From the IMG/VR virus record IMGVR_UViG_3300023296_000001: DNA of 55,212 nt; one strand, written 5' to 3'. The position numbers and the translations under genes were made by a program. This document shows positions 1 through 55,212 of the stretch, one piece after another. Each line of letters opens with the position of its first letter. The stretch's first letter is position 1. The notes under the pieces were generated by a model. That model was not told the DNA's origin. It saw only the letters and a list, made by a program, of their open reading frames with translations, and made no database searches. Origin of the DNA: a virus.

Positions 1-127
1 TAAAATATTAACATTAACCATTTTTCTTATTAGCCATTCTTTATTGTTATGAGGGATATGTTCTAACTGTAAAAACTCAACCATCGTCATATTAAAATCA
101 GGATAATACTTGACTAAGTTTTCGTAC
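1..127. repeat. Contig-end overlap (circularisation signature): 1-127 identical to 55086-55212
   Basis: Read directly: both ends carry the same 127-nt string. A third copy lies at 53874-54000 inside array copy A. Confidence 0.9.
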
Positions 128-180
128 CCACTTCTGCATGGGTTGAGTTTCTTAATATCTTTTAGTGTTATTTTGTTCAT
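1..180 (-). CDS. 5' part (60 codons, MNKITLKDIKKLNPCRSGYENLVKYYPDFN...) of array copy C; continues from 54645-55212 across the junction
   Basis: ATG at 180-178 abuts the TAG of 181-546. The reading frame joins the open 5' end of ORF 54645-55175 through the 127-nt overlap. Confidence 0.75.
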   Translation of the reverse strand, partial: MNKITLKDIKKLNPCRSGYENLVKYYPDFNMTMVEFLQLEHIPHNNKEWLIRKMVNVNIL

Positions 181-546
181 CTATTCCACCTCTTCTTTTA
201 ATGCCATAATCGCTGCGTATGCGGCTCGGGCTGCGGCTTCTGATGCGCTCTTGTACCAACCATCTTCAAATACATGACAATCTATATTTACCAATGAAAC
301 CCAGTATCGCTCGTCTTTAACTGACATATCTATCTTTATTTCAATACATACCCCCAGCTTTTCAAAAACTGGGATTTGTGCGTCTAGTGAGGTGGTGTAA
401 ATACCGTTCTTTATTAACTCAATATCTTGTCCATAACCTTTGGCAAATTCCATCACTTGTGAAGGTATCCATGTGTGATTGGAATATATTCTGTAGCCCA
501 TAAACTCAGCTATCCCACGGTTAATTTCTTCGTTTGTTGGTTTCAT
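181..546 (-). CDS. Hypothetical protein (121 aa), C-terminus ...AARAAYAAIMALKEEVE
   Basis: ORF with ATGA overlap to the upstream gene. Its last 23 nt are identical to the 3' ends of array copies B and C. Confidence 0.6.
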   Translation of the reverse strand: MKPTNEEINRGIAEFMGYRIYSNHTWIPSQVMEFAKGYGQDIELIKNGIYTTSLDAQIPVFEKLGVCIEIKIDMSVKDERYWVSLVNIDCHVFEDGWYKSASEAAARAAYAAIMALKEEVE

Positions 547-860
547 TCTTTCACCTTTGTTAATGTTTCTTCTACCTTTAAATAAGTTCTTTCATGTAAA
601 TGTAAACCGTCTTCCATTACTCCATTCAAAGCCTCAACACACACCGCAAGTTTTAAAATACTGCCCATAAGCAATGTTGCACATTCTGCAACGGCTGCAG
701 CTTTATCCAACTCGTGATCTATTTCTTCTTCTTGGCTTTGCATATATTCACATGCTGCCATCCAACCTTGATTTGCTGATGAATACCAAGAGTAGTTAAT
801 CTCTTCTACTTCATTTATTTCCCAATCTTGAAACGCTTCTTCCCATTCTTCTTTACTCAT
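543..860 (-). CDS. Hypothetical acidic protein (105 aa)
   Basis: ORF translationally coupled on both sides. Its LAVCVEAL motif is also present in 52875-53456. Confidence 0.55.
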   Translation of the reverse strand: MSKEEWEEAFQDWEINEVEEINYSWYSSANQGWMAACEYMQSQEEEIDHELDKAAAVAECATLLMGSILKLAVCVEALNGVMEDGLHLHERTYLKVEETLTKVKE

Positions 861-1125
861 ACTCGTCTCCCTCTTCCAACTCTAATCCTAATTTAGCTAA
901 CAACTCATCAAAGTCATTTAACCCTACATATTCCTTATACTCCGATACCACATTATTATAATAATCCTGATCCGGCTTTTCAGGCACTAGCATCACTAAA
1001 AACTCCACATCTAAATACACTCCAGTTTCTAAGCTACTATGCTGTGACAACACTCTTCTTTTATGTACATCATTCTTATAAGCTGGCATTTTATAGGCTC
1101 CGTTTTTGTTTTTTAATTTATTCAT
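853..1125 (-). CDS. Hypothetical protein (90 aa)
   Basis: ORF preceded by AGAGATTAACATG start context. Confidence 0.55.
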   Translation of the reverse strand: MNKLKNKNGAYKMPAYKNDVHKRRVLSQHSSLETGVYLDVEFLVMLVPEKPDQDYYNNVVSEYKEYVGLNDFDELLAKLGLELEEGDEYE

Positions 1126-1182
1126 GTTAATCTCTACGTCTTCTAATTGTTAATCTCTACGTCTTCTAATTGTTAATCTCCC
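1126..1182 (-). repeat. 23-nt tandem duplication (2.5 units) of the translation-initiation leader gttaatctctacgtcttctaatt
   Basis: Units at 1126-1148 and 1149-1171, partial unit at 1172-1182. Only the unit next to 1125 is followed by ATG. Confidence 0.85.
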
Positions 1183-1194
1183 TTTTCACGTTTA

Positions 1195-1611
1195 TTATAC
1201 CTGAAAATACTTATAAGCAGCTTCCAAAGCCTCAACCACTAACAACGCCTTCAAATCTTCATCCGGCTCAATTATAATCCAATCTGGCTCTTTTGCCACT
1301 AACACTTCACCCACTTCAATATCGTCTTCACTATTTACAATCATTTCAGCGCTTATTTCGTGCCCTTTATATTGCACTCTTACATCTTCTAATAACACAT
1401 ATCCCACTTCAAGCTCTTCCTGTTCTAAGTGATCATGTAACTTTTTTTCAAAATACCGATCTTCCTTACTATTTCCGTAACAACCCGCCATGATATCGTC
1501 CTTTTCAAGCGTCTCAAGCTTTATTACTTTGCCGCTTCCTATATTACTATTATACACCACTCTTCGATGCCTGTCAATACATTTTTTGAATAAGTTGTTA
1601 TTTTTTCGCAT
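1195..1611 (-). CDS. Hypothetical protein (138 aa from ATG 1611; alternative 98-aa form from ATG 1491 with AAGGA SD)
   Basis: The ORF-track 202-aa form overlaps 1598-1933 and its N-terminal part looks spurious. The internal starts fit the gene packing. Confidence 0.45.
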   Translation of the reverse strand: MRKNNNLFKKCIDRHRRVVYNSNIGSGKVIKLETLEKDDIMAGCYGNSKEDRYFEKKLHDHLEQEELEVGYVLLEDVRVQYKGHEISAEMIVNSEDDIEVGEVLVAKEPDWIIIEPDEDLKALLVVEALEAAYKYFQV

Positions 1612-1933
1612 TTTTAAGTTCCGATTTTCTAATCTTAATACACTGCTTCTTAAGCTTCTTAAGCCTTTTAACATAATCCTTAAACTCAGCAACCTCTCCA
1701 GTACAATTAAACGCTTGATCAGATAAAAACCCATGCTTATTCTTACGACTACCAAAGAAGTCATCATAGTAACAAATATTAAGCACTTTACTAATAAGTT
1801 CACTTACCGCTAGATCCATTAAATATGCATAAGCACTACCGATGCCACCTTCCCGTGCTTTAAGTGTTTCATAACAGTAGTCATCTGCTGCATTAGCTTT
1901 CTTAATTACTTCAAACATTTTTCTAGCTTCCAT
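1598..1933 (-). CDS. Hypothetical protein (111 aa)
   Basis: ORF with GGGGGAAAAAATG start context. Confidence 0.55.
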   Translation of the reverse strand: MEARKMFEVIKKANAADDYCYETLKAREGGIGSAYAYLMDLAVSELISKVLNICYYDDFFGSRKNKHGFLSDQAFNCTGEVAEFKDYVKRLKKLKKQCIKIRKSELKNAKK

Positions 1934-1934
1934 T

Positions 1935-1980
1935 TTTTCCCCCTGTTGTTAGTTTAATTTTTTCTCCTGTTGTTAGTTTA
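1935..1980 (-). repeat. About 23-nt tandem duplication of an SD-containing leader (ttaaactaacaacagg[ag]g[ag]aaaaa x2 on the minus strand)
   Basis: Read directly upstream of ATG 1933. Confidence 0.8.
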
Positions 1981-2003
1981 ACATAGATCATGTTGTTTGT
2001 CAA
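1975..2003 (-). promoter_or_regulatory. Candidate sigma70-type promoter TTGACA-N17-TAAACT
   Basis: -35 at 2003-1998, -10 at 1980-1975, upstream of 1598-1933. Confidence 0.35.
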
Positions 2004-2080
2004 CCGTTTTAATTCCATGTTAATCTCCTCGTTTTTAATGTTTCTAACTCTCCGCTTAAATCTTGGCAAGGTTCTTGCAC

Positions 2081-2503
2081 TTAAAACACTCCACTGCTGC
2101 CAAAACCATTATCACCTCTGCTACTACTTAAAAACATATCAACCTCTTGTAGCTCAAACACCGCTAACGGCATAATCACCAACTGCCCACATCTATCACC
2201 TTCAGTATACTGTGCCGTCGGAGTTTTAGTACGCTTATACCTAAAAGCGATGTTACCTTGATACCCTGTATCTATTATTCCGATAGAATTAGCAAGCATT
2301 ATATCAAGATTAGATACACTACTTCTAGGTACTAACAACCCCACATGATCCTTCGGTATATTCACAGCAATATGCGTGTTATATTGGACATACTTATCAT
2401 GCAATGTCACACTAGAACAAGTCATGTCGTAACCTGCGTCAGTTACATAAGACTTAACCGGCGTCACCGCCTTCTCACTTAATTTTTTAAATTCAATAAT
2501 CAT
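2081..2503 (-). CDS. dut: dUTP diphosphatase (trimeric dUTPase)
   Basis: 140 aa. All five motifs are readable: DAGYDM, VPRSSV, GIIDTGYQGNI, RCGQLVI, RGDNGFGSSG. Confidence 0.88.
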   Translation of the reverse strand: MIIEFKKLSEKAVTPVKSYVTDAGYDMTCSSVTLHDKYVQYNTHIAVNIPKDHVGLLVPRSSVSNLDIMLANSIGIIDTGYQGNIAFRYKRTKTPTAQYTEGDRCGQLVIMPLAVFELQEVDMFLSSSRGDNGFGSSGVF

Positions 2504-2739
2504 GATAACTCTCCTACTCTATTATTACCATGTGGCAATTCCATAAACTCTATATTAGTCTTATTCAAATCCGCCTGGGTTCTAAATTGAACATAATAAC
2601 CACAAAAGTTACAAGTCTCGCCATCGTCACATTCTGTTACTTCAAACACTTTATGATCGTCTTGCTCTTCTAAAGTTCCCTTTTTACAGGTACAAAGTGG
2701 AACCTCTACTAGTTCCGAGTTTCGTTTTGTAATACTCAT
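2500..2739 (-). CDS. Small Cys-rich (zinc-ribbon-like) protein (79 aa)
   Basis: CTCKKG...CNFCGYY. ATGA overlap with dut. Start context CCGGAGATTAAAAAATGAGT is shared with 3736. Confidence 0.55.
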   Translation of the reverse strand: MSITKRNSELVEVPLCTCKKGTLEEQDDHKVFEVTECDDGETCNFCGYYVQFRTQADLNKTNIEFMELPHGNNRVGELS

Positions 2740-2896
2740 TTTTTAATCTCCGGTTTTTTGGTTTTTTGTTTGTATCATGCTAATCTCCTCGTAGCAATAT
2801 CATGCCGTAACACGCTACCGCTAATGTTAATATAATTAATAATTCTACTTCCATCTTTAAGCTCCCTATAAACAATATTCATTTAACACAGCTCTT

Positions 2897-2914
2897 AAAA
2901 GGCGATAGCTCGCC
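2897..2914 (-). terminator. Rho-independent terminator-like hairpin GGCGA-gcta-TCGCC followed by TTTT (minus strand)
   Basis: Stem at 2901-2914, T-run at 2900-2897 on the minus strand. It lies at the 3' end of the GC-rich element. Confidence 0.5.
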
Positions 2915-3169
2915 AACCTAACCACTAGATGTTCTCCAGTACCACCAGATCTACTCTCACCCTTGCAAGGATGCCGGCGCCGCCTCTCCGCTCCAACGAC
3001 ATCAGGCAGGTTACGCCTTTAACACTCTATACTATATCGGCATTCCATTGCCTCTGTTTATCGTCGGTACTCCGAGTAGGAACTTGGACTAGTGATTTAA
3101 AGTCTTACAAGACTAGCACAATTCTTCGCAAGGCTTCCCAAGCTACAGGAGTGCAATTCTTATGTTACA
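2897..3169 (-). ncRNA. Candidate structured RNA (class unknown), or a highly structured 3' UTR of the ClpP-like gene
   Basis: About 270 nt with no plausible minus-strand ORF and locally GC-rich (e.g. ggatgccggcgccgcctctccgctcc). Nested long-range complementarity: 3089-3097/2920-2928, 3080-3083/2931-2934, 3066-3071/2938-2943, 3059-3067/2993-3001. Ends in a terminator. Confidence 0.35.
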
Positions 3170-3736
3170 CTAATATATCTCAACCACTTTATCCACTAAC
3201 CCCCATGCAACAGCTTCAGAAGCCGTCAGCACCCAATCTGCCTTCTCCACTTTATCCACTAACGCTTTTTTAGTAATTCTTTTTTTAACGATGATACTAT
3301 CACGGTAAATATCATAAATAAGCTCCTCTTGAATCTTATGAAGCCTTTCCCAAGCCTTCCTATTCAACCTGGAACCTTCAAAAGCTGCAGTACCCTCGTG
3401 CAACATCATATAAGAATTCACACTCATAAACCTTTCATCACCGGCTTGCATTATGACGCTTGCCATGCTGGAGACGCCGCCATAGCCTATAATTCTTACT
3501 GCATTTTTCATACTTTTAATTGCATCATAAATTGCCAAGCCATTATCTACACACCCACCATCTGAAGACAATAAAACTGTCACCATTCCGGTAGTTCCGT
3601 CTAGTATATGTAGGTTCGATACTATAGTATCCTTCATAAGCTCATCAATATCTCCAAAAATCTTAATAGTCTTAGTCGGTACATAAATATCATAAGCGTG
3701 AAAGTTTTCAATATTTGATGTTAATTTATCACTCAT
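3170..3736 (-). CDS. ClpP-family serine protease-like protein (188 aa)
   Basis: LSSDGGCVDNG, GGVSSMASVIMQAG (Ser), MMLHEG (His), AVAWGLVDKV (Asp) match the ClpP motif order. Confidence 0.75.
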   Translation of the reverse strand: MSDKLTSNIENFHAYDIYVPTKTIKIFGDIDELMKDTIVSNLHILDGTTGMVTVLLSSDGGCVDNGLAIYDAIKSMKNAVRIIGYGGVSSMASVIMQAGDERFMSVNSYMMLHEGTAAFEGSRLNRKAWERLHKIQEELIYDIYRDSIIVKKRITKKALVDKVEKADWVLTASEAVAWGLVDKVVEIY

Positions 3737-3882
3737 TTTTTAATCTCCGGTTTTAATTTAATCATGTTAATCTCCTCGCAAATACAACTCCCTTCGATTT
3801 CAATACCATCATCGTATTTTATAAATAATGTATAATCACAATTATCACATTTTATAATCTCAATTACACTATCATCACTCAC
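3733..3882 (-). CDS. Small Cys-rich protein (49 aa, GTG start)
   Basis: Below the ORF-track cutoff. AAGGAG lies 7 nt upstream of GTG. CDNC...CIC. Its TGA overlaps the ATG of 3736. Confidence 0.35.
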   Translation of the reverse strand: MSDDSVIEIIKCDNCDYTLFIKYDDGIEIEGSCICEEINMIKLKPEIKK

Positions 3883-3999
3883 AATAATGCTCCTTTATAA
3901 CCTGTATAATGTCACTAACTATTAACTCCACCTGATCCGATTTTATCTTACTCTGATGTTTTAATAGTAACATGTTAATAAGCCTAACCTTTAAATCTT

Positions 4000-4266
4000 T
4001 CACACTAATGCCTTTTTAGCTTCAACCGTTTCACTCGTAACAAGCTTCGACTCCTCTTCATCTTCAACAATATGATCATGATATTCAAAGCACCCATCAC
4101 TGTACACAAGTTCAATGTTATTCTCATCATCTCTTTGATGTTTTAATAAAAAATCATATATAAACTTATCCAGCTCCGATTTTAGGTAAAAAGTTTTAAC
4201 ATAATCGTTAAAGCCGTTCGTATAAGTTACAAAATAATTCGAATAAATCTTTCCATTTAAAATCAT
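4000..4266 (-). CDS. Hypothetical protein (88 aa)
   Basis: ORF with AAGGAGATTAACATG start context. Confidence 0.55.
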   Translation of the reverse strand: MILNGKIYSNYFVTYTNGFNDYVKTFYLKSELDKFIYDFLLKHQRDDENNIELVYSDGCFEYHDHIVEDEEESKLVTSETVEAKKALV

Positions 4267-4290
4267 GTTAATCTCCTTATAGCGGCTTTA

Positions 4291-4539
4291 TTACCACTCC
4301 TCAATTGTAAAGTTATAATATCCTAGCGAATCCATTACTGCAATCGCCTCTTCTCTAGTATAATCCATTTCCCATAATAAGTCAACAAAAAACTCCTCCT
4401 GTATGTCGTCAATATTCCACGGTTTAGTAAGAGAATGATAATATTCCTTGAAATAATGCTCATCCCATTGAAGTTCTAGAATCTCCGCTGTCATGTTAAT
4501 GTTTTGTTGGCTTGAATTGATTGTTCTAATTGCATTCAT
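4291..4539 (-). CDS. Hypothetical protein (82 aa)
   Basis: ORF with ATGA overlap to 4536-5210. Confidence 0.55.
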   Translation of the reverse strand: MNAIRTINSSQQNINMTAEILELQWDEHYFKEYYHSLTKPWNIDDIQEEFFVDLLWEMDYTREEAIAVMDSLGYYNFTIEEW

Positions 4540-5210
4540 GATAATTTTCCTTTGTAGTAAATTGGTATTAATGTTTCTAATAAACTCATTACATTATTAT
4601 AATGTTTTTCGTCTAATCCCATTTTTAATGCATCTTCTAACCCTACTTCTAACCATTCAGTGTATAACATTTGCACACATCCTATCCGAATATGATAATC
4701 TGTAAAGGTTATGTTGTATTGGAAGTTTGACTGATTGTATATGCTTAAACATTCTATAGTTATTTCAGCTTCACCAGCCACCCAAGCTTCCCCAGCCACT
4801 CTAGCTTCACCAAACACCCTAGCTTCACCAAACACCCAAGCTTCACCAAACACCCTAGCTTTATCAAACACCCAAGCTTCATCAGCCACCCCAGCTTGAC
4901 CAGACACTCTAGCTTCCCCAAACACTCTAGCTTCACCAAACACTCTAGCTTTATCAGCCACCCAAGCTTTACCAGCCACCCTAGCTTCACCAGACACTCT
5001 AGCTTCCCCAAACACTCTAGCTTCACCAAACACTCTAGCTTTATCAGCCACCCAAGCTTCACCAACCTGCGATAAATTACTCTCCTTCTCTATAAAACCG
5101 CCCAAGTCTCCAGATTTAACGCTTCCAAAGTCCTTTAACGCTTTTATCCGGTATAAAGTTGTTCCAAAATGATCAATTGATTCAGTAGTTAGTTCGTATT
5201 TTTCATCCAT
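4536..5210 (-). CDS. Hexapeptide-repeat (left-handed beta-helix-like) protein, 224 aa
   Basis: 17 consecutive hexads of the type G-E-A-[RW]-V-[FSA] (residues about 50-151), flanked by non-repetitive N- and C-domains. Confidence 0.7.
   Translation of the reverse strand: MDEKYELTTESIDHFGTTLYRIKALKDFGSVKSGDLGGFIEKESNLSQVGEAWVADKARVFGEARVFGEARVSGEARVAGKAWVADKARVFGEARVFGEARVSGQAGVADEAWVFDKARVFGEAWVFGEARVFGEARVAGEAWVAGEAEITIECLSIYNQSNFQYNITFTDYHIRIGCVQMLYTEWLEVGLEDALKMGLDEKHYNNVMSLLETLIPIYYKGKLS
4758..5063 (-). repeat. 18-bp tandem coding repeat with a 90-bp higher-order unit
   Basis: 4899-4969 is identical to 4989-5059. Many units contain AAGCTT. Confidence 0.9.
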
Positions 5211-5314
5211 TTTTAAGCTCCTTTAGCTGTTACATAATGGTAACATAAAAGGTATCGCCATGTCAAGATAAAACTTTAGCTATTTTAATATTTATGGATG
5301 TTTTACAGGTGTTA

Positions 5315-5518
5315 CTATTTTTTAGACTCTAATATTGAATCAAATATACGATAATATACTTGCAATTTATCATTTACAGACAATGCATTACGCAATATCT
5401 GCTCGGCAGTTCTAAGTTTTCCAGCCTTAACCGCCTCTAGTAGTTCCGTTTCATGTTCGTGTTTTAAGCTTTCTAAATATTGAATGTCTGACTCTAAATT
5501 GAATAGATCTAGTACCAT
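5315..5518 (-). CDS. Hypothetical protein (67 aa)
   Basis: ORF with SD AAAGGAG upstream. Confidence 0.5.
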   Translation of the reverse strand: MVLDLFNLESDIQYLESLKHEHETELLEAVKAGKLRTAEQILRNALSVNDKLQVYYRIFDSILESKK

Positions 5519-5541
5519 GTTTTAATCTCCTTTATCTAATT

Positions 5542-5778
5542 CTAAGATATCAACCTTTCTAAGTATTCAATTAATGCACACATCTCAGCTCTATTAAGCT
5601 CCATAGTTTTAGAGTTTAACAATTCCGACACCGAAACTAAAACTTTATCACCATCCCCAATCCTGCCCAACTGTAATTTTCCAACTTCGTCGGCTCCGTT
5701 GAGTTTTTTAAGACTAAAACCGCTTCCAATTGTAAGTTCTCTTGTAAGTCCATTATAGGACTTGAGATTATAAGCCAT
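5542..5778 (-). CDS. Hypothetical protein (78 aa)
   Basis: ORF with AGGAGCATTAACATG start context. Confidence 0.5.
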   Translation of the reverse strand: MAYNLKSYNGLTRELTIGSGFSLKKLNGADEVGKLQLGRIGDGDKVLVSVSELLNSKTMELNRAEMCALIEYLERLIS

Positions 5779-5814
5779 GTTAATGCTCCTGTTAATACCA
5801 TGTTAACTCCTTTA

Positions 5815-7722
5815 TTACTTTATAGGACATACTCCACCTTCGCAACCAATCTGATCGGAACTTATAGAGTTTTCATCAATTTCAACGCTAGTAATCGCCT
5901 TTACTTTTTTGATTCGATCTTTATACTCCGATTCAGAAATAGCTTCCAACGGTGCTTGAATGAAACCATGATCACTGTGTAATAAAAATGAAACTGTTTT
6001 AATATTGTTGTTAAAGTTTTCAAGTAACCACTCCTTTATTCCATCTAGTTCTTCTTTCTTATAATATATGGTAACACTTACTGCATTATCAGACCATTCA
6101 GATTGTAACTTTTTAACAATTTCTAATTGATCAATAGCAGAACAGTCTTTAGCAACTTTAGCATGCTTAGGAAGTTTACAAGGAAATTCTACAACTACAG
6201 TACCCCTATTTTCAGTACCGTCGAAGTTTTTAACATATTCAACTGGATACCCATTAGTCCTACAAACGTCAACCAATGGTATATCACTAGCCATTCGCAC
6301 CCTTCTAATATAAAAATGCGAGTAACCTGGATGCGCCCCAGGAGTAACGCCGCTTAGAAGTGACAACGTGCCACTCGGCTTTACAGTAGTAAGTTTAATA
6401 CTAGTAGGAAACCCATGTTTCTTTGAATACTTCTCATCATACAATCTTAATTCTGAATAACATTCACTAAGCCATGATATTTGTTTCTTCGTAGACATGC
6501 AATAGCCTGTAATACCAATTCCCATTCTCATGTTTTTATGCACTACGTCTTCTGTATTTTTATGATGACATTTTATTGCCAATGAATGCTTACAAATTCT
6601 ATATAAATACTTAGACACTTTAAAAAGTTCTTCTTTTGATTCTATATTAGGCAAATGAATCTCTGCCAAACAACAAGTTTCATAAGGTTCTAAACTTTGT
6701 TCGGCACAAGGATTGTAACCTTTAACGCCTTGATCTGGATAGTCAAAATCATCTGTCCTACCTACGTTTTGAGATAGTTTTAAATTAATCAACCCATAAG
6801 CTTCACCGTTTCCAGTGTAACCATTCCAAAACTGTTCTGGTAACAATGATATATCATTACACACAATGCTATTATTAGACATTGCTCTCCAATTAGGAAT
6901 GTTACCATTGCTCCAATCTTTAGCAGCTAAAAACTGTAAATCATCATAATCACCAATGGCAATTTGTGCAGACCTTCTAACATTACCAGCTACAACAATG
7001 CTACCGATAATATTCATGATATCCAAACAATCTATAGGTCTTAACTGTTTCCCTCTTCTAGAGTCAAGCACGTTTATAATATTGTTAATTCCTATTACTA
7101 AATCTTCCGCACCGCTAGCAGTTCCGCCAAATCCTTTTATTGGACTTCCTTTACTTCTAATACAATGCGTGGAATATGTAAAACCTTCCCCACTATAGAA
7201 ATAAGCCTTTAAAACTCTACCTAATAACTTAACCCAACCTGTACGGTTATCAGGTACTATAAAATCTGCATCTGCAACGTCTAACCTTTCTATTTTTATT
7301 TTCTTACGTTGCAACCTTGGAAGTTTATAAACATACTCTCTTTGAATATTATACCCTACGCCCGATCCAAGCATTAGCATATCCATAGCCCAAGTAAACG
7401 GCTCTATAGGACTATCAACTATCGTAAGAGCGCAGTTTTGTAAAGAAGCTAGCCCCAACCTATCAACGGTTTTACTACCTAGCTGCCAAAAGAATCGACC
7501 AGCTACAGTACCCTTTAATGCTAGTAACATTTCTCTAACTTCTTGTTCTTCTTTTTTACTAAAACCAATCTTAAGCTGTTTATCACAACCTTTTATCATT
7601 CTTTCTACAGTATCAGGATACTCTTCAACTTTAGAAGATGTACTGTTTTCGTTTAACTTCCTACTATAGGTTCTTTTATAAACTATATAGCCTATATCGC
7701 CCCACGGTATTTTATCTGACAT
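5815..7722 (-). CDS. nrdJ: Class II (adenosylcobalamin-dependent) ribonucleotide reductase
   Basis: 635 aa. NPCAEQSLEPYETCCLAEI active-site loop, TTVKPSGTLSLLSG, C-terminal CEGGVCPIK redox cysteine pair. Confidence 0.88.
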   Translation of the reverse strand: MSDKIPWGDIGYIVYKRTYSRKLNENSTSSKVEEYPDTVERMIKGCDKQLKIGFSKKEEQEVREMLLALKGTVAGRFFWQLGSKTVDRLGLASLQNCALTIVDSPIEPFTWAMDMLMLGSGVGYNIQREYVYKLPRLQRKKIKIERLDVADADFIVPDNRTGWVKLLGRVLKAYFYSGEGFTYSTHCIRSKGSPIKGFGGTASGAEDLVIGINNIINVLDSRRGKQLRPIDCLDIMNIIGSIVVAGNVRRSAQIAIGDYDDLQFLAAKDWSNGNIPNWRAMSNNSIVCNDISLLPEQFWNGYTGNGEAYGLINLKLSQNVGRTDDFDYPDQGVKGYNPCAEQSLEPYETCCLAEIHLPNIESKEELFKVSKYLYRICKHSLAIKCHHKNTEDVVHKNMRMGIGITGYCMSTKKQISWLSECYSELRLYDEKYSKKHGFPTSIKLTTVKPSGTLSLLSGVTPGAHPGYSHFYIRRVRMASDIPLVDVCRTNGYPVEYVKNFDGTENRGTVVVEFPCKLPKHAKVAKDCSAIDQLEIVKKLQSEWSDNAVSVTIYYKKEELDGIKEWLLENFNNNIKTVSFLLHSDHGFIQAPLEAISESEYKDRIKKVKAITSVEIDENSISSDQIGCEGGVCPIK

Positions 7723-8040
7723 TTATAATCCTTGATCCATGATAATTAATACTAACTTATGATTATCCTCTCTAGTCGCTAACAATATAGGATTCTCAAC
7801 TGCCTTCTGAAGCTCTTCCCATTGTTTACCACTTTTAGGAAGTTCAATGTCTTTAGTTACAACGTAATTCTGCTTTAACTTCTCATCTTCTACGTTAAGC
7901 GCCTCTTGCATTTGTTCAATGGTGATTTTATTATTAACCATTTCATTATCATATTTGTCAAAAATAACCTTCCACTCTTCTAAGTATTTAGGCAAATTCT
8001 CAACCGGCATTCCCGACTGTCTCATGATTTCGATTTTCAT
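7723..8040 (-). CDS. Hypothetical protein (105 aa)
   Basis: ORF whose stop abuts the nrdJ ATG. Confidence 0.5.
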   Translation of the reverse strand: MKIEIMRQSGMPVENLPKYLEEWKVIFDKYDNEMVNNKITIEQMQEALNVEDEKLKQNYVVTKDIELPKSGKQWEELQKAVENPILLATREDNHKLVLIIMDQGL

Positions 8041-8041
8041 A

Positions 8042-8236
8042 TTATTTCTCCTTTCGCTCTACTCTAGCTTTAACTCTGTTTTTCTCTAAACTCTCCTTAG
8101 CCTGTTCAATAATATCTAAGCTAAACAATGCCAACGCTGGTAATAAAAACACCAACGCTAAACCTGCATTACCTACATACATTAAACCAAGTCCAGTTGC
8201 TAACGCTGTATAACCTATAGCTGTTTTTGTTCTCAT
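8042..8236 (-). CDS. Small membrane protein (64 aa, two hydrophobic helices)
   Basis: TAIGYTALATGLGLMYVGNAGLALVFLLPALALFSL. Confidence 0.5.
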   Translation of the reverse strand: MRTKTAIGYTALATGLGLMYVGNAGLALVFLLPALALFSLDIIEQAKESLEKNRVKARVERKEK

Positions 8237-8361
8237 GCTGTCACTTCCTTTGCTACGTCGTTTATAATATCCATTAACTCTTCTGCAGATAGTTTTTCTT
8301 TATCACTTTTCAACGGCTTTCCTTCAGGTCTTATTTCTGAAATATCCCTTTCTTCCCTCAT
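8233..8361 (-). CDS. Small ORF (42 aa, MREERDISEIRPEGK...)
   Basis: Below the ORF-track cutoff. ATGA overlaps at both ends couple it to its neighbours. Confidence 0.4.
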   Translation of the reverse strand: MREERDISEIRPEGKPLKSDKEKLSAEELMDIINDVAKEVTA

Positions 8362-8795
8362 GCTGTAACTCCTTGTATCTCTGGACTCCAGTTTTTGACG
8401 TCCGTTCTGTTTTTACATTTACCATTTGAGCAACACCTAAAATACTTTTTCCCATCTGGTCTGCTCATGATGATTAACTTTAAATAACCGCTGCCACATT
8501 TATGACAATTCCATTTATCCTTAAGCTCTTGTAACGGCGTCTCTTGACTCTTTTTAATCTCCGAAACTTTTGGTTTATTCTTATTATTAAAATACCTCAC
8601 AACGTCTTCAACTGGTATGTCAGAAAGTTCATCATTTACATATACAATACTACTGTCAAAACCTTGTTGAAGCGTCTTAAGGTCTGTTAACAATCTACTA
8701 ATTTTTTTATCTTTTTGATTCAATTTTGATTTAAGAGATGATATCGTCTGCTTTAACGCTTGCACATCACCCCTAATATTATCTTTATTTCTCAA
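8358..8795 (-). CDS. Coiled-coil plus zinc-ribbon protein (145 aa, TTG start)
   Basis: CHKCGSG...CCSNGKCKN. AAAGGA lies 5 nt upstream of TTG. Confidence 0.5.
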   Translation of the reverse strand: MRNKDNIRGDVQALKQTISSLKSKLNQKDKKISRLLTDLKTLQQGFDSSIVYVNDELSDIPVEDVVRYFNNKNKPKVSEIKKSQETPLQELKDKWNCHKCGSGYLKLIIMSRPDGKKYFRCCSNGKCKNRTDVKNWSPEIQGVTA

Positions 8796-8806
8796 GTGAT
8801 TCCTTT

Positions 8807-9547
8807 TTAGTTAACTGTAATAATATCACCATTTTGATCAATCTTAAAGCTACATCGAAAGCCGTCAGTAGTTGTATAAGCTACATTAGGACTTAACACA
8901 CTTAAAAATTCCCTACTACCGCTAGCCTTATAATATGCTACCACTTGCGAACCAAATTTTATCAACACTTCATCAGCTCCTAGAGCGTCTCCACAAGGAT
9001 TCAAAATCTCAACACTACTAGATGCAACCACTCTTTGAAGTCTTCTAATAGCTCTTTCAGAGCGTTGCAACCGTCTTAGTATTTTAGTAGTTTTTCTACT
9101 TAATTTGTTTACTCTTTTACTAACTTTTTTAAGTTTTCTATAATTACGCCTTACAAAACCTTCTAAATCTTCCAAATCTCCCTCTAATGATTCAATTCCA
9201 TCACTGTTTGAATCAACATCTGATTCTAAATTACTAATATCTAACCGTACAGCCTCCAACACTCTATTAATTTGCTCAATATCGTCGCCATTAGCGGCAA
9301 TGTTAGAAGCGTTTAAGTCGATCAATTGAAACTGCAACTCATTTGCAAACTCTAAAAGCTCAATTCGTTCTGCATGTTCATCTAGTCTTTGATCCTGTTT
9401 TGTATCGTTATTATGATCATCTCCTGATATTGCTTTAACTATTTTTCTTGGAACTTTAAAAACTGCCCCAACTAATTTAGTTCCATCATTTTTAATATCA
9501 CAACCTACTAAGGTTAGCACTGCTAATGTTAATACTACTTTTTTCAT
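8807..9547 (-). CDS. Putative lipoprotein with coiled-coil region (246 aa)
   Basis: Signal peptide with lipobox LVGC (MKKVVLTLAVLTLVGCD). Confidence 0.6.
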   Translation of the reverse strand: MKKVVLTLAVLTLVGCDIKNDGTKLVGAVFKVPRKIVKAISGDDHNNDTKQDQRLDEHAERIELLEFANELQFQLIDLNASNIAANGDDIEQINRVLEAVRLDISNLESDVDSNSDGIESLEGDLEDLEGFVRRNYRKLKKVSKRVNKLSRKTTKILRRLQRSERAIRRLQRVVASSSVEILNPCGDALGADEVLIKFGSQVVAYYKASGSREFLSVLSPNVAYTTTDGFRCSFKIDQNGDIITVN

Positions 9548-9626
9548 GTTCGAATTCCTTAAGTTGAAGCCATGATAATCATGACTAATATTATTATTAC
9601 TATCACACTTTCATATTCAAAATGCA

Positions 9627-10061
9627 TTACAAGTACTTCTTTACTTTCTTTAAATAGTTTATCACACTTGGCAAATTAATGCAAGCTTTTCTAGTTCCGC
9701 AATTATAACGCATAATCGCTTCCTCTAGTGGGTAAGTCTTATAAAACCACGAGAAGACTTTAAAACCTGCCTCTGTACTGTAATTTGTATCGATCAATAG
9801 CTTTTGCCTATCAAGCTTATACGCTTTAATATTGAATTCATTTATTTGAAATAGACCATAATCAGATGATCGCTCATTAACAGCTCCAACATTATAAGAT
9901 GATTCTACCCTAGCAATAGCTGCCATAATGTTACCAGGAATGCCGTAAGTCTCACTATGTTCCGAGATTGCAGTAGTAATTTCAAATGCTTTATCTCTAT
10001 TAATATTTGGTTTGTTCATAACTATTTGAGTCATTAAAACCGTCAATGCTAACATGCTCAT
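9627..10061 (-). CDS. Lytic transglycosylase (SLT domain) with hydrophobic N-terminus
   Basis: AIARVESSYNVGAV...DYGLFQIN matches the SLT E-S / GLxQ motifs. Confidence 0.7.
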   Translation of the reverse strand: MSMLALTVLMTQIVMNKPNINRDKAFEITTAISEHSETYGIPGNIMAAIARVESSYNVGAVNERSSDYGLFQINEFNIKAYKLDRQKLLIDTNYSTEAGFKVFSWFYKTYPLEEAIMRYNCGTRKACINLPSVINYLKKVKKYL

Positions 10062-10264
10062 TTTTTACTCCACTCACATCTTTCACCCATTGCTACTGAA
10101 TAACTGTCTTGATGTTCCCCTGAATATTTAGGGCTCATATATTTATCTATATACAACATAGCATAATGAGCGAGTTGTTCAGCTTGTACCATGTTTAGTG
10201 CTAAATGCTCATCTCTCTTAACTAAATACCTAGACAAACCTTTCTTTACTTTATCCCTGTTCAT
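10058..10264 (-). CDS. Hypothetical protein (68 aa)
   Basis: ORF with ATGA overlap to 9627-10061. Confidence 0.5.
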   Translation of the reverse strand: MNRDKVKKGLSRYLVKRDEHLALNMVQAEQLAHYAMLYIDKYMSPKYSGEHQDSYSVAMGERCEWSKK

Positions 10265-10371
10265 TTTTCCCCCTTACTAGTTCCGACTAAATCCATGATA
10301 GCTTTAAACAACTCATCATCTGTTAATGTTCCGAATATTTTTTTGCTCTCATCGTTTGTTGTTTTAGTCAT
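10261..10371 (-). CDS. Small ORF (36 aa, MTKTTNDESKKIFGTL...)
   Basis: Below the cutoff. It sits directly behind promoter cassette 5 and has an ATGA overlap with 10264. Confidence 0.45.
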   Translation of the reverse strand: MTKTTNDESKKIFGTLTDDELFKAIMDLVGTSKGEK

Positions 10372-10388
10372 GTTATCCCCTTTTTAAT

Positions 10389-10417
10389 ATTATACTACAA
10401 GCGCTTATAAATGTCAA
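10389..10417 (-). promoter_or_regulatory. Early promoter cassette 5: TTGACA-N17-TATAAT
   Basis: -35 at 10417-10412, -10 at 10394-10389 (minus strand). Confidence 0.65.
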
Positions 10418-10420
10418 GCA

Positions 10421-10768
10421 TTAAATCAACTCTTGACTATTAATAATATCTAATAAATCTTGCTCACAATCTTCAATGTCTTGATCTACTTCATATCTAT
10501 TAGCACAATATGCAACCAACTGAGTTAAATCAATCCCAACCGTTGGCTTATAATAAGTTCTAAAATCTAAAAAACACGATTCAGCTGCAACAATATTAGG
10601 CTTATATCTTAAATCACAAAACGCAGCCGCCTTTTGAAAGTCAGGCTCTAGTGATATTCTCTCAGGCGCTTCTACCTTTGCCGTTGCTTCCCCTTCTAAT
10701 TCATGTTTAAATTTGCCACAGCTAGCAGTGATTAATATTAGTAAAAATAAGATTATAAATTGTCTCAT
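10421..10768 (-). CDS. Putative lipoprotein (115 aa)
   Basis: MRQFIILFLLILITASCGK: signal peptide plus lipobox. Confidence 0.6.
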   Translation of the reverse strand: MRQFIILFLLILITASCGKFKHELEGEATAKVEAPERISLEPDFQKAAAFCDLRYKPNIVAAESCFLDFRTYYKPTVGIDLTQLVAYCANRYEVDQDIEDCEQDLLDIINSQELI

Positions 10769-10912
10769 GATACCGCCTTAATTAATATCTTGACTATTGA
10801 CCTACGTGGGCATTTTTCTGCAACCATTACTAATTTAATATATCTATCTACATCAAGCGCCCCTATTATAAGATAATTATATGTTACTTTTTGACTAGTA
10901 GTTATTTTTAGA

Positions 10913-11107
10913 TTATAGTTCATGGTTAAATACTCCTAGAATTTTATTAAATGTTCTATCACTTTCCTTTTCTAACCTGTCCCATAATATCGCTTGCAAT
11001 TCAGACTTATAAGGTTCATAGTCTTTGCCGTCTACACCCCTACAATAAGGATCTTCTAGTATTTCTTTAATTTTCCAAGTAGGAATAAATTTTAATTGTT
11101 TCATCAT
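10913..11107 (-). CDS. Hypothetical protein (64 aa)
   Basis: ORF coupled to the upstream micro-ORF by ATGA. Confidence 0.5.
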   Translation of the reverse strand: MMKQLKFIPTWKIKEILEDPYCRGVDGKDYEPYKSELQAILWDRLEKESDRTFNKILGVFNHEL

Positions 11108-11175
11108 GATACCACCTGAGTTAAAATTGCCGCTAAAATAAACACACTTAAAATAATTAACATGTATAAAACCAT
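11104..11175 (-). CDS. Hydrophobic micro-ORF (23 aa, MVLYMLIILSVFILAAILTQVVS)
   Basis: TAATG overlap upstream and ATGA overlap downstream. Confidence 0.35.
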   Translation of the reverse strand: MVLYMLIILSVFILAAILTQVVS

Positions 11176-11240
11176 TATAACCCCAATTCGTCTTTAAAAA
11201 CGCTCATTAATAATATAACTATCATAAAAAATACAACCAT
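11175..11240 (-). CDS. Hydrophobic micro-ORF (21 aa, MVVFFMIVILLMSVFKDELGL)
   Basis: TAATG overlaps on both sides. Homologous to the plus-strand micro-ORF at 35217-35285. Confidence 0.45.
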   Translation of the reverse strand: MVVFFMIVILLMSVFKDELGL

Positions 11241-11530
11241 TACGCCACCTCTAATATCATATTATCTTCAAAGTCAAGCGTTACCCTTGGCGTTTTAACG
11301 TACCACTTAAAATCTTTTTGAAATACTCTATAACCTGAGGGCAGTAGATCATTCATACAATTTTTAGTGTGGTTAGTTTTAAAGCCGCTAGTGTTTAATC
11401 TTACTTCATTTTCACAACGATGATAAATCACAGTATCATATAATTGAGCAATAGTATTTTTAACTGACTCCATGTTTAAGTCGGTTAAGTAAGTTGTAAC
11501 TAAGTTTAAACCTTTTCTTTGTTTTGTCAT
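11240..11530 (-). CDS. Early hypothetical protein (96 aa)
   Basis: ORF behind promoter/leader cassette 4. Confidence 0.6.
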   Translation of the reverse strand: MTKQRKGLNLVTTYLTDLNMESVKNTIAQLYDTVIYHRCENEVRLNTSGFKTNHTKNCMNDLLPSGYRVFQKDFKWYVKTPRVTLDFEDNMILEVA

Positions 11531-11561
11531 GTTAATCCTTTGGTTGTTAAGTTCTTAATTA

Positions 11562-11590
11562 AGTATAATACAAGCGCTTAATCATGTCAA
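11562..11590 (-). promoter_or_regulatory. Early promoter cassette 4: TTGACA-N17-TATACT plus conserved leader
   Basis: -35 at 11590-11585, -10 at 11567-11562. Leader TAATTAAGAACTTAACAACCAAAGGATTAACATG. Confidence 0.7.
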
Positions 11591-11598
11591 GCATTAAT

Positions 11599-11880
11599 CT
11601 AATAAGATTGAATGATAATCATAGTCCTACCAGGAACTTCAAGCACAATAGTATTATCTCTCAATTCATCAATAGAATCAAGCCCATATTGCTCTAAAAA
11701 ATACTCTGGTTCATCTTCTACGAAGTCACAATCTAAAGCTATAACGTCAAGCTCCGAATCTGGAGAAACTTCCTCAATGAAGTCATACAATGCGCCTAAT
11801 CCTTCATAACTCCATGATTCATGTCTATTTTGATCTCTAAATGCGTCTCTAAAATCGTTCTTCGTAATTGTACTAATCAT
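11599..11880 (-). CDS. Early acidic hypothetical protein (93 aa)
   Basis: ORF behind cassette 3. Confidence 0.6.
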   Translation of the reverse strand: MISTITKNDFRDAFRDQNRHESWSYEGLGALYDFIEEVSPDSELDVIALDCDFVEDEPEYFLEQYGLDSIDELRDNTIVLEVPGRTMIIIQSY

Positions 11881-11911
11881 GTTAATCCTTTGGTTGTTTT
11901 GTTCTTAATTA

Positions 11912-11940
11912 AGTATATTACATCTATCGACATATGTCAA
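11912..11940 (-). promoter_or_regulatory. Early promoter cassette 3: TTGACA-N17-TATACT plus conserved leader
   Basis: -35 at 11940-11935, -10 at 11917-11912. Confidence 0.7.
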
Positions 11941-11953
11941 GCAAACTTTAACA

Positions 11954-12178
11954 CTATTCTAAATATAATTCTCTTATAGTAACCTCTTCAAGTTTTGTTA
12001 AACTATTAAGAGCTGCGTCTATTTTTTTAGTATCTACCACATTATAAGTATTATAAACTTCATAACAAAACCCATTAGGATTTGGAGCAAGCCCGTAGCT
12101 TACCAATTCAATATCACCTACGTCCGTTTCTAACAAGTCAATAAGTTTTAATACGTTTGGGGTTAATTTATCAGTCAT
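11954..12178 (-). CDS. Early hypothetical protein (74 aa)
   Basis: ORF behind cassette 2. Confidence 0.6.
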   Translation of the reverse strand: MTDKLTPNVLKLIDLLETDVGDIELVSYGLAPNPNGFCYEVYNTYNVVDTKKIDAALNSLTKLEEVTIRELYLE

Positions 12179-12209
12179 GTTAATCCTTTTGTTGTTTTGT
12201 TCTTAATTA

Positions 12210-12238
12210 ATTATACTATATTCATCGACATATGTCAA
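12210..12238 (-). promoter_or_regulatory. Early promoter cassette 2: TTGACA-N17-TATAAT (perfect consensus) plus conserved leader
   Basis: -35 at 12238-12233, -10 at 12215-12210. Confidence 0.75.
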
Positions 12239-12241
12239 CAA

Positions 12242-12463
12242 TTATTTAGCATTATTTTTAAATATCTTAACATCTTTCAACTTACTAATCCTATCAACTA
12301 ATAAAGGACACTCAACGTCAACAAAAAGCGCTGGCTTTCCATTAACATTGAGCGCCTTAACAGCACATTTTAACTCCTGATTACAATATAAGAAGAGAAG
12401 TTTTTGCCGATCCTGATCAGCGTAATAATCTTGAGTAGTAAATGTAGTTACAATTAAACTCAT
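12242..12463 (-). CDS. Early hypothetical protein (73 aa)
   Basis: ORF with TAATG coupling to 12463-12633. Confidence 0.55.
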   Translation of the reverse strand: MSLIVTTFTTQDYYADQDRQKLLFLYCNQELKCAVKALNVNGKPALFVDVECPLLVDRISKLKDVKIFKNNAK

Positions 12464-12633
12464 TATAAACTTCCTTTTAGTTTTTTAGCCTTAGAAACGC
12501 AAGATCTTGCTGCGACTAAATAGTGAATAAGACGCGTAGCTTTCGCTAGCATAAGATAGGATTTTGCCTGACCTAGTATTGATGCAATTTTTTCATCGTT
12601 TACAAGTTCCTGCATGTTTATAATTTGTGTCAT
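12463..12633 (-). CDS. First early ORF (56 aa, MTQIINMQELVNDEK...)
   Basis: Below the ORF-track cutoff. It sits directly behind cassette 1 with the conserved leader. Confidence 0.55.
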   Translation of the reverse strand: MTQIINMQELVNDEKIASILGQAKSYLMLAKATRLIHYLVAARSCVSKAKKLKGSL

Positions 12634-12665
12634 GATAATCCCTTTGGTTGTTTTGTTCTTAATTA

Positions 12666-12694
12666 ATCATACTAAACATATCGGCACACGTCAA
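12666..12694 (-). promoter_or_regulatory. Early promoter cassette 1: TTGACG-N17-TATGAT plus conserved leader
   Basis: -35 at 12694-12689, -10 at 12671-12666. Confidence 0.65.
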
Positions 12695-12806
12695 GCATTA
12701 TTTAGCATTATCTTAATTTAATTCATGATATATTTTGCCTATCAACTTTAAGTTCCAATAGTTTTATACTATTATATAACAAGATAAACAAAACCGTAAA
12801 TGGGAC

Positions 12807-13295
12807 GTGAATATGTATTATAAAGGTGGTAGACAATACCGAGCACTAAGAAAAGGATTTACCGAGCATGGAAAACCCTTTTGGCGCAAGCAAACCTTTA
12901 TAGACTTACAAAACAAATGGTACGAAAAACTAAAATCTAAGGGCTTCAATGACCTCGAACATCTTGACAAAAAGTCAGGTGCCGGTCAAGATACGCCTTT
13001 TTTAGCCGGAAATGTGTCAAATTTAGTCCAATCTTACGACCCTTTGGTAGAAAACTACTTCAGAAGCTGCCGAAATTACTTACATTATGCCAAATTCCCT
13101 TCAAAAGCTCATAAAGTCATGTGGGAATGCTTTTGCGAGGGCTATTCTTACCGCCAAATGATACCGATCATTAAGAAGAAAGCCAAGATAAGCCGCTCAG
13201 TCTTCTGGATAAGCGACCACCTCAACAAGCTTAAGCGTGCTATGGTAGAATTCAACCTCAATGATCCAGAAAGGTTTATAGATGAAGATGAATAG
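12807..13295 (+). CDS. HTH protein with sigma-70 region-4-like C-terminus (late regulator or small-terminase candidate)
   Basis: First gene of the plus arm (GTG 12807 or ATG 12813). VMWECFCEGYSYRQMIPIIKKKAKISRSVFWISDHLNKLKRAM resembles an ECF-sigma region 4 / LuxR-type HTH. Confidence 0.35.
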   Translation: MNMYYKGGRQYRALRKGFTEHGKPFWRKQTFIDLQNKWYEKLKSKGFNDLEHLDKKSGAGQDTPFLAGNVSNLVQSYDPLVENYFRSCRNYLHYAKFPSKAHKVMWECFCEGYSYRQMIPIIKKKAKISRSVFWISDHLNKLKRAMVEFNLNDPERFIDEDE

Positions 13296-13731
13296 CCAAG
13301 CTTCCCAAGCTTCCCAAGCTTCCCAAGCTTCCCAAGCTTCCCAAGCTTCCCAAGCTTCCCAAGCTTCTCAAGCTTCCCAAGCTTCTCAAGCTTCTCAAGC
13401 TTCCCAAGCTTCCCAAGCTTCCCAAGCGCTTACAAAGCCTTTCAACCCCCCCACCCCAAAATCCGAAAACCCTAGGTTCCCTCTATATGAGTTAAAGAGT
13501 AATAATAAAAAACTATATTTACACACTGCTTATGCCCCCTCCCCCTGTTTAGGTTCCGTCTTAACGTCATTACAACCACTTAGGGTACCTACCCCCAAAA
13601 AAATTTTACAGCCCAAATATGTAAAAGCAGCTAACCCATTGATATCACATAAACACGGAGCTAACAACACCTACATAGTTAAGAAAGCAATAAGAAACCA
13701 AAAGCAACCCAAGGAAACGCAAAATGACTGA
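13282..13731 (+). CDS. Pro-rich basic protein with an N-terminal (Gln-Ala-Ser)x14 tract
   Basis: 150-codon open frame in AT-rich DNA, overlapping both neighbours. Confidence 0.5.
   Translation: MKMNSQASQASQASQASQASQASQASQASQASQASQASQASQASQASQALTKPFNPPTPKSENPRFPLYELKSNNKKLYLHTAYAPSPCLGSVLTSLQPLRVPTPKKILQPKYVKAANPLISHKHGANNTYIVKKAIRNQKQPKETQND
13297..13422 (+). repeat. 14 tandem 9-bp units caagcttc[ct], each containing a HindIII site AAGCTT
   Basis: Read directly. A degenerate 15th unit, caagcgctt, follows. Confidence 0.95.
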
Positions 13732-14173
13732 CAAACACAAACCAGCCTCCACGCTGGAAGATCTAAACATCCAATACAACATCATATGCGCCAAGCTAGG
13801 CGATATAGTGTTCAAACGTAAACAAACTGACGAAGAAATGATACGGCTCGAAACGCTTGACCTAGAGCTTTCAAAGGAGCATGATAATCTCTGCGCCCAG
13901 ATCAACCACATCAACGACATCGCAGGAGAGCTTAAAGCGGCTTCTAAAGCTTCACAAGCCTCACAAGCTAACGAACACACGCCTTCGCCACTAAAGCCCT
14001 TAGAAGAGCTTACAGAGCCTTCTGACGCTACTAAAGCCTACAAAGCCCTAGGTCATGTTAATCTCGCCGCCGAGAACGCTTCTGACGCTTCACAAGCCGA
14101 TATTAGCTCCGCCGAAACCTCCGATACCTCCGACACTTCAAAACTCGAACACGCCTTAAGGATTAACCCATGA
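13724..14173 (+). CDS. Hypothetical acidic Ser/Thr/Asp-rich protein (149 aa)
   Basis: ORF that contains short ASQASQ echoes of the upstream repeat. Confidence 0.55.
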   Translation: MTDKHKPASTLEDLNIQYNIICAKLGDIVFKRKQTDEEMIRLETLDLELSKEHDNLCAQINHINDIAGELKAASKASQASQANEHTPSPLKPLEELTEPSDATKAYKALGHVNLAAENASDASQADISSAETSDTSDTSKLEHALRINP

Positions 14174-14691
14174 AAGAACTACCAATAGTATTGCGCCTAG
14201 CAAACCAAGAAGATGTTGCATTTATATTTAATAGTTGGCTCAAAAGCTACAAAACTTCCAACTTCGCCAAAGGAATAGAACCGACAGTATTTTACTCCGA
14301 GCATCATAAACTATTAGAGCGATTATTGAAAAACTATGATACTATCATCGCTTGCTCACCAGACGACTCGACGCAAATCTACGGATTCATCAACGGCGGA
14401 TACACCGACAACTTCTTCACCCTTAACTACGTATATGTCAAACACACATTCCGTCGCATGGGAATCGCAAAATCTCTATTCAACGGATTTGTACATGAAC
14501 CAGGAGCAGTAGGATTATTCACCCATTTAAATCATATCTCATCCAAGCTATCGCAAAAATACAACATGATGTACCATCCTTATATCATGTTCAATTTGCA
14601 AGACTTCGAAATTACCAAAAACACCGACGTAGAACTCGAAGCTAAAAGATCCGCCTTAAGCCCAAAACAGCAAGAAGCGTCAAATGAGTAA
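14170..14691 (+). CDS. GNAT-family N-acetyltransferase
   Basis: YVYVKHTFRRMGIAKSLF fits the GNAT motif A (R/Q-x-x-G-x-A/G). Confidence 0.6.
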   Translation: MKELPIVLRLANQEDVAFIFNSWLKSYKTSNFAKGIEPTVFYSEHHKLLERLLKNYDTIIACSPDDSTQIYGFINGGYTDNFFTLNYVYVKHTFRRMGIAKSLFNGFVHEPGAVGLFTHLNHISSKLSQKYNMMYHPYIMFNLQDFEITKNTDVELEAKRSALSPKQQEASNE

Positions 14692-15037
14692 AGACCCAAA
14701 ACGCCGAATAGTCGTCGACGGCGACCGTCCTAAAGCAGTACCAAAAGCGCTCAATCTAGAGTCCCTACTTTCAGACGCCATGACAATCATAGCAAACGAG
14801 TTATCCAGCTACCGAGCTAAAACAGACCGAGGAATATATTTAGATCTTAAAGAAGCTAGAGCAGTTCAAGGTTATATGACCTCCCTAGCTCAAATGCATA
14901 AAGCAGCTACCGAATCCGCAGAAAAACAACGTAAAGAGCTCTTAGAGCATTTATCAGACAAAGAACTACTAGAAGTAGCTCAAAAACAACTTAAAGACGA
15001 CGAGGAGGTTATAGATGTCAAACCCAGAAAATCTTGA
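14684..15037 (+). CDS. Hypothetical protein (117 aa; weak small-terminase candidate)
   Basis: Basic N-terminus plus helical body, upstream of terL. Position only. Confidence 0.3.
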   Translation: MSKDPKRRIVVDGDRPKAVPKALNLESLLSDAMTIIANELSSYRAKTDRGIYLDLKEARAVQGYMTSLAQMHKAATESAEKQRKELLEHLSDKELLEVAQKQLKDDEEVIDVKPRKS

Positions 15038-15260
15038 ACGCGCAGAACGAGTGCAAATCATGCTAGACATAAGAGCTGCAGTATTCAATCTAGTTGAAAA
15101 AGTATTCGACGAAATCGACGCAGATTTAGAAAACTTTACGTTCACTCAAGATAATGTTAAAATGATCCGTGCTTCAAGAGCCAGACTAACTTTAAAAAGT
15201 ACACGCAAATTAACCCTCGATAGCATTTCAGCGATAGGAGCAGATTATGAGTCAAAGTAG
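15015..15260 (+). CDS. Hypothetical protein (81 aa)
   Basis: ORF overlapping its neighbours. Confidence 0.5.
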   Translation: MSNPENLERAERVQIMLDIRAAVFNLVEKVFDEIDADLENFTFTQDNVKMIRASRARLTLKSTRKLTLDSISAIGADYESK

Positions 15261-15468
15261 TACAGCAGAAGAACTAAAAGAAGTAATAAAGGAAGAAATA
15301 CTTCCAACCGAGCAGGACATTGAAATAGCCATGGCAGTCAAAAGCATCAAAGCCAAATGGAAGAAAACCCTAAAGCCAAAATCAAAAAGCGAGCTTATCG
15401 ACATTATCATACAACTAAGCATCGACGTATCAATACTCAAACAAGAGCTTTCAGAAGGAGAAGAATAA
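15247..15468 (+). CDS. Hypothetical protein (73 aa)
   Basis: ORF with TAATG coupling to 15468. Confidence 0.5.
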   Translation: MSQSSTAEELKEVIKEEILPTEQDIEIAMAVKSIKAKWKKTLKPKSKSELIDIIIQLSIDVSILKQELSEGEE

Positions 15469-16139
15469 TGAGAATCATGTTAATCCTAGCGCTTCTGACG
15501 ACTACCCTATTCGCGCGAGAAGTAAAACTTACAAAATCAAACCTAGTACACATTCGAGGACGCATCGACTTCACCTCCATGCAAAAAGCTCAACAAGACC
15601 TTCTAAAACAACACGTCAAACGCGGTAGCAAAGATTACACAATATATCTATTCATCGACTCACCAGGCGGTAGCATCTCAGCAGGAAACGCATTCATAGC
15701 ATATGCCAAAACCTTCAGAGACGTAAAAACCATCTGCATGTTCTGCGCCTCCATGGCTCATGCAATTTCTCAAGCCCTTCCAGGAGAACGCCTAGGCACC
15801 GACGGAAACATCATGATGGCTCACCGCGCCAAAGGAACCGTATCAGGTCAATTCAACGACGGTGAAATGGAAAGACGTTTAGCACTATGGAAACGCATCG
15901 TAACCAGAATGGAACAAACAAACGCAAACAGAATCGGAATCACATTAAAAGATTACCAAAAACGAGTTAAAGATGAGTACTGGACTCACGGAGTAGATTC
16001 AGTAGTTCAAAACGTACTAGACGACATAGCAACCGTCTCATGCTCTGACAAACTAATGACCTCCAGCAGAACAGAAAAAATAAGATCAATATTCGGAGAA
16101 AGAATAATAGTGATTCCACTATGCCCACTAATGATTTAA
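15468..16139 (+). CDS. ClpP/S49-like serine protease with N-terminal signal-peptide-like segment (223 aa)
   Basis: Start moved to ATG 15468 (AAGGAG upstream). MRIMLILALLTTTLFA, then IDSPGGSISAG, CASMAHAI (Ser), MMAHRAKG (His). Confidence 0.7.
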   Translation: MRIMLILALLTTTLFAREVKLTKSNLVHIRGRIDFTSMQKAQQDLLKQHVKRGSKDYTIYLFIDSPGGSISAGNAFIAYAKTFRDVKTICMFCASMAHAISQALPGERLGTDGNIMMAHRAKGTVSGQFNDGEMERRLALWKRIVTRMEQTNANRIGITLKDYQKRVKDEYWTHGVDSVVQNVLDDIATVSCSDKLMTSSRTEKIRSIFGERIIVIPLCPLMI

Positions 16140-16184
16140 TACTAATATTAGTATAAAACAATATTATACGGAAAGGAGTATAAA

Positions 16185-16505
16185 ATGAAAAAAGAAGACA
16201 TCGACATTAAAAGCATCAGAGCTTACCAAGCAGTAAGTTTTGAATCAAAATTAGACACATTTTTTAGTGTAGAGCAGACACCAAACAGAGCAGGTTGTAA
16301 AATTGAAATCGTAGATGGTATTGGAGTATTACTATCCACAGCAAAGGACAGTGTAATAGTGCCTTTTACTAACATCTCAGGAATGTATCTGCAAACAGAG
16401 TATAAGACTCAAAAAGAAGCCGCTCACAGAGCTGACATTAATAAACCAGCAAAAGCTCAATCAACAAGGAGGGTTAAATCAGATCCAATCGGAGCTAAAA
16501 GCTAA
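16185..16505 (+). CDS. Hypothetical protein (106 aa)
   Basis: ORF with AAGGAGTATAAAATG start context. Confidence 0.5.
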   Translation: MKKEDIDIKSIRAYQAVSFESKLDTFFSVEQTPNRAGCKIEIVDGIGVLLSTAKDSVIVPFTNISGMYLQTEYKTQKEAAHRADINKPAKAQSTRRVKSDPIGAKS

Positions 16506-16508
16506 TAA

Positions 16509-17984
16509 ATGACCATCCAGCGTAAAGCGATCTTAGAAGAGATCAAACGACGGCAAGACAAAAAAGCAGCAGCAGCAGCAGCGCCGTCGTTAATCTTAGA
16601 AGAGTTTTGTTTCGACAAGCAACTACTCTTCATCAAAGATCCTAACAAGTTCAAAAGCGCCGTCTGCTCTCGACGTGCCGGAAAAACCGTAGCCTGCGCC
16701 GCAGACCTATTAGACACTATTATGTCTCATAAAGATGTCAACTGCCTATATCTGACTCTAAACCGCATGTCTGCCAAGCGTATCATCTGGAAAGATCTTT
16801 TAAAAATTATCAAAAAATACAAACTAAATGTTAAGGTCAACGCTTCCGACCTCACAATAACCTGCCTAGACACAGACAGCACTTTATACATTTCAGGAGC
16901 CAAAGATGCTACAGAAATAGAAAAATTCCGTGGTATGGCACTAAAAAAGGTATACATAGATGAATGTCAATCTTTCAGGAATTATCTTCGTGATCTTATC
17001 GACGACGTTATTATCCCTGCTCTTTGGGACCATGATGGTACTCTTGTACTTATCGGTACACCTGGTCCTATCTGTGCTGGCGTATTTTACGAGTCCTGTG
17101 TCAGTTCTGAGTGGAGTCCTCATCATTGGACTATTCATGATAATCCGTGGATTCTCAAACTAAGTGGTAAAACACCAGACGAGATCCTAAAAATAGACCG
17201 AGAACGTAAAGGAGTCTCAGAAGATAATCCATCATATCGCCGAGAAGGTCTTGGAGAATGGGTAGAAGACATGGACGCACTAGTGTTCAAATATAAACGA
17301 GAAATAAACGACTACAACACACTCCCCGAAGGTGATTATGAATACGTCATGGGAGTAGACATAGGCTACAACGACGCCGACGCTATAGCAGTAATGGCAT
17401 ACAACCACAAGCAAAACAAGGTATACTTAGTAGAAGAATACGTAAAACCCAAGCAAACCATTTCTCAATTAGCAACTGCAATACGGAGAATTGACTCCGT
17501 TTACAACTGTTCAAAAAAAGTCATAGACGCCGGCGCATTAGGTAAAAAGATACAAGAAGAAATAGTCCAGAGATATCGTATAAACCTAGAACCAGCAGAG
17601 AAGACTCGTAAAATAGAATTCATCGAATATATGAACGCCGACCTTCGTAAGGGATTTATCAAGATTAAAGCAGACACGGTTTTTGCTGAAGAGTCCAAGC
17701 TAATGACATGGGACTACGACAAAAGCACACCAGATCGACTAGTAGTGTCAAAAGCGTATCACTCCGATATATGCGACGCCGTATTATATGCATACAGAGA
17801 AGCAAGACATTGGTGGCAAGAAAAAGACCATGTATCACCACTAAGACATACACAAGAATACATGGATCAGCTAGAACAAAAAGAAGCCGACGCCATGGAA
17901 GCTAAAAGCCAAGGAAACGACTTCGACCTCTCAGACGCTGACTGCAAAGAATTTGAATCACTTGTATGGGGAGACGAATTTTGA
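16509..17984 (+). CDS. terL: Terminase large subunit
   Basis: 491 aa. Walker A SRRAGKT, Walker B VYIDECQ, C-terminal nuclease-like VMGVDIGYNDADAIAV. Lies upstream of the portal gene. Confidence 0.85.
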   Translation: MTIQRKAILEEIKRRQDKKAAAAAAPSLILEEFCFDKQLLFIKDPNKFKSAVCSRRAGKTVACAADLLDTIMSHKDVNCLYLTLNRMSAKRIIWKDLLKIIKKYKLNVKVNASDLTITCLDTDSTLYISGAKDATEIEKFRGMALKKVYIDECQSFRNYLRDLIDDVIIPALWDHDGTLVLIGTPGPICAGVFYESCVSSEWSPHHWTIHDNPWILKLSGKTPDEILKIDRERKGVSEDNPSYRREGLGEWVEDMDALVFKYKREINDYNTLPEGDYEYVMGVDIGYNDADAIAVMAYNHKQNKVYLVEEYVKPKQTISQLATAIRRIDSVYNCSKKVIDAGALGKKIQEEIVQRYRINLEPAEKTRKIEFIEYMNADLRKGFIKIKADTVFAEESKLMTWDYDKSTPDRLVVSKAYHSDICDAVLYAYREARHWWQEKDHVSPLRHTQEYMDQLEQKEADAMEAKSQGNDFDLSDADCKEFESLVWGDEF

Positions 17985-17998
17985 GATTAAGAGTAATC

Positions 17999-18073
17999 AT
18001 GATATCATCTACTGTATTTGTATTATTAACCTTTATAGTAGCACTACTAATAAAACATGGAGTATCAATATGA
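17999..18073 (+). CDS. Hydrophobic micro-ORF (24 aa, MISSTVFVLLTFIVALLIKHGVSI)
   Basis: ATGA coupling to the 18070 gene. Weak SD. Confidence 0.3.
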   Translation: MISSTVFVLLTFIVALLIKHGVSI

Positions 18074-18309
18074 TAAAAAACATCGCAGAACTAAAACAGC
18101 TCATCCAATGGGCTAAAGACAACAAGGTCAAATCCATCAATCTTGGAGATATAAAGTTCGAATTATCCGATTTCGCATACATAGAAGGAGCGGAGCTGAC
18201 AGACGAGCAAATAGCTTCTGGACTGTCTGAATATAACACTGACACATTAACTGATACTCTTAAAGACGAAGAAAACGAAGATTTGCTTTTCTGGTCTTCA
18301 AATAAATAA
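18070..18309 (+). CDS. Hypothetical acidic protein (79 aa)
   Basis: Start moved to ATG 18070 (GGAG 7 nt upstream). The longer ORF-track form lacks an SD. Confidence 0.5.
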   Translation: MIKNIAELKQLIQWAKDNKVKSINLGDIKFELSDFAYIEGAELTDEQIASGLSEYNTDTLTDTLKDEENEDLLFWSSNK

Positions 18310-18318
18310 GGATAAATT

Positions 18319-20253
18319 ATGCCATATAATGGACCTAAGAACAATAACTTCTATTGGTGGAAGGAAGATAAAGACAAAATCCACGAGTCTGTTTTCCAAT
18401 ACACACAATTCCTAGACCAAAGACAGTCTTACAAAAGCCTTAACAATCTCAAAAACATGCGCCTTTATGGCAATTATGAAGTAATAGGATTACAATCTTA
18501 CCAATACGCAAAAACAGAAACCTCATCAGCTACTCAAAACCGGCTAACGCTAAACATAGTACAATCCATGATAGATACAGTAGTATCGAAAATCACTAAA
18601 GCTAAACCTAAGCCCACCTTCCTTACAGACGGCGGTGACTGGTCAGCTCAGAGAAAAGCCAAACAACTAACTAAATTCATGGAAGGTCAATTCTACTCAT
18701 CTGATTTCTATGACAAAGCAACACAAGCCTTTCAAGACTCTTGCATCTTCGGAACCGGAGCAATTAAAATATACAAGCAAGACAACAAAATCAAATGCGA
18801 CAGAGTGTTCATAGACGAGATAACAATCGACGACACTGAATCATACTACGGTGAACCAAGACAAATCCATCAAACTAAGCAAATAAACAAAGACGTATTA
18901 AAAGACATGTTCCCAGATCATGCTGGATTCATAGACGACATAGGAAGCTCAGACGGCTCCTTTCACGATACTGCACAAGACAATGACATGGCGACAGTTA
19001 TCGAATCATGGCATATTAAAAGTGGACCAAACGCTACAGACGGTAAACATTCCATATGTATAGAAAACAAAACCCTTTGGGAAGAAGAGTACGATAAAGA
19101 CTACTTCCCATTTGTATTTTTCCGTTGGGGAGTAAGACCTTTAGGATTTTGGGGGCAAGGACTATCAGAACAACTAGCAGGTATCCAGTTAGAATTAAAC
19201 AAAATCTTAAAAACCATACAAGTATCAATGCATTTAACATCTATTCCAAAAGTTTTCGTAGAAGCTTCATCCAAAGTTGTAGCAGCTCACTTAAACAATA
19301 AAATCGGTGGGATTATAAAATACGTAGGAACTAAACCATCATACGAGTCAGTAGGTTCCGTACCTCCAGAACTATTCAGCCACCTAGACCGTTTATATGA
19401 ACGCGCCTTTGAAATCGCAGGAATATCACAACTTTCAGCACAAGCGTCAAAACCTACAGGACTAGACTCTGGTAAAGCCTTGAGAGAATTCTCAGACATT
19501 GAATCAGAAAGATTCCAAACCGTAGCTGCAAGATATGAAAAAGCATTCATGGATGCATCTAAAGTTTTCATAAAAATTGCAAAAGAATGTTACCTAGAAG
19601 ACGATGACTTCAAAGTAAACGTCAAAGGCAAGAAATTCATGGAAACTGTCTCATGGAAAGACGTAGATTTAGAAGAAGATAAATACATGATGCATATTTT
19701 TCCAACATCATCTCTATCAAACACACCATCAGGAAGGCTACAAGACGTACAAGAGCTTATGCAAGCAGGCATGATACCTCCAGAGTTTGGTAGAAAACTA
19801 TTAGACTTTCCAGACTTAGAAGCTTACACTAACAGAGTAGACGCGCCAATCGACGATATTGAACGTGCAATCGAACTCATGATAGATAAAGGTCAATATC
19901 AAACTCCAGAACCCTATCAGCAGCTCGACATGGGCATTGTAATGATGCAACAAGCCTATCTATTATATAGAACACAAAATGCTCCAGAATCAAGACTAGA
20001 GCTTTTCAGACGTTGGATAGAAGACGCCAATGAACTTGTAGCACGCGCTAACACTCCGCCAATTGAAGACGCTAATCAGTTAGAAGCTCCGCCAATATCA
20101 GCAGAACAAGAAGACTTGACACTAAACGGAGATCCTAACGCGCCAATGCAATTAACACCAGATGAATTAGCAGCATTAGAACAAGGAGCGCCAATGGAAG
20201 AGGCACTAGCAGTTCCAGAAGCTGCACCTGAATCAGACATATTACCAATTTAA
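18319..20253 (+). CDS. Portal protein
   Basis: 644 aa. Lies directly downstream of terL and upstream of scaffold/capsid. Confidence 0.75.
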   Translation: MPYNGPKNNNFYWWKEDKDKIHESVFQYTQFLDQRQSYKSLNNLKNMRLYGNYEVIGLQSYQYAKTETSSATQNRLTLNIVQSMIDTVVSKITKAKPKPTFLTDGGDWSAQRKAKQLTKFMEGQFYSSDFYDKATQAFQDSCIFGTGAIKIYKQDNKIKCDRVFIDEITIDDTESYYGEPRQIHQTKQINKDVLKDMFPDHAGFIDDIGSSDGSFHDTAQDNDMATVIESWHIKSGPNATDGKHSICIENKTLWEEEYDKDYFPFVFFRWGVRPLGFWGQGLSEQLAGIQLELNKILKTIQVSMHLTSIPKVFVEASSKVVAAHLNNKIGGIIKYVGTKPSYESVGSVPPELFSHLDRLYERAFEIAGISQLSAQASKPTGLDSGKALREFSDIESERFQTVAARYEKAFMDASKVFIKIAKECYLEDDDFKVNVKGKKFMETVSWKDVDLEEDKYMMHIFPTSSLSNTPSGRLQDVQELMQAGMIPPEFGRKLLDFPDLEAYTNRVDAPIDDIERAIELMIDKGQYQTPEPYQQLDMGIVMMQQAYLLYRTQNAPESRLELFRRWIEDANELVARANTPPIEDANQLEAPPISAEQEDLTLNGDPNAPMQLTPDELAALEQGAPMEEALAVPEAAPESDILPI

Positions 20254-20332
20254 GATTACGCACAAACATGATACCATAAAAGGGCTTAAAAAGCTCGGCA
20301 ATTATGCCAATTAAGCAATATTAGGAGACACC

Positions 20333-21364
20333 ATGTCGAACGAAGAAGTAGTACACCCTCAAGGTCAAGTAGTAACACCAACAGACGCGCCAGCGGCTAA
20401 TCCATATGATACTGCAAACGAAGCTTATGCCAATCTGGATAAAGCAGCAGAACTTGAGACAGCACTAGACGCAGCATTAGAAGGTGAAGAGTCAGAGTCA
20501 GAAGCAGCTCCAGAAGTGGAAGCAGAACCTGAAGATGATAAATTTGCCTCCAAATTTGCAGCACTTTCAAGACGGGATAAGGAATTAAGAGAAAGGGAAT
20601 CAGAAGTAAATAACAAACTAGCATTACTAGAAGAAAAACTAGAAGCGCTTCAAAACCCAGCAGCACCGGAACCTGAAGCAGAGCCAGAAGTAGTAGAAGA
20701 AACATTGGCACAATATAAGAGAAGACTAAGCAGCGACCCACTAGGAACACTGTCTGCAGACGGATTATCATACGAACAGCTAACAGAACTAGCATTGAAT
20801 GATGGTAAGCTAACGCAAGATATGCAGATGAAGCTCATGAGAGAGGAATTAGAAGGAAACTTCAAATCCGAACTAGAAGGTATCAAAAGCAGTTTAGCTA
20901 AAAAAGAAGAAGAAGAAATAGAAAGACAGAAAGAAACAGAAGAAAAGCAATATGAACAGGTAGTAAATGACTACAAGCAAAATTTAACAAACTTTATAAA
21001 TGATACACAGGAATTCGAGCTGATTAGAGCAAACGACAGCGTAGACCTTGTATTTGATGTTATCGAAGATTACCACGCAGAAACAGGACGAGTATTAGAC
21101 ATGCAGGAAGCTGCAGCACAAGTCGAAGCTTATCTTGAGGAAGAAGTTGACAGAATTGTTAACAAGACTCAGAAGCTGAAAGCCAAATTTGGTATTTCAC
21201 AAGAAAAAGCTGAAGAGATTGTTAAAGCCCAAGAGCAACCAGGGAGCACTCAGTCACCAACCCTTTCAAACGCCAACTCTACAATGGCGTCTAAAAGCAG
21301 TAGACCAAGAACGCGAGACGAGTCAGTATTGACAGCAGCATCATTACTTAAATGGAATGACTAG
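20333..21364 (+). CDS. Scaffolding protein
   Basis: 343 aa, very acidic, Glu/Ala-rich coiled coil between portal and capsid. Confidence 0.6.
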   Translation: MSNEEVVHPQGQVVTPTDAPAANPYDTANEAYANLDKAAELETALDAALEGEESESEAAPEVEAEPEDDKFASKFAALSRRDKELRERESEVNNKLALLEEKLEALQNPAAPEPEAEPEVVEETLAQYKRRLSSDPLGTLSADGLSYEQLTELALNDGKLTQDMQMKLMREELEGNFKSELEGIKSSLAKKEEEEIERQKETEEKQYEQVVNDYKQNLTNFINDTQEFELIRANDSVDLVFDVIEDYHAETGRVLDMQEAAAQVEAYLEEEVDRIVNKTQKLKAKFGISQEKAEEIVKAQEQPGSTQSPTLSNANSTMASKSSRPRTRDESVLTAASLLKWND

Positions 21365-21421
21365 AGAACAGAAAGAACACTTGCAGCGTGTTAGCGCATA
21401 AGACGAGCAGAGGATTACATT

Positions 21422-22015
21422 ATGATTATTTATGCAGTAATTAGAACAGATACTGATGAAATTGTTTATATAGGTCAAACTATACAAAGTCTTTGTAAAA
21501 GAAAGGCAAAACACTTGTCAGAATCTCGAAAGGGAAAAGGGTCTATTTTAGGAGCAGCTATAAGAAAACATACTATAAATGTATTTAAATTTACAGATAT
21601 AGGAGATTGTAAAACTCAGCAAGAATTGTGTAATTTAGAAAAACACTTGATAAAAACTTTTAAGCCTAGGTATAATATACAAGAAGGTGGGAAAGTGGGA
21701 TTTACTTCATGGAACAAGGGAGTAAAAGAAGCCAGACCATTAGTTATTGAAAATATATCAAAAGCAGCTAGAAATAGAAAAAGAACTAAAAGAGGTAAAT
21801 ATTCTAAAGAAGCAGTTGCAAATATTAGAGATGCAAAATTAAGGAATACTGAAAAACCTTTTTTATGTCACCAAAACGGAAAAGTTTATAAAAACAAAGT
21901 TACGGCGGCTAAGGATTTAGGAATAAAGCCGGGAGGCATTTCAGTAGTATTATTAACAACAACTAAAAACAAGAGTATCAAGGGATACACCTTTGAATAC
22001 TTAAAAGGAAATTAA
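21422..22015 (+). mobile_element. Free-standing GIY-YIG homing endonuclease ORF
   Basis: IIYAVI...EIVYIGQT, R..KH, E..LI..FKPRYN. C-terminal AAKDLGIKPGGIS HTH-like. More AT-rich than its flanks. Inserted between scaffold and capsid. Confidence 0.75.
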
Positions 22016-22016
22016 A

Positions 22017-23225
22017 ATGGCTTTAGATATGACGAGCTTCGATGCGGCTTTGAAACAACACTATACGAGTGATCGTATTGAAAACATGGTCTATTCAGAC
22101 AACCCTTTACTAGCTTTATTAAGCAAGTATGAAAGCTTTGGTGGTAAAAACCTTCCGATTCCAGTAATTCATGGTAATCCACAAGGTCGATCTGCTACTT
22201 TCGCAACGGCACAATCAAACAAAACAAACAGCGAGATCAAGGACTTTGTTCTTACTCGTAAAAAAGATTACTCTTTAGCATCTATCGATAACGAAACTAT
22301 CGAAGCTTCTAAAGGTAACGCAAACTCCTTCATGGAAGCTGCAACTACAGAAATCGACGGAGCTATCCAAGCTGCTACAAGATCACTTGCAATCGCATTA
22401 TACGGTTCTGGATCTGGTTCAATTGGACAAGTTGTTGCAGGTTTTACAGGTACTTCTTTCACTCTTAGTGATGCAGAAGACGTAACTAACTTTGAAGTAG
22501 GAATGGAATTAGTTTTCTCTACTGCTGATGGTGGTGGTTCAGTTAAAGCTGGTAGCATTACAGTTACAGGTGTAAATCGTGACTCAGGTGTTCTTACAGT
22601 TGACGCCGGTTCAGGTATCGCTTCTGGTACAGGTCCAGCAACTGCTGACTTCGTATTTGTTGAAGGTGATTATGATTCTAAAATTTCTGGTCTTTTAAGC
22701 TGGCTTCCTAGTTCAGCTCCAGGCAGTTCGGATTCTCACTTTGGAGTAAACAGATCAGTTGACGCAACAAGACTTGGTGGTATCCGTTTTGACGGTTCTG
22801 CACTTCCAATCGAAGAAGCACTAATTGGTGCAGCTAGTCGTGTAGCAAGAGAGGGTGGTAGACCTGGACATTGTTTCATGAGTTACAGTAAATTTGCTGA
22901 CCTTGAAAAAGCACTTGGTTCTAAGGTTCAATATGTTGACCTTAAAGCTTCTGCTGATATCGGATTCAGAGGAATTATGGTTAACGGTCCTAGAGGTCCA
23001 ATCAGAGTTGTTCCAGATCAAAACTGTCCTAGCTCAAGAGCTTTTATGTTACAACTTGATTGTTGGAAACTATACTCACTTGGTAAATGTCCTAAGATCT
23101 TAGATTCTGACGGTCTTAAAATGCTAAGAGAGTCAGCAGCTGATGCAGTAGAAGTACGAGTCGGTTACTACGCTCAACTTGGATGTAAAGCTCCTGGTTA
23201 CAATGCAAACATTAACTTAGGTTAA
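22017..23225 (+). CDS. Major capsid protein
   Basis: 402 aa, after the scaffold, followed by a hairpin terminator. Synteny-based call. Confidence 0.7.
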   Translation: MALDMTSFDAALKQHYTSDRIENMVYSDNPLLALLSKYESFGGKNLPIPVIHGNPQGRSATFATAQSNKTNSEIKDFVLTRKKDYSLASIDNETIEASKGNANSFMEAATTEIDGAIQAATRSLAIALYGSGSGSIGQVVAGFTGTSFTLSDAEDVTNFEVGMELVFSTADGGGSVKAGSITVTGVNRDSGVLTVDAGSGIASGTGPATADFVFVEGDYDSKISGLLSWLPSSAPGSSDSHFGVNRSVDATRLGGIRFDGSALPIEEALIGAASRVAREGGRPGHCFMSYSKFADLEKALGSKVQYVDLKASADIGFRGIMVNGPRGPIRVVPDQNCPSSRAFMLQLDCWKLYSLGKCPKILDSDGLKMLRESAADAVEVRVGYYAQLGCKAPGYNANINLG

Positions 23226-23239
23226 TCTTAATAACTAGC

Positions 23240-23264
23240 GGGAGCTTCGGCTCTCTCTACTTTT
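23240..23264 (+). terminator. Hairpin GGGAGC-TTCG-GCTCTC plus T-run after the capsid gene
   Basis: UUCG tetraloop stem at 23240-23255, TTTT at 23261-23264. Confidence 0.55.
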
Positions 23265-23276
23265 AAAGGCTTGTAA

Positions 23277-23441
23277 ATGGCAAAAGACAAAAAAGACAAA
23301 AAAAGTTTCATGGACGGTCTTCAAGACGCCCTTAGATCCGGCGGCGCTAGAGATAAAGTTCCTGCTGCTGACGGTAAAAAGCACGACCCTAAATGGATGG
23401 ATACGAAAAAGAAGAAAAAATTTAAGTTTGGTAGAAAATAA
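23277..23441 (+). CDS. Small highly basic protein (54 aa, MAKDKKDKKSFMDGL...KKKKKFKFGRK)
   Basis: Below the ORF-track cutoff. AAAGG lies 7 nt upstream of ATG. Confidence 0.4.
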   Translation: MAKDKKDKKSFMDGLQDALRSGGARDKVPAADGKKHDPKWMDTKKKKKFKFGRK

Positions 23442-23494
23442 GCTACCATTAACAATCGCTGCGTCGGTACATGACTCAGACAAAAGGAAAAAAA

Positions 23495-23872
23495 ATGGCA
23501 AACAGAAATTTTCACAGAGTACAATCACTATCAAGAGAAGTTAAAATCCTACACGCTAAAGTAGCAATCGGTGCATCAGGTGCTCCAACTTTAAGCGTTA
23601 ACGATTCAGTTGGTGTTGCATCAATAACTAGAGACTCAGCAGGTGTTTACGAAGTAACACTTGATGATGCTTATAGCAGTTTTTTACATTTTAATGTAAT
23701 TATGTTAGAAGCTACTGCAGAAGACGTTACTTTTCAAGTAGAATCTGAAACAGTTGCAACTACTAAAATAATTAAGTTTCAGTGTAAAACTGCCGAAGTA
23801 GAAACAGACCCTTCAAGTGGTTCCGTTCTTCATATTAGAATTGAAGTTAAAAACACTAGTGTAGTTAGATAA
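23495..23872 (+). CDS. Head-associated protein (possible decoration/cement protein), 125 aa
   Basis: Start moved to ATG 23495 (AAAGGA upstream). Function assigned from position after the capsid gene only. Confidence 0.3.
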   Translation: MANRNFHRVQSLSREVKILHAKVAIGASGAPTLSVNDSVGVASITRDSAGVYEVTLDDAYSSFLHFNVIMLEATAEDVTFQVESETVATTKIIKFQCKTAEVETDPSSGSVLHIRIEVKNTSVVR

Positions 23873-23882
23873 GGAGTATAAA

Positions 23883-24146
23883 ATGCTTCTCAAAGACAAC
23901 AAGAAAGGTCTTGTTACCATTATAATGAAAAGAATGAAAGGAGGCAGCTCAGACATGTCTCCTGATTTTAAAAAAGAGCACGCTTCAGTAGCTCCGCGTA
24001 AAAACGGCGCAGAACAAGACGACTCAGTAGCATTATCATCTGCAGCAGAAGAAATGATCTCTGCAATTAAATCAGACGACGCTAGCAAGTTTACAAGCGC
24101 TCTTAAATCTTTCATAGAAATGTGTGAAGACAAAGACGAAGATTAA
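23883..24146 (+). CDS. Hypothetical protein (87 aa)
   Basis: AAGGAGTATAAAATG start context. Followed by a strong terminator. Confidence 0.5.
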   Translation: MLLKDNKKGLVTIIMKRMKGGSSDMSPDFKKEHASVAPRKNGAEQDDSVALSSAAEEMISAIKSDDASKFTSALKSFIEMCEDKDED

Positions 24147-24150
24147 AAAT

Positions 24151-24172
24151 CGCCCCAGCAATGGGGCTTTTT
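24151..24172 (+). terminator. Rho-independent terminator GCCCCA-gcaa-TGGGGC-TTTTT
   Basis: Perfect 6-bp GC-rich stem at 24152-24167, T-run at 24168-24172. Confidence 0.8.
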
Positions 24173-24184
24173 AAAGGACGATAA

Positions 24185-24868
24185 ATGTCAATTACTTTAT
24201 TAGAACTCAGAACTCAAGCGAGACAATTAGCAGATATGGTAGACAACAACTTTGTTGGCGACACCGAATTAACAAACTACGTAAACTTTGCAGTAGCAGA
24301 ACTTCATGATATATTGGTACAAACAGGAGCTGACTACTTCCTATCAGAAACAACTTCCTCTACAGTATCAGGTCAGTCAGATTACGCACTACCAGCAGAC
24401 TTTTACAAAATACGAGGCGTAGACGCCAAACTAAACGGTCAAAACTGGTTAAACCTAAGACCATTCAACTTCAACGAACGTAACAGATACGAAGACTTTG
24501 GAGCTTGGACGTTATTAGGAATAGCAAGTGTTAGATATAGAGTCATGGGAACGAACATTAAATTTACTCCGATTCCAGATAGTAATATTGATTACAGACT
24601 CTATTATGTCCCAGTTGCTACTAAACTATCAGCAGATACCGACACTCTTAATGATGTTAACCAATATTCTGACATAGTAATTATATCAGCAGCAATAAAG
24701 ATGTTATTAAAAGAAGAATCAGACGTAAGCATGTTAGCAGCAGAAAAACAAAGATTAATACAAAAAATAGAACAAGACGCAAAAGAGCGAGACATGGCTC
24801 AACCCGAATCAATTAGTGACATTCATGCAGAAAACAATGAACCTTACTACTGGTCAACTAAAGGTTAA
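24185..24868 (+). CDS. Putative head-tail adaptor/connector protein (227 aa)
   Basis: Position between the head and tail genes only. Confidence 0.35.
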   Translation: MSITLLELRTQARQLADMVDNNFVGDTELTNYVNFAVAELHDILVQTGADYFLSETTSSTVSGQSDYALPADFYKIRGVDAKLNGQNWLNLRPFNFNERNRYEDFGAWTLLGIASVRYRVMGTNIKFTPIPDSNIDYRLYYVPVATKLSADTDTLNDVNQYSDIVIISAAIKMLLKEESDVSMLAAEKQRLIQKIEQDAKERDMAQPESISDIHAENNEPYYWSTKG

Positions 24869-24871
24869 CAC

Positions 24872-25192
24872 GTGGCACGAATAAGAGCTTTTAAGAAAAC
24901 AAACTTCCAAGAAAACGAACCTGCAAAGCTTCAATCAAACTTAGAAATATTCTTCAAGCCCTTGTTGAACTCCGAAATCATCGACGGAATATTATTAAAA
25001 GATGTTATCCTTACAACTGGATCTGTAAACAAAGTTGAACACAAATTAGGCAGAAAGCTTTTAGGCTGGATGGTAATTGGTAAAAATGCAAACGCTACAG
25101 TATGGGACTCTCAAGCTACTAACACAACACTAGATAGCACAATAGACCTAAACAGTTCCGCAAACGTAACAGTAAACTTATGGGTATTTTAA
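24872..25192 (+). CDS. Virion-associated hypothetical protein (106 aa, GTG start)
   Basis: ORF in the structural module. Confidence 0.45.
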   Translation: MARIRAFKKTNFQENEPAKLQSNLEIFFKPLLNSEIIDGILLKDVILTTGSVNKVEHKLGRKLLGWMVIGKNANATVWDSQATNTTLDSTIDLNSSANVTVNLWVF

Positions 25193-25204
25193 AAGGATAA
25201 AAAC

Positions 25205-25861
25205 ATGGCAGCACCAAATATGAATTTAACATTACCAGTAGTGACCGTCACTATTGGACCTGAATGGGCAACCGAGCTTAACACAGCACTAGAAGTAATA
25301 GACTCCCATGATCACTCAAGCGATAAAGGCGTTAGCATTACTCCAGCTGGATTAGACATAAGCACAAACTTAGACATTCAAAACCACATATTCTACAACT
25401 TCCAAGCAGTAAGATTCCAAGCCCAAACTGCAGCTTTAACAGGAGCTTCAAATGCGAATGCACTTCATAGCGTTAGTGGTGATTTATATTTTACTAACTC
25501 TGCTGGTACTGCAGTACAGCTCACCGCCGGTGGTAGTATTGTTGCTTCTCCTGGTTCTGCATCGGTTTTTACACAAACCGCAATAAGTACAGACGCAACC
25601 ATTGGAGCCGGAGACACGTACGTAACATTATTAGTAGATACTACATCAGCAAGAACTTTGACACTACCATTAGCGTCAGGAGTGGCAGCAGGTAGAGTTT
25701 ACATAATTAAAGACGTATCAGGACAGTCAGAAGCCAATAATATCACACTCGGTATAGCAGGCTCAGACACTATAGACGGAGCCGCTTCAATAGTACTCAG
25801 CTCTAACTACGGATCTTGGATGATTTCTGGAGATTCAGTAACATCATGGTATGTACTATAA
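25205..25861 (+). CDS. Tail fibre/adaptor-like protein (218 aa), paralogue of 37043-37675
   Basis: Shared C-terminal block: TLTLP...IKDVSGQSEANNITL...DTIDGAASIVLSSNYGSW...SVTSWYVL versus TVTLP...IKDGGNAETNNITI...ETIDGAASYVISSNYGSV...SVNWWIL. Confidence 0.55.
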   Translation: MAAPNMNLTLPVVTVTIGPEWATELNTALEVIDSHDHSSDKGVSITPAGLDISTNLDIQNHIFYNFQAVRFQAQTAALTGASNANALHSVSGDLYFTNSAGTAVQLTAGGSIVASPGSASVFTQTAISTDATIGAGDTYVTLLVDTTSARTLTLPLASGVAAGRVYIIKDVSGQSEANNITLGIAGSDTIDGAASIVLSSNYGSWMISGDSVTSWYVL

Positions 25862-25870
25862 GGGATATAA

Positions 25871-28816
25871 ATGAGTTTAAACAAACAAGAACTTCCCATT
25901 CCATTTGCAAAAGGCGTCGAAACTAAACTCGACTCCAAGCAGCGCCCTATAGGATCAATGAACCTATTAGAGAACGTGGTATTGTCAGAACCAGGGAAAC
26001 TAAAAAAACGAACTGGATATACAAAACTTTCTACAGATGAATTAACAGGTACAATTGTAAATTCTCAAAAACTTACAAATTTCATAGACGAGCTATGCTT
26101 GTATACAGCTACTAACTTTTTCTCATTCAGCGAGTCAACCGACAAATGGACCGATAAAGGAATCATATCAAACATTTTTCCAGATTCAAAACCAATAGTA
26201 AGAAACACTTACCAGCAATCAGACGTAGCATCAACCCATGTTAATGGATTAGACATTTTCGCATGGGAAGACACCAGAGGCGGAATAAGAGTTTCCATAA
26301 TCGACAACGCAACCGGAAACGAATTAGTATCAGACACTGAAATAACCTCTAGCGGTGTTAATCCTAAAGTTGAGTACATCGCTAATGAAGCATATTTCTT
26401 CTTCTCTGACGGAGCAAGTGTAAAATACAGAAAAGTAAACCCTGTCAACCCTACTACAATAGAAGCCGAAGTAGTAGCAGTTTCATCAGACCTAAACGCA
26501 GGCGCTAAACTTTTCGACACTACATCAGTATCAGATGAAATAATCATGGTATGGTATAACGCCGCCGGAACAATGTCAATGCGAAAACTACAAGCAGCGG
26601 CAGTATTGACAGCAGTACAAGTTCAATCAGGAGAGGCGCCGTCAGTAGCTCTTAGTGTAACATCAGACTCCCTAAGTAGAGTATTAATAACGTATTACAA
26701 CGCAACTGCAGTAAAAGTAATAGTGAGATCTTTCTCCCTAAGTGCAAACATAGTAACACCGACAGTAGTAGAGACAATCGCAAACGTAACAAACTGCAGC
26801 GCCGCAAGCTCAGACGGTGTTACTTATAATGTATATTACCAAATCTCAGCATCAGCAACAACAAATCATAAAGTAAGGGTAAACACAATAGACACATCTG
26901 CCAGCGTCGGTACTCCAGCAGTATTCATGTTATCCGTAGGTATGGCAGCAGAACCGTTCGTACACAATAATGTAGTTTATTTACCAGTTATTCACCAAAG
27001 CACATTCCAGTCTACATTATTCCTAGCAAATTCAGCAGGAAACATAGTATCTAAAATCGCACCAGGATTAGCAGGAGTGTTATTAGCATCCGGCACGTTA
27101 CCATCTGTAAACAACATAACTGATGATAACTTCCTTTTCGGACACCAAATAAAAGGTAAAAACGTATCAGAAGACAATACATTCTTCAGTCTCATAGGCG
27201 TACAATCTACCACTCTTGAATTTGACAAAAACGAAAAATTTGAAAACTCAAGACTTGGAAGAAACCTTCACACATCCGGAGGAGTGTTACAATCTTACGA
27301 CGGTAAAGTAATAGTAGAACATGGATTTCACTTATTCCCAGAAGACCTAACAGCAGGAACAAATGCTTCTTCAGGCGGTAACATGTCAGACGGAACATTT
27401 CATTACTCCGCAGTTTATAGCTGGACAGATAACAAAGGTCAAGATCATAGATCTGCTCCGAGTATTCCAATTACAGTTACAACATCTGCAGGCGGCACAA
27501 CGCAGACTCAACCTATAATAGTTCCCACTTTAAGATTGACAGAAAAAACCAATGTTATCATAGAACTATATAGAACTGAAGCCAGCGGTACAATTTTCTA
27601 CAAAGCAACTTCAACTACATCACCTACATATAACGATCAAACTGCAGACACTGTTACAATTACAGACACATTAGCAGATGCTAGTTTGATATCTAACGAA
27701 ACGCTATACACAACCGGAGGAGTGTTAGACAACATCAGCGCTCCGTCTGCATATCTTATAGAATCACTTGGAAACAGATTATACATTGCAGGATTAGAAG
27801 ATGAAAACCAATTGGGATATTCTAAAATCAGAAACGAAGGTAAGCCAGTAGAATTCAACGACACTCTAACAATGAACATAAACTCACTAGGCGGAGCAAT
27901 AACAGCAATAAAAGCAATGGATGATAAACTAATAATCTTCAAAGACTCCGCAATATTCTACCTAACCGGAGACGGTCCAAACAATCTCGGAGAGCAAAAC
28001 AACTTCATAGAGCCAGAATTAATATCTGCAGACGTAGGGTGCGTTTCATCTAAAAGTATTGTACTTACTCCTCACGGTTTAATGTTTCAATCTAAGAAAG
28101 GGATATATCTCCTATCAAGATCACTCGGCACTTCATACGTAGGTCAAGGAGTAGAAGACTTCAACTCCGTAACCATAAAAAGCGCGAATCTAAAACTGAA
28201 TGATAATCTAGCAGTGTTTTTAACTTCAGACGGTAACACATTAACATATGACTACTTCGTACAAAAATGGGCAACATATACAAACCATAGAGGGTTATCA
28301 GCTATTATAAACAACGACAGCTACTACTACATCAGAATGAACGGTGACATATATAAAGAGTCAGAAGAATACACCGACGACGGATCACACATAAAAATGG
28401 TAGTAGAAACGTCATGGATGTCGCTTGCAGGAGTGCAAAACTACAAACGAGTGTATAGAGCACTTATACTTGGAGATTATAAATCTGCTCACAAAGTAGT
28501 AGTAAAAGTAGCATATAACTACTTAGAAGCTTATACACAAGAAGTGACATTAAACACAGCAGATTTTACAACCGATTCAGTATACGGCGGCGATAGTCCT
28601 TACGGAACAGGAACACCTTACGGCGGTACAGGAAATCAGTACCAATTTAGAGTAAACTTTAAAACGCAAAAATGTCAAAGCATTAAAATCAGAATAGAAG
28701 ATTCACAAGAATCATCATTCGGGGAAGGCTTGTCACTATCAAACATGTTAATGGTAGTAGGAGTTAAAGGAACCGAATACAAACCAACACAAGCGAGGAC
28801 GTATGGAACAAACTAA
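25871..28816 (+). CDS. Large tail structural protein (981 aa; tail tubular/nozzle-like)
   Basis: Size and position only. Confidence 0.45.
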   Translation: MSLNKQELPIPFAKGVETKLDSKQRPIGSMNLLENVVLSEPGKLKKRTGYTKLSTDELTGTIVNSQKLTNFIDELCLYTATNFFSFSESTDKWTDKGIISNIFPDSKPIVRNTYQQSDVASTHVNGLDIFAWEDTRGGIRVSIIDNATGNELVSDTEITSSGVNPKVEYIANEAYFFFSDGASVKYRKVNPVNPTTIEAEVVAVSSDLNAGAKLFDTTSVSDEIIMVWYNAAGTMSMRKLQAAAVLTAVQVQSGEAPSVALSVTSDSLSRVLITYYNATAVKVIVRSFSLSANIVTPTVVETIANVTNCSAASSDGVTYNVYYQISASATTNHKVRVNTIDTSASVGTPAVFMLSVGMAAEPFVHNNVVYLPVIHQSTFQSTLFLANSAGNIVSKIAPGLAGVLLASGTLPSVNNITDDNFLFGHQIKGKNVSEDNTFFSLIGVQSTTLEFDKNEKFENSRLGRNLHTSGGVLQSYDGKVIVEHGFHLFPEDLTAGTNASSGGNMSDGTFHYSAVYSWTDNKGQDHRSAPSIPITVTTSAGGTTQTQPIIVPTLRLTEKTNVIIELYRTEASGTIFYKATSTTSPTYNDQTADTVTITDTLADASLISNETLYTTGGVLDNISAPSAYLIESLGNRLYIAGLEDENQLGYSKIRNEGKPVEFNDTLTMNINSLGGAITAIKAMDDKLIIFKDSAIFYLTGDGPNNLGEQNNFIEPELISADVGCVSSKSIVLTPHGLMFQSKKGIYLLSRSLGTSYVGQGVEDFNSVTIKSANLKLNDNLAVFLTSDGNTLTYDYFVQKWATYTNHRGLSAIINNDSYYYIRMNGDIYKESEEYTDDGSHIKMVVETSWMSLAGVQNYKRVYRALILGDYKSAHKVVVKVAYNYLEAYTQEVTLNTADFTTDSVYGGDSPYGTGTPYGGTGNQYQFRVNFKTQKCQSIKIRIEDSQESSFGEGLSLSNMLMVVGVKGTEYKPTQARTYGTN

Positions 28817-28818
28817 AC

Positions 28819-28847
28819 TTTACAATAGCAACACAATATGTTATAAT
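28819..28847 (+). promoter_or_regulatory. Internal sigma70-type promoter TTTACA-N17-TATAAT
   Basis: -35 at 28819-28824, -10 at 28842-28847, 20 nt upstream of ATG 28868. Confidence 0.55.
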
Positions 28848-28867
28848 ACAATTCAAGGAGAAGTATA

Positions 28868-30151
28868 ATGGGACTCGGAAGCTTCGTAAAAAGCGGATTA
28901 GGGATGGCAGCAGGATTAGATCCAACTGGAATAACAGGAGGTCTTATAGGCGGTATTGGAGACATTGCACAAGGTACAGCAACTTTCAAAGGCGCTACTA
29001 GAAAGATAGACAAAGACGCTTTTAAAATCGGAGGATCTGATAAAAGACAAAAACAAAACGCTAATCAAATTAGACGTGGCGATATTATGGAACGCCAAGC
29101 CGATAAGGAATTGCGAAAATCCAGAAAATTTGGAGAACAGTCCAGAAACGGTCAATCAAGTCTTATAAAAGATCTTCAACGACAATCAGCAGGTAAAGGT
29201 CCATCATTAGCAGAAGCTCAGATGAAACGAGCAGGAGATCGAGGATTAGCGCAACAACTAGCAGCAGCAGCAGCTCAACGTGGTGGTAATCAAGCCTCAT
29301 TACAGCGCTCACTAGCTAGAGGACAACAAGCTCAATCAGCAGATATAGCACAGCAAGCAGGTCAAGCTAGAATACAAGAGCAATTATCAGCTAGACAACA
29401 ATTAGCCGGAGCATTACAGCAGCGACGTGGTCAAGATGCTCAATTATTGGATCAGAACCAACAACTATATGGAGCAGGAGTAGCAAGACAACAACAAGGA
29501 ATTAAACAAGGTCAAGCTATGTCACAAGCGTCACAACAACAGCAAGCAAACCTACAAGGTATGGAAACAGATCAATTCCTAGCAGCTCAAGGTTTAACAG
29601 GCGCAGGAGCTATGCAAGGTAAGCAATTGCAGTCAGATATGATCGGCGGAATAATGTCAGCGGTTTCAGATGAAAAAGCAAAAAAGAGCATTAAAAGCCA
29701 CTCAGGAAATGAAGATAAAAAACCTTCTGACGGTTCTAAATTCGCAAAAGATTTAGGAGCAGGTATGAAAAAAAGCGGCGGAAAAGATTATACACAATCA
29801 GGTAAATCATTATTTGCAGAAAAATCAGCAAATGTAAAAAGTTACTCAGATGAAAAAGTAAAAGAATCTAAAAAATCCGAAGGACCAAAAGAGTTCCTAG
29901 ACGCATTAAAAGCATACTCATATGAATACAAAGATAGTCACAAAAATCTACCAGGAGCTGGAGAAGGGCGTCACATGTCAGTAATGGCACAAGACCTTGA
30001 GAAAGCAGGATCAGTTGGGAAGTCAATGGTACAAGACACACCAGACGGAAAAATAGTCGACTACGGAAAAGGATTCGGTGCAATATTAGCAGCACAAGCA
30101 CACCTAAACGAAAGACTTTCAGAAATAGAATCTAAAAAGAAAAAGGATTAG
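28868..30151 (+). CDS. Gly/Gln-rich virion protein with C-terminal peptidase S74 (intramolecular chaperone) domain
   Basis: SDEKVKESKK...LDALKAYSYEYK...HMSVMAQDLEKAG...VDYGKGFGAILAAQAHLNERLSEIE follows the S74 consensus order. Confidence 0.7.
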   Translation: MGLGSFVKSGLGMAAGLDPTGITGGLIGGIGDIAQGTATFKGATRKIDKDAFKIGGSDKRQKQNANQIRRGDIMERQADKELRKSRKFGEQSRNGQSSLIKDLQRQSAGKGPSLAEAQMKRAGDRGLAQQLAAAAAQRGGNQASLQRSLARGQQAQSADIAQQAGQARIQEQLSARQQLAGALQQRRGQDAQLLDQNQQLYGAGVARQQQGIKQGQAMSQASQQQQANLQGMETDQFLAAQGLTGAGAMQGKQLQSDMIGGIMSAVSDEKAKKSIKSHSGNEDKKPSDGSKFAKDLGAGMKKSGGKDYTQSGKSLFAEKSANVKSYSDEKVKESKKSEGPKEFLDALKAYSYEYKDSHKNLPGAGEGRHMSVMAQDLEKAGSVGKSMVQDTPDGKIVDYGKGFGAILAAQAHLNERLSEIESKKKKD

Positions 30152-30153
30152 TA

Positions 30154-32799
30154 GTGGCATTGAATGATCAATCTCTAAATTCACAAGTGCCAGTAGCTGA
30201 AGAAGTTACTATAACTCCTAGAGAAACTGAACCAGCTCCGGTCATGGCTCAACCAGCTATGGACAATCAACAAGCATTAGCGGATAAGGGATTTTTACCA
30301 CATGATTTTTTTGCATCACAGCAAGAAGCAGATCCAGTTGAAGCTGAAGAAGTTTCAGTTGAAGATCCAATTACTGCTCCAGTTGAAGAGTTAGAAAACC
30401 CAGCTAAAAAAAGAAACATTAAAAAACAAGCCGGCGTTAACATTGAAAAAGTAGAACCAGAACTATTAGACAGAATAGAATCGCTAGACCTGTCTGAGTT
30501 TGGAGTAACTACGCCAACAATCTCTTCAGGATTTAGAGGAGAAAGTAAAACAGCAGGACTAAGAGACAAGTTCATAAAAGAAGCAAATTTAGATACTTCA
30601 AACCTATCAGCAGAAGCTAAAACAGTAGTAATGGACGCGATAAATAGAAGAGATTCAAACGGAAAATCAATATACCCTTCAGGTGGTTGGGGTGCAGCAT
30701 TAAATAAAATCACTCAACTTGCAGGAACGGACGTAGCCCAAAAAGTAGGAAACATAAGAAAAAGATTCGGAGGATTTCAATCAGGTCATACTAAAGGTAG
30801 TAAAGTTGATATGTCAGAATCTCAGTTTGGAAGAAAATTATCAAAAGAAGAACTAAACAGCGTAATAGGAAAACTAAAGGCTCAAGGATTAGAAGTATAT
30901 CATGAACCAAACCAAGGCGCTAAAGTGCCAGGAACTAATAAGAGATATGATGTATTTGACATAAGAATAGCAGAACCAACAAACGAAGACGCAACTAGAT
31001 TATCAATGTCTCCCACAGAACAACAAGACGTATTCGGAGACGTAGTAACACCAGAAAACATGACAAGCGATCAAACAGCACAACTACAACAAGATTTTAA
31101 ATCAGGAAAATTCAACGACAGGAGACTAGCAATGGCTGGAGAAGAAAACATACAAGTACCTCAAGAGCAAGAGGAACAGGTTTTAGGACCATCAACTCCT
31201 GAAAACGTACAAGCTACAGAAGCTGCACAACAAGAAGTACAGCCTGAATCTCCAGACCAACGTAAGTCTAGAATCAGACAAGAGATCAAAGATAGAAACT
31301 CTCAAAAACAAGCCGGATTCAGCGACATGCCAGGTAGAGTAACACCTGTAAACGAACCTTCAGATGAAGAAATTATTCAAGAATCAATAGCGCAACAAGA
31401 CGCCGAAGACGCTCGTATAGTAGCGGAGCAAGAAGAGCAAGCAGCAATAGTAGAACAAAGAAGACAACAACTAGCTCAAGCAGAGTTAGCAGGTATTCCA
31501 TTAGAAAGATCTCCAGTTGATGATCTACTAGATCAACAAAACTCTCAGCAAATTTCCGAAGCCCAATTAATGCAAGCAGCAGATGATGAATCACTAGTAG
31601 CTCAAGCTAAAGACGAAGCAGTTGCAGATTTTCAAGATCAAGAAGAGCAAGAGTATCAAAAACAAGTAGGTATGTCAAAACAAGAAGCAGTAGACATGCA
31701 ATCTCAGCAAGAAGGAGTCATGATAGCTCAACAAGAGCGCATGATAAAAAAGCAAGAAGAAGCTGAACAGATTAGCAATATATTACAACAAACAGAAAAA
31801 GATCTAGCAGTTGAAATACAACAAGCAAAAGATGATAATAATCTATCATTTTGGGATGTTGTAGGAGGTCTTATAGGCGGAGCTGGCTCAGGATTAGTAG
31901 GTCAAAAGTCACGCACGTTCGACGAAATACTAGAGAAGAAATTAGAAAGTAGTATAAAGTTTAAAACACTACCATTAGAAAAAAGAAAACTTGCATACGC
32001 ACAAGCATTAGAAGGTGTAAAAGCAGATATTGATAAAAGCGTAAAAATAACTAACAACGCAGCTACAATATCAAAGCTTAACCAAGCCAAAGTAGAAATA
32101 ACTAAAAAAGCAGAACAAGCTAGAGCAGAGGCAGGGGCAGAGTTAGTAAAGCAACAACTACTAGGAAAGTACTCAGACATGCAACGTAAAAGACAAACAT
32201 TAAACGAAGAAGAAACGCAGCAGTTTTTCGACGCATTACCAAAAGAAAAACAAAAACTAGCAGTAAAACTAAAAGAAGGCTTTGAACAAAAAATCAAAGA
32301 CACAGACTACGCCATGATTGAAGATTCATACTCTAACCTCATGTTAGCTTCTGAATCTGGATCACCAGCAGGCGGTTTAGCGGCAATTTTCTCATTTATG
32401 AAATCACTAGACCCTACATCAGTTGTAAGAGAAGGTGAACAAGCGCTTGCAAGAGCAGCTACAAGTTTACCAGGAAAAGTACAAAACGCAGTCAACTCCA
32501 TGTTAAACGGTAGACCATTAAATGAAACCCAACTTGAAGACTTCAGAACCTTTGCAGCAAAAAGATTAATAGCAAAAGTCGGTAGAGCCAAAAAAGTAGC
32601 AAAAGACGCTTCCAAATCCGCAATAGCCGTAGGCGTACCTGCACAATGGGTAACAGGCGGAGCAGAAAACTTCAAAGGAATGGCAAGCATCATCGGAACT
32701 AGAGAAGCAAAAATCCTAGAGCTTATGCAAAAGTTTGGAAAAGAAAGAGACTTTATACTAAACGCTGAAAAAAACGGTAGTATCAAACCAATACAATAA
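30154..32799 (+). CDS. Internal virion/ejection protein (881 aa) with a possible M15-type zinc peptidase domain
   Basis: GTG start. SSGFRGES, SGHTKGSKVD (SxHxxGxxxD) and EVYHE near 30500-30990, then a long Glu/Gln-rich coiled coil. Confidence 0.45.
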   Translation: MALNDQSLNSQVPVAEEVTITPRETEPAPVMAQPAMDNQQALADKGFLPHDFFASQQEADPVEAEEVSVEDPITAPVEELENPAKKRNIKKQAGVNIEKVEPELLDRIESLDLSEFGVTTPTISSGFRGESKTAGLRDKFIKEANLDTSNLSAEAKTVVMDAINRRDSNGKSIYPSGGWGAALNKITQLAGTDVAQKVGNIRKRFGGFQSGHTKGSKVDMSESQFGRKLSKEELNSVIGKLKAQGLEVYHEPNQGAKVPGTNKRYDVFDIRIAEPTNEDATRLSMSPTEQQDVFGDVVTPENMTSDQTAQLQQDFKSGKFNDRRLAMAGEENIQVPQEQEEQVLGPSTPENVQATEAAQQEVQPESPDQRKSRIRQEIKDRNSQKQAGFSDMPGRVTPVNEPSDEEIIQESIAQQDAEDARIVAEQEEQAAIVEQRRQQLAQAELAGIPLERSPVDDLLDQQNSQQISEAQLMQAADDESLVAQAKDEAVADFQDQEEQEYQKQVGMSKQEAVDMQSQQEGVMIAQQERMIKKQEEAEQISNILQQTEKDLAVEIQQAKDDNNLSFWDVVGGLIGGAGSGLVGQKSRTFDEILEKKLESSIKFKTLPLEKRKLAYAQALEGVKADIDKSVKITNNAATISKLNQAKVEITKKAEQARAEAGAELVKQQLLGKYSDMQRKRQTLNEEETQQFFDALPKEKQKLAVKLKEGFEQKIKDTDYAMIEDSYSNLMLASESGSPAGGLAAIFSFMKSLDPTSVVREGEQALARAATSLPGKVQNAVNSMLNGRPLNETQLEDFRTFAAKRLIAKVGRAKKVAKDASKSAIAVGVPAQWVTGGAENFKGMASIIGTREAKILELMQKFGKERDFILNAEKNGSIKPIQ

Positions 32800-32807
32800 G
32801 GAACAAA

Positions 32808-35213
32808 ATGAGTTCTGATAAAGAATTATTCAAAAAAATGAATAAAACCATTGACGCTGAAGCAGCTCCAGACAAAGATTCACTATATGGTGATGAAGGT
32901 AGTCTAATACCCGATGCGGATCTTGCAGATACCAAAGCAGGTTTTAAAGAAGAACAAAGACTAGAAGATGAATACGGTGATAACACTGCATCAGCTTTAG
33001 GACTTGGAGCACTTAGAGGTGCAACTTTAGGCGTATCCGATCATATCTTGTCAAAAACCGGAATAGTATCACAAGAAGCCTTAAGAGAGATTAAAGCAAG
33101 AAACTCAGCAGCTTCAACCACAGGTGATGTTTTATCAACTGCAGCATTATTATTAGCTTCAGGTGGAGCCGCAGGAGCAGCAAAAGCTGGAGCAGCAGTA
33201 GTAGGTAGAAAAGCAGTAGCAAAAGGAATAGCTAAAAAAATAGCCCGAACAGCATCAGCACCAATAAGAGGTATAGAAGCTGCAGGATTAGCATCAGAAA
33301 AACTAGCCCAAAAAGCACTATCAAACGTGTTAAAAGATGCAGCAAAAGACTCAATAGCTAAAAAAATAGTACAAAAGTCAATACCTAAAATGTTAGGCTC
33401 AGGAGTGGAAGGTGCAATATTCGCACAAGGCGAGCTTATATCAGAACACGCTCTAGATAACGCAGAAATGTCAGCAGAAAATATCTTAGCAACCGCTGGC
33501 ATTGGCGGTCTTATGGGCGTAGCTGCAGGTGGTATATTCGAAGCTCCAAAAGCTTTAGCCCCTATTGGTAAAAAAATAAAACCTAAAATGAACGCATTAG
33601 GTGAAAAAGTATTAAACAAATTCGGAGATGTTAAAGAAGCATCTCTAGACATAATTGGTGCAAAACCTTCAACAAGAACATTTTTAAAGAAAAACAAAGC
33701 ACAGTTTGTAGAAGAGTTACCAGACTTTTTAGTGGAAAAAGCCAAAATGGGAAAATGGACCAGCGACGCTAAGTTGTACGATAATGTATTAGACTTAAAA
33801 GATAAAGCAGGTTCAAAAATAGGTTCAATCATTAAAGAAGTTGACGAACTTGGGCTTAAAACACCTGGCATGTTATCAACAAAAAGAGAAGTATTTGCAA
33901 GACAGCAATCTAAGATACAAGCTATCATAGATGATCACATAGACATTCCAGAATGGGAATCAGCAATGCCTTTTCTAAGGAAATACAGAGACTCATACGG
34001 CGAACTAGCTAGAAAACGTGGAAACATTACAGCTAAAGATTTACATGATAGAAGAATGTTAATCGATAAGGAAATAAGATACTCAAAAGGTTTTGAAAAT
34101 TTCAATAAAAAAGAAATGGCAATGACTGAAATAAGAGACTCCCTAAACGATGAAATATTCAAAGTTGCAGATAACGCATACGCAGCAGGAGTACCTGGAA
34201 TAGCTGATACATTAAAAGCAGCAAACAAAGACTACTCATACTCAGCAACATTATTACCATTACTAGCAAAACAAGTAGACTCAGCAGCGGCGAAACGTGG
34301 AATATTTTCAATGTCAGACATGATGGTTGGAGGATTCGGATTAGCAGGAGATTCATTAACCGCTGGAGGTACTTTATTAGTAGGTAAAAAACTATGGGAA
34401 TCTAACCTAAGAAGAAGACTTCAAATATTAAAATCAGTTGAGAAGCAAAACCAGATAGTGTCTAAGAAAATAGACTTCGGAGTAAAGAGCTTTTTCAAAG
34501 GCAAAGCATCAGCAGCTAAACTAACTTCAGTAAATGCTCTAGTAAACTCAAATCTATCAATAGATCAAGAATCAAAAAAGAAACCAAAAACAAAAGCAGA
34601 AGCGTTTAAAAACATTAAAAATAACCTAGTGGAATTAACTACAAATCCTGAAAAGTTTCAAAAGAGAATGATAATAAGAACGGCACACTTAGTAAAAGAA
34701 GCACCTCAAACTACAGCTTTTGCAACCGCTACAGCTCAAGCAGGTGTGCAGTTTTTAATGACAAAACTACCAAAACCACTTACAAACCCTGGAACCAAAA
34801 ACGCATTCACAAAACGAGAATGGGGACCGTCTGAAACTCAAATGGCAAAATTCCAAAGATACGTAGAAACAGTAGAAAACCCAATGTCAATAGTAGAAGA
34901 TTTGGAATCAGGAACCATAACCAGAGAAGCAGCAGAAGCGCTTCAAATAGTATATCCTAGAATTTTCCAACAAATACAGGAAAAAGTAATGGACTCTTTA
35001 AGTTCTAGTGAGGAAGTAGTACCATATAACAAACGACTTCAACTAGGTATATTACTAAATATTCCTACTGATGAATCGTTACAACCTGAAGCAATCAAAG
35101 GATTGCAAGACAATTTCATACCAGCAGAAGAACAACAACAAATCGACTCAGACGATATCGAGCGATCAAATCGAGAGCAAACGCTCAATCAGCAGATGCT
35201 GACAAGGGAGTAA
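32808..35213 (+). CDS. Internal virion protein (801 aa) with Ala/Gly-rich hydrophobic segments
   Basis: Size, position and composition. Confidence 0.45.
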   Translation: MSSDKELFKKMNKTIDAEAAPDKDSLYGDEGSLIPDADLADTKAGFKEEQRLEDEYGDNTASALGLGALRGATLGVSDHILSKTGIVSQEALREIKARNSAASTTGDVLSTAALLLASGGAAGAAKAGAAVVGRKAVAKGIAKKIARTASAPIRGIEAAGLASEKLAQKALSNVLKDAAKDSIAKKIVQKSIPKMLGSGVEGAIFAQGELISEHALDNAEMSAENILATAGIGGLMGVAAGGIFEAPKALAPIGKKIKPKMNALGEKVLNKFGDVKEASLDIIGAKPSTRTFLKKNKAQFVEELPDFLVEKAKMGKWTSDAKLYDNVLDLKDKAGSKIGSIIKEVDELGLKTPGMLSTKREVFARQQSKIQAIIDDHIDIPEWESAMPFLRKYRDSYGELARKRGNITAKDLHDRRMLIDKEIRYSKGFENFNKKEMAMTEIRDSLNDEIFKVADNAYAAGVPGIADTLKAANKDYSYSATLLPLLAKQVDSAAAKRGIFSMSDMMVGGFGLAGDSLTAGGTLLVGKKLWESNLRRRLQILKSVEKQNQIVSKKIDFGVKSFFKGKASAAKLTSVNALVNSNLSIDQESKKKPKTKAEAFKNIKNNLVELTTNPEKFQKRMIIRTAHLVKEAPQTTAFATATAQAGVQFLMTKLPKPLTNPGTKNAFTKREWGPSETQMAKFQRYVETVENPMSIVEDLESGTITREAAEALQIVYPRIFQQIQEKVMDSLSSSEEVVPYNKRLQLGILLNIPTDESLQPEAIKGLQDNFIPAEEQQQIDSDDIERSNREQTLNQQMLTRE

Positions 35214-35216
35214 ATC

Positions 35217-35285
35217 ATGATAGCAGTATTTTTTATGGTAGTGTTTATAGCAATGGAGCTATTCAGAGAAGAACTAGGTTTATAA
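35217..35285 (+). CDS. Hydrophobic micro-ORF (22 aa, MIAVFFMVVFIAMELFREELGL)
   Basis: Starts 4 nt after the stop of 32808-35213. Homologous to the minus-strand micro-ORF at 11175-11240. Confidence 0.45.
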   Translation: MIAVFFMVVFIAMELFREELGL

Positions 35286-35340
35286 CACATACACTATAGT
35301 ATAGAGCTTATAAACTCGTAACCTCAAAAAAGGAGTCCAA

Positions 35341-35709
35341 ATGGGACGCAAGAACGTAGTAAAATCTTATAAAATGTGGAGCGCTGGAGACATCAGCGGA
35401 TCTATCACTTCATCAGAAACCAATGTACTAAACCTCGATACCGCTAGTATCCATATAACATGGTCAGGAACTAGTCCAGCAGGTACGATAACAGTAGAAG
35501 CTAGTAATCAAGATCCAGACAAAAGCAGTGTTACCCAAGTTTGGCATGAGTTAGACCTAGGAAGCGCTGTTTCAGTATCGGGAAACTCAGGGGAGCATTT
35601 GATAATTTTTAACGAAATGCCTTTCAACACTATTAGATTACAATACGCAAGATCAAGCGGAACCGGAAGCCTTGAAGCTACTATATCTGCTAAGACTACT
35701 GGCGCCTAG
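35341..35709 (+). CDS. Small fibre-locus protein (122 aa), same size and architecture as 40378-40746
   Basis: AAAGGAG SD. Ser/Thr-rich, beta-rich composition. Confidence 0.5.
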   Translation: MGRKNVVKSYKMWSAGDISGSITSSETNVLNLDTASIHITWSGTSPAGTITVEASNQDPDKSSVTQVWHELDLGSAVSVSGNSGEHLIIFNEMPFNTIRLQYARSSGTGSLEATISAKTTGA

Positions 35710-35710
35710 T

Positions 35711-36253
35711 ATGAAACAATGTAACAAATGTAATAAAGAATTAGAATTATCCTGTTTTTATTTTAGAAAAGACTATAATAATTATAGAAATAATTGTATA
35801 GAGTGTGAAAAGAAAAAAGCTAATGATTTTTATAATAACAATAAACAACACTGTAGCGAAAGGGCTAAAAAATACTATATTAAAAATAAAGAACACTTAA
35901 AAAATAAAAGTAGATTGCAATGGGAAAGCATAAAAAACACAGAAGAGTATAAGACTTGGAAAGTGTTATATGGTGTAAAATATAGAGATAAAAACAGAGC
36001 CTTTCTTACTGCGCGTGAAGCAAAGAGAAGAGCAACAAAACTTAAAGCAACCCCTTCATACGCAGACTTAGATAATATAAGAATTGTATATGAAAAAGCT
36101 AAATGGTTAGAAACAATAACAGGATTAAAATATGAAGTAGATCATGTTATACCATTACAAGGTAAAAACGTATGTGGTCTACATATATGGGAAAACTTAC
36201 AATTATTAGAAAAATCACTTAACTGCAGTAAATCAAACAAACTAGGAGAATAA
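35711..36253 (+). mobile_element. HNH homing endonuclease ORF (copy 1 of 3)
   Basis: Start moved to ATG 35711. CNKCNK...CIEC zinc finger. RRATKLKATPSYADL...EVDHVIPLQGKNVCGLHIWENLQLL...NCSKSNK. Confidence 0.8.
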
Positions 36254-36255
36254 CT

Positions 36256-37017
36256 TTGGCAACGTACATATACCCACCAGTATCAATATCAGGCGGAGAC
36301 GCAACGGCTGCGAATCAGGCTTTAATGATAACTGAGCTTGAAGCAATCAACACCGACACTGACACTCTTGTCGCTGTCGATTACGCTACTGAAACTACCC
36401 TAGCTTTAGTAGCTACAGAAGCTACAGCAGCAGCAATATTAGTAGATACAACATCATTAGACGGTAAAGACTTTTCAACCGAAGTAACTTCAGCAGCAAT
36501 ATTAGCAGATACAACATCATTAGACGGTAAAGACTTTTCAACCGAAGTAACTTCAGCAGCTATATTAGTAGACACTTCAGTTATAGCTGGAGACACTACA
36601 AGCATCGATGGTAAAATCACAGCCTGTAATACAGGTGCCGTTGTAGTATCATCAAGTGCACTTCCAACTGGAGCAGCTACTAGTGCTAACCAAGCTACAA
36701 TTATAGCTAATCAAGCCGCTATTACTCCAGTAGATTTTTTAGACTCAGGAGTCGTAGATTCTTCAAGTACTAACATTCCAGCAGCAGGATTAACAGTAGT
36801 AGCTTCACTAGCTGCTGACTGTACAGAACTAGAGGTAGTAGACGATATTGGTGAATACATGACACTTACAGACGGATCAAACGTTGTACTTGCTTACCTT
36901 GCATTGGGCGGCGGTAGAGTTAAAGTTTCTATATCTTCAGGTACAGAATTAAAACTAGCATCAGTTAGTGGTTCAACTATTAGTGCAGGAAAAATTGCAA
37001 TAAACATTCTCGGTTAA
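36256..37017 (+). CDS. Tail fibre-like protein with 22-aa tandem repeats (TTG start)
   Basis: TE[AV]T[AS]AAIL[VA]DT[TS]SLDGKDFS repeats. TTG start 5 nt after GGAG and 2 nt after the HNH stop. Confidence 0.55.
   Translation: MATYIYPPVSISGGDATAANQALMITELEAINTDTDTLVAVDYATETTLALVATEATAAAILVDTTSLDGKDFSTEVTSAAILADTTSLDGKDFSTEVTSAAILVDTSVIAGDTTSIDGKITACNTGAVVVSSSALPTGAATSANQATIIANQAAITPVDFLDSGVVDSSSTNIPAAGLTVVASLAADCTELEVVDDIGEYMTLTDGSNVVLAYLALGGGRVKVSISSGTELKLASVSGSTISAGKIAINILG
36427..36580 (+). repeat. 66-bp tandem coding repeat (2 full units plus a partial third)
   Basis: Units begin at 36427 and 36493. Near-identical by eye. Confidence 0.85.
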
Positions 37018-37042
37018 CACCGACTAGACTTAGGAGTCTACA

Positions 37043-37675
37043 ATGGCAGCAGCTATCTTTAGTGCAGGAAAAGTAAAAATATTAAAAAACACCCTCGTCT
37101 TCAAAGACGGAACCGAAATCTCATCAACCGATGCGGCTAATTCAGTTACCAACGCAAGCACGAGTACAGACGATGCAATAGCTAGGTTTGACTCAACAAC
37201 TGGTAAAATAGTTCAAGATTCAGGGGTAACAATTACAGACGCAGACGTTGTATCTGGAGCAACCCAGCTTAACGTAGATAACATGCGCTTAGACGGGAAC
37301 ACTTTAAGCTCCACTGACACAGATGGTGATATTAACATAGATCCTGACGGAACAGGCGATGTTAAAATAAACGGAGCAGTAGTTATTTCAGTTGATAAGA
37401 TTTACAACATACAGGCAGACAGTGGCGCTTTTACAGCTATAGCAAATTCTACAACAGTCGTAACCACTAGTGGCGGCGCAGCTACTGTAACATTACCAGC
37501 TCCAGCAACGACAGAATTTGTAACCATAAAAGACGGCGGAAACGCAGAAACAAACAACATTACAATAAACCAAGCAGTAGCAGAAACCATAGACGGAGCA
37601 GCATCCTATGTTATTTCATCTAATTATGGAAGCGTTACATTAGTTAGTGATTCTGTAAACTGGTGGATTTTGTAA
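37043..37675 (+). CDS. Tail fibre/adaptor-like protein (210 aa), paralogue of 25205-25861
   Basis: Shared C-terminal block (see 25205-25861). N-terminal ARFDSTTGKIVQDSGVTI fibre-like motif. Confidence 0.55.
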   Translation: MAAAIFSAGKVKILKNTLVFKDGTEISSTDAANSVTNASTSTDDAIARFDSTTGKIVQDSGVTITDADVVSGATQLNVDNMRLDGNTLSSTDTDGDINIDPDGTGDVKINGAVVISVDKIYNIQADSGAFTAIANSTTVVTTSGGAATVTLPAPATTEFVTIKDGGNAETNNITINQAVAETIDGAASYVISSNYGSVTLVSDSVNWWIL

Positions 37676-37676
37676 T

Positions 37677-38291
37677 ATGAAAAATTGTAAAAAATGTCAT
37701 ATAGAATTAATAGTTAATGATAATTGGAATGTAAGTTTTAAGAAAAAAAGATATTATATTTGTAAGAAGTGTAGAAAGGAATATGCAACAAGTTATAGAG
37801 ATAAAAACAAGTGTGTTTTAAAGGAAAAAAGAAGGGTGTATTATAGTAATAATAGAGAAGTTATTAGTTATAAAGACAAGCAATATTATAAAGAAAATAC
37901 AGAAGTTATAAAAAAACGTGCAAAGGATTTTTACTATAATAATTTGGAAAAATGTAAAGATACTAGAAAGAAGTACTACAGAGCTAATAAGGAAAAAGCT
38001 AGAGAGTATAAGAGAGACTGGTTAAAGGATAATCAGCATTTAAAAAACGCAGCAAATGCCAGAAGAAGAGCCTCAAAACTACAAGCAACTCCTTCATGGG
38101 CTGATTTAGAAAAAATAAAAATAGTATATGAAAAAGCAATATGGTTAAGTACAATTACAGGGCTGGAGAACCATGTTGACCATGTATTGCCTCTAAATGG
38201 TAAAAACGTATCAGGGCTACATACTTGGAATAATCTTCAAATATTGGAGAAATCACTAAATTGCATTAAGAGTAATAATATAACAAATTAA
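37677..38291 (+). mobile_element. HNH homing endonuclease ORF (copy 2 of 3)
   Basis: CKKCH...CKKC. RRASKLQATPSWADL...HVDHVLPLNGKNVSGLHTWNNLQIL...NCIKSNN. Confidence 0.8.
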
Positions 38292-38372
38292 CATAATATA
38301 GAACTACACTACATCGGAATGTTCCGATATGGTTTGACCGCCACATAGTGTTTTTAACAAAAGGAGTCAGAA

Positions 38373-40331
38373 ATTTCTTACATTGGACAGAGACCTAAAG
38401 TAAAATCAATTCATTACGAACCGCAATCTACAATACCTATAAATCCAGTAGAGGGTCAAACCTACAGAAGCGACGGAACCGCATCAGCTAAAGGCTTATA
38501 CGAGTACCGAGACTCTACATGGCAAGAATTAGGCGGTAGCGGCGGCGGTATTAACTACTGCGACAACCCAAACGCTGAATCAGGCACCACCGGCTGGGCA
38601 ACATATGCTGATACTGCAGGCACAAAACCAGTAGACGGTACCGGCGGCTCCCCAACTATTACATGGGCTCAAAACACATCAACACCTATGCGTGGAGCTG
38701 CAGATTTTAAATTTGCAAAAGACGCCGCAGACAGACAAGGTGAAGGAGTTTCTTTTGATTATACAATCGACGAAGCCGATAAAGGCAGTCCTATTTATAT
38801 TAAATTCGATTACAACTGCGACGATTCTGACTATGCAGACGGCGATGTTATTATATACATCTACGATAAAGACGCTACATCTCTTAAAGAACCAGTAGGT
38901 ATCGAAGTTCAAGCCGGAAAAGGTAATCACTTTGCAACATACCAACCAGACAATAACACATCTGACGACTTTAGATTTGTCATACATCAATCAAGCACTA
39001 ACGCAGCAGCATATGATCTATTCTTTGAAAACTTCAAAATTGGTCCAGTTAGTGAAATTTCACAACCAAGTGTAGCAGCTATTAGTGATTGGAAAGATTA
39101 CAATCCTAATCTGTTAAATTTTGCACTAGACACAGGAGATGGCAATTATAGATCACAATACAGAAGAGTTGGGGATTCTGTTGATATTCGAATATATGGC
39201 AGCATCGAAACAAACCCTACAGGGATTATTGGGTTTACCCTGCCTGACGGACTATCAATGGTTGATAGAATATCATCGAGGGATGTTTATGGTGTTGCTA
39301 AAGGGTTTGATGGAGGTTCAAATACTCACTTAGGAATGGTGTCTAGTGGCGGCGCTACTACTTTTAATGTGACAGGGGATGATGGCACGGCACATTGGAA
39401 TGCAACAACTCCCTTTACGTGGTCGGCAGGATTTGATTACTTTTCAGTAAACGTTTACGGTATTCCAATTCAAGGTTGGAGCTCAGGCTCACAAGACGTT
39501 GCGGTTGTGGATGATAATAGAATTGTAGCAATGTCTGCCGATAGCTATGCTGGTGCAGCAATATCAAATACCGCTGAAGGAGATCTAACTTTTACAACTA
39601 GCTCAGAGACACATTCTAATTTTGCAACTGGCACAGGTATTTATACAATAGGTACATCTGGTTGGTATCAAGTCTCAGCTAACACTGGGCTGCAAGTATC
39701 TAGTCCTGCAGCAGGGAATAAAGGGCAACTCCTTTTATACAAAAATGGATCAACATTATTATGCGAATGTCAGCAAGAAGCAGAATCAGCATCGACTAAT
39801 ACTTTCTTTTCACATCACGTAAGTATATCAGCAGTTTACTTATTAAAAGGTGAAACATTAAAAACCAGCTACGTTAATAATTGGGGAGAAAGTGTGTCAC
39901 TCCAAGGTAATGCTAGAACTAATTTTAGTGTAAGCAAAATATCAGGACAAAACCAAATCATTGCAGCTGAAACTATAGTAGCACGAGCAAGCGGTAACGC
40001 AGCTAGTGCAGCTTCAGGAGCTCCGGTTATTTTTCCAACTAGCGACTTTGACAGTCACGGCGGTTATAATGTTTCAACAGGATTCTACACTACTCAAGTT
40101 TCTGGAACTTACAGAGTTTCAGGATATGTTACATCAGCAAACGCAGCTATAACATTAAACATAGCTAAAGACGGAGCAACCGACATAGCTGGAGGTATTA
40201 CAGACGCTTCAGGTGAAGGAACTTTTACAGGATTAATTAAATGCAACGCTAATCAAACTATATCATTAGAACCTAGTGGAACTTTAGATATTTCAGGCGG
40301 ACATATGAGCATTGAAAGAGTAGGAAATTAA
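38373..40331 (+). CDS. Tail fibre / receptor-binding protein (about 652 aa if initiated at ATT 38373; minimal form from ATG 38688)
   Basis: The frame is open from the TAA at 38355 with protein-like sequence (IPINPVEGQTYRSDG...LYEYRDSTWQEL). There is no ATG/GTG/TTG/CTG before 38688. AAGGAG lies 6 nt upstream of ATT. Confidence 0.5.
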   Translation: MSYIGQRPKVKSIHYEPQSTIPINPVEGQTYRSDGTASAKGLYEYRDSTWQELGGSGGGINYCDNPNAESGTTGWATYADTAGTKPVDGTGGSPTITWAQNTSTPMRGAADFKFAKDAADRQGEGVSFDYTIDEADKGSPIYIKFDYNCDDSDYADGDVIIYIYDKDATSLKEPVGIEVQAGKGNHFATYQPDNNTSDDFRFVIHQSSTNAAAYDLFFENFKIGPVSEISQPSVAAISDWKDYNPNLLNFALDTGDGNYRSQYRRVGDSVDIRIYGSIETNPTGIIGFTLPDGLSMVDRISSRDVYGVAKGFDGGSNTHLGMVSSGGATTFNVTGDDGTAHWNATTPFTWSAGFDYFSVNVYGIPIQGWSSGSQDVAVVDDNRIVAMSADSYAGAAISNTAEGDLTFTTSSETHSNFATGTGIYTIGTSGWYQVSANTGLQVSSPAAGNKGQLLLYKNGSTLLCECQQEAESASTNTFFSHHVSISAVYLLKGETLKTSYVNNWGESVSLQGNARTNFSVSKISGQNQIIAAETIVARASGNAASAASGAPVIFPTSDFDSHGGYNVSTGFYTTQVSGTYRVSGYVTSANAAITLNIAKDGATDIAGGITDASGEGTFTGLIKCNANQTISLEPSGTLDISGGHMSIERVGN

Positions 40332-40377
40332 TAAACATTAACACTCATAAAGACAGAAAGACGGAAAGGATTAAAAA

Positions 40378-40746
40378 ATGAGAATACAAAACGAAGCATT
40401 AACACTAGACGGCACTGACATGGAGTCAACCATTACATCAAACGCAGTATGGCTCGCTCATATTGCACATTATAGCATTCAAGTTGTATTTACTGGATCA
40501 CCAAACGGAACATTCAAACTACAAGCTTCAAATGACGTAGGAGCTAAAGACGGCGGAGGTTTATCATCTCCAACGATCACTAACTGGACTGATATACCAT
40601 CATCATCTTTAGCAGTTTCAGCATCAGGAAGCTCTTTATGGACTATATCAAATGCAGGATATAGATGGGTACGTGTAGTATGGACAAACTCAGCAAGCTC
40701 TACAGCCGCTATAACTAGTATCAGATTTAATGTAAAAGGATGTTAG
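40378..40746 (+). CDS. Small fibre-locus protein (122 aa), counterpart of 35341-35709
   Basis: Same length and composition. Flanks the fibre locus on the other side. Confidence 0.5.
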   Translation: MRIQNEALTLDGTDMESTITSNAVWLAHIAHYSIQVVFTGSPNGTFKLQASNDVGAKDGGGLSSPTITNWTDIPSSSLAVSASGSSLWTISNAGYRWVRVVWTNSASSTAAITSIRFNVKGC

Positions 40747-40755
40747 GGAATAATT

Positions 40756-41067
40756 ATGAAATTTGACATAGAATCAATGAAAAAACGAAGAAGCGAAGCA
40801 GCTAAAAAAAGAGAAGCTAAACCAAGCGCTAAAGAAACTTCCGATGAAATTGACAAAAAAAGCGCTAAAATGATAGATAGTATAGACAAAAAGAAAGCCT
40901 CTAAACAAAGAAAAAAAGACCTATCTCCCGACGAATGGGAAAAGATAAAATACAAACGCGGAGAATTTGACGCCAAAGAAACCAAAAGATTAGCCGCTGG
41001 CTCCTCGAAAGAAAAAGTACTAGCAGCTCGAAAAGAGATGATGAAGCGAATGTTAGACAAGGAATAA
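40756..41067 (+). CDS. Lys/Glu-rich basic protein (103 aa)
   Basis: ORF. The antisense ORF 40743-41060 is judged spurious. Confidence 0.5.
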   Translation: MKFDIESMKKRRSEAAKKREAKPSAKETSDEIDKKSAKMIDSIDKKKASKQRKKDLSPDEWEKIKYKRGEFDAKETKRLAAGSSKEKVLAARKEMMKRMLDKE

Positions 41068-41071
41068 CATT

Positions 41072-41362
41072 ATGAAAAAAGAGCTAGACTATTTAATTGA
41101 GAAAGTTAACAAAATAGACGAAAAACTAGGAGAAGTTGATAAACACTTAGCGGTGTATAACGAGCAGCTAGTAATTCATATTAAAGCTGGTGAAGCTATT
41201 CATGAAGCATCCCTTAAAAGAGATGAAGAAATAGAAGACGATTTAAAACCAATAAAAGACCATGTTTATCAAATGCGAGGCGCTGGCAAACTCATAGCCG
41301 TAATAAGCCTTATATCAGGAACAGTGCTAACAATATACACATTACTAGGAAACTTAAACTAG
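41072..41362 (+). CDS. Coiled-coil protein with C-terminal transmembrane helix (96 aa; holin-like candidate)
   Basis: LIAVISLISGTVLTIYTLLG at the C-terminus. Lies at the end of the late operon. Confidence 0.35.
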   Translation: MKKELDYLIEKVNKIDEKLGEVDKHLAVYNEQLVIHIKAGEAIHEASLKRDEEIEDDLKPIKDHVYQMRGAGKLIAVISLISGTVLTIYTLLGNLN

Positions 41363-41371
41363 GAGAATAGT

Positions 41372-41545
41372 ATGATTATAAGCATTTTAAAAGAAATTGG
41401 GAAAGGTTTAATAAGCGCTCTTTTGACTGAAAACTTCATTAAAGAGATTATCGTGTTTTTGCTAGAAAAACTTGCAAAAGCAACTGATAACGACGTAGAC
41501 GATGTAATCGTAGAAAAAATCAAAGAAGCTATCAAACCTAAATAA
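41372..41545 (+). CDS. Small amphipathic protein (57 aa, MIISILKEIGKGLISALL...)
   Basis: Below the ORF-track cutoff. TAGGAG SD 6 nt upstream. Followed by a terminator. Confidence 0.5.
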   Translation: MIISILKEIGKGLISALLTENFIKEIIVFLLEKLAKATDNDVDDVIVEKIKEAIKPK

Positions 41546-41557
41546 ATCCCAACCGCT

Positions 41558-41581
41558 AAGGGGCGGCGAAAAGCCCCCTTT
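41558..41581 (+). terminator. Terminator-like hairpin GGGGC-ggcgaaaa-GCCCC plus CTTT
   Basis: Lies at the end of the late operon. The T-run is short. Confidence 0.45.
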
Positions 41582-41613
41582 ACTACTATCACATTATAGG
41601 CGTAAACCACATC

Positions 41614-42141
41614 ATGATATGTAACATAGAAATTCCACATAAAGCTTATTCAGTCAATGCTATGTTCTATAGAGACGGTAGGCGTAAGAAGCAAGAAGCG
41701 GTCCAATGGGAACGTACTATAGCTAACTATCTAAGAGACGAAGACATACAAGAACAGCTTGAAAACATTCGGGCGAATTTTGACCCGAAAAAGCACTGTA
41801 TTCAGGTCAGTTTAATATTTGAATTTCCAAAAGAGATTTTAATTACTAAAGTAGGAGCTATGTCCTCTAAAGCATTCGACCTTTCTAACATTGAAAAGCC
41901 GCTAATAGACGTAATTTTCTTACCTAGCCACAGCTCGAAGACATGTAAAAACTTAGAATTAGATGACAAATACGTATCAAAACTAACATCGGCAAAAGTA
42001 CCATCAACCAGGCACTCAATAAGAATATGCATCGAGCTATTGCCATTACAACAACTACTAGATAATATGAGTGCCATGGATCCAACTAAAACCTCTCAAG
42101 ATCCAGAGTGTCAAGATCATCAAGATAAAGAGCAACTTTAG
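41614..42141 (+). CDS. rusA: RusA-like Holliday junction resolvase
   Basis: DLSNIEKPLIDVIF...LDDKYVSKLTSAK fits the RusA D-x-x-N-x-x-K-x-x-x-D ... DD ... K pattern. Confidence 0.55.
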   Translation: MICNIEIPHKAYSVNAMFYRDGRRKKQEAVQWERTIANYLRDEDIQEQLENIRANFDPKKHCIQVSLIFEFPKEILITKVGAMSSKAFDLSNIEKPLIDVIFLPSHSSKTCKNLELDDKYVSKLTSAKVPSTRHSIRICIELLPLQQLLDNMSAMDPTKTSQDPECQDHQDKEQL

Positions 42142-42640
42142 TAGTTCTATAACTTGGTACGCTGCACTCACCGTATAACTCATAGTCTTTAATATCTTTA
42201 CACTTTACAACTCCTAGAATTTCAACATATGGTAACTCTACTGATGTAAAAATGAAGTATTCAAACTCACCTGGATCTCTTACCACTTTATCTTTTCGTT
42301 GCAGTAACCATGATGATCCGTAGCGTTTTCTACTTGTTTCACCTTGAGACTTAACATGAAATGTATATTTTTGACTTACTAGATCAGCATCAAAGCTTTT
42401 ATTCTTAACATCGTAGATCTCCAAGTCAGGCTTGTTAACCTTAACACCGCAAGAACTTAAATACTTATACGCTGCAAATTCTCCAGCAGCTCCGAGTAAA
42501 ATATCGTTATATATCTTAACGCTTCTCTTTTCACCTCTGCGTTTGTATTCATCTGCAGAACCGCCTACTCTAGCTTCTGCAAAATCTTCACACTTTTCAA
42601 TAACGCTCGCCGTTAGTTTTACTTTTTCACCTATATACAT
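42086..42640 (-). CDS. PD-(D/E)XK nuclease-fold protein (184 aa)
   Basis: GAAGEFAAYKYL ... FDADLVSQKYTFHVKSQ (D ... H-V-K). Confidence 0.4.
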   Translation of the reverse strand: MYIGEKVKLTASVIEKCEDFAEARVGGSADEYKRRGEKRSVKIYNDILLGAAGEFAAYKYLSSCGVKVNKPDLEIYDVKNKSFDADLVSQKYTFHVKSQGETSRKRYGSSWLLQRKDKVVRDPGEFEYFIFTSVELPYVEILGVVKCKDIKDYELYGECSVPSYRTTKVALYLDDLDTLDLERF

Positions 42641-42648
42641 GTTAACTC

Positions 42649-42933
42649 CTATAATATCATTAAAATGGTTAATATAATACTTACAATACTTGTCTTTTGA
42701 TACAACTTCTTATCTTCTTCAACTTCTACCAATCTACTCTCCAGAAGTTCCACTTTCTCTTCCTGTACCTCTATCACATCCCCCTGTTCCTTTATCGTCA
42801 CTTTCTGCGCTCCCACCGTCAGAGCACACTTTGACAGTAGACCGTCGCATAGCGTCAAGTTCTTGCTGGCGTAGGTATTCTGCATATTCAGACTCAAAAT
42901 CAGTAGTAAGCTTATCACTATTCTCTTTGGCAT
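42649..42933 (-). CDS. Secreted/membrane protein (94 aa) with N-terminal signal sequence and C-terminal TM helix; spanin-like candidate
   Basis: AGGAGG lies 6 nt upstream of ATG 42933, embedded in 42734-43057. MPKRIVISLLLILSL... and ...TSIVSIILTILMIL. Confidence 0.45.
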   Translation of the reverse strand: MPKRIVISLLLILSLNMQNTYASKNLTLCDGLLSKCALTVGAQKVTIKEQGDVIEVQEEKVELLESRLVEVEEDKKLYQKTSIVSIILTILMIL

Positions 42934-43057
42934 CTTTAGCCTCCTGTTTTTCGACCTTAAGCCGAGCGTTAACTGCTGCGAGTTTAATTTTATACCAAGC
43001 CTCTCGCATAAAGCTTAGAATGTTTTTGATTACTAGTTTTACAAATATTTTAATCAT
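42734..43057 (-). CDS. Coiled-coil protein (107 aa) overlapping 42649-42933 out of frame
   Basis: GGATTAACATG start context directly after the upstream stop. Confidence 0.45.
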   Translation of the reverse strand: MIKIFVKLVIKNILSFMREAWYKIKLAAVNARLKVEKQEAKDAKENSDKLTTDFESEYAEYLRQQELDAMRRSTVKVCSDGGSAESDDKGTGGCDRGTGRESGTSGE

Positions 43058-43058
43058 G

Positions 43059-43388
43059 TTAATCCGTCCTCATTTTACACCAAAAAGCATGATGTACTCC
43101 TATACAGCTTTTGCCAAAAGTTTTAGCAGCTCCGCATTCACATTGAGTAGTTATACCAATATGCCTTTTTAAATCGTCTTCGTAAAAATACTCAACTCTA
43201 TGAATGCCAAACGCCACACTATATTCAATGGTATCATCTTCTTTTTTAATACGAGAAATTATCTTACCAACTCGCTCTAATACAGAACCTTTAACTTCTA
43301 CCTTTTCACCAACATTAAATTTAAAACTATTCACTGTCTTCTCCAGTTCTTCAAAGTATTCCTCCCAAAGGTCCCATTGAGTACTCAT
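43059..43388 (-). CDS. Hypothetical Cys/His-containing protein (109 aa)
   Basis: CECGAAKTFGKSCIGVHHAFWC. Confidence 0.5.
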   Translation of the reverse strand: MSTQWDLWEEYFEELEKTVNSFKFNVGEKVEVKGSVLERVGKIISRIKKEDDTIEYSVAFGIHRVEYFYEDDLKRHIGITTQCECGAAKTFGKSCIGVHHAFWCKMRTD

Positions 43389-43391
43389 ATC

Positions 43392-45605
43392 TTACTTAAT
43401 TTGTCCATACCTATCTCCAATTTCAGGATCAGCATTCAAAGGAACACTAAGCTTTGTTGTGTTTTCTAATACAAACTTCATAAGCTTTCCAACTTTCTCA
43501 GCAATGTCAGCATCACATCTGACAACTACTTCATCATGCACCTGCATACAAATATAAGCGTCTAAATTTTGTCTATTAAACTCTTTAGCTAAAGCAATAC
43601 AAGCCTTGTTAGTTATAGTAGCTGCCATACTTTGGATCGGAAAATTCAAGCAGTTATTTTTAAAGTTCTTATACTGCTTCCCTAAGTATTTCATCTGCTC
43701 ATACTTTTTAGGTGAATCATGGTACTTAGACCAAAGTTTTAAAGAATCTCCCAAGTCTTCCCCATGTGTATAGTGAAGTCTTTTCAAAGTTTTTAAATGC
43801 CTAACTCTACCACCTTTAGATTTAACATAACCCAAAGAAGTAGCTTGACTAGTTAAAGCCTCCATTCTAGTTTTTAATCTAGGGTAAGATATAAAGTAAT
43901 CTTTAATAATGCCTTCAGCTTCTTTTTGAGAAATGTCTAACTCTTTAGAAAGTTTAAAAGCTTGCATACCATATCTTATTCCAAGTGAGAAACTTTTAGC
44001 AGCTTGACGCATTGCAGGTTCATGTTTCTTAAGATAGTTATCAGCATTCTTATCAGCGCTGTATTGTGTTAAGTTCCAAACCTTACAAGCCACAGAACTA
44101 TAAAAATCTTCTCCACTTCTTATCATATCCAACAAAGCCGGATCACCTGAATCATCTGCAAAAACTACAACTTCCAAAGAATTGTAATCAGCTCCGACTA
44201 ATTTTTTGTTGTCTCCAGCGATTACAAAATGTCTAATCATGTTAGTGTATTTAGTAACCAACTTAGAAGCTTCTCCAGGTTCTAAAGGTCTTGGAAGCTG
44301 CATTAAGTCACCTCCCAACCTACCGCTAGTAGTCCTATGCATGTTCCAACTTGGGTATAAAATACCGTCAATTTGTTTTTCCAACATTCTGTCTATGTAA
44401 GTACTTTTTAACTTATTAAGCTTATTGTATTGTTGTAACAACTCAACCCATGGATGTTTCTTAGCCATATCTTCTAAGAAGAAATCATTAACTTGTGGTT
44501 GACCAGTAGGTGTTTTACTTAAAGGAGTTTCCTGCAACTTTTCAAAGAATATCTTTTTTAGGTGAAACTTAGAAGATAGATTAAACATGTAACCTTCTTC
44601 CTGATCTGCCCACCATTTTCGTTGAATTCTTTCTACAGTTTCTTCGTCTAAGTAATCGCCTCCTAATAGAAATGTCCTATAAACACTATCAGGAAGATTA
44701 TCAATGTTCTTACCTAGTAAGCTAAATCGACCGCCTTTAGTTAAGGGAAGGTCTAAAGATCCGTATTTACAAATGTATTGTGCAAATTCTCCAGATCGTT
44801 TAGGAGGTAGTTCTTTATTTAAAAACCACAATTCAAACTCATAAGATAAAGGCTTTATAGCTTTTTGAATACGATACTCTAAAGAAGTAATGTCTGTTAA
44901 TATCCCATCCTTAGCTTGTTCAATTGTGTTAATGTCTAAAGCAACACCTTTTAATTCCATTGGAATAGTAACGAGCTTATACAACGGCATGACTTCATCT
45001 TTGAAGTAAAAGTCAGACAGTCCTTCTTTTTCTATAATGTTTAAATAATGATCATTAATTGCATATGTTAAAATACAATCTTTAATACAATAATTACCCA
45101 TGATATCTAAATCTGCCTTAAAATATTGGTGAGTAGTGCCTCCATTAGCTTTAATAGACTCTTTCATTAAACGCTGCTCTTCTGCAGCACTATCTCCAAA
45201 TAATTTCTTACCGACATCTTTTAATCCAAAAGGTCTTTCTTCATCTGCAGTATGTTTTAACAACATTCCGTCAGACCATAAAGAGTCTATCAAATTTACA
45301 CCAAAGTAATTTAAAGTGAACCTACTATCAAAAGATCCGTTCCAGGTTATTAACTTTTTAGACTGTAAAGCCTTTAAAATAATGACGCAATCTGCATAGC
45401 CAACTCTCTCAACAAGATTATCACTTTCTGCATCATACTCCAAATGGCAAATATAAAATCCACGCGCAGCATTAGACAGACCAAATCCAATAATGTTACC
45501 GCCGCAAGTGTCCAAAGAATCAGATTCGATATCGTACGCAAGTATTTCATGATCATTTATAAACTCCAATATAAGGTTAATATCCTTACTATCTTTTATT
45601 ATCAT
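43392..45605 (-). CDS. Family A DNA polymerase with 3'-5' exonuclease domain
   Basis: Exo motifs YDIESD, WNGSFDSRF, YCIKDC. Pol motifs DYNSLEVVVFA (A), RQAAKSFSLGIRYGM (B), MQVHDEVVV (C). Confidence 0.9.
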   Translation of the reverse strand: MIIKDSKDINLILEFINDHEILAYDIESDSLDTCGGNIIGFGLSNAARGFYICHLEYDAESDNLVERVGYADCVIILKALQSKKLITWNGSFDSRFTLNYFGVNLIDSLWSDGMLLKHTADEERPFGLKDVGKKLFGDSAAEEQRLMKESIKANGGTTHQYFKADLDIMGNYCIKDCILTYAINDHYLNIIEKEGLSDFYFKDEVMPLYKLVTIPMELKGVALDINTIEQAKDGILTDITSLEYRIQKAIKPLSYEFELWFLNKELPPKRSGEFAQYICKYGSLDLPLTKGGRFSLLGKNIDNLPDSVYRTFLLGGDYLDEETVERIQRKWWADQEEGYMFNLSSKFHLKKIFFEKLQETPLSKTPTGQPQVNDFFLEDMAKKHPWVELLQQYNKLNKLKSTYIDRMLEKQIDGILYPSWNMHRTTSGRLGGDLMQLPRPLEPGEASKLVTKYTNMIRHFVIAGDNKKLVGADYNSLEVVVFADDSGDPALLDMIRSGEDFYSSVACKVWNLTQYSADKNADNYLKKHEPAMRQAAKSFSLGIRYGMQAFKLSKELDISQKEAEGIIKDYFISYPRLKTRMEALTSQATSLGYVKSKGGRVRHLKTLKRLHYTHGEDLGDSLKLWSKYHDSPKKYEQMKYLGKQYKNFKNNCLNFPIQSMAATITNKACIALAKEFNRQNLDAYICMQVHDEVVVRCDADIAEKVGKLMKFVLENTTKLSVPLNADPEIGDRYGQIK

Positions 45606-45654
45606 AATAGTTCCTAAGAGAAGCGCCGATATTGCACCGACGCTTCTGAGTTAT

Positions 45655-45999
45655 TTAAGCAATCAAAACATCAAAATTATGAGCTTCTTTACCTTTCATT
45701 TTTCCCTTAGTGATTTCCTTTTTACCGTCATAACTGACCTGGCAAAAATCACCTGGGCTTACTGACTTCATTCTAAAGCCTAGATTACCTGCCCCATTAA
45801 TCACTATAGTAGTTCCGTCTTCTTTTTCAAACTTGAAATCTAGCTTAGTTTCATCGTAATGGTTTGGTAATGTTTCTAAAAACGTACCTTCTAAAATTAC
45901 ACCTTTAAAATCGTCTTCTGCCAATTTACTTGGTCTTACAAATTCGATCCCTGCTCCTGATTCTCCGCCTGGTCTTTTAAATTCTCTTTTTGCTGTCAT
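45655..45999 (-). CDS. Hypothetical protein (114 aa; possible DNA-binding protein by position)
   Basis: ORF between the polymerase and the nuclease genes. Confidence 0.3.
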   Translation of the reverse strand: MTAKREFKRPGGESGAGIEFVRPSKLAEDDFKGVILEGTFLETLPNHYDETKLDFKFEKEDGTTIVINGAGNLGFRMKSVSPGDFCQVSYDGKKEITKGKMKGKEAHNFDVLIA

Positions 46000-46023
46000 A
46001 GCATTCCTTTGGTAGTGTCAGAT

Positions 46024-46170
46024 TTAATTATCCGACTTGTTATCGTATTCTTTTGATAGTTCATCTAAGTAGTTTTCATATTCTAATCTGTCTGATTCTT
46101 TTTGAGCTTCTATGTTAGATAACTTCTCTTGTAGTCTTTGTACTTCTTGCCTTAAAATTGCTTCTTGCAT
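46024..46170 (-). CDS. Small coiled-coil ORF (48 aa, MQEAILRQEVQRLQEKL...)
   Basis: Below the cutoff. Starts 1 nt after the upstream stop. Confidence 0.4.
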   Translation of the reverse strand: MQEAILRQEVQRLQEKLSNIEAQKESDRLEYENYLDELSKEYDNKSDN

Positions 46171-46171
46171 G

Positions 46172-46507
46172 TTACTTCTCCTTTAAATCTTTATATAGTA
46201 AAAATGATATATTAGCTAAAGCATGTTTTAAATGATGCAACCCACTTTCATCATCCAGCTTCTCACCTTTACGCCAAGCATTAATATGTCTAAACAACGC
46301 AGCTTCATATTTATAAGCTTCAACGTATTTCCAGTTATCGTCGTCATATTTATTAGCACCATATGTTATCACTTCTGCTAATCCTTCATGAGTCTCTACT
46401 GGCACTAAGTCATACCGTAGCTTATCACTATCATACTTTCTTCCTTTTTCAACCACGTTAGTCCCTCCTACGTTTTTCCACATGATACTCTCCTGTATTC
46501 TGGTCAT
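46172..46507 (-). CDS. MazG-like / dATP-dGTP pyrophosphohydrolase-type all-alpha NTP pyrophosphatase
   Basis: KYDSDKLRYDLVP...YGANKYDDDNW...ALFRHINAWRKGEKLDDESGLHHLKHALANISFL, recognised from memory of the family consensus. Confidence 0.55.
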   Translation of the reverse strand: MTRIQESIMWKNVGGTNVVEKGRKYDSDKLRYDLVPVETHEGLAEVITYGANKYDDDNWKYVEAYKYEAALFRHINAWRKGEKLDDESGLHHLKHALANISFLLYKDLKEK

Positions 46508-46697
46508 AGCTATCTTCTAGTTCATCATTATACATTAAATCTTCTAATCTTAAAACTTCTTTATATGTTGAATTCATCATTTTCTTAACAGCTTCATCCC
46601 GATACAGCGCTTTATAAGGATCATCGTATAAGCGCTTATAAAAGTTTAACATATCTCTTAAGTCTTCTAATCTACTACTACACCTATCGACCGTCAT
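46458..46697 (-). CDS. Hypothetical protein (79 aa)
   Basis: ORF coupled to 46697-47512. Confidence 0.5.
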   Translation of the reverse strand: MTVDRCSSRLEDLRDMLNFYKRLYDDPYKALYRDEAVKKMMNSTYKEVLRLEDLMYNDELEDSYDQNTGEYHVEKRRRD

Positions 46698-47512
46698 TAA
46701 ATCTCCTTTATTAAATAGTCAGTCTCAATTATATCACATACTTTCTCTTCTGTCAACCAGTTTCCGGTTTTAAGACAATTATTATACAACTTAAGCGCTT
46801 CTAACACTTTAATCCTACCGCCGTGCATGCTCTTCTGTCCTAGCTTATACACTTCACACTTCTTGTCAGTCTTACCAAGCACTACAAAATAAAAATCAAA
46901 CGGCTTACCGTAGTGGGCTTCAAATAACATACAATATAAAGCAGCACTAAGCTGATACATATATTGGTCACAAGTATAAGTAAAACTATCTACGTCAGTT
47001 GGATGGGCAGTTGTCTTTACGTCTGCGATATAACCTTTATCTAGGTTTATATAATCCGCTCTAGCTTTTAACTTAACACCTTGAAGCGTAGTAGCTACAG
47101 AGTATTCGGATTCACCACCAGATAAGATTTCCATCGCTGCAGGTAAATCTTTTGCTGTCTGCGTCCAAGCTTCAACTCTCTTACGTTGAGGAGTAGACAA
47201 TATGATATAGTCTGAGTTTTTTTCTTTAAAAGCTATCCAGTCTTTTCCTGCCTTACGCCATCCATCGAAAAACCTAAACTCGTTCTTAATCTCCTCCGGC
47301 TCTAATAATATAGAGTGAGCATACGTACCTTCATCAAAAGCATTACTACTTTTACGTTCAGGTTTTTCTAAAAGTATATACTCCTTATAAAAAGCGTCTA
47401 AATCTTTAAGTAGTGTTTTTAAACTACTAGAACTTAAATAACTCTTATCCTCATGGTACTGAGAATTAGTACAGTGATTAATCCCTTCTTTCAGCTTGAA
47501 CTTCGTATTCAT
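46697..47512 (-). CDS. PD-(D/E)XK (RecB/Cas4-like) exonuclease
   Basis: ARADYINLDKGYIADVKTT core (D ... D-V-K). Lies in the replication module. Confidence 0.6.
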   Translation of the reverse strand: MNTKFKLKEGINHCTNSQYHEDKSYLSSSSLKTLLKDLDAFYKEYILLEKPERKSSNAFDEGTYAHSILLEPEEIKNEFRFFDGWRKAGKDWIAFKEKNSDYIILSTPQRKRVEAWTQTAKDLPAAMEILSGGESEYSVATTLQGVKLKARADYINLDKGYIADVKTTAHPTDVDSFTYTCDQYMYQLSAALYCMLFEAHYGKPFDFYFVVLGKTDKKCEVYKLGQKSMHGGRIKVLEALKLYNNCLKTGNWLTEEKVCDIIETDYLIKEI

Positions 47513-47631
47513 TTTTGAACTCCTCTTTGTTTAAGTTATGTTGATCTTCGTAACACTTATTGCATAAGAATATATGCGGCTGTATATAAACCTTTAAGCA
47601 ATACAATTCCTCCTTATTTTTTTCACACTTT

Positions 47632-48258
47632 TCACACTTCAAAATAAACCTCCATTTTATTATTTTTAGAACAGTTTAAAGACTCTTCTAATATTTGCAA
47701 ATTTTGCCAGACGTGCAAACCGCATACATTCTCTCCTTGTAAAGGAATGATATGGTCAACATGATACTTTAAACCCGTAACTGTCCCTAACCATTGAGCT
47801 TTTTCATATACTATTTTTATCTTATCTAACTCACTCCATTCAGGAGTTGCTTGTAGTTTTTTTGCATTTCTTCTCGCCTCCGATGCGTTCTTAATACCTC
47901 TATTATTTTCACGCCATTTTTTACTTATCAAGGCTATTTTTTCTTTATTATTTTCACGATATTTCCTTTCCTTTACAGATATTTCCTTTTGATTATCTTT
48001 ATAGTATTTTCTTTTTCCAGCAAGTACTTTTTCTCTATTAGCTACTCTATATTTTTTATTTTTTAAAAGTATTTCTTCTTTATTATCCTCATAATGTCTT
48101 TTTTTAACAATATTTATTTTCTCCTTATTCTTTTTTTTATATTCTTTATTATACTTTTTAATACAAAGTGAGCAATTATAATCTAGCTTTTTCTCTCTAT
48201 GCTTAGTCCAATTCTCACCAACTACAAGATTATCTGAACATTTATTACAGTTTCTCAT
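47632..48258 (-). mobile_element. HNH homing endonuclease ORF (copy 3 of 3)
   Basis: CNKCS...CSLC. RRNAKKLQATPEWSEL...HVDHIIPLQGENVCGLHVWQNLQIL...NCSKNNK. Lies between the helicase and the exonuclease. Confidence 0.8.
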
Positions 48259-49595
48259 GCTGCATTACCTATTTTAATTATCCAAGTTTGAGTACCTTTA
48301 ATATTAACCCTAGACACTTTAAAGGATTTAGGATATTTTTTACTTAAACTCTTAAACCGCTCTCTACCAACACGAGTATTATATCCAAAGTATTCTTTAA
48401 TAATCTCCCCTGCTTCAAATATTTCCATTTGCTTACCTGGATTATCCTTGCAAAATTTAAAAACAAAATACTCCTCCCACTCTTTCAACGACGATGCTCT
48501 AACTTCTTCAGTTCTTTCAGATATAAACACTTGTGACATTTCTTCGGCTTTGGTTTCATAGTTCCATAAAAAACCTGCTAACTGTTCAATGTTTTCATCT
48601 AAGAACAGATCTTTAATTTGAGAATCGTTTAAAATCTTAGTAAGTTTTATATCTGTTAATTCTAAAATACTAAATCTTCTATCATCAGCAGTTAGACTTA
48701 TAGAGTCCATATTATTAGAAGAGATATAAAAACTTGCATAATTATGTATCTCTCTAGCGTCAATTCCTTTTTTCTCTATTTCAATAAAATCATTAACAAC
48801 TAATTTAAGCTTATCCTCTTCTTCTTTATTTTTAATATAAATCTCATCACAATAGACTAGTCTCCTGTCTGCAATTTGAGAGTTAAATGTTCCTTTAAAA
48901 ACTCTATCTGAACCTGCATAAAAATTATCAGTTCCGAATAAACGCCTCATTACCTCTCCAAGCACTCCTTTACCCACGCCAGGAGCGCCAATTGTAGTTA
49001 GTATACAATAATTTCTACCCGATAGTCCATGAGATAGCCATTTTATAAGATACTCATAAGACGGTTTATCATTATTTACCAAGTGCTTAAAGAACTTATC
49101 GTACATAACTGGCAAAGCTTTAGCAGTTACTTCATTTTCGCCTTTTGAGTAAAAATGATCTTCCTGCCAAAACGGAGGCTTGTAAGTATTAAAACTATGA
49201 GTACCGTCAATGTTCTTAATTAATAATCCAGAATCATATGGTCTGTAATCATACTCAGCTACATATATCTTAGAATGAACATCATACTTTGGATCGAACA
49301 GTTTTAATAATCTATCCTTATGAATCTTCCCAATGTTTCTATTTATATAATCAAGTATTTTAATCTGGTTCTCTTCTCCTTGCTGATCAGTTACAAGATC
49401 TGATCTTACTATTTTCTGAATCAACCCATAATTAGGACACTCTTCAATTACATCCATTACGATGTATTTCATGTTGTCTTTGTGTTTCTTAAACGCTTCG
49501 TCACGTTCCATCATTCCTAATATTTGCTTCTCACCAAGACCAAATTTAATAAGTTTATTAATATGTTTCTTAACTCCTTCTATTCTTTCAGACAT
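48255..49595 (-). CDS. SF3 (D5/P4-type) replicative helicase
   Basis: Walker A GAPGVGKG, Walker B LVYCDEI, motif C FYISSNN. Confidence 0.75.
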   Translation of the reverse strand: MSERIEGVKKHINKLIKFGLGEKQILGMMERDEAFKKHKDNMKYIVMDVIEECPNYGLIQKIVRSDLVTDQQGEENQIKILDYINRNIGKIHKDRLLKLFDPKYDVHSKIYVAEYDYRPYDSGLLIKNIDGTHSFNTYKPPFWQEDHFYSKGENEVTAKALPVMYDKFFKHLVNNDKPSYEYLIKWLSHGLSGRNYCILTTIGAPGVGKGVLGEVMRRLFGTDNFYAGSDRVFKGTFNSQIADRRLVYCDEIYIKNKEEEDKLKLVVNDFIEIEKKGIDAREIHNYASFYISSNNMDSISLTADDRRFSILELTDIKLTKILNDSQIKDLFLDENIEQLAGFLWNYETKAEEMSQVFISERTEEVRASSLKEWEEYFVFKFCKDNPGKQMEIFEAGEIIKEYFGYNTRVGRERFKSLSKKYPKSFKVSRVNIKGTQTWIIKIGNAA

Positions 49596-50500
49596 TAACC
49601 CCTCCTTTTGGCTTTATAAGCGTGATCAACTGCGACTTCCAATTTATGCGCAGGATAACCATGATCTAATAATACCTCAAAAGTTCTCTGACTTAAAACT
49701 TCTAAAAAAGTTTCCTTATCTATACCAGTTTCATCAATTGCCCATAAAGTAATTCTGTATAGTTCAGGATACAAACCTGCTGAGTCTGCCCAGTCTACAT
49801 ATCTAAGCTTATTTTTCAAACCCGAACTTGCATACCTCCAAAAATCTGCAGCAGTTTCAACGCCGTCTACAAGCTCTACAGTCTCAATAGCTACATGCGG
49901 AGATACTTCAGGGCAGTTACTTAATAGCTCTTCAAACTCAAGCTTTTTTATCCTAGGTAAAATCTGTATAACAGCTTGTAAGTTCCCATTATCCCGTGTA
50001 AACATTGGAAACCTGCTTAATCTACTAGGATTTTTAGAAGAAGTGTCAATAACTTTTACACCAGCGTAATCGTCCACATAAGCCGCTATGCGCTGCCAAA
50101 TTGCTTTATACGACTGAACACCTGCAAAGCTATGATGCTCAGCTTCTAACGGCTCCTCAAGGCTCAGTATGGCGTGATAAGACTTACCGCCAGAGTATAC
50201 AATCGTAGTCCACTCAATTCCACACCCTTTGAGGATTCTAATTTGATCCACCAAACTTACCGTATCCATTTCAAACATAAAATTCCGAAACTTACTAACA
50301 TTAAAATCAGCTCTTCTGGGAATATCATAATCTCTTCCTTCCTTTTGAAGATACCCGTGATCATGTTGAGTATCTAATGGGTTAATGCAGAAATACTCAT
50401 GCTTCTCTTTTGGAGGAAGCGCTAATACTTCATTAGCATATCTATTACCATAACATGTTTTCTCGTCTTTGTCAAACAAAATGTCCCAAAAGCTGTCCAT
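49595..50500 (-). CDS. Archaeo-eukaryotic-type primase (primase-polymerase-like)
   Basis: FMFEMD (acidic motif I), SGGKSYHAI (motif II), DTSSKNPSRLSRFP (motif III). Confidence 0.65.
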   Translation of the reverse strand: MDSFWDILFDKDEKTCYGNRYANEVLALPPKEKHEYFCINPLDTQHDHGYLQKEGRDYDIPRRADFNVSKFRNFMFEMDTVSLVDQIRILKGCGIEWTTIVYSGGKSYHAILSLEEPLEAEHHSFAGVQSYKAIWQRIAAYVDDYAGVKVIDTSSKNPSRLSRFPMFTRDNGNLQAVIQILPRIKKLEFEELLSNCPEVSPHVAIETVELVDGVETAADFWRYASSGLKNKLRYVDWADSAGLYPELYRITLWAIDETGIDKETFLEVLSQRTFEVLLDHGYPAHKLEVAVDHAYKAKRRG

Positions 50501-50709
50501 TATAGTCCTTTTCTGTACATGTACAGGTGCTTAGACAGGGATAAGTCTATGATATTGTTCAGAAGACATGAAGTACAGGCTTTTCCCAAATTGCCACCGT
50601 AGCATATAATATATTTTCCCTCTATATATATGCATCCCAATTCGTCTCTTTTACTCACATTCATATTTTTTTCTCCATTTATAAGCTTATTAAGCTTCTC
50701 CAGCGTCAA
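50500..50709 (-). CDS. Hypothetical Cys-containing protein (69 aa)
   Basis: ORF coupled to the primase gene. Confidence 0.45.
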   Translation of the reverse strand: MTLEKLNKLINGEKNMNVSKRDELGCIYIEGKYIICYGGNLGKACTSCLLNNIIDLSLSKHLYMYRKGL

Positions 50710-50914
50710 TATCCGTTTTAACCTGTACTTCTGACTTCTTCTTTAATTCTACATACTTACGACAATAATGACCCTGTCTTACGTCTGTACTAGACAGATT
50801 ACCATATTTAATATATGCTAACCCATTGATATCATAGGGACAATAATTATTCCCACACTTAATTGTACAGAACGGACAACCATTACTTAATACGTTCGAT
50901 TTTGGTGTATCCAT
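50690..50914 (-). CDS. Cys-rich protein (74 aa)
   Basis: CPFCTIKCGNNYCPY. Confidence 0.45.
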   Translation of the reverse strand: MDTPKSNVLSNGCPFCTIKCGNNYCPYDINGLAYIKYGNLSSTDVRQGHYCRKYVELKKKSEVQVKTDIDAGEA

Positions 50915-51113
50915 AAAACTCCCTAATAGCAGCTGCCTTTTCCACGATCAACCAATCATCAGGATCAATCTCTTCCATATACCAAAGACATACCATAATA
51001 ATCGGAATGCCTATAGTTGCAGATATCATGTTAATACCTTCAGCGCCGTCTTTGTGTAAAGTCTTAAGCACCAGTTCTTTACTTCCAATATAATCCGATT
51101 CTTTAACTACCAT
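50883..51113 (-). CDS. Hypothetical protein (76 aa)
   Basis: ORF only. Confidence 0.45.
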   Translation of the reverse strand: MVVKESDYIGSKELVLKTLHKDGAEGINMISATIGIPIIMVCLWYMEEIDPDDWLIVEKAAAIREFYGYTKIERIK

Positions 51114-51348
51114 CTGAATTCCTACCCATTAGTTCATCTACTGCATTCTTACTCTTCTCAGCGTCAAAAGCGTCACTAGCGTCCTTAATAAACTTAGCAT
51201 CTCTAAACGCTTTCGCTACAGCATGAACCAGCTGATAAAACATACACGCTCCAAACGCATAAGCCCAAAACGGATTCACACTTCCTAAGCAATAAGTTAT
51301 AAACGCAAACGTGCTAATCTCAAAGATAATCATAAATAATTTAAACAT
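51103..51348 (-). CDS. Small membrane protein (81 aa, two TM helices)
   Basis: MFKLFMIIFEISTFAFITYCLG...WAYAFGACMFYQLV. Confidence 0.5.
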   Translation of the reverse strand: MFKLFMIIFEISTFAFITYCLGSVNPFWAYAFGACMFYQLVHAVAKAFRDAKFIKDASDAFDAEKSKNAVDELMGRNSDGS

Positions 51349-51349
51349 G

Positions 51350-51577
51350 CTACTCTCCTTCTTGTAATTTAGATTTTAGTCTCTTTAAGTTCCGAGTCAA
51401 CTGTGTCATGCTAATCTTCATTGCCTGCAACAATAACATTCTCCTACTTTCATCGTCCAAGCCTATTAGTTGTTTTGACAACTGCGTCTGAAACTCAAGA
51501 AGCGTCGGATTCTCCTCTAGCACCTTATCAATTTCATTCTGTGCATTTTTAATTATTTCATGTTGGTATTCATTCAT
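51350..51577 (-). CDS. Hypothetical helical protein (75 aa)
   Basis: ORF only. Confidence 0.45.
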   Translation of the reverse strand: MNEYQHEIIKNAQNEIDKVLEENPTLLEFQTQLSKQLIGLDDESRRMLLLQAMKISMTQLTRNLKRLKSKLQEGE

Positions 51578-51768
51578 GACATATCTCCTAGTAGTTTTTT
51601 CGCCTTAATCATATAATCATAGTTTTTATTTTCACCATGAATATTTAACACTCTTTCGTAAATAAACTCAAAATGTTTTTTAAACTCATCAAGTTCCTGC
51701 TCCGTCTCACATAATTTCATTTCCAATTTAGCATACTGTGCTATAAAATTATCATCTACTTTACTCAT
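51574..51768 (-). CDS. Hypothetical protein (64 aa)
   Basis: ORF with ATGA couplings. Confidence 0.45.
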   Translation of the reverse strand: MSKVDDNFIAQYAKLEMKLCETEQELDEFKKHFEFIYERVLNIHGENKNYDYMIKAKKLLGDMS

Positions 51769-52562
51769 CCTTGCATCCTTTCTTGAACTTCAGCAGCCAA
51801 CACATGTATTGGATGTTTATTTGCCTTAAAATACAACTGATGAAGCGCCACTACCCAATCAGTTCCAAACCTTTCAACCATTTTTTTAGTATAATAATTC
51901 TCAGCCATGCTAACCGTTCTACTACTATAACCTGCCAATCTAAAAGTGAGGAATTTGTAGAATAACATCAGCTCTCCATCTACTCTAACACCTTTTGATC
52001 TTGATGTCAAGAAAGTACTTGCAAGGAACCAAACTTTCTCAAGCGTCGATGGCGCATACAACTCCGAACACGATTTATAAAAGTAAGTATCTCTTGGCTG
52101 TCTCATATATCTCATGTTAAACTTATACGGCTCCGAATCATCGTAGCAGTATTTATTTTGCTTCCCATAATCTACTACATCATCTATTAAGTCCTTTCTC
52201 ATGATGTAAATAGATTGCATGATGATTCCATTATACTCATCATGACTTACAGTATTAAACTCCCCATGTTGGGGATGATTTTTAGGATACCCATTCAAGC
52301 CTACACTCTGCCTACCATATAAACCTTCCACCACCATCGCTTCTTGCATGTTAACATCTAGTTGATACATAAACTGCTCATCATACACGCCTAAAGTTGC
52401 CATTAAAGTCGCAAACATTCCTGTAAACAAATGCGGATTCTCATTGTCGTAGCCTTTTAGTTTTGATGCTAATCTCGGCATTAGTGACAACCGCATATAC
52501 TCGTCACTATAATAGTCAAAATAATCCTTAACTGCCTGCTCGGCTTCTTTAGATAAAAACAT
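51765..52562 (-). CDS. Hypothetical protein (265 aa)
   Basis: Long ORF. No motif recognised. Confidence 0.55.
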   Translation of the reverse strand: MFLSKEAEQAVKDYFDYYSDEYMRLSLMPRLASKLKGYDNENPHLFTGMFATLMATLGVYDEQFMYQLDVNMQEAMVVEGLYGRQSVGLNGYPKNHPQHGEFNTVSHDEYNGIIMQSIYIMRKDLIDDVVDYGKQNKYCYDDSEPYKFNMRYMRQPRDTYFYKSCSELYAPSTLEKVWFLASTFLTSRSKGVRVDGELMLFYKFLTFRLAGYSSRTVSMAENYYTKKMVERFGTDWVVALHQLYFKANKHPIHVLAAEVQERMQG

Positions 52563-52563
52563 G

Positions 52564-52740
52564 TTACTCCTTTGGTGGATCCAACCTACCTAATAATTTC
52601 TTTAGTTTAAAATCTACTACATATATTTTACACTTATCACTTGTACGCCTCAAATTCTGCAACATTTCATTCACCTGTAATAGTTTATCCAGTTTCCACT
52701 TAAGCATTCCATCTGGTAAATTTTTTGTCTTTTTCGTCAT
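52564..52740 (-). CDS. Hypothetical protein (58 aa from ATG 52740; a 104-aa form from ATG 52878 is possible)
   Basis: GCGGAGATTAACATG start context, with a promoter-like element about 30 nt upstream. Confidence 0.45.
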   Translation of the reverse strand: MTKKTKNLPDGMLKWKLDKLLQVNEMLQNLRRTSDKCKIYVVDFKLKKLLGRLDPPKE

Positions 52741-52771
52741 GTTAATCTCCGCGCCACTAATGCCTTCTAAC

Positions 52772-52800
52772 ATTGTATCATAGCTCTTATAACTTGTCAA
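52772..52800 (-). promoter_or_regulatory. Candidate sigma70-type promoter TTGACA-N17-TACAAT
   Basis: -35 at 52800-52795, -10 at 52777-52772. Confidence 0.5.
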
Positions 52801-52874
52801 GCGTAAAACCCAACATATATTATTAATAATAAACCAAAACGGTATCAAAATAAAACACGCTAATCTAAGTAACA

Positions 52875-53456
52875 TCATTTCTTCCCACCCCGAACCTTCG
52901 CTAATGTTTCTTTTGCACATTTGGACATAATATCTTTGGTATTTATTTCTACTATGCATGCGTTATTGTCTTCTAATATTTCTATGTCGTAATTTTCTAT
53001 ATCTGCATAAAACTCCAAAGCCTCGACACAAACCGCAAGTTCGGCTTCCTGCTTTTTTAGATATTTTATTAAATCGCTATGAGATTTTGGTGAGCAGTAT
53101 ATATGATCGCTTGGGCACATACATTCTATTATATAGATTTTGTCGTTGGTGTAGTCTTTGCCCATAGAACCCCACTCCGATTGCTCACTCATCTTTGCCC
53201 CCGATACATGCATAAACTGCATTTGTTTATATTCATCTTGAACCTCTTCAGTAAAAGTATCTTCATCCCAAGAGATCCCCACGTCATCTTCATCATGAAC
53301 ACTCATTGTGCCTGTTGCTGGACATGATTTACATTTAATAGGATCACCATCCCATACCCAACCTTCTTTCGCTTCCGAGTCGGTGTAAACTTCTATCCTT
53401 GAGTAACCACAACAAGCACATTCATCAGGGTATTTTCTCCATATTTTCTTTTCCAT
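52875..53456 (-). CDS. Zinc-ribbon protein (193 aa)
   Basis: CACCGYS...CKSCPATG. The C-terminal LAVCVEAL block is shared with 543-860. Confidence 0.55.
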   Translation of the reverse strand: MEKKIWRKYPDECACCGYSRIEVYTDSEAKEGWVWDGDPIKCKSCPATGTMSVHDEDDVGISWDEDTFTEEVQDEYKQMQFMHVSGAKMSEQSEWGSMGKDYTNDKIYIIECMCPSDHIYCSPKSHSDLIKYLKKQEAELAVCVEALEFYADIENYDIEILEDNNACIVEINTKDIMSKCAKETLAKVRGGKK

Positions 53457-54053
53457 CTACTCCCCCTCATCTTCTAATATACAAATTAGCAGCATAAAAT
53501 TAATGTTCCATTGGTCTTTTTCAGCATAAGTATAAGAAGCATTAGAAGCATCAGAAGCATCATAAGCATAAGCAGCGGAAGCATAAGCAGCAGCATCATA
53601 AGCATAAGCATCAGAAGTATAGGCAGCATCAGAAGTAGCAGAAGCAGCATAAGAAGCATCAGAAACAGCAGCAGCAGCATAAGAAGAAGCAGAAACAGAA
53701 ACAGCAACAACATAATCACAAGCACGTCTTTTTATTAATAATTCATCTAACGATATTAAGCCTAGTAAGAAATCTTTATTAGCTTTTAAGCACTCATTAA
53801 CCCTATTATCGTTAGGATATTTTTTATTGTAAATATGAGCAACTGACTTCGCACATTCTAATGACCACCATTTTAAAATATTAACATTAACCATTTTTCT
53901 TATTAGCCATTCTTTATTGTTATGAGGGATATGTTCTAACTGTAAAAACTCAACCATCGTCATATTAAAATCAGGATAATACTTGACTAAGTTTTCGTAC
54001 ACGCTTGTGTATGGGTCGAGTTTTTTAATATCTTCTAGTGTTATTTTGTTCAT
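53457..54053 (-). CDS. Array copy A (198 aa): conserved N-domain, Tyr/Ser/Ala/Asp tract, conserved C-tail
   Basis: See findings. Variable tract at 53529-53720. Confidence 0.7.
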   Translation of the reverse strand: MNKITLEDIKKLDPYTSVYENLVKYYPDFNMTMVEFLQLEHIPHNNKEWLIRKMVNVNILKWWSLECAKSVAHIYNKKYPNDNRVNECLKANKDFLLGLISLDELLIKRRACDYVVAVSVSASSYAAAAVSDASYAASATSDAAYTSDAYAYDAAAYASAAYAYDASDASNASYTYAEKDQWNINFMLLICILEDEGE

Positions 54054-54644
54054 CTATTCCACCTCTTCTTTTAATATACGAATTAGTAACATAAAATTAA
54101 TGTCCCATTGGTCTTTTTCAGCATAAGTATAAGAAGCATCAGAAACATCATAAGTAGCATAAGCAGCGGAAGCATAAGCAGAATAAGTAGTAGCATAAGC
54201 AATGGCATCAGAAGAATAAGCATCAACAGAAGTAGCATAAGCAGCGGAAGCATAAGCAGAATAAGCAGCATCATAAGCAGAAGCATCAGAAGCACCAACA
54301 GCAGCAGTAGCCGCACGTCTTTTTATTAATAATTCATCTAACGATATTAAGCCTAGTAAGAAATCTTTATTAGCTTTTAAGCACTCATTAACCCTATTAT
54401 CGTTAGGATATTTTTTATTGTAAATATGAGCAACTGACTTCGCACATTCTAGTGCCCACCATTTTAAAATATTACCATCAACCATTCTCCTTATTAGCCA
54501 CACTTTAGCTTTATGAGAGATGTGCTCTAACTCTAAAAACTCAACCATCGTCATATTAAAATCAGGATAATACTTAACTAAGTTTTCGTACCCACTTCTG
54601 CATGGGTCGAGTTTCTTAATATCTTTTAGTGTTATTTTGTTCAT
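54054..54644 (-). CDS. Array copy B (196 aa)
   Basis: Variable tract at 54126-54311. Its stop abuts the ATG of copy A. Confidence 0.7.
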   Translation of the reverse strand: MNKITLKDIKKLDPCRSGYENLVKYYPDFNMTMVEFLELEHISHKAKVWLIRRMVDGNILKWWALECAKSVAHIYNKKYPNDNRVNECLKANKDFLLGLISLDELLIKRRAATAAVGASDASAYDAAYSAYASAAYATSVDAYSSDAIAYATTYSAYASAAYATYDVSDASYTYAEKDQWDINFMLLIRILKEEVE

Positions 54645-55212
54645 CTATTCCACCTCTTCTTTTAATATACGAATTAGTAACATAAAATTAATGTCCCATT
54701 GCTCTTTTTTAGCATAAGCAGAATCATCATCATCATAAGCATAAGCATTAGCAGCATAAGAAGCAGTAGCATAAGAAGCATAAGCATAAGCAGTATAGGC
54801 AGCAGTAGCATAAGAATAAGCAGCATAAGCAGAAGCATCAGAAGCATAAGAAGCACCATCATCATCAGAAGCCGCAGCCGCAGCCGCAAAGGCAGCATCA
54901 ACATCATAAGAAGTAGAAGAGGCAGCAGTAGCCGCACGTCTTTTTATTAATAATTCATCTAACGATATTAAGCCTAGTAAGAAATCTTTATTAGCTTTTA
55001 AGCACTCATTAACCCTATTATCGTTAGGATATTTTTTATTGTAAATATGAGCAACTGACTTCGCACATTCTAATGACCACCATTTTAAAATATTAACATT
55101 AACCATTTTTCTTATTAGCCATTCTTTATTGTTATGAGGGATATGTTCTAACTGTAAAAACTCAACCATCGTCATATTAAAATCAGGATAATACTTGACT
55201 AAGTTTTCGTAC
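54645..55212 (-). CDS. Array copy C, 3' part (full length about 206 aa when joined to 180-128 through the junction)
   Basis: Variable tract at 54717-54932. The frame is open to the contig end. Confidence 0.7.
   Translation of the reverse strand, partial: YENLVKYYPDFNMTMVEFLQLEHIPHNNKEWLIRKMVNVNILKWWSLECAKSVAHIYNKKYPNDNRVNECLKANKDFLLGLISLDELLIKRRAATAASSTSYDVDAAFAAAAAASDDDGASYASDASAYAAYSYATAAYTAYAYASYATASYAANAYAYDDDDSAYAKKEQWDINFMLLIRILKEEVE

What the first reader, a model, noticed from the sequence alone, without database searches (positions are those of the whole stretch)
53457..55212. Three tandem paralogues whose central tract is almost pure Tyr/Ser/Ala/Asp written in (KMT)n codons
Three head-to-tail minus-strand genes make up the array: 53457-54053, 54054-54644, and 54645-55212 continuing into 180-1.

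- They share a ~110-aa N-domain (MNKITL.DIKKL.P...ECAKSVAHIYNKKYPNDNRVNECLKANKDFLLGLISLDELLIKRRA) and a 23-aa tail (YA[EK]K[DE]QW[ND]INFMLLI...).
- The 64, 62 and 72 codons in between (53529-53720, 54126-54311, 54717-54932) differ in length and cannot be aligned.
- By my count from the translations, these tracts are more than 80% Ala/Ser/Tyr/Asp.
- On the coding strand nearly every codon is GCT, TCT, TAT or GAT, so the plus strand reads as A-K-M triplets (agc ata aga atc). In copy B, 59 of 62 codons end in T.
- Because of this composition all frames on both strands stay open, which explains the spurious Leu/Met-rich and Ser/Ile/Arg-rich ORFs in the track.
- The flanks are nearly identical between copies. 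Copy C is a mosaic: its first ~53 nt match B, the next ~277 nt (54936-55212) are identical to A (53724-54000), and its 3' tail matches B. This points to ongoing recombination or gene conversion.
- The junction ...KEEVE-TAG-ATG, with the SD GAGGTGG inside the preceding gene's last codons, precedes copies B and A. The same 23 nt also end the unrelated gene 181-546, just before copy C.

Tyr/Ser/Ala/Asp encoded by a KMT codon is the minimal alphabet known to be sufficient for synthetic antibody binding sites. I hypothesise a diversified binding or decoy surface used in host takeover or anti-defence. The alternative is a slippage-prone disordered linker. I cannot assign the family.
Basis: partly seen in the sequence, partly recalled or inferred. 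Interest (0 to 1): 0.85.

Follow-up and report, generated by a model that had tools for sequence, protein, structure and literature searches.

The report
Tandem phage Imm5-like genes, alanine-repeat insert
Three side-by-side phage genes belong to a known but uncharacterised family of putative toxin-immunity proteins (Pfam Imm5_like) whose members routinely carry this alanine/tyrosine-rich, single-codon repeat tract, so the odd "four-letter code" is a family trait made by repeat turnover rather than a new diversity system.

Summary
Three head-to-tail minus-strand paralogues (A, B, C) each carry a 62-72 codon tract that is 82-88% Ala/Ser/Tyr/Asp. Of its codons, 94% end in T, against 40% expected from this genome's codon usage (z=16). 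An independent contig confirms the three-copy array and the mosaic copy C.

The family can be assigned. All three copies hit Pfam PF21805 (Imm5_like) above threshold, and the match runs through the tract. In relatives the same design is normal: conserved helical N-domain, Ala-rich tract of 15-117 residues, conserved C-terminal helix (111 of 149 cluster representatives). The tract's Ala is usually written in one codon (median 93%; GCT or GCC), so the K-M-T pattern is GCT plus changes at codon positions 1 and 2.

Close relatives show one to three copies, crossover hybrids, tract chimeras and in-frame indels. Yet tract A is 100% identical across four contigs, so it is not hypervariable.

The best fold match is SsdAI, the immunity protein of a DNA deaminase toxin, but the match is weak.

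My reading is a mobile "polyimmunity"-type cassette of inhibitor proteins. Function is inferred only. This is a new member of a known kind, of moderate to low interest.

The parts
53457..54053 (-). Copy A, Imm5_like paralogue (198 aa).
   Evidence: ORF. PF21805 E=8.9e-9 and PF14423 E=5.2e-6, both above the gathering score. The same tract and tail occur in four contigs.
54054..54644 (-). Copy B, Imm5_like paralogue (196 aa).
   Evidence: ORF. PF21805 E=2.9e-10. AlphaFold2 mean pLDDT 78.5, pTM 0.79, all-alpha. Best PDB fold match is 7jtu_B.
54645..55085 (-). Copy C, 3' part (codons 61-206). 55086-55212 repeats window 1-127.
   Evidence: The whole 206-aa protein (P0005) is contiguous in the independent contig L004.
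1..180 (-). Copy C, 5' part (codons 1-60), joined across the circular junction.
53529..53720 (-). Tract A: 64 codons, 84% Ala/Ser/Tyr/Asp, 97% T-ending codons.
   Evidence: Identical at 192/192 nt in L003.
54126..54311 (-). Tract B: 62 codons, 82% Ala/Ser/Tyr/Asp, 95% T-ending codons.
   Evidence: Identical in L088. No single-strand DNA hairpin potential.
54717..54932 (-). Tract C: 72 codons, 88% Ala/Ser/Tyr/Asp, 92% T-ending codons.
   Evidence: Length variants occur in L086, P0002 and P0181.
53457..53528 (-). C-terminal amphipathic tail helix of A (YAEKDQWNINFMLLICILEDEGE), matching the family motif Q-x-D-L-N-L-x-L-L-I.
   Evidence: pLDDT is 82-96 for the equivalent helix in C and about 90 in B.
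54054..54125 (-). Tail helix of B. Its last 22 nt (54054-54075) are the shared junction with a Shine-Dalgarno-like GAGGTGG before the ATG of A.
54645..54716 (-). Tail helix of C. Its last 22 nt (54645-54666) are the shared junction before the ATG of B.
181..546 (-). Orphan 121-aa gene that travels with the array. Its last 22 nt (181-202) are the same junction sequence before the ATG of C.
   Evidence: The cassette (window about 569 to the array) is shared at about 97% nt identity with otherwise unrelated phage contigs L078, L079 and L087. Only 2 protein clusters were found among 5.8 billion sequences.
53722..54000 (-). 279-nt block of A identical to C (54934-55212, equivalent to 127-1 plus 55085-54934): a gene-conversion or recent-duplication tract.

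Best explanation
**What it is**
- The array is three paralogues of a phage-borne Imm5_like (Pfam PF21805) all-alpha protein.
- It sits in the early/replication gene block of a roughly 55-kb podovirus-like phage.

**Protein architecture (shown or predicted)**
- A conserved helical core of about 110 residues comes first.
- A C-terminal amphipathic helix follows the tract.
- Between them lies a low-complexity Ala-rich insert of variable length. It is predicted helical, with breaks at Ser/Asp-rich spots.

**How the tract is written and changes**
- Shown: it is a degenerate, in-frame GCT-based repeat.
- Shown: the other residues use codons one or two changes from GCT at positions 1 and 2 (TCT, GAT, TAT, ACT, GTT), with the third T kept. 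This produces the K-M-T look.
- Inferred from comparing alleles: it changes by misalignment between short repeats, by recombination between paralogous tracts and by single-base changes.
- Shown: unequal crossing-over in the identical 3' half of the N-domain changes copy number and shuffles N-domains against tracts.

**What it does (inferred by homology only)**
- Each copy is a stoichiometric protein inhibitor of the "immunity" type. It would bind and block a toxin or effector met in the host, for example a nucleic-acid deaminase or nuclease domain.
- The three diverged copies would act like a small polyimmunity locus that widens the range of targets.
- The array, together with the upstream orphan gene 181-546, moves between unrelated phages as a cassette (shown).
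For: **Family and architecture**
- PF21805 scores are above the gathering threshold for all three copies. The aligned stretch, residues 60-172, includes the tract.
- 28 homologues from the first search (P0002-P0029), and then 111 of 149 cluster representatives, share N-domain, Ala-rich tract and tail.
- AlphaFold2 gives an all-alpha model. The core has pLDDT 90-98 and the tail helix 82-96.

**Fold match**
- The best PDB fold match in both models is 7jtu_B. For model B: E=0.014, probability 1.00, TM 0.49/0.50 over 196 columns.
- 7jtu_B is SsdAI, the all-helical immunity protein bound to the single-strand DNA deaminase toxin SsdA (PMC7901873).
- Zhang et al. 2012 list Imm5 as immunity to DYW-type deaminases and CdiA-CT, and as frequent in polyimmunity loci that lack toxin genes (PMC3482391).

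**Codon-level evidence**
- The T-ending codon excess has z=16.
- 9NA gp10 and Sergei gp17 tracts use GCT for every Ala, with 94-97% T-ending codons against 40% in the rest of the gene.
- In 42 distinct viral tracts, the top Ala codon takes a median 93% share, against 27% for that codon in the same gene's N-domain. Non-Ala codons share its third base 72% of the time against 28%.

**Dynamics among close relatives**
- L003 has two copies.
- L086 carries a hybrid gene with B's N-domain (1 mismatch in 333) and A's tract and tail (0 mismatches in 264).
- The tract of P0181 is C nt 1-160 joined to A nt 167-287.
- Indels of 1, about 5 and 28 codons occur, all in frame.
- Substitutions between close alleles are S/A and S/Y.
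- These points rest.

**Mobility and recurrence**
- The cassette is shared at about 97% identity with otherwise unrelated contigs.
- Tandem paralogues also occur in other viral loci, L005 and L006/L007.
Against: - No toxin gene or deaminase domain was found in the window. The 20 ORFs scanned against Pfam (all 16 of 260 aa or more, plus four shorter ones) and the flanking genes gave none.
- There are no hits in the defence-system library or in NCBIfam.
- The match to SsdAI is by fold only and is weak. It falls to E=1.6 over 94 columns with the second model.
- No sequence search links the family to 7JTU.
- No member of PF21805 has been studied experimentally, as far as the held literature shows.
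- The tract has pLDDT 35-48 in the deep-alignment model, so an ordered helical arm is not established.
- Tyr spacing shows no single helical periodicity.
- The preference for GCT or GCC over GCA or GCG also holds in Trp/Arg-type tracts, so the rule of changes at codon positions 1 and 2 from GCT does not explain everything.
Confidence: 0.55

Rival explanations
1. The tract would be a deliberately diversified binding or decoy surface built from a minimal Tyr/Ser/Ala/Asp alphabet, comparable to four-amino-acid synthetic antibody libraries. It would be used in host takeover or anti-defence and kept variable by selection.
For: - The composition is 82-88% Ala/Ser/Tyr/Asp.
- Tyr needs two changes from GCT yet makes up 16-18% of the tract. 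The transversion-derived residues Tyr, Ser and Asp outnumber the transition-derived Thr and Val, which points to selection on residue identity.
- Each paralogue has its own tract.
- Chimeric tracts exist in relatives.
- The family name suggests a protein-binding role.
Against: - Tract A is invariant across four contigs, 264/264 nt, while its N-domain varies. Tract B is identical in L088.
- The same kind of tract is ordinary across hundreds of family clusters. It also occurs on an unrelated N-domain in Caulobacter phage Cr30.
- No reverse transcriptase or template repeat was found.
- The K-M-T pattern follows from single-codon GCT ancestry.
- Tyr may equally be the buried residue that holds Ala-rich helices together.
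Confidence: 0.15
2. The tract is a functionally neutral spacer, disordered or loosely helical and prone to slippage, between two functional elements (the core and the tail helix). Its composition would reflect mutational drift of a trinucleotide repeat, not function.
For: - pLDDT is 35-48 across the tract with a 150-sequence alignment.
- Tract length ranges from 15 to 117 residues in the family.
- The tracts are degenerate repeats with periods that are multiples of 3.
- Single-codon usage implies turnover faster than synonymous drift.
- There is no consistent Tyr periodicity.
Against: - The tract is retained in 111 of 149 cluster representatives, with a consistent non-Ala palette of Tyr, then Asp, then Ser.
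- The Pfam profile aligns through it.
- Non-repetitive cellular Imm5 relatives, L081 and L082, have ordinary Ala/His-rich sequence at the equivalent position.
- Helices are predicted in all models, with breaks at Ser/Asp-rich spots.
- Specific tract alleles are conserved exactly between phages.
Confidence: 0.22
3. The three-copy array and mosaic copy C are assembly artefacts of a repeat that the assembler resolved wrongly. The contig ends lie inside the repeat.
For: - The 127-nt terminal overlap lies inside the 279-nt block that is identical between A and C.
- Several MEGAHIT contigs of related phages break inside the array.
Against: - The independent contig L004 (54,962 bp, a different record) carries upstream gene, C, B, A and downstream gene without a break, at 99.9% identity.
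- Each copy has a unique tract, so reads spanning tract to N-domain to tail can order them.
- Proteins A, B and C each recur as exact sequences in 1-3 contigs.
Confidence: 0.04

Closest known systems
Pfam PF21805 Imm5_like and PF14423 Imm5: putative immunity proteins of polymorphic toxin systems (Zhang et al. 2012, PMC3482391)
   Same: - HMM matches are above threshold.
- The proteins are mostly alpha-helical.
- The core motif A-x-x-C-A-x-x-V ... Y-P-N-D-x-R is conserved.
- They occur as tandem paralogues without a toxin gene, as in polyimmunity loci.
   Different: - These copies are phage-borne, in an early/replication module.
- No adjacent toxin is present.
- The tract is poorer in Ala (37-42%) and richer in Ser/Tyr/Asp than the family average (A 59%).
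- Copy C scores below the PF14423 cut-off.
SsdAI, immunity protein of the type VI secretion DNA deaminase toxin SsdA (PDB 7JTU chain B; PMC7901873)
   Same: - It is the best PDB fold match for both models.
- It has a similar length (193 aa) and is all-helical.
- It belongs to the toxin class (DYW-type deaminase) that Zhang et al. pair with Imm5.
   Different: - There is no detectable sequence similarity.
- TM is only about 0.5, and the match is weaker for copy C.
- Whether SsdAI has a comparable Ala-rich region could not be checked here.
Salmonella phage 9NA gp10, Sergei gp17 and Vibrio phage 2.044.O gp26: unannotated phage proteins
   Same: - The N-terminal subdomain is homologous (hhalign probability 97.6%).
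- They have the same Ala/Tyr/Asp tract, written almost only in GCT/TAT/GAT, of different lengths in close relatives (102 residues against 50).
- They lie in early-gene positions.
   Different: - The Pfam models miss them.
- They are single-copy.
- Their tracts are plainer (AAY/DAA units) and contain Arg.
Simple-sequence contingency loci and trinucleotide-repeat tracts
   Same: - The tract is repeat-based.
- Length varies between close relatives.
- Single-codon usage implies repeat turnover.
   Different: - The repeats are degenerate (62-85% matches).
- Every change seen is in frame, so there is no on/off switching.
- There is no hairpin potential.
- Some alleles are perfectly stable between phages.
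Four-amino-acid (Tyr/Ser/Ala/Asp, KMT codon) synthetic antibody libraries. This comparison rests on my own knowledge, not on a test here.
   Same: The same four residues and the same degenerate codon class.
   Different: - In the libraries the alphabet is imposed on loops of a fixed scaffold.
- Here it arises from a GCT repeat, lies in predicted helices and is Ala-dominated.
- This is a resemblance only.

Membership tests
Pfam PF21805 Imm5_like | Profile HMM score above the curated gathering threshold (25 bits). | tested here: met
   A scores 35.8 bits, B 40.5 and C 33.0. Precomputed PF21805 hits are recorded for most homologues.
Pfam PF21805 Imm5_like | Shared architecture: helical core with the Y-P-N-D-x-R motif, an Ala-rich region and a C-terminal amphipathic helix. 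| tested here: met
   Alignments A1, A3 and A5 have near-invariant C15, W49, A68 and P80. 111 of 149 representatives have the tract, and the tail motif is conserved.
Pfam PF21805 Imm5_like | All-alpha fold. | tested here: met
   AlphaFold2 models of B and C contain only helices apart from two 2-residue bridge elements. Core pLDDT is 90-98.
Imm5 (PF14423) immunity proteins of polymorphic toxin systems | Profile HMM score above the gathering threshold (25 bits). | tested here: inconclusive
   A scores 27.2 and B 31.9, both passing. C scores 22.2 and fails.
Imm5 (PF14423) immunity proteins of polymorphic toxin systems | Encoded next to a cognate toxin gene (DYW-type deaminase or CdiA-CT), or within a polyimmunity locus. 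| tested here: not met
   No toxin domain was found in the neighbours or in the 20 ORFs scanned against Pfam. The tandem-paralogue layout does resemble toxin-less polyimmunity loci.
Imm5 (PF14423) immunity proteins of polymorphic toxin systems | Binds and neutralises a toxin. | not testable with these tools
   This needs co-expression rescue or binding assays.
Imm5 (PF14423) immunity proteins of polymorphic toxin systems | Fold similar to a solved immunity protein of a DYW-type deaminase (SsdAI, 7JTU_B). | tested here: inconclusive
   It is the top hit for both models. Values are E=0.014 and TM 0.5 for B, and E=1.6 over 94 columns for C.
Diversity-generating retroelement variable region | Nearby reverse transcriptase and a template repeat, with differences confined to adenine positions and equal lengths. 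| tested here: not met
   None of the 16 ORFs of 260 aa or more matches a reverse transcriptase. The tracts differ in length (64, 62 and 72 codons). Allelic changes are G/T at codon position 1, C/A at position 2, and indels.
Simple-sequence contingency (phase-variable) locus | Near-perfect short tandem repeat whose length changes shift the reading frame. | tested here: not met
   The repeats are degenerate (62-85% matches). All observed length differences are multiples of three.
CRISPR array (as annotated on the homologous tract of Vibrio phage 2.044.O) | Non-coding repeat-spacer array. | tested here: not met
   The tract lies inside a conserved ORF with homologous flanks.

The most novel reading that the evidence does not exclude
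The Ala-rich insert would be an evolvability device. It would be a GCY-based in-frame repeat that lets a phage-borne family of inhibitor proteins quickly change the length and Tyr/Asp/Ser decoration of a helical binding arm. Repeat misalignment and tract-to-tract recombination within tandem arrays would drive the change, retargeting host toxins or defence effectors without any dedicated diversifying enzyme.
Probability: 0.15. Interest if true: 0.6.

Novelty: new member of a known kind. Interest (0 to 1): 0.33.

Why it matters
**What the finding reduces to**
- As first written, the finding suggested a natural counterpart of minimal-alphabet antibody libraries.
- The evidence reduces it to something more ordinary: a phage copy of an already curated protein family whose odd tract is typical of that family.

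**What remains of interest**
- The family is large. 677 clusters at 50% identity match the N-domain alone.
- It is common in phages and mobile between unrelated phage genomes.
- It has never been studied experimentally, as far as the held literature shows.
- Its link to deaminase-toxin immunity proteins gives a concrete, testable idea of what these early phage genes do.
- The family-wide single-codon Ala tract is a clean example of how repeat turnover can shape a protein's amino-acid alphabet.
- It is also a practical warning. Such tracts break assemblies and have been annotated as CRISPR spacers or as mere tandem repeats.

Tried and rejected
- **Genome codon bias as the cause of T-ending codons.** Rejected: 80 expected, 187 observed.
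- **CTG/CAG-type hairpin slippage.** Not supported. Tract B folded as single-stranded DNA has a minimum free energy of only -5.2 and -5.7 kcal/mol on the two strands, no better than shuffles.
- **Diversity-generating retroelement.** Rejected: no reverse transcriptase, unequal lengths and the wrong substitution pattern.
- **A packaged head-protein (MuF)-toxin fusion or deaminase toxin in the same phage, with the array as its immunity.** Nothing was found in the 20 ORFs scanned against Pfam.
- **Sequence link to a solved structure.** None was found with the single protein, the family profile or a cellular Imm5 relative.
- **NCBIfam and the PADLOC defence-system library.** No hits.
- **Literature on PF21805 and on the tract motifs.** Nothing relevant.
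- **Cellular homologues and their neighbourhoods.** I listed the ORFs around two of them, L081 and L082. Both genes are non-repetitive Imm5-type, and none of their neighbours was searched against a domain library, so nothing can be said about adjacent toxins.
- **The upstream cassette gene 181-546.** It is an orphan and uninformative.
- **Regular heptad periodicity of Tyr.** Not found.
- **Tool failures.** The first attempts at search for related loci with the broad alignment failed for lack of a conserved stretch.
Full report
**1. What is in the sequence**

The minus strand carries three head-to-tail ORFs:
- A, 53457-54053, 198 aa.
- B, 54054-54644, 196 aa.
- C, 54645-55085 joined to 180-1, 206 aa.

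The window is a circularly closed contig. Bases 1-127 are repeated exactly at 55086-55212, and this is the only terminal overlap. The overlap lies inside a block that is identical between A and C, so I checked the assembly against other records. An independent contig (L004, 54,962 bp, another JGI record) carries the end of the upstream gene, then C, B, A and the downstream gene. It does so without interruption, at 99.9% identity over 2601 nt. The array and the mosaic copy C are therefore not artefacts of the window's ends.

**2.

- The three central tracts are 84%, 82% and 88% Ala/Ser/Tyr/Asp.
- 77-81% of their codons are of the K-M-T type, and 92-97% end in T.
- This is not genome codon usage. 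In the rest of the genome GCT is 36% of Ala codons, TCT 22% of Ser, TAT 62% and GAT 56%.
- Given the tract's amino acids, 80 ± 6.7 T-ending codons are expected and 187 of 198 are seen, z = 16.
- The mosaic structure of C is as described. Nt 54-332 are identical to A, nt 1-53 match B with one mismatch, and the tail is B-like.
- A 22-nt junction, ATTAAAAGAAGAGGTGGAATAG, precedes all three start codons.
- Tandem Repeats Finder sees the tracts as degenerate repeats whose periods are all multiples of three.

**3. Family assignment**

- All three proteins match Pfam PF21805 (Imm5_like, "Imm-5 like putative immunity protein") above its curated threshold. PF14423 (Imm5) is the second hit.
- The aligned stretch, residues 60-172, runs through the tract.
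- PHROG matches are to families of unknown function.
- A word-indexed search of 5.8 billion proteins found 29 proteins at E ≤ 0.001, one of them copy B itself.
- An exhaustive search with the N-domain alone found 677 clusters at 50% identity with E ≤ 0.001, and 145 with E ≤ 1e-10.
- Nearly all relatives have the same plan: a helical N-domain with near-invariant Cys15, Trp49 and the Y-P-N-D-x-R motif, then an Ala-rich tract, then a conserved amphipathic tail of the type Q-x-D-L-N-L-S-L-L-I-A-L-L.
- 111 of 149 representatives have a tract of at least 15 residues. The range is 15-117, the median 39, and the pooled composition is A 59%, Y 10%, D 6%, S 5%.

The N-domain maps to a known family in which such tracts are ordinary. 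The window's tracts are only unusual in being poorer in Ala and richer in Ser/Tyr/Asp than average.

**4. Where the K-M-T code comes from**

- The tract DNA found weak matches in cultured phages.
- In Salmonella phage 9NA gp10 every one of 69 tract Ala codons is GCT. Sergei gp17 is essentially (GCT GCT TAT)n. T-ending codons are 94-97% in these tracts against 40% in the rest of the same genes.
- I then examined 42 distinct tracts from 73 viral loci. The commonest Ala codon takes a median 93% share, against 27% for that codon in the same gene's N-domain. It is GCT in 25 tracts, GCC in 15, and GCA or GCG in one each.
- Non-Ala codons share its third base 72% of the time, against 28% in the N-domain.
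- In the window, 69 codons are GCT, 88 are one change away and 41 are two away. Position 1 is G or T and position 2 is C or A in most, and position 3 is T in 94%.

The simplest reading is this. The tract descends from, and keeps being rebuilt from, a GCT-type repeat. Residues other than Ala arise by changes at the first two codon positions. The T is inherited rather than selected codon by codon.

Two further points qualify this reading:
- Tyr needs two changes yet is frequent, and Tyr/Ser/Asp outnumber the transition-derived Thr/Val. Residue identity is therefore under selection.
- I cannot explain why the dominant codon is almost always pyrimidine-ending (GCT or GCC), even in Trp/Arg-type tracts. 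Hairpin-driven slippage is not supported.

**5. How the locus changes**

Close relatives, 93-99% identical in the flanks, show several kinds of change:
- A two-copy array in L003.
- A single copy in a different phage backbone, L078.
- A gene in L086 whose N-domain is B's (1 mismatch in 333) and whose tract and tail are A's (0 in 264). This is the expected product of unequal crossing-over in the identical 3' half of the N-domain.
- A tract in P0181 that is C for its first 160 nt and A from nt 167 to 287.
- In-frame indels of 1, about 5 and 28 codons, and S/A and S/Y substitutions between near-identical alleles.

Against the idea of a hypervariable surface, tract A with its tail is identical in four contigs whose N-domains differ by about 5%. 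Tract B is identical in L088. Variation is therefore episodic and recombinational, not continuous.

The array and the upstream orphan gene 181-546 are shared at about 97% identity with contigs that otherwise have no similarity to the window. The unit thus behaves as a mobile accessory cassette.

**6. Structure**

| AlphaFold2 model | Alignment | Mean pLDDT | pTM | Core | Tract | Tail helix |
|---|---|---|---|---|---|---|
| Copy B | 30 sequences | 78.5 | 0.79 | about 90 | helices 102-117, 121-138, 145-165 at pLDDT 45-72 | about 90 |
| Copy C | 150 sequences | 77.9 | 0.70 | 90-98 | still helical, only 35-48 | 82-96 |

- Helix breaks in B fall at Ser/Asp-rich spots.
- I infer that the tract is an excursion between two well-defined elements of one domain. 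Whether the tract is an ordered helical arm or a loose helix-prone linker is unresolved.
- Foldseek against the PDB ranks 7jtu_B first for both models. For B the values are E=0.014, probability 1.00 and TM 0.49/0.50 over 196 columns. For C they are E=1.6 over 94 columns.
- That chain is SsdAI, the all-helical immunity protein that plugs the active site of the type VI secretion single-strand DNA deaminase SsdA (PMC7901873).
- Zhang et al. 2012 pair Imm5 with DYW-type deaminases and CdiA-CT. They note Imm5 among the domains common in polyimmunity proteins and loci, which usually lack toxin genes (PMC3482391).
- No sequence-level link to 7JTU could be made.

**7. Context**

- The window encodes a P22/SU10-like portal, an SU10-like capsid protein and a terminase.
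- It also encodes a family A DNA polymerase (best match 38% identity, to Flavobacterium phages), a class II ribonucleotide reductase, a DUF5906 primase-helicase, a PD-(D/E)XK nuclease and two ClpP-like proteins. ORF 2081-2503, called a dUTPase in passing, was named from its translation alone and not scanned.
- The array lies in the long leftward early/replication block.
- No toxin, deaminase or reverse transcriptase was found among the 20 ORFs scanned against Pfam, which include all 16 of 260 aa or more.
- There were no hits in NCBIfam or PADLOC.

**8. Verdict**

- The identity of the genes and the origin of the codon pattern are well supported. These are Imm5_like paralogues with a family-typical GCT-repeat insert, evolving by unequal crossing-over, tract recombination and in-frame indels. 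I put this at about 0.9.
- The function rests on family annotation, a modest fold match and the parallel with tandem immunity arrays. The proposal is stoichiometric immunity-type inhibitors of a toxin or effector, with the array widening the target range. I put this at about 0.35-0.4. It is an inference, not a finding.
- The rivals that remain are a neutral helix-prone spacer and a genuinely selected variable binding surface. Experiments on a cultivable relative (9NA gp10) could separate them.
- This is a new member of a known kind. The striking alphabet is explained, and what remains interesting is the unknown function of a large, mobile, phage-borne family.

Noticed in passing
window 1-127 and 55086-55212: There is an exact 127-nt terminal direct repeat, the only one. 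It looks like the k-mer overlap of a circularly closed de Bruijn contig, so the true unit is 55,085 bp. The overlap lies inside the 279-nt block that is identical between A and C.
   Followed up: yes
window 181-569 plus the array; L078 1-970, L079 3613-4748, L087 2612-3924: The orphan 121-aa gene 181-546 and the Imm5-like copies are shared at about 97% nucleotide identity with phage contigs that otherwise have no similarity to the window. One of these contigs has an N6/N4 methyltransferase upstream, and another has a metallophosphatase and terminase downstream. The unit is a mobile cassette. The 121-aa protein has only two clusters among 5.8 billion proteins.
   Followed up: partly
L084 1157-1663 (Vibrio phage 2.044.O, MG592661) and L002 2501-2627 (Salmonella phage Sergei, KY002061): The public records annotate the homologous coding tract as "CRISPR spacer 1/2" in the Vibrio phage and as "direct tandem repeat region" in Sergei. 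Both lie inside the ORF of a family member.
   Followed up: yes
L085 9-719 (Caulobacter phage Cr30, first gene): The same Ala/Tyr/Asp tract, with 51 of 61 Ala codons GCT, sits on an N-domain that is not homologous to this family (hhalign probability 1.3%). It is followed by a longer C-terminal region. The tract type is therefore not confined to PF21805.
   Followed up: partly
L086 and L088 (MEGAHIT contigs of related phages), contig ends: Contigs of about 54.5 kb from several ENA assemblies end inside the array, within a copy's N-domain. The repeat evidently breaks short-read assemblies, so copy number in those records cannot be read.
   Followed up: partly
window 3170-3736 (-) and 15357-16139 (+): There are two separate ClpP-like protease genes in one 55-kb phage genome. 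One is in the early leftward block. The other lies just upstream of the terminase and may be a prohead protease.
   Followed up: no
window 52894-53003 and L079 2792-2901: An isolated 110-nt patch is 97% identical to a contig that is otherwise unrelated outside the cassette. It lies at the boundary of genes 52875-53456 and 52564-52959. It may be a recombination junction.
   Followed up: no
window 4536-5210 (-), 38688-40331 (+), 28868-30151 (+): Three domain hits: a YdcK-type beta-solenoid repeat protein in the early block; a C1q-like domain at the C-terminus of a 547-aa likely tail fibre; and an endosialidase-chaperone (Peptidase_S74) domain on a 427-aa protein.
   Followed up: no
L005 (three ORFs) and L006/L007 629-1849: Other viral contigs also carry two or three Imm5-like paralogues, adjacent in L006/L007. 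Some have short, mixed-codon tracts. Tandem amplification recurs in the family.
   Followed up: partly
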